Assembly (NCBI GenBank): GCA_025558095.1
Contig: JAIVFI010000028.1
Span: 496,001-560,000 of the forward strand
Length of the DNA: 64,000 bases
Source of the DNA: Hyaloraphidium curvatum SAG 235-1
Lineage: Eukaryota; Fungi; Monoblepharomycota
Direction: 5' to 3'
Of this stretch, positions 1 through 64,000 are shown piece after piece; within the stretch, counting starts at the first letter, position 1; each line of letters opens with the position of its first letter. A program made the translations under genes and the position numbers. The notes under the pieces were generated by a model. It was given only the letters and a program-made list of their open reading frames with translations. It was not told the DNA's origin and did not search any database.

Positions 1-1063
1 CCGAGGTTGTCTGGGAGGGCAGGATCAGCGGGAGATCGCAGGATGGGGCCATGACGTGATCTCACCGATGTGAGGCAAGGACACGAGGCCGCGAGATCCA
101 CAATTGCGGCTAGATTGTTCCGCATGGTAACGAAGACGGTCCTAGTCCGGGTGATCTCGGCGCACTGCGAGAGTGATCAGCACGACCCGCAGTACGGGGC
201 ACATGTCCGGCCCACAGTCTGAAGCACGGTTTGGGTGCGGGTCCGGAAGACGGTCGCGGTGCTGCGCGGTCAGCGTTAGCCTCCTTCTCCTCCGCGGCCG
301 CCGGCGGCTCACCAATCGGGAAGGAGGTCGCGCTCACTGTTTCTCGGCCATTCCACGGGCCCTGCCGACGCGTCCGTCGCGGAGTAGAGCACCATCGCGA
401 CGGCACAGGCAATCCCTGCGAGTGACAACGCCGTGCGGGTGCGAATCGTCGCGTTTCTGCTGCGTGTGGGTGGTTCCCGGTTTTCGGGAACGCGGGAACC
501 GATTCGCCAGTCCCGCATCCTGGGCGCCCGCGACGTGCCGAGAGAAGGATCCACGGGCGCGGCGAAAGCAATTCCAGTTGTCCTACTCGGTGTAGAGTCA
601 CAGGCGAGAGGCAGCGGGAGGATAAAGTGACGGTCGGAGGGAAATCAGTCAGTCAAGTCAGCACCGCGATCGTAAAAAAAAAGGCGGCATTGCGCAGGGA
701 TAACCCCAAGAGCAGAGCTGTGTCGACATCGGATCGCACCAAGATTAACCTCGAAAGCGACATTGTGCCAAGTATATCCAGCCACCGCCATCGTCACTCG
801 AACCACCCAGATCGTTGTCATGGTCGTTATCTGAAGGCGATCCACGACGCAGCAAGCAAACAATATGTTCCCGACGCGTTTACCCTATTGGACGTGTGGT
901 TGGCCGCGTCCCAGGAAAGGGTCGTTTGCCTTCGCCTATCGTCTTCTTGCCCTTGTTCGGCCACAGCCGGGACCCGTATTTCACCCGTGGCCGGACGCCT
1001 TCAATCCTCTCACCTCGCGGCGAGGGCATTTCGCTTCGAATCAGCTACAGCACCATATCAAAA

Positions 1064-2209
1064 TCACGCCTGCCCCTCCGTCAGATCCTTCTCCTCGGCG
1101 GTCCCCTCGGCCTTCTTCCTCATCCACTCGTTGAACACCCGATCCGTCCCGCACAGCCAATCCCAGAAGCCAGTCTGGCTAGCGTACATGCCCATGTTGA
1201 CGGAATGGTGGAACGCGTGCGCGGGCTCGTGGCGCACGACGTCGGGGAGCAGCGCCCTCACGGGACTCCAAGGGAACGTATAGCCAACGTGCTCGTCGAG
1301 CGAGACGACCATCCGCACCATGGCCCACAGGGCGACGGTGAAGATGTGCACGCGCAGCGAGGGGAAGCGGGCCGAGAGGGCCGAGAGGACGAGGGGGCCG
1401 GCGATGACCGGGATCACGTTGCCGAGGAGGAACTCGACCGGGTGGGCGTTCTCGGCGGCCAAGGTGGCGTTCTCCTTGTACTGATGATGGACCTTGTGAA
1501 TGTAGGGATACCACGAAGGGTGGTGGAGGGCGCGGTGCGACCCTGGAATGTCAACGAGGTCAGTGATCAGCACACGCTGTCAATTCCGCCGCCGAAACCC
1601 ACAATAGAAGAATGCGTCCTCGACCAGCAGCGAAAAGTAAACCTGCAGCACGATCTTGAGCGGCCCGGGGAAATCGGCCGCCTTGGCGCTGAAGGACCCC
1701 GCGGGCAACTTCGTCTCGCGCGTATCCCACATGCTCAGGCCGATTGGGTAACCGAGGGCCGCGTTGTTGAACAGCGTGAGGGCGAGTGACCTCCTGAAGA
1801 GCTTCCAGAAGGCGGCGCGCTTGGCGGGGTCCTCGGACCTCCACGGAAAGTCCTTCTTAAGGGAACGGAACCGCTCGAACCATGGATGGTTCGCGTAGTA
1901 GACCGGGAGCATGGCCAAGTTGCCGAGCAGCACGGTGCCGAAGCTCGTGACGAACACAATTCTCTGTACCGTCGCCTTTTCGCCGCCCAGGAGGTCGACG
2001 ATGCGCTCCCAGCGGGGCCGGACCACGGCAGGGATGCCAAAGAGAATGGCACCCGCGGAGGCGAAGGCGGCGCCGCGAAGCACGATGCCCTCGATGGGGC
2101 CCATGGCGCCGGGTCCGGGCCGGGTTGCGGAGGCAGCGGAGGAGGCCATCGTCGTCCGTTCCGGGCGAGTGAGGTTTGGAGAATCCTCCGGGGTCCTCTT
2201 TTGACTCAT
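1064..2209 (-). CDS. Fatty-acid hydroxylase / sterol C4-methyl oxidase (ERG25-like), 2 exons
   Basis: ORFs 1580-2209 and 1064-1573 join across a GTGGGT..CAG intron to give FFYWSHRALHHP. His boxes HRALH, HKVHH, DEH and HAFHH are present. Start may instead be the Met of MASSA. Confidence 0.85.
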
Positions 2210-2382
2210 GGGTCGGGGATTTCCACGGACTAACTCTCTTCACGCGTCGCGTCGGGGCTTGGATCCAAGTGGAAGACGGCACTTGCGACATGTGAAACGG
2301 AGGAAAGACCAACAGCTGCTCGCGGCCCGAGTCGGACTGGGTTCCAAAGTCCCTTGCCGATCTGCAACTTTCCGTCGGCGCG

Positions 2383-3373
2383 ATGTCCCCGCCCGGATGG
2401 CCGCCGATGATCTACGGCACGGCGTGGAAGGCGGAGCGCACGCACGCGCTCGTGGTGCAGGCCGTGCTGGCGGGCTTCCGGGTGGGCCAAGAACGCGTCG
2501 AACACGTCGAACGCGTCTAACGCGAGGGTCGGGACGCGTCGTCGGGCCGGAATCGGAACCGCAGAGGATCGACACCGCGTGCCAGCCGAAGCACTACCGC
2601 GAGGACTTGGTCGGGTCGGCCGTGGAGGAGTTGGCGCGCGACCACGGGGTGAAGCGGGAGCAGCTGTGGATACAGACCAAGTTCACGCCCATCGACGGGC
2701 ACGACAGGTCCAAACCGCTGCCGTACGACCCGTCCAAGCCCGTGCCGGAACAGGTCAAGCAGAGCGTCGCGACGTCGCTCAAGAACCTGCGAACTGCCTA
2801 CGTGGACTCCCTTCTTTTGCACTCGCCGCTGCCGATGCCGGACCTCTCCCGGGCGTGGCGGCAGCTCGAGTCGCACGTCAAGGAGGGTACGGTGCGCCAG
2901 ATCGGGATCAGCAACATCTACGACCCGCAGCTGCTCCGGAGCCTGTGGGAGGAGGCTGAGGTGAAGCCTGCGGTGGTCCAGAACCGCTTCTACTCGGCAA
3001 CGGCATGGGACAAGGAGGTCCGCGCTTTCTGCCGGGAAAAGGGGATGGAGTACCAGGTGGGCGTTGACGAAGCTGACGCAAAGTGCCTGTCCCTGACTTC
3101 CGTCCCGCTCCCCTTCCGCAGAGCTTCTGGACCCTCACGGCCAACCCGCACCTCCTCTCGCACCACACCATCCGGACCATCGCCAAGCGACTCGGTGCCG
3201 GGCCCGAGCAGGCGTTGTACGGATTCCTGATCCACGGCTTGGGGTGCTCGCCCCTTAACGGGACGTCAAGCAGGGAGCACGCGGTCGAGGACCTGAAGGT
3301 GCTGCACTGGACGGAGAAGGATGTGCCGAGGGCGGAGTGGGACGCGATCAGGAGGTTGATCGGGGATCTTTAG
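2383..3373 (+). CDS. Aldo-keto reductase, 3 exons
   Basis: MSPPGWPPMIYGTAWK...AGFR|RIDTACQPKHY (Asp and Tyr catalytic motifs), IQTKF, YVDSLLLHSP, IGISN, VVQNRFY; two GT-AG introns. Confidence 0.9.
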
Positions 3374-3622
3374 ATATGGCTGTCGGCGGAGGCGTCTCGG
3401 ACATGGCTTGTCTTGTGCGGCTTTCTTGTTGCTGAAGAATGAATTGGATTATAGCTCGAACCGTGAGGGACGTTGCAAACTTTCTTCCACAATCCATTCA
3501 GCACACATTCGACGCTATGTTACAAGATCCGCCCACTACCCATCACACTACCGAATCTGGAGTCCCAAACACAAGCTCTCGCGCGTCCCATCAAGATCTA
3601 CAGCTTGACGACCAGTCAACGC

Positions 3623-6600
3623 TCACCCGGCGCGCGCGACGGCCGTGTCGAGAGGGATGACGTCAGTGGCCCCGTCGGCCAGGGCAGCCTCCGAAGGCGC
3701 CGGAGCACCGTTGCCCACGGAAGCAGACGGCGGCGTCGGGGTGAAGCGCACACTGCTCTTCGAGCCGTCGAACCCCACGGCGTCGCCGGCCTCGGTCATC
3801 TCCGGAACCCGAGGCGCCTCACCCGAGCGCCGTTCTCCGAACACCCTGGAGATCAGCGACGGCCTCCGGCTTCCCAAGCTCCCGATCGACGCCGACCGCG
3901 GCCGCACCGACGCCCGGCCCTGCTCGGCCTGCGACTGCTCGTCATGGTCCCCCGTCATGCTGTCGGTGATGGCGATCGAAAGTCTGCGCACGCCCTCGTT
4001 CCAGCTCTCGGGCATGCCCCTGGCGACGAGGTTGACGAACGAGACGGCGTTGATTACGTTGCGCACGCGGGCCTTGGTGGCGTCCACGCGCTCCTTGCGG
4101 GCCGCGGCCTCCTGGCGCGCGGCGAGCTTGCGACGGCGGCCGGGGGTAGGCGCCAGCTTGGCCGTGAGCTCGAAGGACCAGTGCTTGATGATCTGGGGAA
4201 CGGAGTTTGAGAATCTGGCCATTGCCCGGCGCGCAGAAGCTGCGACGCACCAGCACTTTGACCACGTCGAGGAGCACCATGGACGCGAGCGAGACGGCCA
4301 GGAGCGAAACACCCCATCCCCAGCCGATCCCGGCGTCGATCACCCCCGGCAGGCCGTAGATCGAGATGAACATGGCGAAGACCTGCGTGGCCAGGATGGC
4401 GGCGACGAAGACCCAGGACGGGCGGCTGCAGGCGGGTCGGGAGGGTCAGATCGGCATGGAGCAGCAGGCAAACGACTCACTTCTCCCAGAAGTAGCCAGG
4501 CACGCGCGTGCTGAAGATGACGAAGTGCGGGGTCGCCCTTCGGATGGACGAGGTAAGCGACCGCAAAGAGCACGAGATGCGAGCGAACGCACGAGATCTG
4601 CAGGTACATGATGGTCTGGAGCTCTTCCGGGTTGACGTGAAAGGCGTAGAGGGCCGTAAAGTAGGTGGCGAAGGACAGCCCCGTGATGCCTGCGAATCAG
4701 GAAAGTTAGGCGGAGGCTCGGCCCAACCGTCCGCGCGGAAACCCACAGAGGGCCAGCACGAGCGAGAGGGTGAGCAGCTGTCCAATCCTCCACTTGTCCG
4801 GCTTGCGCGAGATCTGCGTGTTGTCCACCGAGATGACCATGGTCGCGGCGTCGTTGAGCACGGCGATGAGGATGATCTCGCGGTCCGTGAGGGAGAAGTT
4901 GAAGGCCAGCAGGGTGATGAAGAAGAAGATGAGGAAGTGCAGGGTGGAGGCGATGCGGTAGATGGCATAGGACCTCATGCTGTGCATGAGGTCAGATCAG
5001 CGATCGGGCGCGGTCTGATGGGCGACGATCGAGCTCACCGCTGGAAAATGGTGCGTGCCATGATGATCCCGTCCTCGATCGTGGAAAGCCCAGAGCTGAG
5101 CAGAACAATGTCGGCCGCAGAGCGGGCGGCGTCGGTGGCACCCTCCACGGCGATCCCGACGTCGGCCTTCTTGAGGGCGGGCGCGTCGTTGACACCATCG
5201 CCCGTCATGGCCACGAGCTTCCCCGTCTCCTGGAGGTACTTGACGATGTTGAACTTGTGCTCTGCACGAAATGAATGCGTCAAGGAACCCCGAAGAGCAA
5301 AGCGAGAGAGCGATAGACGCACCCGGAATCACCTGCGCGAACCCATCCGCCCTCTCGACCTTGTTGATCACCGTGTCCTCGTCCTCGCCTTCGCTGATGA
5401 GATGCGACGCATCGAGAATGTTCCTGAACATGCCCAGCCGCCTCGCGACCTCGACCGCGATGACCTGCTGGTCGCCCGTGATCATCTTGACCTCGACGCC
5501 GAGCTCGGCGCACTGCTTGATCGTGGCCGCCGAATCCGGCCTGGGCGGGTCCAGGAGCGAGATCAGGCCCACGAGCTCGAACTTTTCCAGAGCGGGATCG
5601 GTGGTCCGGGCCACCCCGAGCGCGCGGAGGCCGGCGCGGGCAAAGAGGGTCACGGCCTTGTCGGCCGCCTCGTCGCCGCCGCACTTGCGGATGATGACCT
5701 GCGGTGCGCCCTTGATGCAGCGGAAACGATCGCCGTTTGCGTCTTCGACGACTTCGGCCTCGCTGCACATGCAACCAGTCGGCGGCATCCGAGAACTGCC
5801 AATGCGGCGTGCACCCACGTGTACTTGGTCGACGGATCGAACGGCACGAAAGCCTGCACCGTGTACCCGGGGAAGCCGTGCCCCTTGTCCTCCTTGGCGA
5901 TCAGCTCCTTGCAGGTAGACTCGGCCGCCGTGCGGACGGCCTTCTCGATGGCGTCATTGGCACCGGCCTCCGAGGCGAGGTACGCGTACTTGAGCAGCTC
6001 CTCCGGCGTGCTCTTGGGCTTGCCCGAGGCGTCCTTGGGCAGGTAGGGCTGGTCGAAGGTGAGCTGGTTGAGCGTGAGGGTGCCGGTCTTGTCGGAGCAG
6101 AGGACCGAGACGGAGGCGAACTCCTCGATGGCGGGGAGGCGCTTGACGATGACGTCCTTGGCGGCGAGCTGCTTTGCGCCGACGGCCATGGTGACGGAGA
6201 GCACGGTCGGGAGGCCGATGGGGATGGCGGCGATCATGAGGATGATGACCTGCTTGAGGGCCTGCAGGACGCCGTAGTGGTGCACGCCGATCTGGACTCC
6301 GAGGATGATCACTGATTGCGAAATGGTTCAGGAAGGCGCCCAGGCAACAAAGAGGGCGAAACGTACCGACAAACGCCAGACTGATCAGGATCAGGAAGTT
6401 GCCGATAGCGTTGACGATCTTCTGGAACTGTCCGGTCTCGTTGGTGCTGGCGATGAGCACGGCCGCACGGCCGACAAAGGTCTGCATGCGATGCCCGGAG
6501 AACACGTCAGCGTTCGTCGCGCTCCGACCCTGGCGGTCCCACCTTGTCCCCGGTCTTGACCACGACGCCCAGCTGCTGCCCCTGCTTGACCACCGAGCTC

Positions 6601-7361
6601 GAGTAGACCGTCTGCCCCTCGTGGCGGGTGACGGGCAGCGACTCGCCCGTGAGGGCGGACTGGTCGACCGAGAGCGGGAGCCGGGTGGGCTCGCCCGTGA
6701 CGTTGAGCCCGAGCAGGCGCGCATCGGCGGGCACGATGTCGCCGAGGCGGAGCACGACCACGTCGCCGGGGACCAGGAGGGAAGATTCGCTGCGCAATGG
6801 GCGCAGATCAGGGGCCTGTGGGGGCCGGGCATGCGCGTCGGTGCAACCCACACTTCGACGAGCTCGCCGTCGCGCCAGCACTTGCTCTTGAGCGCGAGCG
6901 TGTTCTTGAGCGCGTCCAGCGCCGACTCGGCCTTGGCCTCCTCCACGAACCCGATGATGGCGTTGATGAAGAGCACCCCCAGGATGATGCCGACGTCGAT
7001 CCAGTCCTGCACCACGGCGGCAATCACGACGGCGATTTCAAGGAGGTAAGCGAGCGGGCCGAGGAAGTACGACAGGAACTTGAGGAACGGGCTGGTCTTT
7101 TTTTCCGGGATCTCTGCAAACGGGGGCAGGGGGACGCCGCGGTGAGCGCGGCGGGCCGGCGTCGCGGGCGGGCGGCCCACCGTTGCGGCCGAACTGCGCC
7201 AGCCGAGCGGCGGCCTCGGCGGACGTCAGGCCGTGCCGCGGGTCCGTGTGGAGCAGCTCTTCGAGCTCCGGCGGCACGTCGTCGTCCGGCGCCTTGTGCT
7301 CCTCGACGGGCGCGGGGGCGGCGACGGCGGCGCCGTGCGCGGCGGGGGCGGCGGTTGCCAT
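3623..7361 (-). CDS. PMA1: P3A-type plasma-membrane H+-ATPase, multi-exon
   Basis: [14 protein letters not shown] (phospho-Asp), [42 protein letters not shown]. The intron junctions checked keep the frame. Confidence 0.95.
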
Positions 7362-8166
7362 GGTTGCGGGGTGCGGTGTTTCACAGCTTTCGCGAGAGTG
7401 CTTGGAGATAAGTTCGGCGGCCGGGAATTCCGCCGGCGGCACAGTTCCGAATGTCTCCAAAATGCAGAGTTACCGCTGATGTGGCGCGCGCTGAGCTGGC
7501 CCCCCTCTGAGACGCGGCCACCGCTGATCTTCACCGTCACAAGATAAGCACGAAAAGCAACGTCCGACCGACGGAAAATCTCGAGGGTGGTCGTTGCAAT
7601 GCAACGCTGGTCTCCGGATGCCGCGGAGAACCATCCCCGGCCGATTTGCTAAGGGGGCTTGGCCGTCTCCAGAACCTTGGCGGCAAACTCGGCGCAGTTG
7701 TTCCGACGGCCCGGATGAACGCGGAGGCTTCGCTGAGGCGATCAACTTTGACGCCTGGGGATCGTGGCTTTAGATCTTGATCTTCATCTTCATGATTTGG
7801 TAGAGATCCGCGGCCTCACCGGGCCCATTGACCAGTGTGCCCGATAGCATCGCCTGGAAGCAAGAATCCTCCCGCCATCGTCGCCGATCGCAACATTCAG
7901 GACCCGTACAATGCTCTGGTAACGCCGGAGGAGCATTCCATCGAGACCTGGAGGGGCAATGCGACCATCCCACGGGCACCATGCCCGTGCCGCGAATCCC
8001 GATCCGGAGCCCGCCGTGAGGCACATCGCGGCCGGGAAACGCGTGCACAGGGAGTCTGCGGTGGCCACGAGGCCCAGCAACCTTGCCTTGGAGGGATCCG
8101 AGGGGAAGCTGGTGGCGCCGTGGTTGTTGGCGTGCGTGTGTTGAAGTCAACACGCCGTCCCCCGCA

Positions 8167-9637
8167 ATGGACCCGGCGCCGGATCCCGCCGCTCCTGCGG
8201 CCCCGCTCGAATTCTCCGGCGACGAATGGCTCGCCGTCGTGCCCTCCCCGCCTCCGCGTCCTTTCTCCCTCGCGGGGCTGCAGCGCGGACGCCCGGCTCG
8301 CCGCGCCGCTCACCTTCCCCGCGCTGCTGGCCGCGATCCCTTCCCCACCCTTACGCGGCGCCGTGCAGTTCGAGCGCGCCACGGCGGGGCTGGCGCGCGC
8401 GGCTCCCAACCTCGTGGGCGCCGTATACTCCTTCTCCACCGTCCTCGTGGCCGCCGCCTGGGCCTTCGGCGGGGACCGGTTCGCGTTCCCGGCGCTCGTC
8501 GCGGCGTCGGTGGCGCAGGCCGTGCATGCCGCCTTCGTGATCGGGCTGCCGCTCGGTGCCGGGCCGGGGAGGAGCTTCCGGCTCGTGTTCCGGGCCACGG
8601 GGACGGAGCAGCTGTACGATGACCACGCTTACGCCGGGTTGGCAAGGTGGAGCATGCTTTGCCGTGCGGCGGGAGGGGACGACGCGGCTGCCGAGGGCGG
8701 CAGGTTGGAGGACGGCAAGTCCCACCGGGAGACGAGCCCGCTGGTCTCGCACGTGGACGGCGACCCCTTCTGCCCGTGCCCCGCGCCTTCCTGCGCGGGC
8801 GGCGTCGTTTCGTCCGCCTTCTGGAGGCGCATGCCGATGACGATCGCGGTCATGGTGCCGGACGTGATGACCACCGTCGCGCTGGCCTGGACCGCGCTGG
8901 TCACCCTCGCCCCCCGCACCTGGACGAGCCCCTGGGCCGCGCTCCTCGGCGCCTTGTACGTCGCCGTTGCGCTCCCGTACTACACCCAGCCGCACATCAA
9001 GGTCAGCATCGTCACCCCGCTCCTCGAACTGGCCCACCGCCTGCGCCACCGCGCCGCGCACCTCCTCCTCTCGGACTTCCTCTCCCGCTGCCGCGCAGGC
9101 ACCGCCCCCGACCCCTCCGTCGCGGAACCCTACGTGCGCCTGCACGACCTCCTCGCCGCCATGTGGCGCTCCCAATCCGACCACGCCTCCCATGGGCGCG
9201 GGTTCGTCGCCGCGCTGCTGGTGACCGCCGCGCTGGCGGGGATCGCGTCGGCGGGCGCGGGGTCGTGCGTGCCGGCGTGGGTGCTGTTCGCGTACGCGTG
9301 CTACTTCACGCTGTTCTTCCGGGATTTGCTGGCCATCGCCGCCGCCAACGCCTCCGTGGACTCGGTGGCAGGCCTGTACGCCCAGGCGCGCCGCGAACTC
9401 CGCCGCCTCGCGCTTTCGGGCTCCCCGCGCGCCGAGCACCTCCGCGATCACGAGGCGCAGCTCGCGCTGCTGGCGGACCTCGGGAGCGCGAGGGGCCGGT
9501 GGATGGGGTTCGGGGTGACGTACGGGACCGCGAGGGCGTTCGCGGCGACGGCCTTCACGGTGGCGCTGGGGCTGTGGACGCTGCTGAGGGGGACGGGGAT
9601 CGTGTTCACGATGGACAACGTGTGCCCGGCGCGGTGA
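8167..9637 (+). CDS. 7-TM membrane protein, possibly gustatory-receptor-like (7TMIC); +1 frameshift near 8281
   Basis: The N-terminus MDPAPD..EFSGDEWLAVVP lies in one frame and the body (ORF 7835-9637) in the +1 frame. Seven hydrophobic segments; HVDGDPFCPCPxxxCAG motif; C-terminus WMGFGVTYGTARAFAATAFTVALGLW..CPAR shared with the paralogue at 58793-60384. Confidence 0.7.
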
Positions 9638-9650
9638 GCGGGTGGGGGCC

Positions 9651-9673
9651 GGGGGGGGGGGGGGGGGGGGGGG
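9651..9673 (+). repeat. G23 homopolymer just downstream of the 7-TM gene stop
   Basis: 23 consecutive G read directly from the sequence. Confidence 0.9.
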
Positions 9674-10040
9674 TGCGCGGGAAAGAGGGCAATGCGACAC
9701 CGCGGTGCCAGATCATCCGTCCAGGGCGATGCTTATGGATGCAGAGATCGCGGACATTGCGGTGATCTCTCACCGCAAGGTGCTTGCCGCGCCTGTGTGG
9801 CTTCGAAAGGACCACAGTCTCCCAGTCCGTCCCCGGCACGCTCGAATTGCAATCAAGGCCCAGGGCCCCGGAGGTTCGTTACATCCAGCAAAATTCTTTT
9901 ATTGCAATGGTCCTCTCTGATGATTCACACGAATGCGGGCCGTGGGTTGTCCGGGAAGGGGAAAGATCTGCAGGAGCGAGCTCGATGGCCGCCCCGATTC
10001 ACCAACCCCCTTTTCGTCCCCTCACGGAGAAGTGCCCGCG

Positions 10041-11405
10041 ATGGCGAACGCGGCGCGGTCCGAGAGCGGCGACACGGACCCGGGCTACGCGGGCAGCGAG
10101 GCGGGCAGCGCCAAGACGGAGCCGGCCGACCCGCTGGAGCTGCTGCCCGCGGACGAGGAGGAGCCGCCGGCCGTCCACGCGGCGCCGCCGTCGCGGAAGC
10201 GCGGCCGCGGCTCGTTCGACGGCGCGCCGCGCGCGCAGCGCCCCGCCAAGAAGTGCGAGTGCGGCAAGGCGGCGCCGTCGTTCTGCCTGCCGACCGACGA
10301 CCGCGCGCGGTGGTGCGCCGCGTGCCCCGCGAAGCCCGCCGCCGGCGTGGTCAACGTCAAGAAGATCCGCTGCGAGTGCGGCAAGGCCGCCGCCGCGTTC
10401 GGCGACCGCGACGGCGCCTCGCGCTGGCCGCGGTGGTGCGACGACTGCCCCGGCAAGCCCGCCGACGCCGTGTTCCTGCGCCACCGCAAGTGCGAGTGCG
10501 GGATGGGCACGCCGCTCCTCGCCATGCCCGGCGACAGCCTGCCCAAGTGGTGCGCACGCTGCCCCGGCAGGCTCGCCGGCGCCGTCGACGTGCTCAACAA
10601 GAAATGCGCGTGCGGCGCCTCGCGCCCGCTGTTCGGCATGCCCGGCGACAAGAAGCCGACCTGGTGCCTCAAGTGCCCCGACAAGCCGCCCGGCACGGTC
10701 GACGTCAAGACGCACAAGTGCGAGTGCGGCGCCGTCCGCCCCGTCTACGGCCTGCCCGAGGACCGCAAGGCGCGCTGGTGCAGGCGCTGCCCCACCCGCC
10801 CCGCCGCCGCCATCAACGTCAAGAACCCCCGGTGCGAGTGCGGCGCCGCGCTGCCCTCGTTCGGCATGCCGACGGACGAGCGCCAGCGCTGGTGCGCAAA
10901 GTGCCCCGGCAGGCCCGTCACGGCCATCAACCTCAAGTACTTCAAGTCCCAAAAGTGCGCCCTCTGCACCTCCACCGCGTGCTACGGGCCCCCCGGGCAC
11001 CACGCCGTGCGGTGCCTGCAGCACCGCGCCGCCGGCATGGTCCTGGACCCGTGGCGGCCCTGCGTGCGGTGCAGGGAGCCCGCGACGTGGGGGTCCCTCG
11101 TCGGCCGCAACGAGCGGTGCGAGCTGCACGCGCACGTGGGCGAGATCGAGCTGGTGCTGCGGATCTGCGTGTGGTGCGGGAACCCCGCCGTGGCGGACTC
11201 GTACGGGTTCTGCGAGGCGTGCAACCCGCTCGAGTTCAACTTTGCGCGGATGGGGGACGCGGGGGACAAGCTGGTGGGGCAGATCGTTCCGGAGGGGTTC
11301 GATGGGGGGCTCGACGGGGAGTTCGAGGCGGACTTTAAGGGGGGGTTCGACGGCGGCGAGTTTGAGGTCGGGGCCGGTGTGGAGATCGAGGTCGAGGTCG
11401 AGTAG
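10041..11405 (+). CDS. EsV-1-7-like cysteine-rich repeat protein, intronless
   Basis: Six ~38-aa repeats KCxCG-x4/5-(F/Y)GxP-x5-WCxxCP-x8-V, then two CxxC..CxxH units and CxxC..GFCEACNP. Basic NLS-like N-terminus (RKRGR, RPAKK) and acidic tail. Confidence 0.75.
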   Translation: MANAARSESGDTDPGYAGSEAGSAKTEPADPLELLPADEEEPPAVHAAPPSRKRGRGSFDGAPRAQRPAKKCECGKAAPSFCLPTDDRARWCAACPAKPAAGVVNVKKIRCECGKAAAAFGDRDGASRWPRWCDDCPGKPADAVFLRHRKCECGMGTPLLAMPGDSLPKWCARCPGRLAGAVDVLNKKCACGASRPLFGMPGDKKPTWCLKCPDKPPGTVDVKTHKCECGAVRPVYGLPEDRKARWCRRCPTRPAAAINVKNPRCECGAALPSFGMPTDERQRWCAKCPGRPVTAINLKYFKSQKCALCTSTACYGPPGHHAVRCLQHRAAGMVLDPWRPCVRCREPATWGSLVGRNERCELHAHVGEIELVLRICVWCGNPAVADSYGFCEACNPLEFNFARMGDAGDKLVGQIVPEGFDGGLDGEFEADFKGGFDGGEFEVGAGVEIEVEVE

Positions 11406-11540
11406 GCATACCAGGGGACATTTCGGACTCTTTTCAACTGAACGAACCGAACGGGAGGATGTAGATGGCTGATTGGGTGGACTTCGGGGTTCTTCGTCTC
11501 GGGGATGATTGAAAAACGAGCTTTCGCCTTTACGCTGACC

Positions 11541-12689
11541 CTACTTGGCCCCACGCACGTCCCTCGCGAACGCCGCGAGCTCCATGGCCAGCTCCTTGGG
11601 CCTCTCCATCGCGCCAAAGTGCCCGCCCCTCTCCATCACCGTCCACCTGACGATGTTGGTATAGGTCGTCTCGGCCACCTTGCGCGGGGTCCTGAAGATC
11701 TCGTTCACGTACTCGGCGTGCCCCGTCGGCACCCCTATCGTGCACCCAACGGGGAGCGGCCACTGCCCGTGGTGCCGCGCGTAGTACGGCCAGAAGGTCG
11801 ACCCGACGGCGCCGGTGAACCAGTACAGCGAGATGTTGGCGAGCACCCTGTCCTTGGACACGGTGCCCCACAGGTCGCCGCCGTGGTCCACCCACGCGTG
11901 GAATTTCTCCCCGATCCAGGCGGCCAGGCCCGCGGGGCTGTCGGTCAGCCCGACCGCGAGCGTCTGCGGTTTGGTCTGCTGGATCTGCCGGTACCCGATG
12001 CCGTCGAACGACCACTTGGCGACGGCGTCCTTCATCCGCTTTTCCTCTGCGGTGTCGCCGATGGCCGGGTTGGGGTCGCTCAGGTAGAGGTACGCCAGGT
12101 GCAGCCCCAGGATGCGGTCGGGGTGCTCCGCCGCGAGCCGCGCGGCGATCGCCGCGCCCCAATCCTCGCCAAAGACGAAGAACTTCCCGATCCCCAGCGC
12201 GGCCATGAAGTCGGCCAGCACCGCCGTCATCTCCGCGATGCCCATCCGCGGCTGGCCCTCCTTCCACGACAGCCCGAACCCGGGCAGCCCGGTCGCGACC
12301 ACCTCGAACGCGTCCTCCGGGTCCTCCGGGTCGGTGAGAAGAGGGATGATGTCCAGGAACTCGGCGATGCTGCCGGGCCAACCGTGCAGCACGAGCAGCA
12401 CCGGCGCGTTCGGGTTCCTTTTCGCGGGCGCGCGGATGCAGTGCACGCGGGTGCCGCGGACGTCGGCGACGAACTGCGGGTGCGCGTTCAGGTCCGATTG
12501 GAATTTCGCAAAGTCGAACTTGGTGGCCCAGTGGTCGATCAGGTCGCGGACGAAGGAGGGCGGGGTGCCCGGCGCCCACGCGTCGTCGAGCGGCGGGGAG
12601 TCCGGGAGGCGCGCGCGCGCGAGGCGGGCGCGGAGGTCGGCGATGTCCGCGTCCGGGATGGAGAACTTGAAGGGCTGAACGGCGGTCAT
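11541..12689 (-). CDS. Epoxide hydrolase (EHN + alpha/beta hydrolase), intronless
   Basis: PFKFSIPDADIADLRARL N-domain, HGWP oxyanion motif, GEDWG nucleophile, DSPAGLAAWIGEKF, GGHFGAME. Confidence 0.93.
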   Translation of the reverse strand: MTAVQPFKFSIPDADIADLRARLARARLPDSPPLDDAWAPGTPPSFVRDLIDHWATKFDFAKFQSDLNAHPQFVADVRGTRVHCIRAPAKRNPNAPVLLVLHGWPGSIAEFLDIIPLLTDPEDPEDAFEVVATGLPGFGLSWKEGQPRMGIAEMTAVLADFMAALGIGKFFVFGEDWGAAIAARLAAEHPDRILGLHLAYLYLSDPNPAIGDTAEEKRMKDAVAKWSFDGIGYRQIQQTKPQTLAVGLTDSPAGLAAWIGEKFHAWVDHGGDLWGTVSKDRVLANISLYWFTGAVGSTFWPYYARHHGQWPLPVGCTIGVPTGHAEYVNEIFRTPRKVAETTYTNIVRWTVMERGGHFGAMERPKELAMELAAFARDVRGAK

Positions 12690-12839
12690 TGTGGGTGAAG
12701 TTGGGTGGGAGACCCCGGTTGCTCTTTGCCTCCCACCGGTCGGCCCAACTCATCGCTCCCCAGGTACGCAAACAGAAGAGGGTGTCATCAATCAGCAAGG
12801 CGTCTCGAGTTCCAAAAGCTATATCTCTGACTGCTTGCT

Positions 12840-13597
12840 ATCCCGTGCGGTCCCGCGACCGGATCCTTCCCGCGATGCGCCCGCAAGATTCCAATTCCGG
12901 GCCCAGCCAAAGTATCCCCCAGCCCCCGCTTCCGGCATGCGACCCGGCCCCCGGTATGCTCAGAGCGCGACGGTTCACGCTGGCCAGCCTGTGGTACGAG
13001 AACTGGGTGGGTACGGGACCGGTTCAGTGCAACGATCCGCGCTTATCCGGGCGGGAACACCCTCGCCCATCCTTCGTGACAGGACCGGCATGTACCACTC
13101 GCCCTTCCACATGAGCTTCCACCCGACCATCATGCACAAGGTGTACGTCGCCGTTCTCAACCCGGCCCACGCTGCCAAGGACCAGAGCGACAAGACGGCC
13201 CGCTCCTCCCTGGCCATCATCGACCTCAAGAAGATGCAGATCATCAAGGAGATCCGCTACATCGTCCGCGACAACGCAGAGCATGTCCCTCACGGACGAC
13301 CACAAGTACCTGCTCATGGCCGTGGGCGGCTTCCAGCGCTACGAGTCGGGCACCGTCATCGTCGACGTCGAGACGGACGAGATCGTCGGCTTCCTGCCCG
13401 GGTCGCAGGGCTCGCACGACATCGCGCCGGTGTACACGTCCGTCGACAAGCTCAAGAACTCGCGGTCCGTCGCGCTCTGAGCACATCGGGGGCCGGGTCG
13501 CATGCCGGAAGCGGGATCTGGGGGATCCTTTGGGCTCGGAATTGGAACCTTGCGGGCGCATCGCGGGAATGACCCGGTTGCGAAACCGCACGGGGAT
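12840..13597. repeat. Imperfect inverted repeat, arms ~12840-12973 and ~13467-13597
   Basis: The left arm (atcccgtgcgg...ttcccgcgatgcgcccgcaag...cccgcttccggcatgcgacccggccccc...gctcagagcgcgacgg) aligns with the reverse complement of the right arm at about 85-90% identity by manual alignment. Confidence 0.9.
12974..13480 (+). pseudogene. C-terminal fragment of a thiocyanate-dehydrogenase (TcDH)-like copper beta-propeller, with one intron
   Basis: Reconstructed as ..ENW|TGMYHSPFHMSF..KVYVAV..SLAIIDL..IKEI..D-x-QSMSLTDDHKY..GGFQRYESG..DVETDEIVGFLPGSQGSHDIAPVYTSVDKLKNSRSVAL*. Intron ~13007-13082 (GTGGGT..TGACAG); +1 lesions at ~13006 and ~13275; no 5' end. TcDH similarity is recalled, not searched. 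Confidence 0.65.
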
Positions 13598-13667
13598 GTT
13601 AGAAACACAGACATAAACACGGTGTTGGGGCAGCTGAAGTCACATTACTTCCATTCTCCCCAGCTCT

Positions 13668-15310
13668 TTACATCTTCGGTTTCTCGGCCTTCTCGATGGC
13701 CTCCACGGCCTCGACGACACGCAGCATGAGGTACGCGCTCCGCTCGTCCCCGCCGCCGGCGTGCATCAGGTTGGGCACGTAGCCGACTCCGATCTCGTGG
13801 TCGGGGTACCACTGCAAGACGGAGCCGCCGTTGCCTGCCGGGCAGAGTTTGTTGGTGAGTGTCAGCCGGCCGACGGAGCAGTCATGCGGCACGCTCCAAC
13901 CCACCAAACCATCCAACGGCCTCCCAGCCGGATTTGTGGAACTCGGGTGGGAAAGGTTTCCGGCTGCCTGTCTCGAGGTCGATCAGGTGCTGGGGAACGG
14001 CGATACCGGGGTCGGACTTGGCCCAGCCCGCCCATGTGTTGCGAACGGGGTAGCCAGAGACGGTGTCGGGTTGGTCTGAAATGCGGTCCGTCCGATTAGG
14101 CGACGGACAGGGGCAAGCGCGGGCGACGAACCGATGTTGCGCTCCTCGATCCTGTGCGCCTCCTCCCACGTCTTCTCCGACATGAGCCAGCCCTCGCCCT
14201 TGCGGCTCATGACGGAGGCCAGCGCCGCGATGCTGTACGCGTTGGAGACCGTGAATCCCGCGGCGGTCTCGCACTCGAGCAGGCTGGGCGAGTTGGCGTA
14301 GTTGCTCTCCTCCGCAGGCTCGCGCACGCGGTCCTTGAGCTTGGTGATGCCGGTCATCACCATCGAGCCCTGGAAGTGCTTGGGGTTGAAGCCGGGGGGG
14401 CGCTTCCAGTCCATCCTGGGGCGCAGCTGGTAGTCGTCCATGACCATGCGGCACACGCGGGGGTGGAGGGCGGGCGGCAGGCCGACATAGATCTCGATGC
14501 CGAGGCGCGGGTTGATTTCCTCCTTGAGGATCATGCCTTGGGACTTGCGCTGCGGGTGGGCGCGGCGGACGAGCTCTGTTGTGCCGAAGGCCGGTCAAAT
14601 GGGCCAACCGAAAGCTCCGCTGCCATCTGGGTCCCACCATTCAGGTACCAGCCCTGGGTGATGGCGTGGTAGGACTTGACCAGCTTGCCGCCGTGGTTGT
14701 GGGGCTGGGTCGCGATCCTGGCCGCGAGCTTGTCCAGGTCCTTGGCTTCGTCGATGGTTGGGTTGAACCCCTTGTCCTACCGGTGCCGGACCGTCAGCGC
14801 CGCGTCTCACGGACCTCAAGAAAGACACCAACGAGCCACGCGACGCCGCCCTGGTGGGTGAGAATGTCCCGCAGAGTCACGTTCTCCTTGCCACCCGCGG
14901 CAAACTCGGGCCAGAGCTCGGCGGCCTTGGTGTCCCAGCTCAGCCGGCCCTGCGAGATCATGGCGGCAACCACGATGGCCATCACAGCCTTGCCCGAGGA
15001 GAAGATGACCGAGAGCGTGTCGGGGCCGTAGAGTTTGGTCTTTGCGCGGTCCTCGTAGCCTCCCCACAGGCAGACGACACATTTCCCGCGGTGGAAAGCT
15101 GCAAACGAAGAGCCGAGCTCCTGGAAGTTGTACCCGAGCTTGCCGCCCTCCCGCAGCTGCAGCAGGAACTGGTCCCGGACGCGCTCGAAGCCCGGGGCGA
15201 CATAGCCTGCCGCGGGGTTCAGCGGCGCCGCGGGGAGCGAATCGTCGCGGGACGTTACCCGAGAGCGGCGGGTCGGTCGAGAAGACCTGGACGGGAACCG
15301 GCGGCGCCAT
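13668..15310 (-). CDS. Beta-lactamase-family serine hydrolase (EstA/AmpC-like), multi-exon
   Basis: GYVAPGFERVR, FSSGK (SxxK), WPEFAAGGKENVTLRDILTHQGG, YHAITQGW, GWFGNGGS; introns keep the frame. Confidence 0.9.
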
Positions 15311-15480
15311 CTGGACGCGTGCGGATGTGAGTGGGAGACGGAGCTTCTACCGGAGCGCCGTCCGTTCCGCCCGCCCACAGATCTCTATCACAGGTGCTTC
15401 GCCCCCTCACTCGCGATGGTCCGAAATCAGGACTCTCCAACACGTTGGTCTCTACATCTGCCAAAGACAAGGAAAGATCC

Positions 15481-17395
15481 TCACTTCTTCGACGCCTTCT
15501 TGATGGCGGCGTCGACCACCTTCATCAGCTCGAGCACCTTCTCCTCCTGCAGCCTCCCCGCCACGACCTGCACCCCGATAGGCGCATGCAGGTACGTCTC
15601 CGGAGTGTAGAACCCGTACAGCGCGCCCTCGAGCTCGTTCTGCGCCTTGAAATCCGCGGGCACGGCGTCGCTCGCGAGCACCTTGCCCCCCGGCACCACG
15701 CCCGCCGAGAGGTCGAGGAGGTTGTACATCACAGTATAAACGCAGGCGTGCACGTTGGTCGCGCTCTGGTGGTGCGGCGTCGAGGGCAGGCCGGTGGTGG
15801 GGCAGACGATGCCGTCGATGCCGGCCTCGAGCATGCGGGCCAGCCACCGCTCGCGGACGGCGTTGCGGTGGTTGTGGTAGTCCCAGAGGTCGCCGACCCC
15901 CACTGTCTTTCGGATCCGGCGCAACAAGGCGATGAGCAAAGCAGAAGAGACGCACGGCGAGGGTCCCACCTTGGGCTCCGAGGCTGCGACCCACTTCATC
16001 CCGTCGATCAGGTCCTCCCCTCCCTTCTTGAGCACCTCGAACAGCCTGTCGTTGTACGCCCCGAAGATCTGCCCCGCGCCCAGCGCCCAGATCTCCAGCG
16101 CATCCGACACGGGGAACTCGACCACCTCGTGGCCCTCGGCCTTGAGCGCCGCCACCGCGCCCTCGATGACCCTCCGCACGGGCGGGACCACGCGGTACAT
16201 GTCGGTGTCGATGAAGTAGCCGAAGCGGAGCTTGGCGGGGAGCTTCGCGGGCGTCCAGGCCATGGGGATGCACTCGGGGTCCTTGGCGGGGCCTTGCTGC
16301 ACCAGGAGGCGGGTGTACAGCTCGAGGTCGTCGACGGAGCGGCCCAGGGGACCGTTGGTAGGGACGATGAGCTGTGACGGGGTGAAGGTGAGCTCCACGG
16401 GAGCCAAGGCAGGGCGGGAAGCGGCCCACGTCGGGGGAGCCCTGGTCGAGAGCTTTGCAGCCGGCGTTGGGGAAGCGCCGGGCGGAAGGCTTGAGGCCGT
16501 AGACGCCGTTGATGGACGCCGGGAGCCGGACCGAGCCGCCAATGTCGCTGCCGACGCCGAGGAAGCTCGCGCCGCACGAGACGATGCAGCCTTCGCCCTG
16601 CAGGTCTCGCGGAATGAGCAAGGCCATTGCCCGGCAGACAAAGCGGAAGACCCACCCCGGACGACCCGCCGGCGCCGAGCTTGCGGTTGTGGATGTTGCG
16701 GACGTGTCCCCAAAGGTGGTTGTCGGATTCCCACGTCTTGCAACCCGACATCATCGACCGTCAGCAAAGAACACGGCATACCAACAACGGACCCACCATG
16801 AGAGCCTGCGGCACGTTGGTCTTGCAGTAGAGCACCGCGCCGGCGCCAAGCAGGATCTGCACGACCGACGAGTCGCGCTCGCTGATGTCGTCGTACCACG
16901 CGATGAAACCCCACGTGGTCCGCGTGCCCTTCTTGTCCTGGTCGTCCTTGATGGACACGGGCAGGCCGTGCAGCGGGCCCGTCGGCTTGCCGGTCTTGGC
17001 GAACTCGGCGTCCAGCCCCTCGGCGCGCTTGATGGCCTCGTCAAAAAAGATCTCGGTCAGGCAGTTGGTGAGCTGCTGCGCGAGGGCAGCGCGGTGGCAC
17101 ATCGCCCCTGCCAGGCGGGAGGAACGCGTGGGTGACGTCCGCGGGCGACATCCCTCCCGAACGCACTGGTGACCTCCGCCGACTTGAGCTCCCCGCTGGC
17201 CAGCTTCGCCACCGCCTCTGAGGCCGTAAGCGCCGTGATCCGCCGCTCCTCCTCGCTCAGCTTGCTCTCGATGAGGGCGAGCCCGCCGTGGTCGCCCGCG
17301 GCGTCGATTTCGGCGTCGGCCAGGCGCCATTCCGCGGGGATCGCGGCGAGGCGGGCGGCCGAAGCCTTGGCGGCGACGTCCTGCCACGTCGGCAT
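15481..17395 (-). CDS. Amidase-signature enzyme (acetamidase/FAAH-like), multi-exon
   Basis: GPLHGLPVSIKD (Lys), KTNVPQ, GGSSG|GEG, GSDIGGSVRLPA, GVYGLKPS, PIGVQVV. Confidence 0.93.
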
Positions 17396-17541
17396 GCTTG
17401 CGGGGGCGGAGGCGGTGCGGGGGAGGGGATGCGGAGCGGAAGCGGCGATGCGCTGTCGATCGCGGGAGCGCCAGAGCCGCCGTGTGGCCTCCCACGGAAG
17501 TGCGGCACCTTCCGGCGAATGCCTTCGTTCCCCGGCGCGCG

Positions 17542-18138
17542 ATGCCCGATGACGCGTCCGACGCGTCCGCGCCCCGCGACCGGTCCGCCCTGCTCTCCCC
17601 GGACACGCAGCACGCCCGCGAGTCCGCGCTCGCGGCCCTCCTCGCCCGCGTCTCCGCGGACCCCGGTACCGCCCTGCCGCCGGAAATCGGCGCGTTCCTT
17701 TCCGAACGCGAGGCGGACAGCCTGCTCGAGGGCGTCCTCATTGGCCTCGTCCTGGACGCGCGCGCGCGCGCCGCGGGGCGGAAGCCGACGCTGGACGTCG
17801 TGGCGAGGGTGCTGCCCGCCGTCACTTTCTGGGAAACAGACCTGCGCAATGCCGCCGCAGACGTGCTGAGGCGGTACGGAAGGAGTCCGAGGGAGGCATT
17901 CGGGGAGGTCGTGGACGCGTTCTCGCTCGAGGACAGGGGGAAGGTCGAGGAGCACTACTTTTACCAGGTGATGGGGAAGTTGACGGAGAAGATGCTGCCG
18001 GAGGATGGGAAGTGGTGGGAGGAGGCGAAGACGTGGGCGGAAGCGAGGGCGCACGGGGCCGTGGCCGAGAGCAGCCCGACGGAGCCGGGCACGGACGAGC
18101 GCGGAATTCACGATCCCCCCGGTGACGGCATGCCGTAG
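17542..18138 (+). CDS. Hypothetical protein (198 aa), divergent from the amidase
   Basis: ATG ORF with host-like GC3 codon bias; no motif recognised. Confidence 0.55.
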   Translation: MPDDASDASAPRDRSALLSPDTQHARESALAALLARVSADPGTALPPEIGAFLSEREADSLLEGVLIGLVLDARARAAGRKPTLDVVARVLPAVTFWETDLRNAAADVLRRYGRSPREAFGEVVDAFSLEDRGKVEEHYFYQVMGKLTEKMLPEDGKWWEEAKTWAEARAHGAVAESSPTEPGTDERGIHDPPGDGMP

Positions 18139-18639
18139 TAAGTCGGGATCAGCCCCGAGAATTGATCGGGGTGGTGCGCTGGCTCCGCTCTTGGCTACGA
18201 GGGAGCATTCCGGGCACCTACGAGTGAGGTCCTTATGTCGCCTCGATCCCCGGCGGTCCACGCGGAAATGAGCATGCGCCGTGAACGCATCCGTTTATCG
18301 TCCTCGCGGACGCTACGGGATGCGCCCGTGCGAACGGGGAAGGGGGGTAATGAGGGAGGGCGCCACCGGAACCAAGGGATTGTCCACATGGTACCTCTTC
18401 CAGCATCGAGCTCCAGTTTCCCCGGGCGACCACCGCGAGAATAGGAACGGGAACCAAGCCGGAACCTACGGAACAGAGAAATTGAGGGGGCCCGGGCGCA
18501 GAGGGCCGAGGGTCGGTCGGAAGCAGTGCGCGGCGACCGCGGCGCCGATCCCCAACAGGAGCCGGGGATCGCCGAGCAACTCTCGCGCGCCATTCCTCCC
18601 CCTTGCCTGCCGAAACGGAGTTCGCTTCGCGTAGGGACG

Positions 18640-20431
18640 ATGCTGAGCGTTGCCCGCCGGCCCCCGACGCCCATCGCGCGGCGGCGGCCGGACGAGGGCG
18701 GCGACGACTCGGACGATGAATCGGATGCGGCCAACGACTGGGCGGCGCTCGTGCAGCGCGCCGCGGCGCTGAAGCTCGCGGCCGACCTGGCGCCCGCCGA
18801 CGCCGTCGCCTTCGCGCCGTGGCCGGCGACGCCCGTCTCTCGCGCGCTCGTCTCGGCGATGGCCCCGCTGCCGGGCTCCGCGGGGCTGGTCACCGCCGCC
18901 GTGGACCGCTTCTTCCGCGTGGACCACGCCGCGTTCCCGTGCGTCAACCGCGCGACCTTCGAGCGGGCGCTGCTGCGGCCCACGCGCATCTACCCCTCGC
19001 CGCCGCAGGCGCTTGCGGTACGCCATCGCCGCGCTCGCCGTGCGGGTCGACCCGGCGGTGCCGCCGGACGTGCGGCTGCGGCTGGCCGGGGCGTGCCTGC
19101 AGCGCGCCCGCGATCTGCTCCTGGCCTCGGGCAGGATGGACCTCGAGGCCGCCCAGACCATGTTTTTCATGCTGGTGGCGCTGTTCCTCGCCGGCGCGCC
19201 GGGGCGGATGTTCCTCATCCTCCGGCGGTGCTGCGCGGCCGCGCAGGCACTCTACGAGGACATGCCTCCCGGCATCCCGCCGACCGTGGAAGAGTGGGTC
19301 GCGAAGGAGTCCCTGCTGAGGCTGCGGAGCGCGCTGGTGTCCCTCGACCAGGGCGTGGTGCTGAGCGGCGGGGCGAGCCAGACCTTTGGGAGCTACTACC
19401 ACCCGCACGACCTCGAGCTGCCCTGCTCGGACGAACTCTTCCTCCACCCGCACCCTGAAACCGCGTTCTCGCGGCTCTTTGCCGAGCCCCCGCCTCCCCC
19501 GATCCCCGTCGGCACCGGCGACGCCGGGTCCACGGCGGCCGTCACCGACGCCCTCGCCGCCGCCCCCTTCCGCGGCGGGTCGATCGTCACCCACTTCATG
19601 TTCTTCAACTACCTCCGCCACCTAGACCTCGTCGACCGCGCCGCCCCGGACGGCCCGCAGCGCTTCGCGGCCGCCACCGGCGCCGCCCTCCTCGACCGCG
19701 CCGTCTCCTCCCGCCTCCCCTTCGACCTGCGCGACCCCGCGCGGGGGATCGACCCCTTTGCCGCCGTCCTCCACCACGCGCGGCACTTTCCCTCCCTCGG
19801 CGCCGCGGTCGGGTGGCTCCAGTCCCACGCGCACTGCGAGGACCAGGTCGCGCTGGTGCTCGCCAAGTCGGGGTTCGGCAACGCGGCCGCGGAGAGGTTC
19901 CTCCGCGTCGCCGCCTGCCTGCGCGCGATGCTGGCTGCGGACCCGGGGTCGGAGTTTGCCCTCAATTCGACGGTGCCGATCGCCTACCGCGCCGGCCTGA
20001 TGCTGGTGGCCAAGGTCCGGGAGCGGATGGATGCGCCGCCGGGGGAGAGCGCGGACGAGGAGTGGGAGCGCCTGGCGGGGGTCGCGGAGCTCGCGGGGGC
20101 GCTGGACGTCGTGGCGCGGTACCTCGCCTCGACGGGGAACAAGTACGGGGTGCAGGCGAGGACCCTGGCGGACGAGTTTGCGGGGACGCTGGCGGGGATG
20201 GACCTGCCCAGGATCGAGTTCTCGGTGCGCGCGGTCAAGGGCAGGGCGGACGTGGAGGACGAGGACACGGTGCTGGAGGACGAGGAGGCCGAGGGCAAGG
20301 CGCTCTATTTCCCGGACAGCATGGTGCAGGACCCGAGGTCGTCGGTGCTGGGGAGGGGTGCTCTGAGCGACCTCGGGTCGCGGACGTCGCGGTCCTCGGA
20401 CTCGCGGTCCTCCGGGCTTGCGAGGCGCTGA
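18640..20431 (+). CDS. Fungal transcription-factor middle-homology-domain protein with no visible Zn cluster; +1 frameshift at ~19012 (possible pseudogene)
   Basis: FFRVDH..FPCVNRATFERALL..PPQAL/RYAIAALA..ARDLLLA..LEAAQT..EEWVAKESLLR..LELPCSDELF parallels the downstream paralogue. 5' end uncertain. Confidence 0.7.
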
Positions 20432-20584
20432 TTCGCGGCGGGGGACGCGGAGGACCGGGTTGCAGTGTGTACCGTCCCTGTGCTTGCTTCCGATTGCAAT
20501 GGTTGGCAGCGAATGACGGAAGAGTGGGGTCAGTGAGGCTGTGTCGATCCGCGGATCCACCGAAACGCCCGTGAAAATCGCGAC

Positions 20585-22516
20585 ATGCCCCCTCCCGCGG
20601 GATCCCGGCCGGCGTGCCTGAGGTGCTCGGATCTGCACAAACGCTGCGAGTACGCCGCCGCGGACGGGCCGTGCGGGCGGTGCCGCCGGCTGGGGCGGAA
20701 GTGCGAGCCGTCTCCGGCCCCAATCGCCGTCGTCCGGAAGATCGCGAAGCGCGGCGGCGGGCCGCCCGGCACCCGGACCGACGCGGGACCCGTGGGAGGC
20801 GCCGCCCGAGTCCGCGTCGGGGTGCCGCCGGGTGTTCCCGCCGCGTGGACGGCGCCCTCCCCGTCGCTGCTCTACGCGCGCCTCGCCATGTGGTGGGACG
20901 GCCCTTCCCAGGTTCTCGCCGTGGTGCACCGCGAGGCGTTCGAGGGCGCGTTCCTGAAGGGCGGCTCGCCCGTCTACGGGCCCAATCCCCCCGCCGCGCT
21001 CTTGTCGGCCATCGCCGCCGAGGGCGCCCTCGGAGCGGGCCACCTGCCCGGCATCGGGGCGGCCGATCGCCGCGCCTTTGGCCTCGCCCTCGTGGCCCGC
21101 GCCCGCGACCTCCTTCTCGCCGGCTTCCTTTCCCGCGACCCCGGGCATCGCCCCATGTCGGGCGTCGAGGCCGCGCAGACGTGCCTCGTGCTGAGCAGGC
21201 TGCTGTTCGGCGCAGACCGCGGGCTCGAGGCCAGCCTGATGGTCGCCGCCGGGGCCCGCGTAGCCGCGGCGTGCCTGCGGGACATCGGCGACGGCATCCT
21301 CGAGCTGCCCAAGGACAAGTGGCAGTGGGTCGCGCACGAGTGCGTGCTGCGCTGCGGCATCCACGCCGGCCTGGTCTCGGCCAGCGCCGCGCTGCACGCC
21401 AAGCTCGAGTTTTCCGCCGACCTCTTCGCCTCGCCTCTCCCGCTGCCGTGCCACGAGCTCTTCTTCGAGATGCGGCCCGCGGTGCACGCCCACGCCGTGC
21501 TGCGCACCTCGTTCGTCGGCGCCGGGCTGCCCCTCAGGGAGATCGTTGATCCCGGCCCGCTGCTCTCCCGGGTGCCGGACCCCGCCGCCTGTGCCGACGC
21601 CGCCCGGGCCTTCGTCGCCCCCGTGTTCCGCCTACGCGCGTCGCGGTACGCCGTGCTGCACCTGTTTTCCGTGCTCGAGCAGCTCGTCCACCGCCTCCGC
21701 GAGGACGCCGCATTGGCTGGGTTGGACCTCGTCTCCCTGGCCACGCAGGACCCCGCGGACGACACCCCGGCCGAGCGCGCCTTCCGCCTCGGGTCGGACG
21801 CCCTCACCTCCTGCATCGTCGCCGCCTCCTCCGCCGTCCCCCTCGAGTTTGGCGTCCCCCTCTCGCAGGGGGACCCCCTCCGCCTCCTCGCCCGCGCCGC
21901 AGCCCTCCTCTCCACCGAAACCCACGCGCACGCGCTCGTCGGCCTGTTCGCGTGCATCCACTCGCTCCCCGCGTGGCTGTGGCTCCAACCCCCCGGTTCC
22001 CATGCGGCACCGGGGCCGGCGTACTTCGCCTCGGGGGCGCTGATGGCCGTGCTGGAGCACGCGGCCGTGGCAGCGGACCTGATGCGCGCACAGACGGTCC
22101 TGGGCGCCGCACGCTGCGTGCACCAGAATTCCTTCACCTGCGCGATAAAGGTCGCCGCGCTGTACCTCGCGGCCGCGGGCACCGTGCGCGAGCCCCCCGC
22201 AAGGGAGCACGCGGCCGAAGGGGCGCGGGCCGCCTTGGGCCTCGCCGAGGCCGTGCTGGCCGGCTTCCCGATCGCCGCGAGGGCAAAGATGCCTCTCGTG
22301 AGGCGGATGGTGGCGGATTCGGGGGTCCCCCTCGCGATCGGCGATGCCGGTGGGTCGCCGCCTCCGCTGCCGGGGGCGCCGGGATCGGACGGGTCCGGGC
22401 GCAAGTCGGGGCAGGTGCCGTTCCTGGAGCTCGCGACGGCGACGGATCCGATCATTTCGGCGTTCCACGTGGACGGGGAGGCGGAGGAGCCCGAGGAGGC
22501 GAGGGCGGTGGAGTGA
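20585..22516 (+). CDS. Zn(II)2Cys6 fungal transcription factor, intronless
   Basis: ACLRCSDLHKRCE..PCGRCRRLGRKC binuclear cluster followed by a middle homology region. Confidence 0.88.
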   Translation: MPPPAGSRPACLRCSDLHKRCEYAAADGPCGRCRRLGRKCEPSPAPIAVVRKIAKRGGGPPGTRTDAGPVGGAARVRVGVPPGVPAAWTAPSPSLLYARLAMWWDGPSQVLAVVHREAFEGAFLKGGSPVYGPNPPAALLSAIAAEGALGAGHLPGIGAADRRAFGLALVARARDLLLAGFLSRDPGHRPMSGVEAAQTCLVLSRLLFGADRGLEASLMVAAGARVAAACLRDIGDGILELPKDKWQWVAHECVLRCGIHAGLVSASAALHAKLEFSADLFASPLPLPCHELFFEMRPAVHAHAVLRTSFVGAGLPLREIVDPGPLLSRVPDPAACADAARAFVAPVFRLRASRYAVLHLFSVLEQLVHRLREDAALAGLDLVSLATQDPADDTPAERAFRLGSDALTSCIVAASSAVPLEFGVPLSQGDPLRLLARAAALLSTETHAHALVGLFACIHSLPAWLWLQPPGSHAAPGPAYFASGALMAVLEHAAVAADLMRAQTVLGAARCVHQNSFTCAIKVAALYLAAAGTVREPPAREHAAEGARAALGLAEAVLAGFPIAARAKMPLVRRMVADSGVPLAIGDAGGSPPPLPGAPGSDGSGRKSGQVPFLELATATDPIISAFHVDGEAEEPEEARAVE

Positions 22517-22602
22517 GGCGTGGTATTGCTGGACTCAAACTAGGGCTTGCTCTACAGCAATTTTCGCGCGCCCGCCAATGTTGCGTCACCCGAGAATACC
22601 CA

Positions 22603-24031
22603 TCAGAGTATGAACGAGGCCGCGAGCTCGACGTTGCCCCCCGACGCCCTGCCGGAACGGACAGTCAGCGGGGCTCACCGGCCCGATCGCGGCGGTACCC
22701 ACTCCAAGGCCCGCACCGCCTCCTCCCTGCCCGCACCCAGCGCCACCAGCGTCTCGATCGCCCTCTCCTGCGGGGACTTGTCCGCCTCCGGTCCCTGTGC
22801 CGCGGCCGGTGCCTGCGCGCCCCCGTTCTCGACCGCCTTGGATCGGTCCCCGGGCGGCTCCCGCCTCGCCTTTTCGGGGAGCTCGTGCTCCGCGAGGAAG
22901 GGCACCTTTTCGCCGTGGATGCGGAGGCAGCCTTCCGCCAGGTCGATGATCGCCTGCAACCCGGGCGGTCAGCCATCCCCGTCAAGCCACGGCGTAATCG
23001 GCACGGCCGGCGCCCGCCCACCTGGTGCCTCTTGAGCATGTCCAGCCCCAGGATCAGGTCCACGTCGTCCCCCTCCACCACGTCGAAGCTGCACCCCAGG
23101 AAGCTCTTCCCGACCCTGATCGGCGCCGCGTGCACCCGGCCGAGGATCTTGGCGGTGCCCACGCCCACGGCGGTGCCGGCGAAGCGGTCGTCCATGAGGC
23201 GGACGATGCTGCAGTGCTGCGCGCACGAGGGGCTCACTGTACAGGGGAGGAGCGGTCAGCGGGAGCAGGGAGAGGAAGGGGGAAGGGCCCACTGATGGTG
23301 CGCTGGGCGCCAGAGTCGACAAACGCCTTGATCGGGCGGCCGTTCACCTCGACGTCTACGTAGAGCATGGTGACGCGTCCGAAAGCCTCGGGGCTGTGCT
23401 CCATCGCCATCTGCCGTGCGGCTCCCGGGTCAGCCCGATAACGACGTCCCGAGCGCCAAGTGTTCGCACCTCGAGGTTGCGCTGCACCTGCTCCCGCCTG
23501 ATCGCCTCCTCGATCCTCCTCTGCGCGTCGGCGTCGTACGGGTCGGCCTCGGCGAGCATCTCCAGCTCCTCCTCCTCCGCCCGCGCGGCTTGGATCTCGC
23601 GCCAGAGGGGTCGTTGAACGCGGCTTCGGCGAACTCGGGATCGCGCTGCACGAACGGGGCGTCCGGAGCGCGTTTCCACGTCAGTAGATTAAGTGCGGGG
23701 GAGCCATCAATTCCACCTGGGCGAGGATGGCCATCTGCCGCGGGTCGTCGAGCAGCTCCCGCCGGAACGCCTCGATCTCCGCGTCCTCCCCCGCCGCAGC
23801 CCCCGGCCCTCCCTCCGCCGGACGCACGAGGAGCACCTCGCCGTCGGTGATTCGCAGCTGTCACAGAGGTTTTTCGTCGCCGCGCAGCTCGGCGCTGCCG
23901 TGCAGGAGGGCGGGCGGCGCGGGGAGCCCGAACGCCGACGCCGCGAGGGCGCGCAGCGCGGACAGCGTGGTGCCCGGCGCGGCGTCGACGGTGCGGAGTT
24001 CGCCGCGCTCGTTTGTCAGCGTGAGCTTCAT
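22603..24031 (-). pseudogene. DDI1: DDI1-like gene (UBL-HDD-RVP-UBA) with an in-frame TGA and a frameshift
   Basis: MKLTL..UBL; [26 protein letters not shown] aspartyl protease; [11 protein letters not shown]; C-terminal UBA GGNVELAASFIL*. In-frame TGA at 23861-23863 (EKPL*QLRITDGEVL) and a frameshift/deletion at ~23610 (FNDP/LWREIQ). Confidence 0.8.
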
Positions 24032-24620
24032 TGGGCGGAGGCGGGGTGGCGGGGTGGGGGGTTGCCCGAGGTGGGTCGGAGTTGTCGGCGCTCGCGTTCC
24101 CACCGACCTCGGCACCCCGTCGGCGACAACTCATCACCTTTTCCTTCTCACCAACAGTGTCACTACGAGAAAGACGCAAACGCTTGAATCGCCACTGAAA
24201 TCAGAGTGCTTTTGCCGGATCCGTATCGACACGTGTCCGGGGGGCTTCCCCGGAAGCCAAGGCCCGACGCAAGGTGATTCTTCAACTGAAAACAACTACA
24301 CATGCAGAGGGAGCACTAGGAGGCCCAGAGGAATGTGCAAACGAGACGGAAGCTCCTCATTCGCGAAGCCGTCGAGGGTCCTGCTCAGTTCGTCCGCGGT
24401 GGCGCACGCTGACTACGCCAAGGTGCCCAACAGGAAAGGTACCCCATCAGAAGAGCATCGATATGTGTTTACTGGAATTGAAAGAAACCAACTACATATA
24501 CCATCGCCTTGCCATCTCGTCAGGCGCTATAGATCACGAGCCAAAAGGGTTCGCGAGGAAGGCGCCACCGGACCTCACTTCTTGTCAGACTTCTCACATT
24601 CACGACCGCCGCACCGACAT

Positions 24621-27600
24621 TCACACCGCCTTCACCGTCCACCCCACCGCGCCCACCACGCTGTCCACGTACCCCCAGAACTCGGCCTCGTCGAACCCCT
24701 CGATGATGCGCCAGTCCTCCTCCGATATCTCGATCCCCTCCACCAGCCTCGCGAGCGCCGCCATCCCGTCCCCGTCCTCCTCCCGCGCCTTCTCCTTCAG
24801 CTCCTTCTCCTTCTCCTTGTAGTCCTTGGCGTCCGGATCCCCGGCAAAGGGGACGTACCCGGGCACCGCGGGGTCCTTCTTGCCCGCCTCGGGCCGCTTG
24901 ACGAACCGCGCCGGGCTCCCCTGCACCTCCCACACGCCGCCGTGGATCCGCGTGCCGCCGTCGCCGCCCCACCCGAGGTTGCCCGCCGCCCACCGCGCCG
25001 CGCGCACCAGCCCCACGCGGGTGCACGCGCCCGCGTCCATGGCGAACCGCTCGAGCGAGGAACCCAGCGCGCGGAAAGCGTACGCGACCGCCCGGTCGTC
25101 CGGCCGCAGGAGCGGGCTCAGCGGGTCCAGCAGGTCCAGCACGCGTATGCTCGGCCCTTTGCTCCCCGGCCGCGCCGCCAGCCCGCCCAAAAGGGGCTCC
25201 CAGAACGCCCACGCGCGGTTGACGAACTCCCTCTCGTCCGCCTCGGGCACCCTGCACGCCCTTATGCACAGTCGCTCCAGGGTGCGCCCGCTGCTCGCCG
25301 CCGCGCGCCAGAGCACCCGGGAATCGACGAGGCAGTGCCGCAGCTCGAGGTCGCGCAGGCCGCCGCCGCCGCCCCCGAAGCGCACGAGGAGGGAGGCGCC
25401 GCGGGGGAAGGAGAGGTGCGCAAAGGCGACGGAGCGGAAGCACGCGCGGGGCAGGAGTTGCGGGAGCACAGAGGTCGAGACGCTCTTGAGCAGCGGGCCG
25501 GGGACGGCGGGGGGGTAGAGCGATGCGTTGTAGAGCGCAGTGTGGGCGCGAAGCACGGAGAGGGAGGCGGTGGCGGAGGGCAGGGCGGCGGCAGCGGGTG
25601 GGGGCGAGCCGAGGCGGGGGTGGGTGTAGTGCGACGCCTGCCCGCGCGAGGCGGGGGGCGACACCGCGCGCAGGGGGTTGGACGGCGATCCGGTGCGGCC
25701 GCCGCGGGATTGCGAGGTCGAGCGGAACAGCCCCTTGCGCGGGGCCGGGATCGGAGGGGGCGGGCGCGGCGCGGGGGCGCTCGGGGCGATGGTGACGGTG
25801 CTCCGGTTCGGGGCGGCCGCGGCCGCGGTGGCGCTGGCGAAGTAGCTGGCCAGCTCGGGCGGGCGGTGCGATGCCGCGGCGGTGGCGACCAAGGCGTAGG
25901 GCTGCGACGGCGCCGGGAGGTCACCCGAGCCCCCCGTGGCCGGCGCCTGAACCGGCGGCGCAGCCGTGAACGGCCACACGATCTGCGCAGCTGCCACGGC
26001 CTGCTCGGGCGGGCGATGCGATGCAGCTGCGGTGGCAACTGCCGCATACGGCTGCGACGGTGTAGGGTCCGCCCCGCCAACGGCCTGCGCCGGGCCCCCG
26101 CCGGTCTGCGCCACCGGCCCGACGCCGACGACCGGGTTGCCCGGCGGCAGCCCCTGCGTCGCCGCCAGCGCGGTGGCAAAGTACGGCGTGCTGGTAAAGT
26201 CCGACGCGCGCACCGGGCGCGGATGCTGGGTCGACGGCCCGGATTGCCCTGCGCTTGCTCGTCAGCCCCCGCCCTTCCGCCGCACGCACCGACGCAGCGA
26301 CACGTACCGTTGCTCCCCCACCTCCGATGCTTGCTCTCCCTCTCCCTGCCCCTCTGCGGCTCGATCCTCACGCTCACACCCGCGCTCTGCCCCGCCGCCC
26401 TCGCCGCGGCGGCAAAGTACTCCCTGAACCCGCCCTCCGCGACCGCGGAGGGTGCGCCGGTGCGCTGCCGCGCCGCGGTGCGCATTTCTTCCAGCGCGCG
26501 GGCGACCGAGGCGCCGTAGGCGTCGATGAGGAGGGCGGCGTGGTGCGCGGCGGGGGAGAGCTGCGCCTCGGGCGGGGGGTTGGGGTTGGGGATGAGCAGG
26601 GGGGCGGGGCGGGGGGCCGAGGGGCGGGAGGAGGGGACGAGGGTCGGGGGTGGGGAGGAGGGGTTGGGCGGGGGGGAGGAGGGGAGGCGCGGGGGGAGGT
26701 CGGACATGGCAGAGTCGGGGTCCTCGGGGTGCGAGTCCGGGGTGCCGGGGCGGTCCATGCGGCCGACGATGGAGACGGCCGAAATGGCGGCGCACTTGGC
26801 GACGACGGATTCGAGGAGCATCCCCGAGACCTCGCCGCCGGCGGTGCCGACCGTCAGCCTGCGCACGGCGGCGGCGTAGGTGGCGCCGCGGTGGCGCGAG
26901 CCGAGGGAGCGGGAAAACACGCGCAGGGAGCGGTGCGTGGGGAGCACGGGGTGGTTGTACAGGAGCGGGGTGGCGAGGTGGAAGAAGGGGCGCGAGAGGA
27001 GGAGCACGCGGGCCAGGGAGGCAAAGTCGGGCCGCACGACGTCGAAATCCGTCTGGGCGGCCGAGGTGGACGGGGGTGCGGTGGGCCGGGCGCGGGAGCC
27101 CGACGCGGTGGCCGGCTGCGGGTAGGTCCAGAAGGCGCGGTACGGCGCCGGGAATGCCGCCGAGCCGTGTGGTTCGCCGTCGGGGGCAAGGAAGCCGGCG
27201 GCGCCGGGCAGCCCACCCACGCGACTGGCAAAGTAGGGCCGACTTGGCCCCGCGGCCGGCCCGTCCTCTGCCATGGGGTCCCAGTCGTCGTCGGCGTCTT
27301 CGCCGTCGGTGGCGGGCGCGTTGGGCGCCAGCACGTACTCGAGGATCGCCTTGAGCAGCTCCGTCGGCAGGTCGCCCAGGCCGACGGGCGCGATCGTGAC
27401 GATCGAGGCGGCGTCGTCCGACGGCGGTTTCCTGGGCAGGCTGGGGATCCGCGGCATGCTGCCCTGGCCGCCCCCCGGCGAGCCGCCCCCGCCGCCGCCG
27501 CCGCCCATCTGCCCGCTGAGAGAGTTCGCTCCACTTAAACCAGTGTTCGGGACGAGGGGGCCGGGCGGCGACAGCGGCGTGAGGGCCGTCAGCGCGTGCG

Positions 27601-27703
27601 GCCCGTCGACCAGCGTGCGCGCGCTCTCGTCGCCGCGCCGCCGCTTTTCCGCGCGGCCCGAGTCCGACGACGCCGTCGACCGCCGCCGCTCGTCGAACGA
27701 CAT
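24621..27703 (-). CDS. Large F-box-like protein with low-complexity inserts, 2 exons
   Basis: LGDLPTELLKAILEYV..LARVLLLSRPFFHLATPLLYNHPVL. GTACGT..GCAG intron near 26250-26307 joins ORF 25262-27973 to ORF 24621-26213. Internal 20-aa duplication PSQPYAxVATAAASHRPPE. Confidence 0.7.
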
Positions 27704-28266
27704 CGTCTCCCCTACGCCGCAAGGGCAGCGCCTGGCCTGATGCGCCGGGTGAACCGAAACCCCGAAACCCCTTGGCGCCCCACGCCCATCGAGCCTAAAC
27801 ACTCCGCTGTCGTCGGACTGGGCGAATCGCGCCTGCCACAGGCTTCGCACGGGCATTCTGGATCGCCATCCGCGGTGTGGTTGTCTCGCACCGGCCGGAT
27901 CCGCACATCTTTTGCAGAGCGGCCGTGCGGCCCCTGCACCTCGCCACCGGTCCACTACCCCCACCGATCCCATCCGGACCGGGCCTCTGGCAACGACGCC
28001 CCAGATATTCCGCCCCGAATCCGCTCCATTAGAGCGCCGAAATGGGACGAAGGTTCCCGTTCGGCCCCCTCCGCCCCGTCCTGCCCGTCCTCGTGCCTAC
28101 AAGACACACGGAAGCTTCATATCTTCGAACCCCCAACGGGATCCGCTGGCGCATCCACGTCTCCCGCGAGATGCAGCCTTCCCGACCGGGATCGGCGCCG
28201 CCGATCTCAAGGGACTTTCCCTCAGCCCGCCTTCCCGCCGTCTCCCTGTCTCCCGCGCCGGAGACC

Positions 28267-29151
28267 ATGTCCGTCGAAGGCCGCGTCGCCCTCGTCACCG
28301 GCGCCTCCCGCGGCGTCGGCCGCGGCGTGGCGTTGGCCCTCGCGCAGGCCGGCGCGACGGTGTTCGCAACCGCGCGGACGCTCCGGGGCCAAAGCGGGGG
28401 GGTGCCGCTGCCGGGGAGCCTGGAGGAGCTGGTGGAGGAGTGCGCGGCGGGCGGGGCAAAGGGGACGATCGTTCCCATCAAGTGCGACCACGCGGACGAC
28501 GCGCAGGTCCGCTCCGCGGTCGCGGAAATCGAATCCCGGGCCGGGCGCCTGGACGTGCTCGTGAACAACGTCTGGTGGGGCTACGAAGGCCTCCACCTGA
28601 TGGATGACCGCGGGCGGACATGGGGCGCGCCGTTCTGGGAGCAGCCGGCATCGATGCTGGACGACATGCTCGGTTCCGTGCGGGCGCACTACGTCGCCAC
28701 GCAGCTCTGCACGCCGCTGATGCTCCGCTCGGCCGCCCCCGACCGGCCGGGGTTGATCGTCAACGTGAGCTACTTTTCCGGCGCCCTGCACCGCGGCACC
28801 GAGAACGTGCCGTACCACCTGTCCAAGAACGCGGACGACAGGATGGCCGCGGCGTTCGCGAACCACCTCCGCCCGCACCACATCGCCTCGCTGTCCCTGT
28901 ACCCCGGCCTCGTGCGGACGGAAGGCACACTCGCCGTTCCCGCGGGCGTCTTCGACTTTTCCAACTCCGAGTCGCCGCTGTTCGTCGGGCGCGCGGTGGC
29001 GGCCTTGGCGGCGGACCCGAAGGTGATGGACAGGAGCGGGGAGTGCGTGGTGGCGGCGGAGCTGGGGGACGAGTACGGTTTTGTGGATGTGGATGGGAAG
29101 AGGCCCAAGTCCATCAGGGATAGCTTCGGGTCGGAGCTCAAGGCTGCCTAG
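28267..29151 (+). CDS. Short-chain dehydrogenase/reductase (DHRS1-like), intronless
   Basis: VTGASRGVGRG, CDH, LDVLVNN, YHLSK (YxxxK), YPGLVRTE, ESPLFVGRAVAALAADP. Confidence 0.92.
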   Translation: MSVEGRVALVTGASRGVGRGVALALAQAGATVFATARTLRGQSGGVPLPGSLEELVEECAAGGAKGTIVPIKCDHADDAQVRSAVAEIESRAGRLDVLVNNVWWGYEGLHLMDDRGRTWGAPFWEQPASMLDDMLGSVRAHYVATQLCTPLMLRSAAPDRPGLIVNVSYFSGALHRGTENVPYHLSKNADDRMAAAFANHLRPHHIASLSLYPGLVRTEGTLAVPAGVFDFSNSESPLFVGRAVAALAADPKVMDRSGECVVAAELGDEYGFVDVDGKRPKSIRDSFGSELKAA

Positions 29152-29171
29152 CGGGGGCCGCGGTTCCCTCA

Positions 29172-30040
29172 ATGGACAACCGTAACCTCTCGCGCCCTAA
29201 CGTGCGCCCGCATCGCTCTTCCCACCGGCGTTTCGGCATCGGCGGTGTGCCCGGGACGCCGCGGAGGCACGGCCGATGCGAATCATACGCATGCCGGCCC
29301 CGGAGCTCGGCCCCAGGCCTGTCCACCCATAGCACGCCCCCGCGGTCATCTGCTTCCACAACTTCCATGACTTTGGCGGCGTCTCGGACCGGTTCCAGAA
29401 CTCGTGGAGGAACCTCCGCGGTGGCGCGTGCTTCCGCTACGGTGCGTCCGGCAGAACAGCCCGACGGCCCGGATGAAAGCTTCATGTCTCCCTTCCCACA
29501 GTGACCGGCTTCGACATCACCGGCGTCACTACCGAGGTTGCCCGGGCTTTCCTATCGCCAATACGCGCAGTCTGATCACGTTCCGGACCAGGTGGACCTC
29601 ACGTTCCAGCAGGGAATCAAGTCGCCGTGCGACTGCGCGTTCGCTTGCCTGAAGCGAGGGGTGGGTTCATCGGCTGCCCGCTTTGCAACGACCGGTAGCT
29701 CACTGACCTTCCGCGCCAGGGCACCTGCACCAACTGGGTGTGGAAGTTCACCACGGACCCCAACCACCGCACGTGCACGTCGGTACACCGCACCGAACCC
29801 AGGTGCCGCCGCATCTGACCCCGCCCGCGCAGCCTCTACTCCAACTTCAACCTCCCCTCGCAGTTCACCATCAAGTACGACGCCGGCGCGAGCACCAACA
29901 TCCAGCTCCTCAAGTCGGACAACAACCCGCAGGCCGGATCGGCGGTCCCGCGATGCACGCAGTTCAAGAGCCAGAATCCAAACAACGGGTGCTTCAGAGG
30001 GATGATGTTCCAGCAGGCCGACGGGAAGTTTGTGTGCTGA
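29172..30040 (+). CDS. Cys-rich PAN/apple-like protein, multi-exon, 5' end unresolved (not in the ORF track)
   Basis: Exons reconstruct HAPAVICF..GGACFRY|VTGFDITGVTTE|VDLTFQQGIKSPCDCAFACLKRG|GTCTNWVWKF..RTCT|LYSNFNLP..GMMFQQADGKFVC*. The first junction needs a non-canonical GC donor and no signal peptide is visible. Confidence 0.6.
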
Positions 30041-30181
30041 ATGAGATGCCATGCTTGGCGTCTTGGGGATCGAGTGAGGCGGCAGACGGCAACGCGCCGA
30101 ACAGCGATCGGGACATCTGGCGGGGTTCTTTCGACGTACAGGGCGTTGTATCGGTAGACAGCCATCGCGCTCGAACAGACT

Positions 30182-30580
30182 TCAACCGTCATTATCGTCC
30201 TCGCTTCCACTTGACGTGTCCGTGGCGGAGCCAGAGGACTCCGAATCGCCCGACGCCTCGGAATCCGACAGCTCGTCGACCTCGTCCTCCGAACGCACGC
30301 AAGCGACCAGCATCCACCTCGTCGCGAACACCGACGACATGGTACTCCAGATCCTTGGGCCCCTTGAGCTCCACCCGGAGCTGCGACCACGTGGCACGGA
30401 TCCCCAGCGCGGCCAGGCGCTCCCCCGCGGCCGCCCTGAACTTCTTGTCCTCCACGAGCCCAAACAATTCTTCGCAATCGCTCCATCTATGCTGCTCAGC
30501 GTCTCGCCCTCGGGGTCACGCGCACGGAGCGCCTCCGGGGACACGTCCAGCGTCGACTTGCCGAGAATGAAGTGAGGCAT
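30182..30580 (-). pseudogene. Internally deleted, frameshifted paralogue of the adjacent BTB-like gene
   Basis: MPHFILGKSTLDVSPEALRARD matches MPTFLLSGTAVDLPDSLLRARD; FGLVEDKKFR..RLAALGIRATW matches FELLGEEAFR..RLRALGLEADW; RWML plus an acidic tail. Confidence 0.75.
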
Positions 30581-30723
30581 GACGGCGGGAGAGGACTGAG
30601 GGGAAGAATGTCCAGGCGCCGACCGATGAGTCACAAATCGCGCGGAGAACAGTTCGGTCGCTCGCCGGCAATCAACAAGCAGCCTTTCTTCAGCCACCTC
30701 TCTGACGCTGCTCCACTGTAATA

Positions 30724-31650
30724 ATGCCCACGTTCCTTCTTTCCGGCACCGCAGTGGACCTCCCCGACTCTCTCTTGCGCGCCCGCGACCGCGGCCGGCG
30801 CACCCCGTTCTCCCACCTCACCTCGGATTCCTGGACCTCGCCAGCCGGCCCTTCCTCTCCCCTGGTCATCGACATCGTGGGCGCGGTGGGAAAAGCTTGG
30901 AAGGAGCAGATGGCGGACTTCGTGCGGTCGTACTTCTCCGGTGGGAGAAGCCCGGGAAGGCCAGCTGGCACAATGTGTTCATCCCCGTTTTCTTCCACAG
31001 GACCCAATGATCGCCTTACCGTCCCCGATGGCGTCGAGCTGGAGGATTTGCTGGCCGTCTGCGACTTCTTGGCGCTCGAAGTCGACCCCGAAGCCCTGCT
31101 GGCCACGCTGTCGGGACCCGCCGACACGGGCCGGTTCCTCCGCGGGCGGCTGCACCTTTTCCGCGCTCAGCAGCTGGAGCTCGTAGTGCCCATGATCCTA
31201 CACAAGATGCGCAGGGCGGTTGTTCCGTCGGCCGGGTTCAAGTTCCTGCAGATGCTGGACTCGGACCAGCTCTACTACATCAACAAGTACAACGAGCGTC
31301 CCGGGCGCTACCTGACGTTCGGGAAGAGCATCCCGGAGGATGGCCGCGGCGTAGAGCACCCCTGGGGCAGGGCGGACAACTTCTTCGAGCTGCTGGGCGA
31401 GGAGGCGTTCCGCGTGGAGATCGCAAGGCGGCTTCGCGCCCTCGGCCTGGAGGCGGATTGGGAGAAGGTGATCCTGGAGGTGACGGGACCGAGGGAACAG
31501 GACTCGGCGAGGGTGGACCCCATCTTCTCCTGGAGATGGGTGCTGTCGGTGTCGGCGGCGGCCGGTCACACTGAGCCCGGCATCGAAGCTGATGAGTCCG
31601 ACGAGGAAAGTAGCGCCGGAGAGAACGAGGATGATCAAGGCAACCAGTAG
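30724..31650 (+). CDS. Hypothetical protein with a BTB/POZ-like N-terminal region
   Basis: FVRSYF..LTVPDGVELEDLLAVCDFLAL resembles the BTB C-terminal helices; probable 60-nt in-frame intron ~30941-31000. Confidence 0.6.
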   Translation: MPTFLLSGTAVDLPDSLLRARDRGRRTPFSHLTSDSWTSPAGPSSPLVIDIVGAVGKAWKEQMADFVRSYFSGGRSPGRPAGTMCSSPFSSTGPNDRLTVPDGVELEDLLAVCDFLALEVDPEALLATLSGPADTGRFLRGRLHLFRAQQLELVVPMILHKMRRAVVPSAGFKFLQMLDSDQLYYINKYNERPGRYLTFGKSIPEDGRGVEHPWGRADNFFELLGEEAFRVEIARRLRALGLEADWEKVILEVTGPREQDSARVDPIFSWRWVLSVSAAAGHTEPGIEADESDEESSAGENEDDQGNQ

Positions 31651-31804
31651 TTATCGGCTGTAGGCAGCACTTTTGTCGCCGCCTACAGTCTCCAGCAGTT
31701 TTGCCACAGTTGGGCTTGGCGAGGGAAGGCTCGGATCGGGTGAACAGTCGAACATTCCACGGCCGCCGGCAACCGGCAACCGGATTCACGCCGGAACCGC
31801 CGCG

Positions 31805-34274
31805 ATGGTGCTGCAGTCGGAGGTGCTCCCGGTCAAGGAGAGCGATGCGGAGATCCAGGAGGCGCTGAAGGAGGCGTTCGTGCCGTGCCTGCTGGCGGCG
31901 CTGGCGCAGACGCTGGGCGACACGCGGTACATCCCGGACGAGCTGCGGCCGAACGCCATCGACGACCGCGTCGCCGCGCTGTTCGACACGACCGGCGGCT
32001 TCACGCCCGAGCAGACCGAGAAGGGCCGCGCGCTCGCGTTCGAGGGCATCAAGGAGCTGAAGCGGCAGCAGGAGGCCGGCACCCTCAAGGCGTACGTGCA
32101 CGATGCCGCGCACGAGGAGATCGTCAAGAAGGGCCTGGACTGGCTCACCGGTGGCCGCACGTCCGAGGACTACCTGCCGCTGATGATCGAGGTGGGCGGG
32201 GGAGGTGCTGTTCGGGGAACAAGACTTGACACCCCGGCAGGAACTGGCACCCTACGGGGAGGACCCCCGTGCCCCGAAATGGCGCGCGGCCGGCGCTTCC
32301 GCTTCCCAGGAGCCGGCAGTCGCGAAGCCGAGCGACCAGCTGGGCGTGGTCATGTGGGCTCACCCGCGGGCTCCTTGGTCGACATCACCTGACTCTGTTG
32401 CAGCATCGGAGCCGGCATGTCGGGCATTCTGGCTGCGATTCGGTGCAAGCAGGCCGGGATTCCCTTTGTCGTGCTGGAGAAGAACTCGGACGTCGGCGGG
32501 ACCTGGCTCGAGGTGGGCGTCGTCTGCCGGGACCGGTCCTCTGTGCCCACCTTCTCCTTCCCTCCAGAACGTGTATCCCGGCGCCCGCGTCGACTCGACC
32601 AACCTCTTCTACTCCTACACCTTTGCCCAAAAGCTCAACTGGCCCAAGCTCTGGTCCCCCCAGCCCACGCTCCTCGAGTACTTTGCCGACGTGGCCGACA
32701 AGTTCGGCATCAAGAAGTACATCCGCTTCAAACAGGAGGTCGTCGAGAGCACCTGGGACGAGAAGGAGCTCGTGTGGCGCGTGTCGACCAAGGGCGGGGA
32801 GACGTGGACGACCAAGTCGCTCATCGTCGCGGTGGGCCAGCTCAACCGGCCGCAGATCCCGGCCATCAAGGGCGCGGACAAGTTCAAGGGGCCCAAGTTC
32901 CACACCGCCACCTGGTTCGTGCCCTCCGGAAGTCTTGTCGGACGACGCTGACACGTTATCCAGGGACAAGTCGGTCGACCTGACCGGCAAGAAGGTCCTC
33001 GTCATCGGCACCGGCAGTTCCGCGTCGCAAATGGTGCCCGAGGTGGCCGAGATCGCCAGCCACGTCACGGTCTTCCAGCGCACGCGCAACTGGACGTTCG
33101 ACAACCCGGCCTACCACATGGACATCAGCGATGGGCAGAAGTACCTCTACGCTCACGGTGGGCCGGCCCGGCTTCCGTGGCTTGAGAAATCCTCTCATTC
33201 CCCCTTCAGTCCCCTCCTACTCGTCCTGGCACCGGTTCTGGCAGTTCCTCAACATCTCCGACGGTCTCCTCCCCGGCGTCGCCGTCGACGAGGGCTGGAA
33301 TGACCCCACCGGCCGCTCCTGCGGCGAGCTCAACAAGATCGTCGGCGACGCCGTCTGGGGTATGATGGAGGCCTTCGTCAAGGAGAAGCGGCCCGACCTC
33401 GTGGACAAGATCAGGCCGAACTACCCGATCGGGACCAAGCGCGTGGTCCTGGAGACGAGGGCGTGGCTGGGGTGCCTTATGAGGGAGAATGTGGAGCTGG
33501 TGGACGGGCACACGATCGAGGAGATCACCGAGAAGGGGCTGCTGGTGCGGGATCCGCAGGGCAAGGTGACCGAGTACGAGGGAGACGCGATCCTCTACGG
33601 CACGGTGGGTTGAGCTGTTCTGCGGGGACGACGACCTTGGCCCACGTCTGAGCCCGATGCCATTGGACCCACAGGGCTTCTACGCTTCGCGCTTCCTGTA
33701 CCCCATGCGGTTCAAGGGCATCGGCGGCAAGGACCTCCACGAGTCCTGGGGCGGCGACGCCCGTGCCTACCTCGGAATCACCGTCCCTGGCTTCCCCAAC
33801 TTCACAATGATGGTCGGTTCGGGGACGCTCCCGTTGCGCCCACGCCCGACCTTTCTGACCGCCCGCCATCCACAGTACGGCCCCAACACCAACATCGTCG
33901 TGAACGGCTCTATCGTCTTCTTCTCCGAGTGCGAGATCGGCCACATCATGCAGCTCCTCCAGCAGGTCCTCGACCCCTCGTCGCCGCATTACGGCGGCGC
34001 GTTCCAGCCCAAGAGGGACGTCTACGACGCCTACCAGAAGTTCGTGGACGACGGAAATGCCAAGCGCGCGTGGGGCCGGCCGGGTTCGACGGTCAGCTCG
34101 TGGTACAAGTGGGTCTCGCCGGCGCACTGGGTGGGTTTGGGAACGGAAGCTGACTTGGATCGCAGGAACGAGTTCGGCCGCGTGGCGCAGAACTGGCCGG
34201 GGAATTGCCTCGAGTACTGGCAGAGGACGCGGGAGGTGAACCCCGCAGACTACGAGTTCACCGACAAGAAGTAG
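31805..34274 (+). CDS. Baeyer-Villiger monooxygenase (4-hydroxyacetophenone monooxygenase-like, with N-terminal extension), multi-exon
   Basis: IIGAGMSG, VGGTWLENVYPG, BVMO fingerprint [42 protein letters not shown]. Confidence 0.92.
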
Positions 34275-34441
34275 GGCCTCCGCCGCGGCGATTGTGGAGC
34301 GTGTGATGATGGAATAAATTAGTGCTTGCTATCTACAATGATATCGTGCGATGCAGATGACGCAGATGTTGCATCTTCCGACACAGTTCAATGTCCATGG
34401 TTCCCGCAATGCTTTTCCTCCAATGCCATGTTTCGAGTCCC

Positions 34442-37157
34442 TCACGAAGCCATAAGCGCGCACCGCGCCAGCAGCTCCCCGTCTTCCGTGTCCCCGTCGA
34501 AGCTCCAGGCAAACACCCCCCTCAGCGCGTTGGCTTTCGCGTAGTTGACCTTGAGGTCGATGTCCCTCGGCATGTCGAACGACCACCAGTTCCTCGACAC
34601 GGGGTCGTACTTGTAGCTCTGCTGCGTAGTGTTGTGCACGTACACCGTGCCGGGGGAGGCCTTGAGCACGCGGTAGTCCTCGATGCCCTGCTCGTACGTC
34701 CCCGGTGCGGGCCCGGTGGCGGGCTGGTACAGGCCGTTGGTGCCGCCCGCGTTCACGCCCGTCCCTAGATAAGGAAAAACGTGGTTAGCATCCGTATCAT
34801 CGTGGGGGAAGGCAACGGAGGGACTCACATCCGCGGCCGTAGAACGGCACGCCCACGAGCAGCTTGCCCGCCGGCATCCCCGCCGCCAGCAGCCTCTCCA
34901 CGGCGTCCTTGGTGTTGTAGTACCGCATGCTCGGGTTCGGGGAGGAGAAGGACGGCGACGCGGGGTCGGGGTACAGGTGCGACTGGAAGTTTGTCGGGCC
35001 GGCGGCCGCCCACGCTCTGTAGATCGGCATCCGATCAGCTCCAACTGGTGGCGATTGTGCGGCGCAGAAACCCACCCGTTGTAATCGTAAGACATCAGGT
35101 TGGCCCAGTCCAGGTGCTTGCTGTACTCCGCCGGATCCGTGGCGTCGATCTTGTCCCGCCCCGCGCCCAGCGCGACCGTCAGCCCGTACGCCTTGCCGGT
35201 CTCGAGCGAGAGCGCGTCGAGCTGGTACCGGAACTCCTCGAGTAGCAGGTTGAAATTGACCTTGTCGTCGGGGGAGACGGTGTTGTAGGGGAGGCCGACG
35301 ACGCCGGGGTATTCCTGCGGGTCGCGGGGTCAGGAACAGAAGCCGATGGGCGCGGGAGTTGCTGCAAACTCACCCAGTCGATGTCGATCCCGTCAAAGAT
35401 CCCCGCCGCCGCCCCCGGCCCGCCGCGGCCGTCGAACAGGGGCAGGTTCCCGCGGATGTAGAGGTCGACGCAGCTCGCCACGAGCCGCTTGCGCGAGACC
35501 GAGGTGGATGCCGCCGCAGAGAACCACTTGCTCCAGGTCCAGCCGCCCAGGGAGATGAAGGCGCGGATCTTGGGGAAGCGCGCCTTGAGCTTCTTCAGCT
35601 GGTTGAAGTTGCCCGCTCTGCGAACAAGGGTGGGTCAGCCATCATCTGGAGGAGCAAAAGAGAAGGACCCCACAGTGGCTGGTCCCACTTGTCCGCCACG
35701 CCGTCCACGGAATCCGCCGTCGTGTACCCCATCCCGTAATCGCTCCACGCGTCCCCCCCGTCCCCGTTGCCCGACTCCATCCTGTTTATGATCCCGCACT
35801 CGTAACCCCCGTCCTTCTGGTAGATGTTGCCGAACGCGTAGTTGACGAACGTCACGTCCTTTGCGTTGGGGAACGCGGCGACCTTTTTCATCTTGAACTG
35901 CCGCGCGTAGACGCCCCACTGCGTGAAGTAGGCGCCCACTTCGGGCTGCACGGGGAAGCGCAGGATGCTGCCGGGGGGGATGGTGACGGTGGGGATGGGG
36001 AGGGAGCCGGTCGCCGTGGGGAGGACGGGGGGAGTGTAAGGCGGGGGTGGGGGGGGAGCAGTGGGGGTTCCGGAGCCGGTGTCGGTGGTGCCGCTGCCGG
36101 TGCCGGTGCCGCTGCCGCCGCCGCCACCGGAACCGGGCGTGCATCCCCCGGAGTTGCACTGCCCGAAGCCGTTCTGGCATCCGGTACCGCACCATCCGTC
36201 CCCGAGGCCGCAGTATCCCAGGGAGGAGCAGCAGTAGGGGATCGGGCAGGAGCGGCCGTAGAGGGCGCCACAGGTGCCGTCGGTGGACGCGGGGTAGGCG
36301 AGGGGGCAGACGCCGGGGGTCGGGTTGGGTGGAGGGTTCGTCGTTCCCGGGCCGGGATCGGTGGGCTCGGGGTTGGCGGGGGTGGTTGCGGGGCCGGAAG
36401 GGGTTGTGCCGGCGCCGGATTGGCAGGTGCCGGCGTTGCAGTTGCCGAACCCTGGTGCAAGGAGGGAGAACGGGGTCAGCACATGCGGCAGGCATCCGGA
36501 CAACGAAAGAAACTCGCCGATCTGGCACCCGGCACCACACCAGGGCTCGCCCGAGCCGCAGAATCCGGTTGACGAGCAGCAATAAGGCGCCGGGCAGGCC
36601 AGCCCGACCGCCGCGCCGCAACCGCCCGTGTAGGAGATGGGGTACGTTGGGCAGTTGACCGAGCCGGACCCCGGGGCCGCGGCGGTGGTGGCGGGCACGA
36701 CGCGCGTCGTAGTCGCCACGGGCCTCGGGGTGGTCAGGCGCTTGGAGGTCGAGCGGCGTTTCGTGGTCGTCTTGCGGCGCTTGGTGGTCGTCTTGCGACG
36801 GCGGGAGGTTGTCTTCTTGAGAACGACGAGTTTGCGAGTGGAGGATTTTCGGGGTGTCGTTATCCTCCGCCTCGTCGATGTCCGCCGGCGGGTTGTCACC
36901 TTCTTCGCCGGGGCATTCGGCACCAGTTTGACGCCGACCTGGCGTGACGAGCGGTCCGAAGCGAGCTCGGCCCCGTCGACGTCCGTCGACCCCTCGTCAT
37001 CTCCCCGCAGGCTGCCGACAAAGAGCTCTGCCGGCTGCGCAATCTGCCGCTCCCGCAGATCGTGCCGGGCGGCGGCGGAGGAGGACGGGGCGGCGCCGAG
37101 CAGGGCCGCGAAGAGAGCGATGCCGAGGAGGCCGAGGGCGGCCAGCCGGGCGCCCAT
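34442..37157 (-). CDS. Secreted GH18 chitinase with two hevein-like CBM18 modules
   Basis: Signal peptide; K/R/T-rich tract; two CG..C....CCS..G(F/Y)CG....CG.GCQ modules; SLGGWTWS; FDGIDIDW|EYP (DxDxE); MSYDYNG; GVPFYG. Confidence 0.93.
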
Positions 37158-37999
37158 CGCGGCGGGGATCCGCACGGCACGGCGTCCGCGAGGGGCGGGA
37201 GAGTCCGAGAGAAGATGCAGCGGCGGGCGAGGGGGCACGAAGGGTCCGCCGGAACCGGCAGACAAAGCGCTGCGGCGGGGGCCGACTGGCGCTGCCGGCG
37301 CCGCGGGATCCGGGCCGCCGGCGCAAGTCCCGAGATGCAAATGGTCCATAATCAGTCTAGAGATCGTCCGAGGTGTGTTCGTGAATGCTGCGGGGCACCG
37401 CCGTGGTCATCCTCTTTGGGTTGCGGCAGGTTGGCTGCGCCACGACGGGGACGCGCTTCGTCACCTCGCCGCAGGCGTCCCTGCACCGACTTCTTGGAGC
37501 CTGCACGCAACCCAGTTGCCGATCCAGCACGATCGGCGCCAGCAAAAAATTCAGTGGTCCCGCTCGGGCGATTCCGCACAGTCTTCCCGCCGATCACCCC
37601 TCAAACGAACTGCACGTCCCCGCGGCAGATCCCCCACGCCGCAGCAAGCAAAAAGGAGTCGTGGCTTGGCCGGATCCCTGGGGACAATTCCGATGACGTT
37701 CCGTGCAGGGGCAGATTGGTCGGGACGGTGGGACGGGGGCCCGCGGGCCAATGATCTCACAAAGACGGCCACGATCGCGTAGCCGGGCGGCGGTTAGGAG
37801 GAGCGGGCCGCGAAGTGCTCGGAGCGGACGTTCCATGACTGGCAGCTGGAAGACGCTTTCTGTTCCATTCTAAATGGTATTGGCGACAATGGATCAAGCA
37901 CATGATATCAACACGTTAGGCATCGAGTGCCCGCCCGCGACCGGGCCCTTTCTCTATAGCGCCTCCCGTGCTCCAGCTTCCCTCCCGCTCGCCATCCGC

Positions 38000-38946
38000 C
38001 TAGTCCGCATAGCACGGCATCGCGAAGCACGTCTGCGCGTCCACAATCTGCAGCTTCCGCGCGTCGATCTCCTCGAACAGGCTCCGCAGGATGCCCGGCG
38101 CCGAGGACTTGTAGTCGTGCGTGATCGAGACGTAGCCGTACTGCTCGAACCAGCCCAAGCCTTCTCGGAGGTAGCCCCTGTACTCGTCCTGCGAGATCTC
38201 CTGCCAGTCCTTTGGACGGGGGGGGGAGGTGAGCCTTCCGCCGTGAGCGACCGCCAGGGGACGCAACGCACCTGCGGGTCCACATTCCACCCGATGCTGG
38301 CGAAGCCCAGCTCCGCCGCAAGGTCCAGCAGCGCCTGGTTTGAGCTCCCGAACGGAAACCTGAACAGCCTCGGGTACCTTCCGATGACGCCCTTTATCCG
38401 GTCCGCCGTCTCAAGGATCTCGCTCCGCGCCCGCTCGATGGGTATCGAGGTCATGTCCGGGTGCAGCATCGTGTGGTCCGCGATGCAGTGCCCCTCGTCG
38501 TGGGCCCGTTTGAGCAGCTCCCGCGCCTGCGGGTTGTTGGCAAGATAGCTTCCGATGACGAAGAACGTCGCGCTGGCGCCCCGGGAGGAGAGCATGTCCA
38601 GGATCTGCGGCGTGTAGGGGGGGAGCGGGCCGTCGTCGAAGGTGAGGTGGATCTGGTTGGGGTGCTTGCAACCCGAGATGATCCACGCCGGCGGCGCGCC
38701 CGTAGCGAGGGGTTCAGCCGGAGGCGGCGCCGGGGCGGGGGGGAAGCACACGCTCCGTGCGGTACACTGCGCCCGCACGCAGCAGCCCGAGGCGCATTCT
38801 GGGCCCGAGGATTTGCAGTGCTCGCCGAGGGGCTTCGGGCGGGGTTTGGCGGCGTGCGGCGCGGCGGCGGGGGCGGCGTCGGCGAGGAGGGCGAGGGCGG
38901 CGGTAGCGGCGAGGAGGAGGGCGAATCGCGCGGAGAGAGATTTCAT
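38000..38946 (-). CDS. Secreted CE4/NodB polysaccharide (chitin) deacetylase, 2 exons
   Basis: Signal peptide, small Cys-rich module, TFDDGP, ATFFVIG, HTMLH, FRFPFG, WNVDPQ|DW. Confidence 0.9.
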
Positions 38947-39602
38947 GGCGGCGTTGCGCGCTCCGGGCAATGGTTCCGAGGTGGCTGCGGCCGATAGCGG
39001 CCCGGGAATTGCAGGTTTTGAAGTGGCCGTGTCGCCCGGACCCTCAAACCCCAAACCCCTCTGCCCGTTTTCCCATCCCTTGACCAAGATTCTGCCGCCG
39101 GATTCTGGCGACAAGGCTCCAAATGAAAGCCCACTTCCGAGTGCTTAACTGCAGCCTGCTGAGCCCGGGAAGAGGCGGATCAACCAAACTCGGGCAGCGG
39201 GAATCGGCCCTTTCCGGAGAACGGCGGCGCCCGGGTCAGTTGGACGTCATTTGGCTGGCCCGTTGGACGCAGGGCATACGTGAAACTCGCTCGGAGGTGG
39301 ATGGCTTGACACCCGGCTACGGACGATGGCATTTGCGGGATTATGGCCGGGGCGCCGGTCGGCCCATTGCGCAGTGCTCTAGCCCGGATTACGCGTCCGA
39401 CGTGGCGAAGAGCTCGAGGTCGCGGGCGGCGGAAAGCAGCGGGAGGACACGAAACGCGCAGCAATCGCCTCGTCCTCATCCCCGCGGGTGAAGCACGCGC
39501 GCGCGCCACGCCTGCGGCTGTCGTCCCCTCATTGGTCCCCGGGCTCCCCGCCTCGTTTTGCATTGCCGGGCTTTTTGGACGCGTTCCGATCGCCATCTGA
39601 CC

Positions 39603-40799
39603 ATGGCCTGGAGCTCCTTCAACGAGGCCGCGTTCCTGGACGCGCTCGACGGCCAATTCGGGGCGCGCACCGAATGTCTGGACGCGCTTTCCAAGGCGGC
39701 CAAGGCCGGACCGCTCCTCGACGAAGCGCACCTGGAGGATGAGCCGCTCGTTCGCAGCGCTTCAGACTTCGCAGGTTCGCTGTGGGAGACCGTGCACCTC
39801 CTGCAAGCCTTTGTGGAGGCCTCCATCGAACCCGCGGACCGCAGCCAGCGCGCCATGCTTAAGCCCTTTTTCGCGGACCATCCGGACCGCATGCCGGCCG
39901 GCCAGCCTGCTCCGGAACTCGCGCAGCGGGTCATGGGCCGCCTTCTGAACCCGGTCGTCGGCCTGGTCCGGAGGATCGCGGCCCTGTTCCTCGACGCGGA
40001 CGTCCGCTCGGCCTGGCGCTTCCCAACCCTGGAGCAGACCTTGAACGCCTGCAGCGGCTCGCCGGGAGCGTCGGCGGGCTTCCGGAGCATGCCGTTCGAC
40101 TGCGGCCTCTCGCCCGTGATGCAGATAGCCCTGGCCCTGTTGGGGATCATCATGTTTTCGCAGCCCTTGCGGCGGCGCATAGCCGACGACGTGGAACTGC
40201 TCGAGAGCCTGGCCAGCTGCGCAGCCTCCGGCCCCCGCCTCATGCAGCTGCTTTGGATCCCCCGGTGGCAATCGAATGCGCCGGACCCGGTCCTGGACCA
40301 AGCCATCCGGGAAGTCGAGAGCTTCATGTCGATCATGATAACGTTCATCAGGGAGCGTCCGGGGCCCATCAGGCGCTTGGTGCAGCAGAAGCTCGGAGGT
40401 TGCCGCGACACGGTCGAGGTGAGGGACAGGATCCCGTTCCTCCGGATGCTCGACACCGCGGCGCGGATTGTCAAGGACCTTCCTCCCAACCGGAAGGCCG
40501 ACATGGGGAAGAGCTACTCCGACCTGGTCCGCATATTGGCTCTGATCGCGGAAGCCGTGGCTCCCGAGACGTTGGGCCCGGGCTACTCCGTTCCGCAGAG
40601 GTCAGACCACGGCGGGCTCCCGAACGTCGCCACCGGCGACGACTGCTGCGATCGGTGCTGGAAGCACCGGGGCGAGGTGAAGCTGATGCGGTGCGGCCGG
40701 TGCGGGGTCGCGAGGTACTGCGGGGCCGAGTGCCAGCGCGCGGCGTGGAAGGAGCACAAGAAGGACTGCGTTCCGAGGAAGTCGTCGAACGGTCGGTAG
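39603..40799 (+). CDS. Protein with a C-terminal MYND zinc finger, intronless
   Basis: CDRC..LMRCGRCGVARYCGAECQRAAWKEHKKDC. Confidence 0.85.
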   Translation: MAWSSFNEAAFLDALDGQFGARTECLDALSKAAKAGPLLDEAHLEDEPLVRSASDFAGSLWETVHLLQAFVEASIEPADRSQRAMLKPFFADHPDRMPAGQPAPELAQRVMGRLLNPVVGLVRRIAALFLDADVRSAWRFPTLEQTLNACSGSPGASAGFRSMPFDCGLSPVMQIALALLGIIMFSQPLRRRIADDVELLESLASCAASGPRLMQLLWIPRWQSNAPDPVLDQAIREVESFMSIMITFIRERPGPIRRLVQQKLGGCRDTVEVRDRIPFLRMLDTAARIVKDLPPNRKADMGKSYSDLVRILALIAEAVAPETLGPGYSVPQRSDHGGLPNVATGDDCCDRCWKHRGEVKLMRCGRCGVARYCGAECQRAAWKEHKKDCVPRKSSNGR

Positions 40800-41044
40800 A
40801 GATGTGTGCAGGTCCTGCCGAGGGTGGCAAAGTTCCGATGAGAGACCTGGCTATAGTCAACCAACGGCGGGCCCGTGCGTGATCGCAAACCAGGAAAGGG
40901 GTCATGAAGCTTGAGATTAGCAGAGATGCGGAGCGATGCGGATGAGATTGAACAGGATTCATGTACATTGTGCGGAAGTGAACTAGCACACATGTGGTGC
41001 TACACTAGTCGACAATCTCGACCTCGGCATCGTCGTCTTGTAGA

Positions 41045-42082
41045 TCAACAGCAGAGGTTTAGATCGGTGCGCCAGGGGCACCGGGGCACGAATAGCTCAC
41101 CTTCCGACCCAGAATGGTCGACGGGTCCCGGCTCCCTCTCCTGCACGCCGAGCACAACTGAGGCGAGGCTCCTGCGCTGTACTACCTGTGCATCCAGCAG
41201 CAGGGGGGCCGAGGGGTCAGTGGATTTCCCCTTGCGCTTACGGAGGGTCGATGCGGAGAGCAGGGCCGCGTCGGAGGAAGAAGGGGCTGGTTGGGCCGGA
41301 GGAAGGTCAGGCTCTGCTGGGTCGTGCGAGGTATTCTTGCGCTTGAGGTACAAAGTGATGGGATTCTGCGCCGGATCACCGACGAAGAGGGCGATCAGGT
41401 TCCTTGCTAGGAGACAAAGCTGTTCGAAATTGGGACGCTCCGTGCACGGATCCGCCTGCTGCTGGGCGCCGTTTCCGCAGAAGGCATCCAGCACCTGCCG
41501 CAGGAGCGCCTTCCGTCCTCGAGTCGCATCGACTTCCAGGTTCCAGACGGTGCCCTCCTCGACCTCGATGGGAGGCAGGCCGTCCCTAATGCGCACGACT
41601 TCATAGCCAAGGCTGCAAAGCACTTGGCTTTTGAAGACGTCTGCGTCATACTTCTCCGCGTGCCAGCGGCAGCCATCGTAGAAGAACGCGATTCGGCGCT
41701 CCTGTTCGTCGTCCTCCCCGGGGAGAATGAGCTCTGCGTCGGGCGAGATCCATCCGGTGACAGTTTTCTCGGTCGTGGCCACCCGAATTCTCGTGATCAT
41801 CAGCTCACGGATCCTCGATGCGTCCCAATCGCGCACCAGTTCGGGCGCCACGGCGGCCAGGTAGCCCACGAAGGCATGAATTTCTTCGACGGATCTCCCC
41901 GTGAGCTTGCCCTTCCCACACGAGTCCAAACCCGTGCACAGGCTGCGCCAATGACCGTGTTCGCAGATGACTTTCTGGCCGCCGCATTTCTTGCAGAAGT
42001 ACATGTGCTTGCCGTGCTCGCAGATGCCGGACCCTCCGCACTCAATGCAGAGGTAGCGGCGCCGGCCATGCTCGCAGATCAT
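41045..42082 (-). CDS. CxxCGG..ICEHG zinc-repeat protein fused to a Vsr/DUF559-like endonuclease domain
   Basis: Three to four repeats (CKECGGSMICEHG, CIECGGSGICEHG, CKKCGGQKVICEHG), then SPD..IAFFYDGCRWH..D..K..L..LGYEVVRIRD. The frame stays open upstream to an acceptor-like site at ~42140, so the start is uncertain. Confidence 0.7.
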   Translation of the reverse strand: MICEHGRRRYLCIECGGSGICEHGKHMYFCKKCGGQKVICEHGHWRSLCTGLDSCGKGKLTGRSVEEIHAFVGYLAAVAPELVRDWDASRIRELMITRIRVATTEKTVTGWISPDAELILPGEDDEQERRIAFFYDGCRWHAEKYDADVFKSQVLCSLGYEVVRIRDGLPPIEVEEGTVWNLEVDATRGRKALLRQVLDAFCGNGAQQQADPCTERPNFEQLCLLARNLIALFVGDPAQNPITLYLKRKNTSHDPAEPDLPPAQPAPSSSDAALLSASTLRKRKGKSTDPSAPLLLDAQVVQRRSLASVVLGVQEREPGPVDHSGSEGELFVPRCPWRTDLNLCC

Positions 42083-42377
42083 TGAGCCTCCGCATTCTTT
42101 GCAGCCATGGCGATGCTTGCCATCTTCGGCGCCATCGAGCAGCTGCGGCGACGAAAGTCAGGCTCCACACCTCCACGCCCACCGATGCACCCCCGCTCAC
42201 CTCAGCGCGACGTGCGACGTGTATCTAAGTTTACCTGCTCGATTGCCGGCGCGATTTGCTTGTCCTCGACGCGATGCGGGCCCGCGGTTTTGTCTCAAAA
42301 CGCAGTGCCACAGCTAAGCCCCGAGCAGAAATCCCTTCAGAAATCCACAAGGGTGTCTCCCTGCCTCCACCGCGTCG

Positions 42378-44073
42378 ATGGCATCGCAGCAGGCTCCGTC
42401 CGACGCGCCCTCGGGCCCCGGGAACCCGGGCAGCCTTGGCCCGCACGATGTCGGGGGGCTCACGTGGGCGGATTACGCCAAGATGCCGCTGGATCTGCGC
42501 GACCACGTCAAGGCTCACTGGGAGAAGGAGATGGACGTCCTGCTTGGCTTGCTCTGGTGTAGGCCACGTGCGCCGTCGGCTGCGCAACTCAATGCTCATG
42601 GACGCGCCGGACAGACAAGAAGATGATGAACATCGACCAGCTTCGCCGGGGAATCGAGTATCTGGAGCCTGAGGCTTATGCTACGTGGACCTACTACGGA
42701 AAATGGGCGGCCTCCATGACCAGGATCCTCGTCGAGAAGGGAGCCATCACGCAGGAGGAGATCGACGCCGAGCTCGGGCCCACCCAGTCCGAGGATAAGA
42801 TTGCCTTCAACGTCGGTGACCGGGTGACCGTCAAGCCGGAGCTCACCAAGTCGCGCTGGAGGAAGCCTCAGTGAGTGACATCGGTGTAGCAAGCATTCGT
42901 TCGCGGCTGAGCACCGGCTTTATTTCCAGCCTCCGCACCCCGGGCTACATCTACGGGTGCACGGGTATCGTCGAGCGCGTCGCCGGCGTGTTTCCCAACC
43001 CAGAAGTCGGAGCGTTCCGGACCTCGCATAAGATCATGTCGCCGCTTTACAGGTTGGTCCTTTGATATGTTTCATTTGGCATGGTTCTGACGGAAGGGAC
43101 AGGGTTCGGTTCAACCTCAAGGACGTCTGGCCCGAGAACCCGGACGGCGAAAACAACAACACCACCATCGACGTCGAAATTTACCAGCACTGGCTGGTCC
43201 CGGCTTCGTCGGCCGCGGCGCCTGCCCCCGCACCGGCGCGTTCGGCGCACGCTCATTCGCACGAGGGGCACTCCCACGATGGGCACTCGCACGGCGGCCA
43301 CTCGCACGACCATGACCACGACCACGACCATGACCACGCCGGCGGGGACCATGGTCACAAGCACGAAGAGCGCGCCCAGGTGGAACAGGCCGCGGTCGAC
43401 AAGGAGGGCGAGCCGCACCCCGAGCAGACCCTCGCCGCCGCCCTCTTGAACCTCTGCGTGGCCAAGGGCATCGTGACCAGGGAAGAAATCAGGAGCTCCA
43501 TCGACCAGCAAGACACGCAGTACGCGGGGATGACGGCGGGACCGATGCTGGTCGCGAAAGCCTGGGTCGACCCGGAGTTCCGGGAGAGGCTCGTCAAGGA
43601 CTGCAAGGCGGCATCGGCAGAACTGGGGCTGAAGACCACCACCGGTGCCGAGCCGGAGATGGTCGCGGTCCTCAACGAACCTGGAAGGCACAACGTCGTC
43701 GTTTGCACCTTGTGCAGCTGCTGTGAGTTGCTCGTGCCTCCGTCTTTGTTTCCGGCCTCACGCGCTCGACGCAGATCCCCGCGCGGTGCTTGGCTTTCCG
43801 CCGGACTGGTACAAGAGCCGAACGTACCGCAGCCGGATGGTCCGCAACCCACGCGCGCTCCTCGCTGAAGCCTTCGACCTCGTCATCCCCGAATCGACCG
43901 AGCTCCGCGTCCACGACTCCAACGCCGACCTGCGCTACATCGTGATCCCGGAGCGGCCGGCGGGCACCGAGGGCTGGAGTGAGGAGAAGCTGAGGTCGCT
44001 GGTGACCCGCGATACCATGATAGGCGTCGCGGTGTGCAAGGTTCCCAGCTCGGAGGGCACGCCCAAGATTTGA
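42378..44073 (+). CDS. Fused beta-alpha cobalt-type nitrile hydratase, copy 1 (5 exons)
   Basis: Beta part: GPHDVGG, WEKE, LRRGIE, YYGKW, FNVGDRV, KPH|LRTPGY, PLYR|VRF. His-rich linker. Alpha part: [22 protein letters not shown]|[40 protein letters not shown]. Confidence 0.93.
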
Positions 44074-44252
44074 TGCAGATCACGTGCAGGACTAGCCTTG
44101 GCGGACAGTAGTTTCTCGTTGATTTTGCGCGAGGAAAGATCTGACGGAGGATCCGATCGACAATCTTCTTCGTGCATGGGCGCTCCCGATCGCGCAACGC
44201 CGTCAACAATCTGTCCCCCTTCTCGAATCCTCCGTTCCGTCAAGAGCACACG

Positions 44253-45932
44253 ATGCCATCTGACACGGGATCGCCCGAGGACCATTCGGGTCCGGGACAC
44301 CCCGGCACCCTCGGTCCGCACGACGTAGGCGGGCTCACATCGGCGGAGTACGCCAAGTTGCCGCTCGACCTTCGGGAGCACCCCAAGAACCAGTGGGAGA
44401 AGGAAATGGACGTGCTCTTTGGCGTCATATGGTGTCGGTGATTTGCATACGTGGAAACCATGTGTCCGTACCGACGCGTTTGCCGGGCGACAGACAGGCA
44501 GCTCATCAGCCTGGATCAGTTCCGGCGCGGCATCGAGTATTTGGAACCGGAGGCATACAGCACGTGGTCCTACTACGGCAAATGGGCTGCCACGATGACC
44601 CGATCTTTGATCGAGAACGGAGCGGTTACCCAAGAGGAGATTGACGCCGAGTTGGGACCCGTCGAGTCGGAGGAGAAGGTTGCCTTCGCCGTCGGCGACC
44701 GGGTGACCGTCAAGCCGGAGCTCACCAAGTCGCGCTGGAGGAAGCCGCAGTACGTCGTTTCGTGGGGTGCTTGGCTCGCGGTTCCTGGGCCAACCGAGCT
44801 CTCCCAGCCTCCGGACCCCAGGTTACATCTTTGGGTGTTCCGGCATCGTGGAACGCGTTGCCGGCGTGTTTCCCAATCCCGAGGTTGGAGCCTTCCGGAT
44901 TTCGCACCAGATTATGTCGCCCTTGTATCGGTCGGTCTCTTCGTTTGTCGCGTTGAGCCCGAACTCACGCTGACACCGCTCGACCAGAGTCCGCTTCAAC
45001 CTCAAGGACGTCTGGCCGGAGAACCCGGACGGCGAGAACAACAATACGACGATCGATGTGGAGATCTACCAGCACTGGCTCGTTCCTGCCTCAACTGCTC
45101 CGGCTTCTGCCCCCGTCGCAAGGTCGGAGTCGTCTCACGGCGGACACTCCCACGACGGACGCTCGCACGGCGGCCACTCGCACGACCATGACCATGATCA
45201 TGATCATGACCACGCCGGCGGGGATCACGGGCACAAGCACGAAGCGCGGGCCGAGGTGGAGCAGGCGGCGGTCGACAAGGAGGGCGAACCGCACCCCGAG
45301 CAGACGCTGGCGACCGCCCTACTCAACATCTGCATTGCAAAGGGCTGGACAACGAGGGAGGAGATCCGGAAGATGATCGAGGACCAGGATGCTGCTTACG
45401 CAGGGAATGTCACCGGGCCGATCCTCGTGGCGCGTTCGTGGGTCGATCCCGCCTTCAAGGAGAGGCTAATCCGGGACTGCAAGGCTGCGGCGGCGGAGCT
45501 GGACCTGAGAGCGGATTCTGACGACGAGCCGGAAATGGTTGCCATCGCCAACGGGCCCGGGGTCCATAATGTGACCGTGTGCACGCTTTGCTCTTGCTGT
45601 GAGTCTTCTCCGTGGCATATTCGGTCGCGTCAACCTCACTGCCGCAATCAGATCCCCGTGCTGTACTCGGGTTCCCACCAGATTGGTTCAAGAGCCGCAC
45701 CTACCGGGCACGGATGGTCCGGGCGCCTCGGGCCCTCCTCGCCGAGGCTTTCGGCCTGGTCGTCCCGGAATCCACGGAGCTCCGCGTGCACGACTCGACC
45801 GCGGACCTGCGCTACATCGTGATCCCGGAGCGACCGGCCGGAACGGAGGGATGGAGCGAGGAGAAGCTGAGGACCCTTATCACGCGCGACACGATGATCG
45901 GCGTCGCGGTCTGCAAGGTGCCGGCGTCCTAG
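44253..45932 (+). CDS. Fused beta-alpha cobalt-type nitrile hydratase, copy 2 (5 exons)
   Basis: Same architecture and the same four intron positions as copy 1; TVCTLCSC|YP; His-rich linker [27 protein letters not shown]. Confidence 0.93.
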
Positions 45933-46008
45933 CGGGGCAAGGTTGCTTCATGTTCGAAGATGTCTACCAGAAGATGTGCTACAGAGTGAATTCCGTTGAG
46001 CAAGCTGG

Positions 46009-47518
46009 CTACTCGTCGTCCTCGTCCTCGTCGTCATCTTCCTCGTCGGAGGACTCCTCTTCGGCCTCGCGGAGCCACTTGAAGAAGGGCTCGGCCTTCT
46101 TCCTGATCTCCTTGCTGACGTCCTGAAGCCCCAAAACTCAGCCACGCACGAACGATACTGCACGACGCCAACACACCTTCTTGACGTACTTGCTGCTGGG
46201 CTTGTCGGCCCAGGCCAGCATCACCTCCTCGTCGATCAGGTCTTCGTCGTACAGCAGTTTGAGAACCTTGATGACCTTGGGCATGAGCTCCTCGGGGTAC
46301 ATCTCGCCGACGAGCCGCTCGATGCCGCCAAGCAGGGCCTTCTGGGCCTTCTCGGCCTTGGAGCCCTTGAGGAAGGACGCGAGGAGCTCCTTGCGCTTCG
46401 GGAGCTGCTGCTCGATGCCGGCGTCGAAGAGCACCTGCGAGAGCACGACGAGGGCCTTGTCCCCGCGGATCCCGAGCTCCTTGGCCTTGGCCGCGATCTC
46501 CTCGTCGTCCATCCCGGGCTTGACGAAATCGCCGAACGCGTCCAGCGGGTTCCCGTCCTCGTCGTCGTCGTCGTCGCCCGTTGCCGCGAGCTTGGCCACG
46601 GCGCCCTGGAGCGCCTCCTTCTGCCGCGCCGCGATGGCGGCCGCCGACACGTCCTGCGACCACTCGTGCTCGTCCTTGTCGTCCACGACCAGGCGCGCGG
46701 CCTCGCGGGCGATCTCGTCGTCGTCGTCCCCGTCGGGGCCGCCGGGGGTCGAGGGGGCGACCTCCGAGGTGGGCGAGCCACCGCCGTTGCCCAGCGCGTC
46801 CTGCTTCTTCTTCTTGAGCGCCTTCTCGGCCCTGCAGGCAAGGATGCGGATCAGAAAAAGCCGTCCGGGAGGCCACGTGGGACCCACTTGGAGTACTGCT
46901 TCTGCTTTTCCGGAGGCGGGTGGTTCAGGATGAACGTGACCAGCTTGTGCTTCATGTCCACGTTGGTCGTCTTGCCGCACGCCATGCACTTCTTGGTGAT
47001 GTCCCCGTTCTTGATGATGATGTCCGTCTCGGGGTTGGCGCAGTTGCCGCACAGCACGAACTTGTCGATGAACTTGTCCAGCAGCTCCTGCAGCCGCGAG
47101 GCGTCGTGCGCGCCATTGACGATGTACCGGTCGTTCTTCTCGTCCATGGAGACCTGCGCGCCGAGCTCGCAGCCAAAGAACTTGGTCGGGTCTGCGGGGG
47201 GCGCGCCGGGTCAGCAAGGCCTCTCGACACCGCGCCGGCCGTAGATCCGGCGCGAAACAAAGGACACGCACACGTCGCCGGCCTGTGCAGCGCCTTGGCG
47301 ATGTCGGACATGTTGGGGATGAGCGTCTTGATGCCGTTGCCGCGGCCCTCGATGGTCCGGGTCAGCCGGGGCATCTTGTAGCGGTAGAACGGGTCATCCC
47401 GGTTCGCAATGTTCTGGAAAGGTTGGAAACCGGTCAGATCCGAGGCGGGGAGGGCCCGGTGGGTGCCGGGGGCCGGCCCGCGGCCGGGTCGGGAGGCGGG
47501 ACCCACGATGGTCGCCAT
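46009..47518 (-). CDS. TIF5: Eukaryotic translation initiation factor 5
   Basis: [43 protein letters not shown] zinc finger, W2 domain [25 protein letters not shown]. Confidence 0.96.
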
Positions 47519-47537
47519 CCTTGCGGTTCCTGCCCTC

Positions 47538-47615
47538 CTAAGCCGTCAGAATCGAATTCGTCCTATGCGGTCCCGTTTCCTGGCACTTCCGTCCCTCCCC
47601 GGCGTCCACAAGCAT
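47538..47615 (-). promoter_or_regulatory. eIF5 leader uORF2 (25 aa), poor start context TTT-ATG-C
   Basis: gcttt ATG ctt...gct TAG, ending 19 nt before the main AAGG-ATG-G. May be altered by splicing (ctgac..ttag looks like a branch point and acceptor). Confidence 0.55.
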
Positions 47616-47661
47616 AAAGCTCCGGTTATCCGTGGCGGTCAAGGTCTGCCCCGGTCGGCGT

Positions 47662-47763
47662 TCAGGGCGGGCCCCGCAGCTTTCTCTGCCTCGGCGGCGG
47701 CGGACGGTAGCGGGCTCCTTTCACGCGTGCGATACTGGGCGCGTCTGCGGGCCGCCAATTCAT
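47662..47763 (-). promoter_or_regulatory. eIF5 leader uORF1 (33 aa), poor start context TTC-ATG-A
   Basis: MNWRPADAPSIARVKGARYRPPPPRQRKLRGPP*, downstream of a probable 5'UTR intron 47803-47857. Confidence 0.55.
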
Positions 47764-48330
47764 GAAGCGTCGGACGGGGGTGTGCGGCGGGGTTGCCTCG
47801 CTCTGCGGGCCGGGGGGAGTCTGAGGGGCGGCCGGGCGCGGCGGCGGGCGGGCGCACCTGGGTGCTATGTGGGAGGAGGCGCTCGGCACTCGCGGGGTCG
47901 CGGCGGTGCGCGGGGGACTCGGAAGAAAAGAGCTCGTGAGTCGTTGGCGGTGGCGGTGGGGTTAGCGGATGTACTGCGTGGGTCGGCTTAGCGATTTCTG
48001 GTAGTCACAACGTCGAGAGCAAGTCCGAGAGTCGCAATCCGTCTTCGCGGCTCAAGACACCAGGCAAAGACGGCGGAAGATGGACCATTGGAGTCGGTCG
48101 GAAAGAGCAGCTTAGGCAACGACTCGATCTATGTGCCGGATCACGGCCTCCAACGAACTACCGATCCTACATTGCCAGGAAGACTCAAATCCACGACCAT
48201 CAGACGTTTCCATGATGCAGCGCAACGCGAAGCGTGTCCAGATGGCCCGGGGCCGGAGCCTCGCGGGGCCGAGTCGGTATCTCCGCCCATCGGCTGCTGT
48301 CCCGTGTCGGCGACCGTTCGAGGCCCGGGC

Positions 48331-48618
48331 TCAAGCGACCTCCCGCCAGCTCTTGTACGGCACCACCCGCCTCGCCTGGGTCCTCCCGGCGGGCACCTCC
48401 TCGCAGGGCGGGCCGTCAAGGGAGAACGGGGCGTACGCGGGGACCAGAAGGCCGCCGCCGGCCGCGGCCGCGTGGAGGGAGTAGAAGTCCGAGGGCGCGG
48501 AGCGGGAGGGGAAGGCGGAGTCCGTGCGGGAGAGGGAGGGGGCGGAGGCGCCGGGGAAGGTGGCGGCGCGGGAGGAGGAGGGCGAGGGGGAGCGGGGGCG
48601 CGACGCGTTCTGGCCCAT
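48331..48618 (-). CDS. Small hypothetical protein with an N-myristoylation-like start (MGQNAS)
   Basis: ATG in accATGG context with MGxxxS; may splice into a downstream exon. Confidence 0.35.
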   Translation of the reverse strand: MGQNASRPRSPSPSSSRAATFPGASAPSLSRTDSAFPSRSAPSDFYSLHAAAAGGGLLVPAYAPFSLDGPPCEEVPAGRTQARRVVPYKSWREVA

Positions 48619-49093
48619 GGTGTCTGGTTGCGTTCGGGGGGCTGGGTGGAGCAGAGGTGGCTCGGAGGTGCTGCTGCTCGTGTTTGCGATGGCGTTCCGC
48701 CGCTTCGAAGACCGGGTTTATCTATGTTTCGCGCGGGAATCGAGGAACGGTTCGGGGGGTCCAGGGAAGCTTCCGCCCGAAGGGCCCAGATTTCCCGCCG
48801 GAACTCTCGACGTCACGACCCGATTTCTCACGCGCGGCATCGGCGATGCGCGCCGCGTTGAGTCAAGATATGCGGACGATAACGGAACAGATTGCCGCGG
48901 CGTTCGGCGGGGGTTTTGGGCCCGCATCGGGGGGACAAGGCCACGTATCCGCGGGGGCCGCAGTGCAAGATCTCGAGACAACGCAACTACCAATTGCCAC
49001 AACGATTGCCACCACCGCCCTCCAAGCCACGGGTGCGGAGACACAGCACTGTATCCCCGCTTTGGAACCTCCCTCCCCCGTGCCGCCAAAGTA

Positions 49094-49531
49094 CTACGCC
49101 GCCTTGCCGGCCTTGTCTCCCTTTCCCCCGCCGACGAGCAGGTCCAGCGCGATCAGCACCGTCGCCACCGTCGTCGCCACCGCCGGCGGCTGGATGAAGT
49201 GGCCCCACGAGACGGCCGCGATGGCCCCCGACGCGAGCAGCGCGGCCACCGTGGCCATGGCGCGGTCCTTCTTGGGGGTGCCGGCCAGCGCGGCGAGCGT
49301 GAGGCCCAGGTAGGCCTCGAACGCGGTGCAGAGGTGGCTGAGGCCTTCGTAGTAGATGTAGTGCGAGCGCGCGGTGCCGAAGTCCTCGAAGGTGTCCTTT
49401 GCGAGGGCGACGAGAGAAGCGTGGCCGTTGCGCGAGGGGGAGCCGGAGAAGACGAGGGTGTGGCCGTACAAGTGCCCGGCCATGGTGAAGAAATGGAGAA
49501 AGGAAGCGAATGCGAGCAGGTAGGAGGGCAT
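49094..49531 (-). CDS. Small 4-TM membrane protein of unknown function
   Basis: 145 aa, hydrophobic helices, GHLYGH and HFIQPPA motifs, host codon bias. Confidence 0.7.
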   Translation of the reverse strand: MPSYLLAFASFLHFFTMAGHLYGHTLVFSGSPSRNGHASLVALAKDTFEDFGTARSHYIYYEGLSHLCTAFEAYLGLTLAALAGTPKKDRAMATVAALLASGAIAAVSWGHFIQPPAVATTVATVLIALDLLVGGGKGDKAGKAA

Positions 49532-49631
49532 TTTCGCGCGCTTCCGCGGGGCAGTTCGCGGGCAACGTAATGCAGCGGGCGCGGCGGGCCGCACGGCCCC
49601 CCGACCCCACCTTCGTCGCCACCCTCTCGCG

Positions 49632-50345
49632 ATGCCCGGTCCTCTGCTCCCCGCCGAGCTCGTCCTGATGATCATGCACATCCTCGCCGGTGGCCGCCGC
49701 CGCCGCACGCTCCTCGCCCTCTCCCGCGCGTGCCGCTCGTTCTACGCGCTCGGGATGCCCGCGCTGCTCCGCCGCATCGACGTGCACGCGGGGAACCTCG
49801 GCGCGGTGGCAAACAGGGTCAAGTGGACGCGGCCCAGGAGGAGGTCGCTCGAGGCGCCGAGCCCCATGCTGGACGAGCTGGGCGCGGTGCGCGAGGTGTC
49901 GGTCGCGCTCGCGGACGTCGACCGGTTGGGGATGACCCTCCGAGAGGCGCTCGTCGACATGCGGAACCTGCGGAAGCTCGAAATCGACTGCACCGGCGCG
50001 GGTTCGCACGACGCGGCCTACGAAGTAATGTCCTGGGTCAAGAAGGCGCTCGCGGAAGTGGCCGTCACCTCGGCGGACGTCAAGACCGTCCAATACATGC
50101 TCCAGCACTGCAGCAAGTGGAAAGGAACCGGCCTCTTGGTGTTCGACCCCGCCGATCCCCCCTCGTTCGGGAGCCGCGAGACCGTCAGGAGTCTCAAGCC
50201 GCACTCCGCTCCCAAGACCAAGCGCCGCGGATGGAAGGTCGAGATCCGCGGGCTCGTGGATTGCAGGGCCGGAGGAGGTTGGAACCTCAAGCGGCAGCGC
50301 AAGTACTGGGCGGCGTACGGGCACGGCGCGTCGGTGGTGCCGTGA
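49632..50345 (+). CDS. F-box-like hypothetical protein, paralogue A
   Basis: LPAELVLMIMHIL..TLLALSRACRSFYALGMPALLRRIDV; aligns end to end with 54662-55387. Confidence 0.75.
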   Translation: MPGPLLPAELVLMIMHILAGGRRRRTLLALSRACRSFYALGMPALLRRIDVHAGNLGAVANRVKWTRPRRRSLEAPSPMLDELGAVREVSVALADVDRLGMTLREALVDMRNLRKLEIDCTGAGSHDAAYEVMSWVKKALAEVAVTSADVKTVQYMLQHCSKWKGTGLLVFDPADPPSFGSRETVRSLKPHSAPKTKRRGWKVEIRGLVDCRAGGGWNLKRQRKYWAAYGHGASVVP

Positions 50346-50491
50346 GCGGCGGACGGCGGGCTTCGGGCGCGGCGTCAGAATGCCACTAGTCCTGCTGAGG
50401 ACCATACCGCGAGCAAACAGCTCGAAATGAGACGAGATCCCTCCCTAGCACGGGCTCCCAACTCCCACGCGACATCCTGCGCCGCCCGCCC

Positions 50492-51367
50492 TCACGCCTT
50501 CCTCAACGGGATCCTCAGGCTCCCCAACCCCACGCTCACCCCGTCCTTGCTCACATTCACCCTCATGTTCCCCATCTGCTTGCTCATCGTCGCCCCGCCC
50601 TTGGCCACGTGCACCTGCGTGCCCGGCGCCACGTCCACCACCGCCCTCGGCCCCCCGGAGCCGACGTAGATGTCCGTGTTGGGCGAGACTTCGACCTTGG
50701 CGGTGGCGCTGGTCGAGAGGCCGTCCTCGGTGAGGCGGACGCCGCCGACGAGGGTGGTCTTGTCGTTGACCTGGAAACGCGGGGTCAGATGCCGCCCTCG
50801 TACCTCGGCGGCCACCAACCTGCACTGCCTGGTAGTTCTGGACCGAGGGGCCGTTGGTCCCCACGGTCACCGACGTCCCGTTGTTCCCGACCCCCTTTGT
50901 GACGCTCGCTGACGGTCCGCTGCCATCGACGCCCCTTAGCCGCCCTCCCTCCCCGATGGGACGCCTCCAACCCACCCCGGACCCATCCCAACCTGCGCAT
51001 ACGTGTTCCCCGACGCCTGCCCCGACCCCGCGACGACCATCGCCCCCGCCACCGGCACAATGCTCGCCTGCTGCACCGGCGGTGCCGCGTACTGCGCCGG
51101 CGCGGAGGGGAAGTCCCACTGCGACTGCCCCGTGGCGGTGTTGACGTAGAACACCTTGCCGGTGGAGTGGTCCGTCTGCGCGAAGAACCCGGGGGGCAGC
51201 GCGGGCGGGGCGGCGGGGGCGGAGGGGTGTTCCCATTGCGATTGGCCGGTGGCGGTGTTGACGAAGAACACCTTGCCGGTGGCGGGGTCGGTCTGCGCGA
51301 TGAAACCCGGGGGGAGCGCGGGAGGGGCGGCGGCGCGTGGGGGGAGCGGGGGCTGGGCGGCCGACAT
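50492..51367 (-). CDS. Tandem WW-domain protein with a beta-strand-rich repetitive C-terminus, 3 exons
   Basis: Two LPPGF..QTD..TGKVF(F/Y)VNTATGQSQW..P units, then Gly/Val/Thr-rich hairpin-like repeats. Confidence 0.8.
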
Positions 51368-51693
51368 GCCGGTCGGTGCGGGGCGGCCGCCGGAGCGGAG
51401 GAGGAGGGAAGGGAGAAAAGGCGGAGGAGAAAGGCGGAGATTCGAGGTGGGAGCAGGGAGTGATTGAGGCTCCGTGCCGGAGGGACCAGCAGGGAGCAGG
51501 GGGTAGCCCAGTGGCCGACGCGTTGTCGGCATCCCCCGTTTCTCAATCCGATCACGTCCGTTCTTCCATCGATTCCGGGCTCTGCTGGTTGGATCCCGAG
51601 CTCCGGGCTATTCGCTCGGCTGATGCGCTCTGCTCGCGGCCGCGGACCGTCGACTCACCGGTCGCCCCGTCACCCACCAATCACGGACCCACC

Positions 51694-52665
51694 ATGGCCC
51701 TCCCCGAAGAAGTCGCCGCCTTCGCCACCCCCGTCTCCCTCCCCCACGCCATGAACTCCCCTCCGACCGCCGTCTGCGTGCTCCGCGGCGACGCGGGCGT
51801 CTCGGGCACCGTCTCGTTCGCTCAGGAGGGCGACGGCGTGCGGGTCGAGTACGAGGTGCAGGGGCTCAAGGCGGGTCTCCGCTCGTTCCTGCGGTTGGAA
51901 AGACCGTGCTGAAGCGGCGAGGCAGCCGGGCAAGCACGGGTTCCACGTCCACGAGGTGGGCTTCCCCCTCCCTCCGCGCGTACCGCTGACCTGTCCCGCA
52001 GTTCGGCGACAACACCAACGGATGGTGGGTCCCCTCCCTCTCGCGGTGCACGGATGATTGAGAGATGCGAAGCACGAGCGCGGGGGACCACTACAACCCG
52101 TTCGGGAAGGTGCACGGGGCGCCGGAGGACGAGGAGAGGCATGCCGGTCCGTCTCCTTGCGCGTATCGGGAGACCCAGTTGTGCTGATTGGAGACTAGGT
52201 GACCTGGGGAACATCGAGGCGGGGGAGGACGGCAAGGCGAGCGGGGTGATCGTGGACAGGATGGTGCGGCTGGAGGGGGAGCGGAGCGTCGTCGGGTGGG
52301 TCGTGGTCGCCCGCCCCGCCGGAACGCCTGGGGTTTCCGTTCTGGCCGGGGTTGATGCATGCATCCCACAGGCGCACGATGGTGGTCCACGAGAACGAGG
52401 ACGACCTCGGCAAGGGCGGCCACGAGCTGAGCAAGAAGACGGGGAACGCCGGGGGGAGGCTCGCGTGCGGGGTGATCGGTGCGTCGTCTCCCCGCGGCCG
52501 AGTCGGAACTCATGCCGATTTGCGGTCGTTCAACGACGCACAGGGTACCGCGGACCCAGCCAGAGCCAGGGGCAGGGGCAGCAGCAGGCGCTGGCGGGGG
52601 CGCTGAAGGCGGCCCTGCGACGGATGTGGGTCGGGCCGATCACGGCAGATCTGTGGACGGGCTGA
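51694..52665 (+). CDS. SOD1: Cu/Zn superoxide dismutase, 7 exons, N- and C-terminal extensions
   Basis: GKHGFHVHE|FGDNTNG|[17 protein letters not shown]|GDLGNI..VVG|[29 protein letters not shown]. Confidence 0.93.
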
Positions 52666-52967
52666 CGGATCCATGCAGCTTGCAGGTCGCCTGAACGACA
52701 TCAATGTCGCACTCTTGTTTTCCTTCTTGATCTAGCTTGGCGGACAGTCAGATCTTTGTCGGGATCCTTGCGGTGGACGTCAAGGTCGCAATCGACGACA
52801 CAGACTCGAGCCGGCCGGTCCGCAACCACTTGCAGTCATCCATCCGAGCTCTGTTGCCCCACCCTTGCCGCATCCGCCCTCCTCCCCGCCCTCTGCTCCG
52901 CATCCCTCTCCGTCGCGAGCACCGGCCCCTCCTTCCAATAGCCCTTCAGATCCGGCAGCCCCCCGTC

Positions 52968-53792
52968 CTACCCGTCCCTGCTCGCATACACGAGCGTCGA
53001 TGACCTCCCGTCCGAGGAGTCGTCGGCCGCGGGGAGGAGCAGCTCCCGCAGCGCGTCGTCGAGCGCGCGCGCCTGTTCCTGGGCGGGGATGCCGCGGGTG
53101 TAGTCCGAGGGGGAGTGCGTGACGCCTACCGCCACGAGACTGTGGAAACTGACGTGCCGTGGGGCAGATGCGGTGGGATGGAGGCGGGCAGGGATGGTGG
53201 GGCAGGTGCTCCGCCGGGGTTGTTCGGCGGGGCGGCGGTGCGCGGCGGGCAGGGGCTCCGATGCGCGGCGGGGAACAGCAGGCTGGCTCTTCGGAACGTC
53301 GAGGACGAATGTGGAGTGGAAGGAGAGGATGTGTTCCGACGGCGCCGCCGAATAGGTATCAGAGTCCGAGTCCAACCCGCAGTCCCTGAAGCTCCCCGCC
53401 GCCGGGAGCGGGCTGCCGCTCCACAGCCCCGGCTTCGGCGCCTCGAAGATGCCCCACAACCCTGAGGAAGAAGGCGAGGGCGCGGCGGGTGCGTGCGGCG
53501 GTGCGGGCCGGGGGGGCTTCCGCGGCGGGGACGCAAGGGAGGGGAAGGGGACCCCGACGTCCCCGTCGCCGGTCGCGCCCCGAAGAGAACGAGAGTCATC
53601 GCCCGTCGTGAGCACTGCGGCCGCCGAGCGGGGGACGAGTTGGGAAACAAAGGAAATGTCGCGGTTCCACCCCGGCCGCGCGGCCGCCGCCTCGTCCCCG
53701 GCCCGCGGAGCGCGCGGGTCGGCGCACCGGCATGCGTCGCGCGAGAGGGAGGCCGAGCGAGAGCGGGCGTGCGGTGCCGGGTCCGCCTGCAT
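52968..53792 (-). CDS. Low-complexity protein with a C-terminal RVxF-like (PP1-docking) motif
   Basis: RHVSF..VAVGVTHSPSDYTR resembles fungal PP1-interactor C-termini; the rest looks disordered. Confidence 0.45.
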   Translation of the reverse strand: MQADPAPHARSRSASLSRDACRCADPRAPRAGDEAAAARPGWNRDISFVSQLVPRSAAAVLTTGDDSRSLRGATGDGDVGVPFPSLASPPRKPPRPAPPHAPAAPSPSSSGLWGIFEAPKPGLWSGSPLPAAGSFRDCGLDSDSDTYSAAPSEHILSFHSTFVLDVPKSQPAVPRRASEPLPAAHRRPAEQPRRSTCPTIPARLHPTASAPRHVSFHSLVAVGVTHSPSDYTRGIPAQEQARALDDALRELLLPAADDSSDGRSSTLVYASRDG

Positions 53793-54661
53793 GGGTTGTT
53801 GCTGGGGCCGCGGCGGTGGCGGGCGGAGTTTCGGCCGGCCCGTGAAATCCTACGGAACTGGGGGACGCGGCGGTCGACGGGCGCACCGGGCCGGCCGCCC
53901 GCGTCGTCGGCGTCGATGAGAAGAAGAAGAGGCTCAGAAGTCCGTCGTTCTGCGTCCTTTTCGCGGGGGAGGGCCGACGACCCTGATTTCAGGCTGGGAT
54001 TTCGACGATTCACACGAGCCTGTCGTCATCGGCTACCGTTCCGCGAAGAGGAGCGTCCGAACCCCTCGACCCCCCCGGCAAACAACCCATTGATCACCCA
54101 AGAGACACCCCCGGACGCACCGGGAACGCGGCGATGCGTCCCACCACGTAACGGAGGCCGGCCGAAATCCGTCGGAGAAAGCCACGGGTCCCTCGCCGAC
54201 CAAAAAGGGCTCGCCTCACCAGAACGCCGCGGACGCAATCCGCATCGTACCCGTCGCATGTGCTCCCGCGCGTCCTCCTGGTCGCTTTTGGGCTTGCGCC
54301 GTGCTCCCGCGCGCGAGGGGGATGCGTCCGAGGGTCCCGACGGCGGCACCGCCTCCGCGCATCCCCGCCGTCCGAGATCCGTTTGCGCAACCCCCGCTTG
54401 CCGCACCGCGACCCAAACAAGGTTCCGACATTCAAGGGGAGGAGCGGAGAGAAGGATTGGAAGCGGATGGCGCGGGACGGTTGCGGCGCAGGATGCTGGA
54501 TTGGGAGTGACAGGCAGCCTCCTCGGGCGCTCCATTCCTTTTGGCCGCGATCCTAACTCGCCCGCTACAGGTGCACGTCCCCAGAGACATTACATGTTTT
54601 CGCCTCGTACTCTCGTTGTTGCCCAGTGGATCGACGTGCGCTGTGCGCCGCTCGACACCGC

Positions 54662-55387
54662 TCACAGCACCGCGGACGCGCCGTGCCCGTACGCCTCCCA
54701 GTAGTTGCTCTGCTGGTACAGGCTCCACCCCCCCGCGGCCCTGGAGTCCACGAGCCCCCGCATCTCGACCCTCCAGCCGCGGCGCCTCCTGACGGCTCCG
54801 GGCGACCGCCGGAGCCCGCGGACGACCCTGCGGCAGCCGAGGGAGGCTGGGTCGGCGGGATGGAAAACCAGGAGGCACTTTTCAGTGCTTGAGGGGCACT
54901 TCGCCAGGTTTTCGAGAATGAACTGGATGGTCGCGATGTTTGCCGAGGTGACCACGACCTCCTCCAACGGGCTGCTGATCCAAGAGATGGCGGTAAGGGG
55001 CGCGTGGTGCAGCAGCGTTCCCCCGCAGTCGAAATGGAGGTTCTGCAGGTTCCACAGACCAGAAGGAGCGTCGCGGAGGGTCTCCACGCCCGCACTGTCG
55101 ACGTCCGCCAGCAGCACCGAAACTTCCGAGACCGCGCCCAGCTCCGCGAACATCGGGCTCAGCGCCTCGAGCGACCTCCGCCACGGCCGCGACCACTTGA
55201 GCCGGTTCGCCACCGCGTCCAGGTTTCCGGCGTGCACGTCGATGCGGCGGAACAAAAGCGGCATGGCGAGCGTGTAGAACGAACGGCACGCGCGGCACAG
55301 TTCCAGGAGCGTGTGGCGCTGGTGGCGCGCGAGAAGAAGCCTAATGATAGTCAAGACGAGCTCGGCGGGGAGCGTCGGGCCTGGCAT
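54662..55387 (-). CDS. F-box-like hypothetical protein, paralogue B
   Basis: MPGPTLPAELVL..RRIDVHAGNL..RRRGWRVEMRGLVD.RA.GGW.L..YWEAYGHGAS matches paralogue A. Confidence 0.75.
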   Translation of the reverse strand: MPGPTLPAELVLTIIRLLLARHQRHTLLELCRACRSFYTLAMPLLFRRIDVHAGNLDAVANRLKWSRPWRRSLEALSPMFAELGAVSEVSVLLADVDSAGVETLRDAPSGLWNLQNLHFDCGGTLLHHAPLTAISWISSPLEEVVVTSANIATIQFILENLAKCPSSTEKCLLVFHPADPASLGCRRVVRGLRRSPGAVRRRRGWRVEMRGLVDSRAAGGWSLYQQSNYWEAYGHGASAVL

Positions 55388-55633
55388 CGCGCGGGGAGGG
55401 CGCGGGGGAGGATGTTGTTGACGGGACGCGCATCCCCGACGCCGCTGGATTCGCACCGGTTCCCACCGAGGCAGCGAGCCATTCGGGGAGTCCAAAATGA
55501 TTCAATTCGAGGTGAAATCATTCCCACGGATGCTACCGGTGACCTCTCGATCGCCCAAAGGCGAGGCAACCGGCACCTCGTCACTCCCTCCACATCCGCA
55601 TCGCGGCCCGGTGGCGAGGCGGCGGCAATCTCG

Positions 55634-57083
55634 TCACTCGGCCTTGCCCGCCCCGGCCTCCTGCACCACCACGTCCTGCTTGTCCACGTCCTGCACGTAT
55701 CGAACCCCCGCCTTGCCCTCCTCACCGTACCTGCCGGGAAAAAGACGGTTGAGCCATCGGAGGCGGTGGGGAAGCCAGTGCGCGGGACGCACCAAGTCCC
55801 CTCCTTCATCCGCCGCTTCCGCTCCGCGTTCCACTTCCAGAAGGCTTTGTCGTATCCGAATAGCCAGTCCAGGCCCGGCAAGTAAGCCTGGTAGGAATTC
55901 TTAAACGTGATGTGATGGTGTTCGTGCACCGCGGGCCCGGGCCAGATCAGGGCGTTGTACGGCTCGAAGGGGAGGTCGTAACCTGCGCCGAAAAAGGCGA
56001 TTCAGTGCCGCGTTTTGCGCGGGAGAACCGTCTGGGCCTACCACAGTGGATCATATAGCCCATGTACGTCGTGATGGCATAGTAGACCATCTGGCGAGCA
56101 AAAGAAGGGGAGAGGCAAGGAAAACGGAGGAAAGTAGGGCAGAGAGAAGAATCAGAGTCAGGTCGCCCGCTTGAACGGCCCGGGAGGAAGAACCCACACA
56201 TCCGTGCCACGGCAGCTTCATCAGCCCCGTGCCCATGAGGTCGGCGAAGCGGGCCTGCAGGATGAGGTCGCCGATCGAGATGTGGTTGGTGACGAGGGGC
56301 CGGTTGACAATCTGCTCGTGGTGGCTGCCCGCGCAGGGTCAGCTCCCGTCACTCGAAGCGCAGTCAGCGGCAGGCCCACAATTTATGGCCTCCTAGACGG
56401 CTTTTGGGACCAGAAGGTCAGCTTGGCAGCGAACCAGGGCCGGAGGGCGACCCACTAGAGCCACGGGGTCTTGTGGATGATCACGTGCATGACGAACAGC
56501 ACAGTGTCGTCAATGTAGATCGCCGCCGCGATCCTCCACCACAGCCCCCAACCCCAACGGAGCTCCGTGTCCCGCGGGTCGACGCCGACGCCGATCTCGC
56601 CGCCCTTGAGGAAGCGGTGCACGTGGTACGACGCCCAGTACATTGGCAGAACGACGAGGAAGAAGCCGACGACGGCCTGCTTCCCAATGAACTTATCCCA
56701 TTCGTCGGCAATGTACTCCTTGGACAGGTTCCGGTGCGGCTGGATCCTGCGGCCCGGAGCGCGGCACGTCAGCCGCTGGGCGGCGTCGCACCGTCGCGGC
56801 CGGCAACCGACCGGTACTGCCGCCACCAGCCCTTCTCCTCGGCAATCTCGAACGTCCAGCATATCGTCACCCCGATTATCTTTCCCCCGCGGGCCGCGTG
56901 GTCAGCTCCCCGCCTCTTCGCCGGACGGCGCCGCAAACAAACCTTCAGCAATATGTACTGCATCAATGTATAGGTCAGCCATTCCCCGAACGTAGGCAGG
57001 AGCATGTTGACGAATGCCATGTGGAAGTCCGAGAGGCGGTCCGCAAGGCCGGGGCCCGAGGAGGGGGAAGTGGCGTTCGCCAT
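55634..57083 (-). CDS. Second fatty-acid hydroxylase / sterol desaturase-family protein, multi-exon
   Basis: HVIIH, HK|FHH built via a 21-nt micro-exon (56380-56400), IHC|GYD, HEHHH, LDWLFG. Confidence 0.85.
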
Positions 57084-57770
57084 GGTGCGCGGCTGGGAGG
57101 GGAGTGCGGCGGCCGTGGGAGAGAGTGCCGACCGGAGTCCGCTGGGAAGAGAGGGGAAGGAAAGGAAGAAGCGGTTTCCGAGCGCGGTCGGGCGGTGCAA
57201 GGGGAAAGGAGGACGGCGGCCGCGCGGGGAGACAGGCGGGTCCTTCGCCACCTTCTCTGGTGGCCGGATGAGCAACGAGCTAGCTGGGCCTTTGGTCGAA
57301 GTCACCACGGGATTTCCATCAAGAATGCTCCTATGATGCCAGTGCCGTCTTCCCTTGGCGTCTTCTTGTCTTCTGCTCGTTTGATGGTGCTGCAAGTTTC
57401 GAGGATCCCAGCACGGAGAAGCAGTATGGCCGCTCGATTGTACCAGAGCGCCTACACAAGATGACACTTTGGATCGTGGAATCAATCTCGGAAGACCTGT
57501 AAGCGAGCTCGTGTGCTAGTTGGTCTTCGGAGGAACGGTTCGAGATCGGGTACGGGTCGCTGAAGAGGCTGCTGGGTCGCTGGCCACGGTGCGTTCGCGG
57601 CGTGGGGCGCGGTGAGGGGCTTCGGGGTGTCGGGTGGTGCTGGGGAGCTTGTGCCCGGGGTGAACGCCGGGTCGTTGTGAGGTCGGATCACAATGATCTT
57701 TTTCAGATTGATCCTAGGAAGAGGCCACGTACATCCACCCATCGTACCCAGGAATCCCAGCATGTGCCGC

Positions 57771-58476
57771 TCAGACCTGGGAGGTTACGACCTTGGCTAC
57801 CTTGCCGTCCTTGATCGTGAACGTGATTTTGAGGTTGATGGTCTTCATCCTGAAGCACAACGACATCATCAAACGCAGGAAGCAATACCGAGCCGCGGAA
57901 CGCACATGACTTTGTTCTTGCCGTGGACGGTGGGGACACCTGTGCGGTGATAGGCGTTGTGAGTTCAAGCGCTACCGGGTGGAGTGGAGGAAAGAACCGA
58001 CCACCCTCCTCCTTGACCTCAGCATCCCACTCGCCGACGAACGGGTTCTTCTCCAGATAGGCTGCAAGTGGGCGAATAAAATCCGGCGCGGTGCACAGCG
58101 GCGGCAGAGAAAGCGCGGCCTGTATCAGTGCCTGCCCTCGAAACCCGCGGCAACCGCCCTCCGAACCGACTTTTGGCGGCCTCCTTGCCCGTCGCCTTGT
58201 CCCGCGGCGTCTCGAGCACGATGTCTGCGTCCCGGTGGCGAGGGAGATGAGCGGCACCCCGGGCTTTACAACGTCGCGCCCACCGTCGGTCATCAGAGCG
58301 ACAGCGCCGGCGACGTCGCCCTTCTTGCGGGCCGCGAAGTACTTGTTGGCGACCTCGACTGGTCCGGTGGGGCGCGCGCCGGAATGCGCGTCGGTGGCGG
58401 GGTCGAAAGGGGCAGCGAGGAGGGGAGGGTCAGCGGCGCGTCTGGAGCCTTCGTGCGCGCCCGCACCGTCGGTCAT
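57771..58476 (-). CDS. Small SnoaL/NTF2-like protein, many short exons
   Basis: VANKYFAARKKGDVAGAVALMTD|DIVLETP..ATGKEAAK|AYL..FTIKDGKVAKV*. Confidence 0.65.
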
Positions 58477-58792
58477 CGTGAGGCGGCGCTGCTTTGCCGG
58501 GCGGAGACGGGCGGGGTGCTGGTTTTTGGGTTCAGGTCCGAGTTTTCCGGGGTCCTCGCGGGGCGGCACAGGGCGGCACGGGCCTGCCGCATGGCTGGCG
58601 CGTGGCGCCAAGGACGTTGGGGCAACATGCCTTCGGAAGCCACGTCTATCCAGCTGCAATTGATGGTGCAATCCAAACATCCGACCTATTGGGAGACCCG
58701 CCGCTTGATACGCTACAGAACAGGTATCTTTGCGTCGCAGCTCCATTCTCCACCCGCAACCCCAGGCCCCCCCGTCTCACCCCAACACGACA

Positions 58793-60384
58793 TCAACGAG
58801 CCGGACAGAAACTCTCCCACGTCAAAAACACCCCAAGCGCCCTGAGCACCGTCCACAGCCCGATCCCCAGCGTTGCCGACGACACGGCAAAGGTCCGCAC
58901 GAACCCGTACGAGATCGGGAAGCCGAAGAAGGCCGTGCGGAGGTCGTCGTCGGCCTCGAGGAAGGAGCCGAGCACGCGGTCGTGCGCGGCCAGCTCTTCC
59001 TCTGCAGCGTCCGGGGGGCCGGCGGACCGGCGCCGGGGGAGGAGGGCGTCGGAAAGGAGGATGCGGATGCGCCGCCGCGCGGTGCGGTAGACCGAGCCGA
59101 CGGCGGCGATCTCCCTGTTTAGCGCCGCCGGGCCGAGCAATACCGAGGTTGACCACGGTATGGAGGGCGAAGACCACGGCGCCGATCTGCCAGGCGCAAA
59201 CGCAGCCGCCGACCGACTGGCGGTGCGGGCACGTCAGAGGGAAGCCGCCGCGCGCGCGCCAGACCACCCACCGCGGTGAGGACCACTCCGACAAGGATGG
59301 ACACCGGCACGGTGACGGCAAACGAGTCGCGGAAGTTCCGGAAGGAGGCCGGGTTACGCCGCGAGTCGCGCAAGCGCCACAGGGCCGCGAGATGGCCGTG
59401 CAGACGGATGTAGAGGTACTGCCCCTGCGGATTCGGAAGGGTGGCCTTCCCATCGAGCGCGGCGCGGTACCTGTCGAGGAGCCCGTCGAGGGCAACGGAG
59501 GCCGCGCGTCTCTGCAGTTTCATCTCGAGGCTGGCGACGCCGGTGTTTGGCTGTCCGGCGAACAAACCGAAGCCGATGAAGACGTGGAAAAGGAGCTGGA
59601 CCGCGTAGACGACGACGAGCAGCATGCCCCACCACGATGCCACCAGGGAGGGTCCAAACGTGACGAGGGGCGTGACGACGACGAGAAAGTTGCAGGCGAT
59701 GTAAAGCAGCTCGTTGGAGGTCACACCCTGCACGCCGTGGAGGAGAGCCGAACGGGGTGCACGGCCCGCGCAGGTCGTGCGCGGGCACGGGCAGAATTCG
59801 TCGCCGTCCACGTGCTCCAACAGCGTGTAACCACCCTTGCCCGCGTGCTCTTTGTCGGCATCACCCCCCACGTCGCGGCAGAGCTCGAGATAGCGCGCCA
59901 GAGGCCCCAGGACGGATGCATACACGAATTGCTTGGCGTCAGGCGCGACCCCGGAGCCCTTCAGGAGAGCGACCGCGTAGAATGCCAGGGCACCGATGCG
60001 GTACACGGCAACGGCGGCGATGCCTGAGGCGAGCTGGGGCGTCCCGAACCGCCCGTCGTTGAACCGGAACGCCAACGCGAGGAGGCACAGGTCGAGCACC
60101 GCGACAACGACGTTGTACGGCACGTGGAACTGCGCCGGCACGGCGAGGCGCGTGCAGACGGCGGCGGCGGCGTGCAGCCACACGTGGCCGCGGAAGGCGG
60201 CGACCAGCGAGCGGCGCGTCATCGGCCGCACGGCACGCAGCTCGGCGGCGGGGTCGCCGGCGTCCGGCGCGCCCTCCGCGTCCCCGGCCGGGCCGTCGAG
60301 CGGCGGCACCGCCACCGGCACCAGCGTGAGCCATTCGGCAGGCCGGAAATCGGCCGCGGCGGCCGCGTCGCGAAGTTCGTTCAT
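58793..60384 (-). CDS. 7-TM membrane protein paralogue (7TMIC-like); intron 59217-59271 and +1 frameshift at ~59144
   Basis: DFRPAEWLTLVP, HVDGDEFCPCPRTTCAG, YLYIRLHGHLAALW, GGCVCAW, FFGFPISYGFVRTFAVSSATLGIGLWTVLRALGVFLTWESFCPAR all align with 8167-9637. Confidence 0.7.
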
Positions 60385-60531
60385 CTCGGAAGGACGGCGT
60401 CACCGAATATTCGAAATCCCGCCGAACGAACCCGCCCGGACCCGATGTACAATTGTCGCCATTGAGGTCAAGATTACACTATATTACCGATACATCATCC
60501 TTCGTTTCCCTACCGGCACGCCGGCTCGGCC

Positions 60532-63292
60532 TCACACCACCACCTCGACGCCCTCGAACTTGCCGATCTCATCCCAGTCGAAGAGCATCGGGACCATTTC
60601 CCAGCGCGAGTAGAACTCGGCCTGATCCGACGCGTGCGGCGACCCGGGGACCCCCGACACGCCGAGCGGCACGATCCAGCGCGAGGCGGCCCAGTTGTCG
60701 GTTGGATCCAGGACGTACCTGGCGCACAACGCATCAGCTTCGAGATCCCCGGCCGTCACGTCAACGTCACGCACCTGGCCACGCTCTGCAGCACGACCTC
60801 CGGGAACCCTCCCGCCGCCTGCACCGTGTCCGCGTCCCCGCCCATCGGCATCGGCTTGGCGTCCCACTCCTTCCTCTTGGCCTCATCCACGACCGCAGAC
60901 GCCGCATGCTTGGGCCTCGATGCGTGCGCGTCCCCGTACCGCCACTTGCCCACCTCCCCGCCGTACTTCTCCACCCCCTGCTTCACCGCCCTCGCGAACG
61001 CCTCGTGCACCACCCGCTGCCACGTCCACCCGGGGGGCAGCACGCACGCAGAGCGGTGCTTGGCCCAGTTGCTCACGGGGCCCCACTTCCTGTTGCCCTT
61101 TTCCGCGAGCCACCCCGCCGCAAAGTCGTCCGCGCCGATCGCGGGATCCTTGAAGGCGTTGACGGCCGCGAGCGGGGCACCGGGCTCGCTCTCGAGGATC
61201 TGGTGGACCTGCATCCGCAGCAGGGTGTACAGGAGGGGCGCCGCGGCGTCGGCCGATACCACGGGCTCCGTGCGCCAGTCGCGGAGCAGGTCGAGGGCCT
61301 CGAGCTCGGGGCCCTCGGCGGCGGGCGCGCCGTCGAGCAGGAGGGCGAGGAAGGGCTCGGCGGTGAGAGTGAGGAGGTCCGCATGGATGCGGGCAAAGTG
61401 GTCGGGGGTGATCGTCCCCTCGGCCATGCCGGCGAGGAGCTGGTGGATGCGGATGAAGCGACCTTCGGGGGCCTGTGAGTTGAACATTTGCCAAACATGG
61501 TGAGTCGGATGCCAGTGTCACCGCGGGCCATTGCCACCCACGTAGTCCACGCTCAGCGGCCCAAACTCCCACCCGCTCCCCACGATCGGGTTGTTCGCCG
61601 TCACTATCCGCCCCGTCTCCCCGCCCTCCCCCCTCGGCAGCGCCTCGAAGGGCACGAAACCCATCCACTCGTGCTTCCCGTCCCACCCGGGCACGGGCAC
61701 CCACAGGTTGAGCTGGTCCGCGCGGATGGCCTGCAGGCCGCGGTTGAGGTAGCGGATGTGGCCGTGCGGGTGGTCGGGGGTAGCAGGGGAGAGGAGGAGC
61801 ATGTTGTTCTGGGGCTCTGTCCAGGCCCGGTTTGCTGAGGGTCGGCCAATCAGTGGTCGCCGGCGGGCAAAGGCGGGCCGTGCAACCCACCCTCGTCGAG
61901 CTCGGGCACGTCCCTGGCCACCAGCATCGGCTCGAGCGCGTCCGTGAACGCGTTGGGTATCCACGCCAGCTTCCCCGCCTTGGCCTTGTCCGAATCCACC
62001 AGCGCGCCAGCCCACCGCACCGAGACGCCCCACCCCTTCTCGGGGGACCCGAGGAGCAGCGGGCCGTGGTGGGTGAACACCGCGGCGCCGTCGAAGAGGA
62101 GGGGGAGCTCGCAGCCCTCGAAGGAGTAGGTCTTGGGGGTCGGAAAGTGCTCCAGAAAGAGGTCGGCGTTCGAGTACATGGCGTGGGTGATGCACCACGC
62201 CACGTGGCTGTTTGAAGCGTTCAGATGCGTGAGTGAGTGCTGGTGACGTTCCCAGAGGAACGACTCACGAGTTGTGGCCGAAGTGAGCGAAGCCGGGCAC
62301 GCCGGGGAAGGCCAACCCGATGGCGTCAAACTCCGGGCAGGTGATGTGGCACTGGTAATAGACGTTTGGGAAATCGCACTATGGACGACGTCGCATGAGG
62401 CACAGGTACTGCACCAGTCAAGCGGACCGACACCCACCTGCCTGTGCGGGTCCCCGCCCAGCATCGCGAGCCCGCTCTTTGTCCACCTCCCGTCGACGGC
62501 CCAGCAGTTGCTCCCCATCTCGAACCCGTCGGCCCACTTGCCGCCAAACTCGCCCGTCAGGTCCTTGTGCAGCTGCTCGAACTCGGCGACCAGCTCCGAG
62601 GGGGAGAACCCGCCGTGCCACGCCGACGGCGGCAGCGAGGCCGCCAGGTCCGGCGGCGGGTGGAGCGACGCGATGCCGCCCTCGGCCGGCTGCGTGGGGC
62701 CACTGAAGTGGTCCTTGGACCCGCCAACCAAGCCATCCTTGAGGATCACGTGGTTCCCGTCGAGCGGCGGCAGCGACTCGGAAAGGATCTGCGCGGCCTT
62801 CTCCGGCCCGAGGGCAAGCACCATCTTCCAGCGGTGCAGCTTGTTCCCGATGGTGCCCATGGTCAGGTGCCGCCCCTTGAACACGGCGAGCGAGTCCACG
62901 GGCGTCCACGGCTGCGGGCGGGGCAGGCCCAGCTCGGCCCACTCGGGCGGCAGCTCGCCGCGGTCGATGTACGCGTTGACGCCCGCCGCGAACGCCTCCA
63001 GCATTTCCAACGTAGAAGGCTTGAGAGCAGCGAGGTCCGCGGCGCACGAGCTCGCCATGCCCATCTTTGCCTGCAGCGCGTCCCACGCCTTTGCCGACGG
63101 CGTCTTGAGGAAGCCGCCCAGCGCCGCCCCGGCGAACCGCCGGTCGACCTCCATCTGGAAGAATCGGTCCTCGGCCATCGCAAAAGCCTGTCCCGCAAAC
63201 GCCGCGAGCCGCGACGGCGCCCGGACGTGCGGGATGCCGCGGTCGTCGCGGTGTACCGAGAAGGTCAGCGGCGGCGGGTCGATGGCCCCCAT
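60532..63292 (-). CDS. Penicillin acylase family (Ntn hydrolase, peptidase S45), multi-exon
   Basis: RDDRGIPHVRA, AEDRFFQME, GSNCWAV (beta-1 Ser nucleophile), GDPHR, FGHN, IVTANN, GVSGVPGSPHASDQ. Confidence 0.92.
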
Positions 63293-63560
63293 CGTGCGGG
63301 CGGCCGGAACAGAGCCGGGAGGAAGATGGAGGGGATATAAGCGTTCTTTGGGCGCCCAGCGACGTCGCTTCCGGAGGTGCAAATCTGCAATGGGAGACGG
63401 TCCGCCAATGACGCTAGCGGGATAAAGGACTAGCCGGTCGGGCGCCGCCCCGTGCCGCAGGAAGTCTGCTGTGGCAAACGACTTGACTGTGAAACATACT
63501 ATCATTCAAAGAGTGCTAGCAACTGCGCGTCGGCTTTTTCGGGAATCCAATCCGCCAAAG

Positions 63561-64000
63561 CTACTCCTTCACCTCCATCCCCTTGGGCACGATGTTGTTG
63601 TTCATCCGCAGGAAGTTGGCCCCGTCGTACTTGGCCTTGACCTCGGCGAGCCTCAGCGCGTTCGGGCCCTTGCCGTACGCGATCTGGTCGGAACCCTCGA
63701 GCGCCGCGAGGGTGTTGTACGAACCCGCGACCCACGGCTTGAGCCGCGTGCGGAGGTCGCGCATCCACACGGTGATGTTGTCGCGCACCGAGGCGTTGGG
63801 CCCGTTCCACTTGGCCAGGCAGATGAGCCAGTACTTGCCCCCGCGGTGCCCGAAGGACGTCGAGGTGGGGTCGACGTCGTTGATGGCGCCGCCCAGGGGG
63901 AGGATCATGGCCACGGCCTCGATGCAGCCCTTGGGCGCAGTCGCGGTGCAGGCCAGCAGCTCGTCGAGGAACTCGTCCGTGGCGTCGCCAATGACCAATG
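63561..64000 (-). CDS. FAD-linked oxidase, berberine-bridge (BBE) C-terminal part, truncated by the window edge
   Basis: LGGAINDV..TSFGHR..YG.GPNALRLAEVKAKYDGANFLRMNNNI. Confidence 0.85.
   Translation of the reverse strand, partial: LVIGDATDEFLDELLACTATAPKGCIEAVAMILPLGGAINDVDPTSTSFGHRGGKYWLICLAKWNGPNASVRDNITVWMRDLRTRLKPWVAGSYNTLAALEGSDQIAYGKGPNALRLAEVKAKYDGANFLRMNNNIVPKGMEVKE

Follow-up and report, generated by a model that had tools for sequence, protein, structure and literature searches.

Thiocyanate dehydrogenase (TcDH) is an enzyme with an unusual three-copper site that has been studied in a few sulfur-oxidising bacteria, and its residue His482 is presumably a ligand of the third copper. 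Thirteen active-site residues were defined in PMC6504805, in which eukaryotes and fungi are unmentioned. Thiocyanate is bound between the three coppers, water is added to its carbon, and two electrons leave via copper to an outside acceptor (PMC9456337). The closest characterised systems to the protein family reported here are the TcDHs (EC 1.8.2.7) of Thioalkalivibrio paradoxus (PDB 5F75) and Pelomicrobium methylotrophicum (PDB 8Q9X), along with laboratory mutants of both types in which the His at position 482 is replaced by Gln (TcDH His482Gln, PDB 6SJI; pmTcDH H447Q, PDB 8YU5 and 8YU6). Literature containing both 'thiocyanate dehydrogenase' and 'TcDH' concerns only bacteria as far as titles and abstracts go, with passing mention elsewhere in the texts possible, and at that level we found no published report of a eukaryotic TcDH homologue.

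Within the window, by which we mean the whole 64,000-nucleotide stretch of the Hyaloraphidium curvatum genome that was analysed, a preliminary description based on the letters alone had placed a fragment of a TcDH-like gene. Such a coding stretch is present on the + strand at the place given. Its main piece (13083–13480), delimited by alignments and a PDB search, encodes the last 131 residues (457/458–588) of a TcDH-like beta-propeller. In the PDB sequence search the last 65 codons of this piece matched nine TcDH sequences at E 1e-8, with everything else at E ≥0.3; the first half alone had no match in the PDB and could be aligned only via the intact paralogue on contig C5 of the same genome, to which the two halves are 60% and 81% identical (E 3e-47 combined). 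The host codon bias noted earlier was borne out, with a GC3 of 0.98 and A or T at only 2 of 130 third positions, and no in-frame stop occurs in 13083–13480 ahead of the terminal stop codon (13478–13480). The Phe-His (13105–13110), Gln (13277–13279), His-Asp (13415–13420) and Arg motifs also lie where they had been called. In TcDH numbering, the remnant retains Phe436, His437, Gln at 482, His528, Asp529 and Arg544; among the 13 active-site residues, this leaves His437, His528, Asp529 and Arg544 in place and His482 read as Gln, with the other eight deleted.

The gene is more heavily damaged than the continuous frame of about 140 residues that had been proposed. The codons upstream of the intron-like stretch (12974–13006, +), identified by a short-query search of the window, correspond to residues 141–151 of the intact protein, being identical at 11 of 11 positions to a homologue from the chytrid Borealophlyctis (E 5e-9) and at 9 of 10 to the C5 paralogue, and the part downstream resumes only at residue 457/458. 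Residues 1–140 and 152–457 are missing, the latter through a deletion of ~306 codons at or beside the intron, so that only 141–151 and 458–588 are left. Between the two pieces lies a 76-nt GT..AG stretch (13007–13082, +), recognised by its ends and by the start of an RNA contig, at the same Trp151 as an intron of the C5 paralogue. The suggestion of a spliceosomal intron is correct to this extent, but removing the stretch yields no continuous frame; the last intron of C5 is absent from the remnant. One of the two +1 lesions originally reported is real, an extra A at 13273–13274 (+), one codon ahead of the Gln482 codon and seen in both the alignment and an RNA contig, while the other is the site of the large deletion. 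In two pieces and frameshifted, the remnant lacks most blades of a complete seven-bladed beta-propeller and can build neither that fold nor a copper site. Taken alone, it is a pseudogene of the common sort that has been neatly rearranged. Translation starting at an internal ATG (13090 or 13283) might yield a small working peptide, in keeping with the intact codon bias, the absence of in-frame stops and the presence of RNA, but the frameshift divides the product into stretches of 61 and 65 residues in frame, equal to one or two blades apiece, with no anchor and without the eight deleted active-site residues, which makes this reading extremely unlikely. We consider it highly probable that the window carries a recently broken paralogue, a pseudogene, of a domesticated TcDH-like gene.

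The prediction that an intact, intron-bearing copy would exist elsewhere proved right. A genome search of H. curvatum returned contig C5 as the sole other locus, and nothing else derived from the deleted middle of the window copy. The C5 gene is a single open frame of 588 amino acids in five exons (L007 6203–5931, 5864–5686, 5624–5228, 5160–4306 and 4250–4188, from the spliced frame) separated by four GT-AG introns of 55–67 nt. Its product is identical to the public protein KAI9030567.1 of Hyaloraphidium curvatum (P0272), which stood in for it in structure prediction and alignment; searches with spliced models went one exon at a time, and the remnant was joined with an X at its break. Matches to generic propellers had been named as the outcome that would count against a TcDH relationship. 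The best matches are instead to TcDH, both in sequence (E 7e-104) and in fold, with the predicted model (pLDDT 84 overall, low only for residues 1–93) aligning to TcDH in Foldseek at E 1e-56, a TM-score of 0.94–0.96 normalised by target, an rmsd of 1.5–2.1 Å and 36–40% identity, compared with E 5e-13 for the next-best propeller. No Pfam or NCBIfam model matches the C5 protein, and matches of L-NosZ and PQQ-propeller models to its bacterial relatives are weak and far under the cut-off.

Mapping onto PDB 5F75 was then used to check the copper ligands on this full-length copy. The C5 protein keeps 12 of the 13 active-site residues: K127, H159, H160, Q180, H232 and E316 correspond to TcDH Lys103, His135, His136, Gln156, His206 and Glu288, and D342, H411, H466, H568, D569 and R584 to Asp314, His381, His437, His528, Asp529 and Arg544. 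The thirteenth, His482, is Q522; Pro291 and Phe436 of TcDH are likewise present. C5 is like 5F75 and 8Q9X in fold and in 12 of 13 residues, but differs from them in having Gln at the His482 position, introns, and an N-terminal membrane segment instead of a Tat signal. That segment is a single hydrophobic stretch near residues 44–66 (mean hydropathy 2.3) and, together with two N-glycosylation sequons, suggests the topology of a type II membrane protein. Judged by its sequence and predicted model, C5 is TcDH-like in fold and residues; with Gln at position 482 and an activity that is still putative, it is better kept apart from the true TcDHs.

The living C5 gene would encode a membrane-anchored copper oxidoreductase of type II orientation, facing the secretory lumen or the cell surface. 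Its chemistry would be that of TcDH, with a copper-bound substrate, water activated by His136 and Glu288, and electrons passing through copper to an outside acceptor, but with a third copper site that is probably weakened or altered. The host is a heterotrophic fungus, in which, unlike the bacterial case, no periplasmic cytochrome c552 partner is expected, and the enzyme may serve to obtain nitrogen or to detoxify, rather than to supply energy. Thiocyanate is a plausible candidate substrate, though its chance falls somewhat below even; a related small C1 compound containing sulfur and nitrogen is to be given the same weight, and some other substrate is improbable. No match to the cyanase domain PF02560 was obtained in the H. 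curvatum genome, in a search whose control was positive in only 1 of 14 genomes and in which introns split the domain.

The single His-to-Gln exchange, which the preliminary description had picked up in the fragment, is characteristic of the branch to which these genes belong. The mutant chains 6SJI, 8YU5 and 8YU6, with Gln introduced at this very position, are the top sequence matches of the C5 protein in the PDB; what was engineered in those laboratory mutants occurs naturally here across an entire branch. In a sample of 309 sequences, biased toward the Gln482 branch, position 482 was Gln in 259, Glu in 13 (Synechocystis and kin) and His in 33, and all eukaryotic copies reaching the position have Gln. 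From this alignment, Gln at 482 is the normal state of the branch and not a lesion. Glu at the His482 position in Synechocystis, Synechococcus PCC 6312 and Neosynechococcus (P0165, P0166, P0316–P0324) represents a third natural state, in strains that can be cultured. In the three fungal proteins (P0272, at residue 519, L014 and L016) a His stands three residues before Gln482; it is missing in algae and bacteria, and is Arg in the remnant.

The family, which the preliminary description knew only from sulfur oxidisers, is not confined to them and includes hundreds of cyanobacterial and alphaproteobacterial members. Closest among the bacteria are uncharacterised Gln482/Glu482 proteins of picocyanobacteria (Cyanobium, Vulcanococcus, Synechococcus CS-1325), Synechocystis and Alphaproteobacteria (Reyranella, Ancylobacter), at 48–50% identity and with the active-site pattern of C5. 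They differ in being bacterial, and downstream of most of their genes lie those for a MacB/FtsX permease and an ABC ATPase. Full-length intron-bearing homologues, another point on which the original proposal depended, are present in H. curvatum and in other eukaryotes. That of Borealophlyctis nickersoniae (KAJ3295275/6; L016:3495–5614) has six introns and is annotated as two genes; with an in-frame TGA at codon 336 and an extra base (+1) near codon 435, it is either a second broken fungal copy or the product of assembly errors. A metagenomic chytrid-like contig (L014) has most of its intron positions in common with Borealophlyctis and is open across the 513 residues covered. Green-algal or alga-like homologues comprise Scenedesmus sp. 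PABB004 KAF8073208.1, an intronless 2.3-kb contig (P0274), and L017, L105 and P0350. A metagenome scan for relatives returned bacterial loci only.

In a maximum-likelihood tree, rooted on His482 rows from Thiohalobacter and unnamed sources only (no wild-type Thioalkalivibrio or Pelomicrobium TcDH), the fungal sequences were grouped with support of 100/100 and fungi plus algae with 100/99, although the latter joins two long branches; this group was sister to the picocyanobacteria (99/99) and lay inside the cyanobacteria (100/100). With either fungi or algae left out, the other still joined the picocyanobacteria. The fungi were sister to, and not nested in, the five algal rows. The fungal and algal genes appear to be one clade beside the picocyanobacterial proteins, within a large uncharacterised Gln/Glu482 branch. 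Eukaryotes would have acquired the gene from the picocyanobacterial side; it is common to chytrids and green algae, a distribution that would call for at least one further eukaryote-to-eukaryote transfer or for two transfers from close donors. It is possible, if still tentative, that the Gln482 branch, which is much wider than that of the described His482 TcDHs, is a copper enzyme in its own right, with a two-copper or an altered three-copper site, used by cyanobacteria, green algae and chytrids on thiocyanate or a related natural compound and passed from picocyanobacteria to algae and on to fungi. If so, there is an unrecognised eukaryotic route of C–S bond oxidation in fresh water. A spliced, membrane-anchored homologue makes two questions testable: how far the third copper site depends on His482, and whether eukaryotes oxidise thiocyanate or a related compound by TcDH chemistry.

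Returning to the window, where the copy is only a fragment of such an enzyme, the initial outline of the feature had the coding piece right and missed the 128-bp inverted repeat that brackets it. Alignment showed that the right arm (13467–13594, +) is the 3' end of the gene itself, comprising its last four codons, the stop and the 3' UTR, and the left arm (12842–12973, −) is an inverted copy of the same. Over 132 columns the arms show 12 substitutions and one 4-nt indel (9% different), and no further copy of them was found in the H. curvatum genome search. Gene fragments lying between inverted repeats of ~130 bp are reminiscent of Pack-MULE-like elements, and the two gene pieces could be taken for a Pack-type DNA transposon that captured them between its terminal inverted repeats. 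We rejected this reading and hold it to be very improbable: the termini are not repeated in the genome, the conserved final codons and the stop of the gene itself lie within the arms, and inspection by eye revealed no target-site duplication at the outer arm ends.

Inverted repeats can also mislead assemblers, so an intact gene might have been collapsed between the two arms. The arms, however, differ at 12 sites and by an indel, unlike a collapsed repeat, and public contigs reproduce most of the structure. A DNA contig covering 12975–13142 with zero differences bridges the deletion, another (13446–13629) covers the right arm and both its flanks, and the frameshift at 13273–13274 is carried ungapped by an RNA contig, whose short side, at 30 letters, is one below the bridging threshold. 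The junction 12973/12974 lies where two contigs leave a gap of 4 bases and is unbridged, and the DNA runs behind this support may be the assembly's own sample; at neither junction does any contig show an alternative sequence. Taken together, these observations leave an assembly artefact very unlikely. At 12923, one base of a C-run in the left arm is absent in a DNA contig, a small assembly or strain difference. A 151-nt contig from a 2025 run of another sample (X4) is 96% identical to the end of the gene and the right arm (13391–13533), which suggests that a related strain carries the window paralogue, broken or not.

The remnant is weakly transcribed. RNA contigs, which are uninformative on transcript ends and strand, span 13082–13469, beginning at the splice acceptor, with none over the intron 13007–13082; contig depth, a poor measure, was 5–12 as against 26 and 285 at neighbouring genes. 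Upstream, the joint of an RNA contig (12703>12763) defines a 59-nt GT-AG intron (12705–12763, +) in a transcript that runs into the left arm and is antisense to an epoxide hydrolase gene (11541–12689, −). This spliced transcript may represent the 5' leader that the gene had before it was broken. The contig with this intron ends at 12878, where 14 loose letters resemble the end of the right arm.

Given these transcripts, the remnant locus could be a working hairpin-RNA gene, in which the arms fold the transcript, which is then diced and regulates the C5 paralogue or the epoxide hydrolase gene. Pseudogene-derived hairpin RNA loci, such as those giving rise to small RNAs in rice (PMC2708354), likewise combine a dead duplicate, an inverted repeat and residual transcription. 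The predicted fold is strong (−442 kcal/mol, z −16.9), as it would be for any inverted repeat; the RNA contigs extend over the loop (13082–13469) as well as the left flank, and end on reaching the arms or inside them; Argonaute, Dicer and RdRP all have matches in the H. curvatum genome; and a single 21-nt perfect match to the C5 mRNA is located in the loop. In contrast to the rice type, the stem of the remnant, which is 3' UTR, has no likeness to the 3' UTR of the living C5 paralogue (best local match 13 nt), and the locus is known from DNA and RNA contigs only. The arm differences run in both directions with no sign of maintained pairing, and the low depth comes from contigs in which strand and ends are invisible. 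We regard a functional hairpin as unlikely.

The age of the duplication can be gauged from the two H. curvatum copies. The remnant shares 70% of its amino acids and ~76% of its nucleotides with C5, with a dN of 0.27 and a dS of 0.60, which at such GC3 is probably underestimated and is better stated as at least 0.6. A 9-residue insertion is common to both copies and absent in all other homologues, and relative to Borealophlyctis each copy has 10 lineage-specific changes, mostly conservative. The shared insertion, the divergence, the equal number of changes in each copy and the high GC3 argue that the remnant and C5 are old paralogues and that the window copy still worked through most of the period since they separated. 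We infer that it remained under selection until recently. The sequence of events would be an ancient duplication inside the Hyaloraphidium lineage (shared insertion, dS at least 0.6), purifying selection on both copies, and a later collapse of the window copy by deletion. What the window copy adds is that in H. curvatum the gene was duplicated and both copies were kept for long before one was lost.

Two routes to the collapsed state may be envisaged. A head-to-head pair of near-twin genes might have lost its inner parts in a late deletion, or a template switch during inverted duplication might have replaced the 5' coding part of one gene with an inverted copy of its 3' end. When decay was simulated at 5% per site (half the arm difference), assuming symmetric mutation in a GC-rich genome, third positions as poor in A/T as those observed had P = 0.006 from a starting GC3 of 0.97 and P = 0.07 from 1.0. 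The low A/T count would be unlikely had the remnant decayed for as long as the arms have diverged, which favours a late deletion between head-to-head near-twin genes. The spliced leader upstream on the + strand is easier to reconcile with inverted duplication of a single gene than with a collapsed pair. On balance, the near-twin pair appears slightly the better-placed of the two, with the template switch close behind.

Several other genes in the window were examined alongside the remnant. A tandem pair of nitrile hydratases, each a single chain (beta, His-rich linker, alpha) encoded with introns, was identified by Pfam and by sequence at 42378–44074 and 44254–45932 (+); fused eukaryotic nitrile hydratases are known. 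A 'nitrile/thiocyanate cluster' is not supported: the amidase and both nitrile hydratase fusions are genuine, but 29 kb separates the hydratases from the remnant, and the neighbours seen around the C5, Borealophlyctis and Scenedesmus genes are different. By eye, paralogues belonging to one family of multi-pass membrane proteins lie on both sides of the C5 gene (L007:3000–4100 and 6630–8000, −), and a gene of similar appearance occurs in the window at 7835–9637 (+), 3 kb from the remnant. Between that gene and the remnant, 9933–11405 (+) encodes a 490-aa protein with EsV-1-7 cysteine-rich repeats (PF19114) and an acidic tail.

Follow-up and report, generated by a model that had tools for sequence, protein, structure and literature searches.

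The freshwater fungus Hyaloraphidium curvatum carries two tandem genes, NH1 and NH2, which very likely are old paralogues coding for predicted single-chain, cobalt-type nitrile hydratases (NHases) of the eukaryotic type, as found in choanoflagellates and algae. They are located in a stretch of 64,000 nucleotides, the whole of which is here called the window. A preliminary description of this DNA had claimed an intact tandem pair with the order β, His linker, α at positions 42378-45932, and the gene models, the Pfam matches and the identity to proteins at NCBI all bear this out. Since this class of enzyme is known, as are its architecture and its chemistry, and GenBank already labels the genes, what is new concerns distribution rather than mechanism.

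Two transcribed and spliced genes for fused proteins

Both genes have four GT..AG introns of 50-60 nt, and the two agree in intron positions, as had been described, and also in intron phases (Table 1). Intron 4 is a phase 1 intron, and in NH1 it is found between C393 and Y394, where it splits the metal motif as CTLCSC|Y. All eight splice junctions of NH1 and NH2 (8/8) are skipped exactly in contigs of the public run X1, and a single RNA-like contig of the same run spans 43775-44433, from exon 5 of NH1 through the spacer into exon 1 of NH2. NH1 and NH2 are transcribed and spliced. The models are identical, residue for residue, to the NCBI proteins P0122 (NH1) and P0123 (NH2), both named "nitrile hydratase [Hyaloraphidium curvatum]", which NCBI taxonomy places in the phylum Monoblepharomycota, Fungi. 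The host is therefore a fungus, an early-diverging one as had been proposed, and the genes were already annotated.

In each gene a single ORF codes for the β domain followed by the α domain. The Pfam families NHase_beta_N, NHase_beta_C and NHase_alpha all matched with scores that passed gathering; in both genes NHase_beta_N is located in exon 2, and NHase_alpha in exons 4 and 5. The full-length NCBI proteins identical to NH1 and NH2 carry PF21006, PF02211 and PF02979. The linker is 57 residues long in NH1 and 54 in NH2. An AF2 model of NH1 has a pLDDT of 80.8 overall and below 50 for linker residues 229-271; its α fold agrees with solved NHases (TM 0.82-0.93), and its β domain superposes poorly on solved β chains (TM 0.35-0.38). 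The model suggests that a β module and an α module would make up each polypeptide, with a disordered linker rich in His and Asp between them.

The motif CTLCSCY, described earlier as the Thr/Tyr signature of the cobalt type, is found in both copies, at residues 388-394 of NH1 and 385-391 of NH2. Among 45 fused homologues C388, L390, C391, S392 and C393 are invariant, with T389 and Y394 conserved to at least 90%. In the β domain of NH1, R71, R148 and Y87/Y88 align with DEFR, HTR and YY of solved bacterial β chains (PDB), and W91 with the Trp of the Co-type YY.HW; in the 45 fused homologues Y87, H146 and R148 do not vary, R71 and Y88 hardly do, and W91 is invariant or nearly so. As judged from these alignments, neither copy has lost any of the residue classes by which an active NHase is defined.

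Table 1. Positions of NH1, NH2 and their parts in the window
Feature	Position	Strand	Evidence
NH1 gene, 5 exons, 492 aa	42378..44073	+	spliced model, run X1 junctions, Pfam, identity to NCBI P0122
NH1 exons	42378-42558, 42615-42870, 42930-43052, 43103-43722, 43775-44073	+	spliced model
NH1 β-subunit domain, residues 1-222, introns 1-3 included	42378..43208	+	Pfam NHase_beta_N, PDB β-chain alignments
NH1 conserved β residues R71, Y87/Y88, W91, H146-L-R148	42644-42646 (R71)	+	invariant columns, PDB β alignments
NH1 His/Asp-rich linker, residues 223-279, 17 His	43209..43379	+	residue count; predicted disorder
NH1 α-subunit domain, residues 280-492, intron 4 included	43380..44073	+	Pfam NHase_alpha, PDB matches, fold
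NH1 metal-binding motif (predicted) C388-T-L-C391-S392-C393	43704..43721	+	sequence motif, conserved columns
NH1 intron 4, splits motif from Y394	43723-43774	+	
NH1 stop to NH2 start spacer, 179 bp	44074..44252	+	unbroken cover by one RNA-like run X1 contig
NH2 gene, 5 exons, 483 aa	44253..45932	+	spliced model, run X1 junctions, Pfam, identity to NCBI P0123
NH2 exons	44253-44433, 44494-44749, 44808-44930, 44988-45598, 45652-45932	+	spliced model
NH2 His/Asp-rich linker, residues 223-276, 14 His	45094..45255	+	residue count
NH2 metal-binding motif (predicted) C385-T-L-C-S-C390	45580..45597	+	sequence motif
NH2 intron 4, splits motif from Y391	45599-45651	+	

Divergence and origin of the paralogues

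The two proteins are identical at 386 of 492 aligned positions (78%), and the differences between the copies quoted in the preliminary description, such as VAKAW against VARSW, were found again in the spliced models. A dS of about 1.25 indicates that the duplication is old, and a dN/dS of 0.11 points to purifying selection on both copies. Gene conversion between them was ruled out, because residues 181-220 are 100% identical in protein and yet have a pS of 0.81. Two positions in the β subunit differ, I67/L70 in NH1 and L67/F70 in NH2, and since in the alignment they fall on LDEFR, a pocket stretch of the bacterial enzymes, it is plausible that the copies differ in their preference for nitriles. 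It is also conceivable that NH1 and NH2 form hetero-oligomers. A third paralogue, NH3, is more distant and is located on another contig of the genome. There it is part of a block of about 9 kb whose synteny is conserved in a contig of a relative, and inheritance within the phylum is therefore vertical. A comparison of NH1/NH2 with the NH1-like contig (L008) of a relative gave no match beyond the NHase itself.

Retention plus duplication had been proposed for the pair. The duplication stands, and with a third paralogue, but the retention is not shown. It would mean that the genes come directly from the opisthokont ancestor, that the NHases of choanoflagellates and ichthyosporeans are their orthologues and that all other fungi have lost the gene, which we regard as doubtful. 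Opisthokont protists share the architecture of β, His linker and α (Marron et al. 2012), the genes are found in two classes of Monoblepharomycota, NH3 has its synteny, and the single intron of Monosiga is 'in the active site' (Foerstner et al. 2008), near the site of intron 4, all of which would fit such a descent. The ML tree of NHases does not: built without any choanoflagellate or apusozoan sequence, it places the monoblepharid sequences in one clade, which groups with P0127, P0136, Prasinococcus and Cymbomonas (support 97/92), away from the holozoans Creolimax, Sphaeroforma and Corallochytrium, and hidden paralogy would yield the same tree. AU tests, for which the groups were named after the ML tree had been seen, reject a clade of the fungal sequences with three holozoans (p 0.0037) and with two ichthyosporeans (p 0.0085), and retention is therefore unproven. 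Ancient shared introns were considered and rejected; none of the four NH1/NH2 introns (0 of four) coincides with an intron of NH3, Gonapodya or Sphaeroforma, which also speaks against retention. An intron at the intron-4 site is read through in the close relatives P0121 and P0004 alone. The His17 stretch reported for Monosiga was not found in the six candidates of 494-525 aa from a representative search.

It is conceivable that the genes were either transferred from one eukaryote to another, from a prasinophyte-like green alga, or are an ancient paralogue lost in all other sampled opisthokonts, and that they then expanded to three paralogues, all of them expressed and differing in their substrate pockets. 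If true, one fungal phylum would have a route of nitrile assimilation with non-corrin cobalt, replaced by nitrilases in the rest of the kingdom.

Predicted enzyme class, metal and pathway

Thr and Tyr in the motif CTLCSCY mark a Co-type NHase, and Ser and Thr the Fe type. An enzyme with iron or another metal in place of cobalt is improbable here. Fe-type α chains also match NH1 strongly (1e-44), and the best full-length β match is the Fe-type enzyme of Comamonas (6e-20), but in both copies the first Cys is followed by Thr and the last by Tyr, these two residues are conserved in the fused homologues at the level given above, β W91 aligns with the Co-type Trp, and the Co-type chains rank first both by sequence, with E values around 1e-50 for the α domain, and by fold. 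We thus infer cobalt use by NH1 and NH2, and the metal identity, the oxidation of the Cys residues, the activity and the substrates given here are all predictions from sequence.

The scores for the NCBIfam model TIGR01323 (α) were 239.5, 223.1 and 233.2, below the equivalog cut-off of 249.85, and for TIGR03888 (β) 104, 91.5 and 90.8, below 152.2, which speaks against the assignment; these models were built for the separate subunits of bacteria. That the proteins would be thiocyanate hydrolases, or have some other activity of the NHase superfamily, is very unlikely; the γ subunit of thiocyanate hydrolase matches at 1e-42 and TIGR03887 gives 196.8 bits, but this score is 95 bits under its cut-off of 291.45 and 43 bits below that of the NHase α model, and the β part of NH1 and NH2 is continuous, whereas that of thiocyanate hydrolase is divided in two.

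As Co-type NHases, the proteins would bind low-spin Co(III) in the α motif C388-T-L-C391-S392-C393, with the sulfurs of three Cys residues and two amides of the backbone as ligands. C391 would be oxidised to sulfinic acid and C393 to sulfenic acid, and both may be held by R71 and R148 of the β domain. The fused enzyme would then hydrate nitriles to amides, and the amides may be turned into acid and ammonia, possibly by one of the many amidase-signature enzymes of the genome, where we found about 25-30 amidase genes. Maturation probably proceeds without an accessory protein, by analogy with what has been reported for the Monosiga enzyme. In the genome search PF21006 matched only the three fused genes, and therefore no β-like accessory or stand-alone activator gene was found; one gene for a NicO/NiCoT transporter is present. 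An operon-like nitrile cluster was rejected, as the genes on either side of the NH1/NH2 pair include neither an amidase nor an aldoxime dehydratase, and about 25 kb separate the pair from the nearest amidase gene. The search with PF13816 for aldoxime dehydratase gave zero matches anywhere, controls included, and so carries no information on this enzyme.

Distribution in fungi and comparison with known systems

A contaminating algal or protist contig in the fungal assembly is hardly credible: the nearest named relatives outside the fungal clade are green algae, but the window is part of a 607-kb contig in an assembly of 55 contigs and 31.9 Mb, its GC content (62-75%) is similar to that of the NH3 contig (66-70%), among the genes nearby are those for a chitin-binding protein, a polysaccharide deacetylase and eIF5, an independent Gonapodya assembly has a homologue flanked by eukaryotic genes, and the locus is present in three runs, all of one organism, which come from two studies. 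The fused NHase of Gonapodya sp. JEL0774 is that of a second monoblepharid genus. Fused NHases occur in at least two classes of Monoblepharomycota. A search of the literature on NHases of Hyaloraphidium, Gonapodya, monoblepharids or chytrids gave nothing relevant, and no paper on an NHase from a fungus came up.

The preliminary description held that fungi are thought to lack fused NHases. This is indeed what Marron et al. (2012) stated, who inferred a loss of the eukaryotic NHase in fungi from a sampling of 159 fungi without monoblepharids, but the H. curvatum genes already have the name nitrile hydratase in GenBank. The published inference is corrected by intact fused NHases, Co-type by their motif, in this phylum, and two of the three H. 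curvatum copies are shown to be expressed. With these genes fungal metabolism would gain an enzyme that probably uses non-corrin cobalt, and three natural single-chain NHases, probably independent of an activator, are potential biocatalysts. They are also a data point in the debate on whether eukaryotic NHases are ancestral or have spread by gene transfer.

The NHase of Monosiga brevicollis (Foerstner et al. 2008; Marron et al. 2012) has the same single polypeptide with β, His-rich linker and α, the same CTLCSCY motif, spliceosomal introns and no accessory or activator gene. According to a review (PMC7193024), fusions of the Monosiga type are without a known activator, and their His region is dispensable for metal insertion. 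The NH1 linker has 17 His, the number also reported for the (His)17 stretch of Monosiga. The H. curvatum linker differs in being an H-x/HD repeat. H. curvatum differs also in being a fungus, of a kingdom reported to be without the gene, in having three paralogues, two of them in tandem, where single copies are reported for opisthokont protists, and in that its genes do not group with the holozoan sequences in the tree.

The bacterial Co-type NHases of Pseudonocardia thermophila (1IRE) and Pseudomonas putida (3QXE) are 41-48% identical to the α domain over the structure alignments and have the metal claw, the β Arg pair, the YY and the Trp in common with NH1, but have separate α and β genes, an activator gene and no introns. 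In an α-domain tree 42 fused and 40 stand-alone sequences form one split (97% SH-aLRT), with the fungal sequences on the fused eukaryotic side and the stand-alone bacterial α chains opposite. The thiocyanate hydrolase of Thiobacillus thioparus (2DD4) belongs to the same superfamily and has the same Co(III) Cys-claw chemistry, but is built of three subunits, its β part being split, and NH1 and NH2 score clearly lower with its models. Closest among named sequences in the ML tree are the fused NHases of the prasinophyte green algae Prasinococcus capsulatus and Cymbomonas tetramitiformis, which have the same architecture and about 46-49% identity to NH1. The Prasinococcus protein is 607 aa long, with extra precomputed Pfam matches to the HAD family (PF13419 and PF00702), and its first 474 residues are the part that aligns with NH1.

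The tandem genes and their transcription

NH1 and NH2, the tandem genes for single-chain nitrile hydratases (NHases; beta part, His-rich linker, alpha part), were modelled from positions 42000-46300 of the window. They are arranged head-to-tail, and the four introns of each gene, 50-60 nt long, have identical positions and phases in the two; intron 4, of phase 1, interrupts the Tyr codon directly after CTLCSC. The proteins are identical at 386 of 492 aligned positions, with 17 His residues in the linker of NH1 and 14 in that of NH2. The preliminary description had claimed two intact tandem genes in a fungal-type genome, with four common intron positions, one within CTLCSC-Y; the spliced models bear this out in every observed detail, including the quoted residue differences. 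The long exon-4 frame matched fused relatives, and a search with the best of these led to two NCBI proteins named nitrile hydratase of Hyaloraphidium curvatum, P0122 (492 aa) and P0123 (483 aa). Both are identical to the models, so both genes were already annotated in GenBank. They are encoded on one 607,112-bp contig of an organism whose taxonomy record is that of a fungus, phylum Monoblepharomycota. Pfam was run on single exons, which were joined in scripts for translation, identity checks and dN/dS, and further database searches used P0122 and P0123 once their identity to the models was established.

Features at and near the NHase locus, in window positions
Feature	Positions	Strand	Length	Remarks
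NH1	exons 42378-42558, 42615-42870, 42930-43052, 43103-43722, 43775-44073	+	492 aa	GT..AG splicing
NH2	exons 44253-44433, 44494-44749, 44808-44930, 44988-45598, 45652-45932	+	483 aa	GT..AG splicing
Amidase-signature gene	15532-17108	-		three exon matches to PF01425; ~25 kb upstream of NH1
Chitin_bind_1 protein and polysaccharide (chitin) deacetylase genes, adjacent	35595-39111	-		3-7 kb upstream of NH1
ORF	41045-42082	-	345 aa	immediately upstream of NH1; repeated C-E-H-G...C..C motifs

Contigs of X1, a public sequencing run from the same organism, lack each of the eight introns, with joins at the very bases given by the models, which means that both genes are transcribed and spliced according to the models. 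That X1 is RNA is a guess, but contigs derived from DNA would retain the introns. A single RNA-like X1 contig covers 43775-44433 without a gap, that is, NH1 exon 5, the 179-bp spacer and NH2 exon 1. This is no proof of one transcript for the two genes; the contig could reflect UTRs that overlap or transcription that reads through from one gene into the other.

Family assignment and age of the pair

In both genes Pfam placed NHase_beta_N in exon 2 and NHase_alpha in exons 4 and 5, and NHase_beta_C matched NH1 exon 3 weakly, under the cut-off. The best PDB matches of the alpha part are Co-type NHase alpha chains, 1IRE from P. thermophila and 3QXE from P. putida (E ~1e-50), followed by Fe-type chains (1e-44) and thiocyanate hydrolase gamma (1e-42). 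The NCBIfam model for NHase alpha scores 43 bits above that for thiocyanate hydrolase gamma, and the NHase equivalog scores for alpha and beta both lie just below cut-offs that were made for separate bacterial subunits. NH1 residues R71, Y87/Y88, W91 and H146-L-R148 align to the conserved DEFR, YY, W and HTR of solved beta chains. Among 45 aligned fused homologues, C388, L390, C391, S392, C393, Y87, H146 and R148 are invariant, and conservation is 90% or higher at T389, Y394, R71, Y88 and W91. The AlphaFold2 model of P0122 (mean pLDDT 80.8) has a linker predicted to be disordered at residues 229-271, an alpha domain that matches solved NHase alpha chains at TM 0.82-0.93, and a beta domain that superposes poorly on solved structures. 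Sequence, fold, conservation, expression and selection all lend good support to the earlier reading of NH1 and NH2 as single-chain Co-type NHases.

The two genes differ by a dS of ~1.25, near saturation, and a dN of 0.139 (dN/dS 0.11), and the alignment of their introns and flanks is lost. In trees they are sisters (100/99), with P0121, from sequencing run SRR26194948, outside. It follows that the duplication is old but lineage-specific, and that both copies have been maintained. Residues 181-220 are 100% identical between the proteins, yet pS there is 0.81, which disfavours gene conversion and points to selection. I67 and L70 of NH1 are L67 and F70 in NH2; in bacterial beta subunits the aligned positions belong to the LDEFR stretch, which lines the substrate pocket in P. 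thermophila NHase, so a diverged substrate preference is plausible.

Host genome and further copies

The window is part of contig C28 (496001-560000) in an H. curvatum assembly of 31.9 Mb and 55 contigs, and its other genes include those for a chitin-binding protein, a polysaccharide deacetylase, a MYND-finger protein and eIF5. The ORF upstream of NH1 resembles the REase_MTES_1575 and Vsr endonuclease folds only weakly, at scores below threshold. There is one NicO/NiCoT-family transporter gene in the genome, and ~25-30 amidase-signature genes, so the closeness of one of them to NH1 may be chance.

A third fused paralogue, NH3 (KAI9006877.1, 484 aa, ~52% identical), lies on contig C34. Two such genes occur in SRR26194948: the NH1-like P0121, which is 76% identical and reads through an intron at the position of intron 4, and the NH3-like P0003. 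The contig with the latter (L011:3994-13212) is collinear with C34:286.6-295.8 kb over ~9 kb and at least seven genes, among them a methyltransferase gene in tail-to-tail orientation. The split between NH1/2 and NH3 is therefore older than the separation of the two organisms, and NH3 was inherited in place. Close relatives were found in two Logan assemblies and in metagenomes. In both of the relatives represented by L001 and L008, the NH1-like gene is single copy with a divergent NAD_binding_8 gene upstream, an arrangement absent at the window locus.

Gonapodya sp. JEL0774, of another class in the same phylum, carries a homologue whose neighbours are SET/Chromo and OCRL-like genes. In the region L009:5100-6100 (JADIIX010000110.1), its NCBI model, KAJ3337738.1, is truncated at 400 aa and ends inside a misread intron. 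The exon for IIVCTLCSCYPRSVLG and the remaining alpha domain lie just 3' of the model; with this CTLCSCYPRSVLG exon downstream, the gene is probably full length.

Phylogenetic origin and relation to known NHases

In the alpha-domain tree, one branch (97% SH-aLRT) divides fused eukaryotic alphas from 40 stand-alone bacterial-type alphas, and the fungal sequences fall on the eukaryotic side. A maximum-likelihood analysis of 42 fused NHases (LG+C20+F+G4 by PMSF) left the backbone as a polytomy and placed the monoblepharid NHases in one clade (95/86). Its sister is a metagenomic eukaryote, P0127 (97/91), and next to join are P0136 and the prasinophytes Prasinococcus and Cymbomonas (97/92). AU tests rejected a clade that unites the fungal sequences with Creolimax, Sphaeroforma and Corallochytrium (p 0.0037) and one that adds just the two ichthyosporeans to them (p 0.0085), for groups chosen after inspection of a tree that contains no choanoflagellate or apusozoan sequences. 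Both this placement and the AU rejections speak against vertical retention in monoblepharid fungi, which had been claimed earlier and for which the tree gave no support. Other conflicts with the species tree also occur, Corallochytrium grouping with Paramoeba and rotifers with Arcella. None of the intron positions of NH1/NH2 is common to NH3 (2 introns), Gonapodya (4 annotated) or Sphaeroforma (10), and introns are thus uninformative; the Monosiga gene has a single intron, placed "in the active site" (Foerstner et al. 2008). Three explanations thus stay in play: retention, hidden paralogy, and a transfer in which green algae were either the source or the recipient.

Bdelloid rotifers (Adineta, Rotaria, Didymodactylos) have many fused NHases (P0010, P0018, P0027 and others), which group with Arcella and nameless sequences; apparently animals thus offer a further non-vertical case.

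With P0122 as the query, 1.84 billion representatives yielded 3,649 matches at E <= 1e-3, 360 of them at E <= 1e-30 and one representative more than 53% identical. Named organisms among the matches listed include green algae, diatoms, pelagophytes, dinoflagellates and Chromera, as well as Arcella, Paramoeba, Leptophrys, Entosiphon, ichthyosporeans, Corallochytrium and bdelloid rotifers. The only named fungi listed are Hyaloraphidium and Gonapodya sp. JEL0774, in lists of up to 120 entries, most of them nameless, that are no survey of fungi. A full-text literature search on nitrile hydratase in Hyaloraphidium, Gonapodya, monoblepharids and chytrids found no report of a fungal gene.

No activator is known for Monosiga-type fusions, whose (His)17 region is dispensable for metal insertion (2020 review, PMC7193024); consistent with this, PF21006 had no match in the H. 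curvatum genome beyond the three fused genes. Eukaryote-type fusions occur in many supergroups, and loss was inferred for animals and fungi from a taxon table with Allomyces, Batrachochytrium, Spizellomyces and Neocallimastix and no monoblepharid (Marron et al. 2012). The enzyme type is already well known, and NH1 and NH2 are labelled as such in GenBank. The new element is taxonomic: one fungal phylum has the fused NHase, in three copies, against the published inference of fungal loss.
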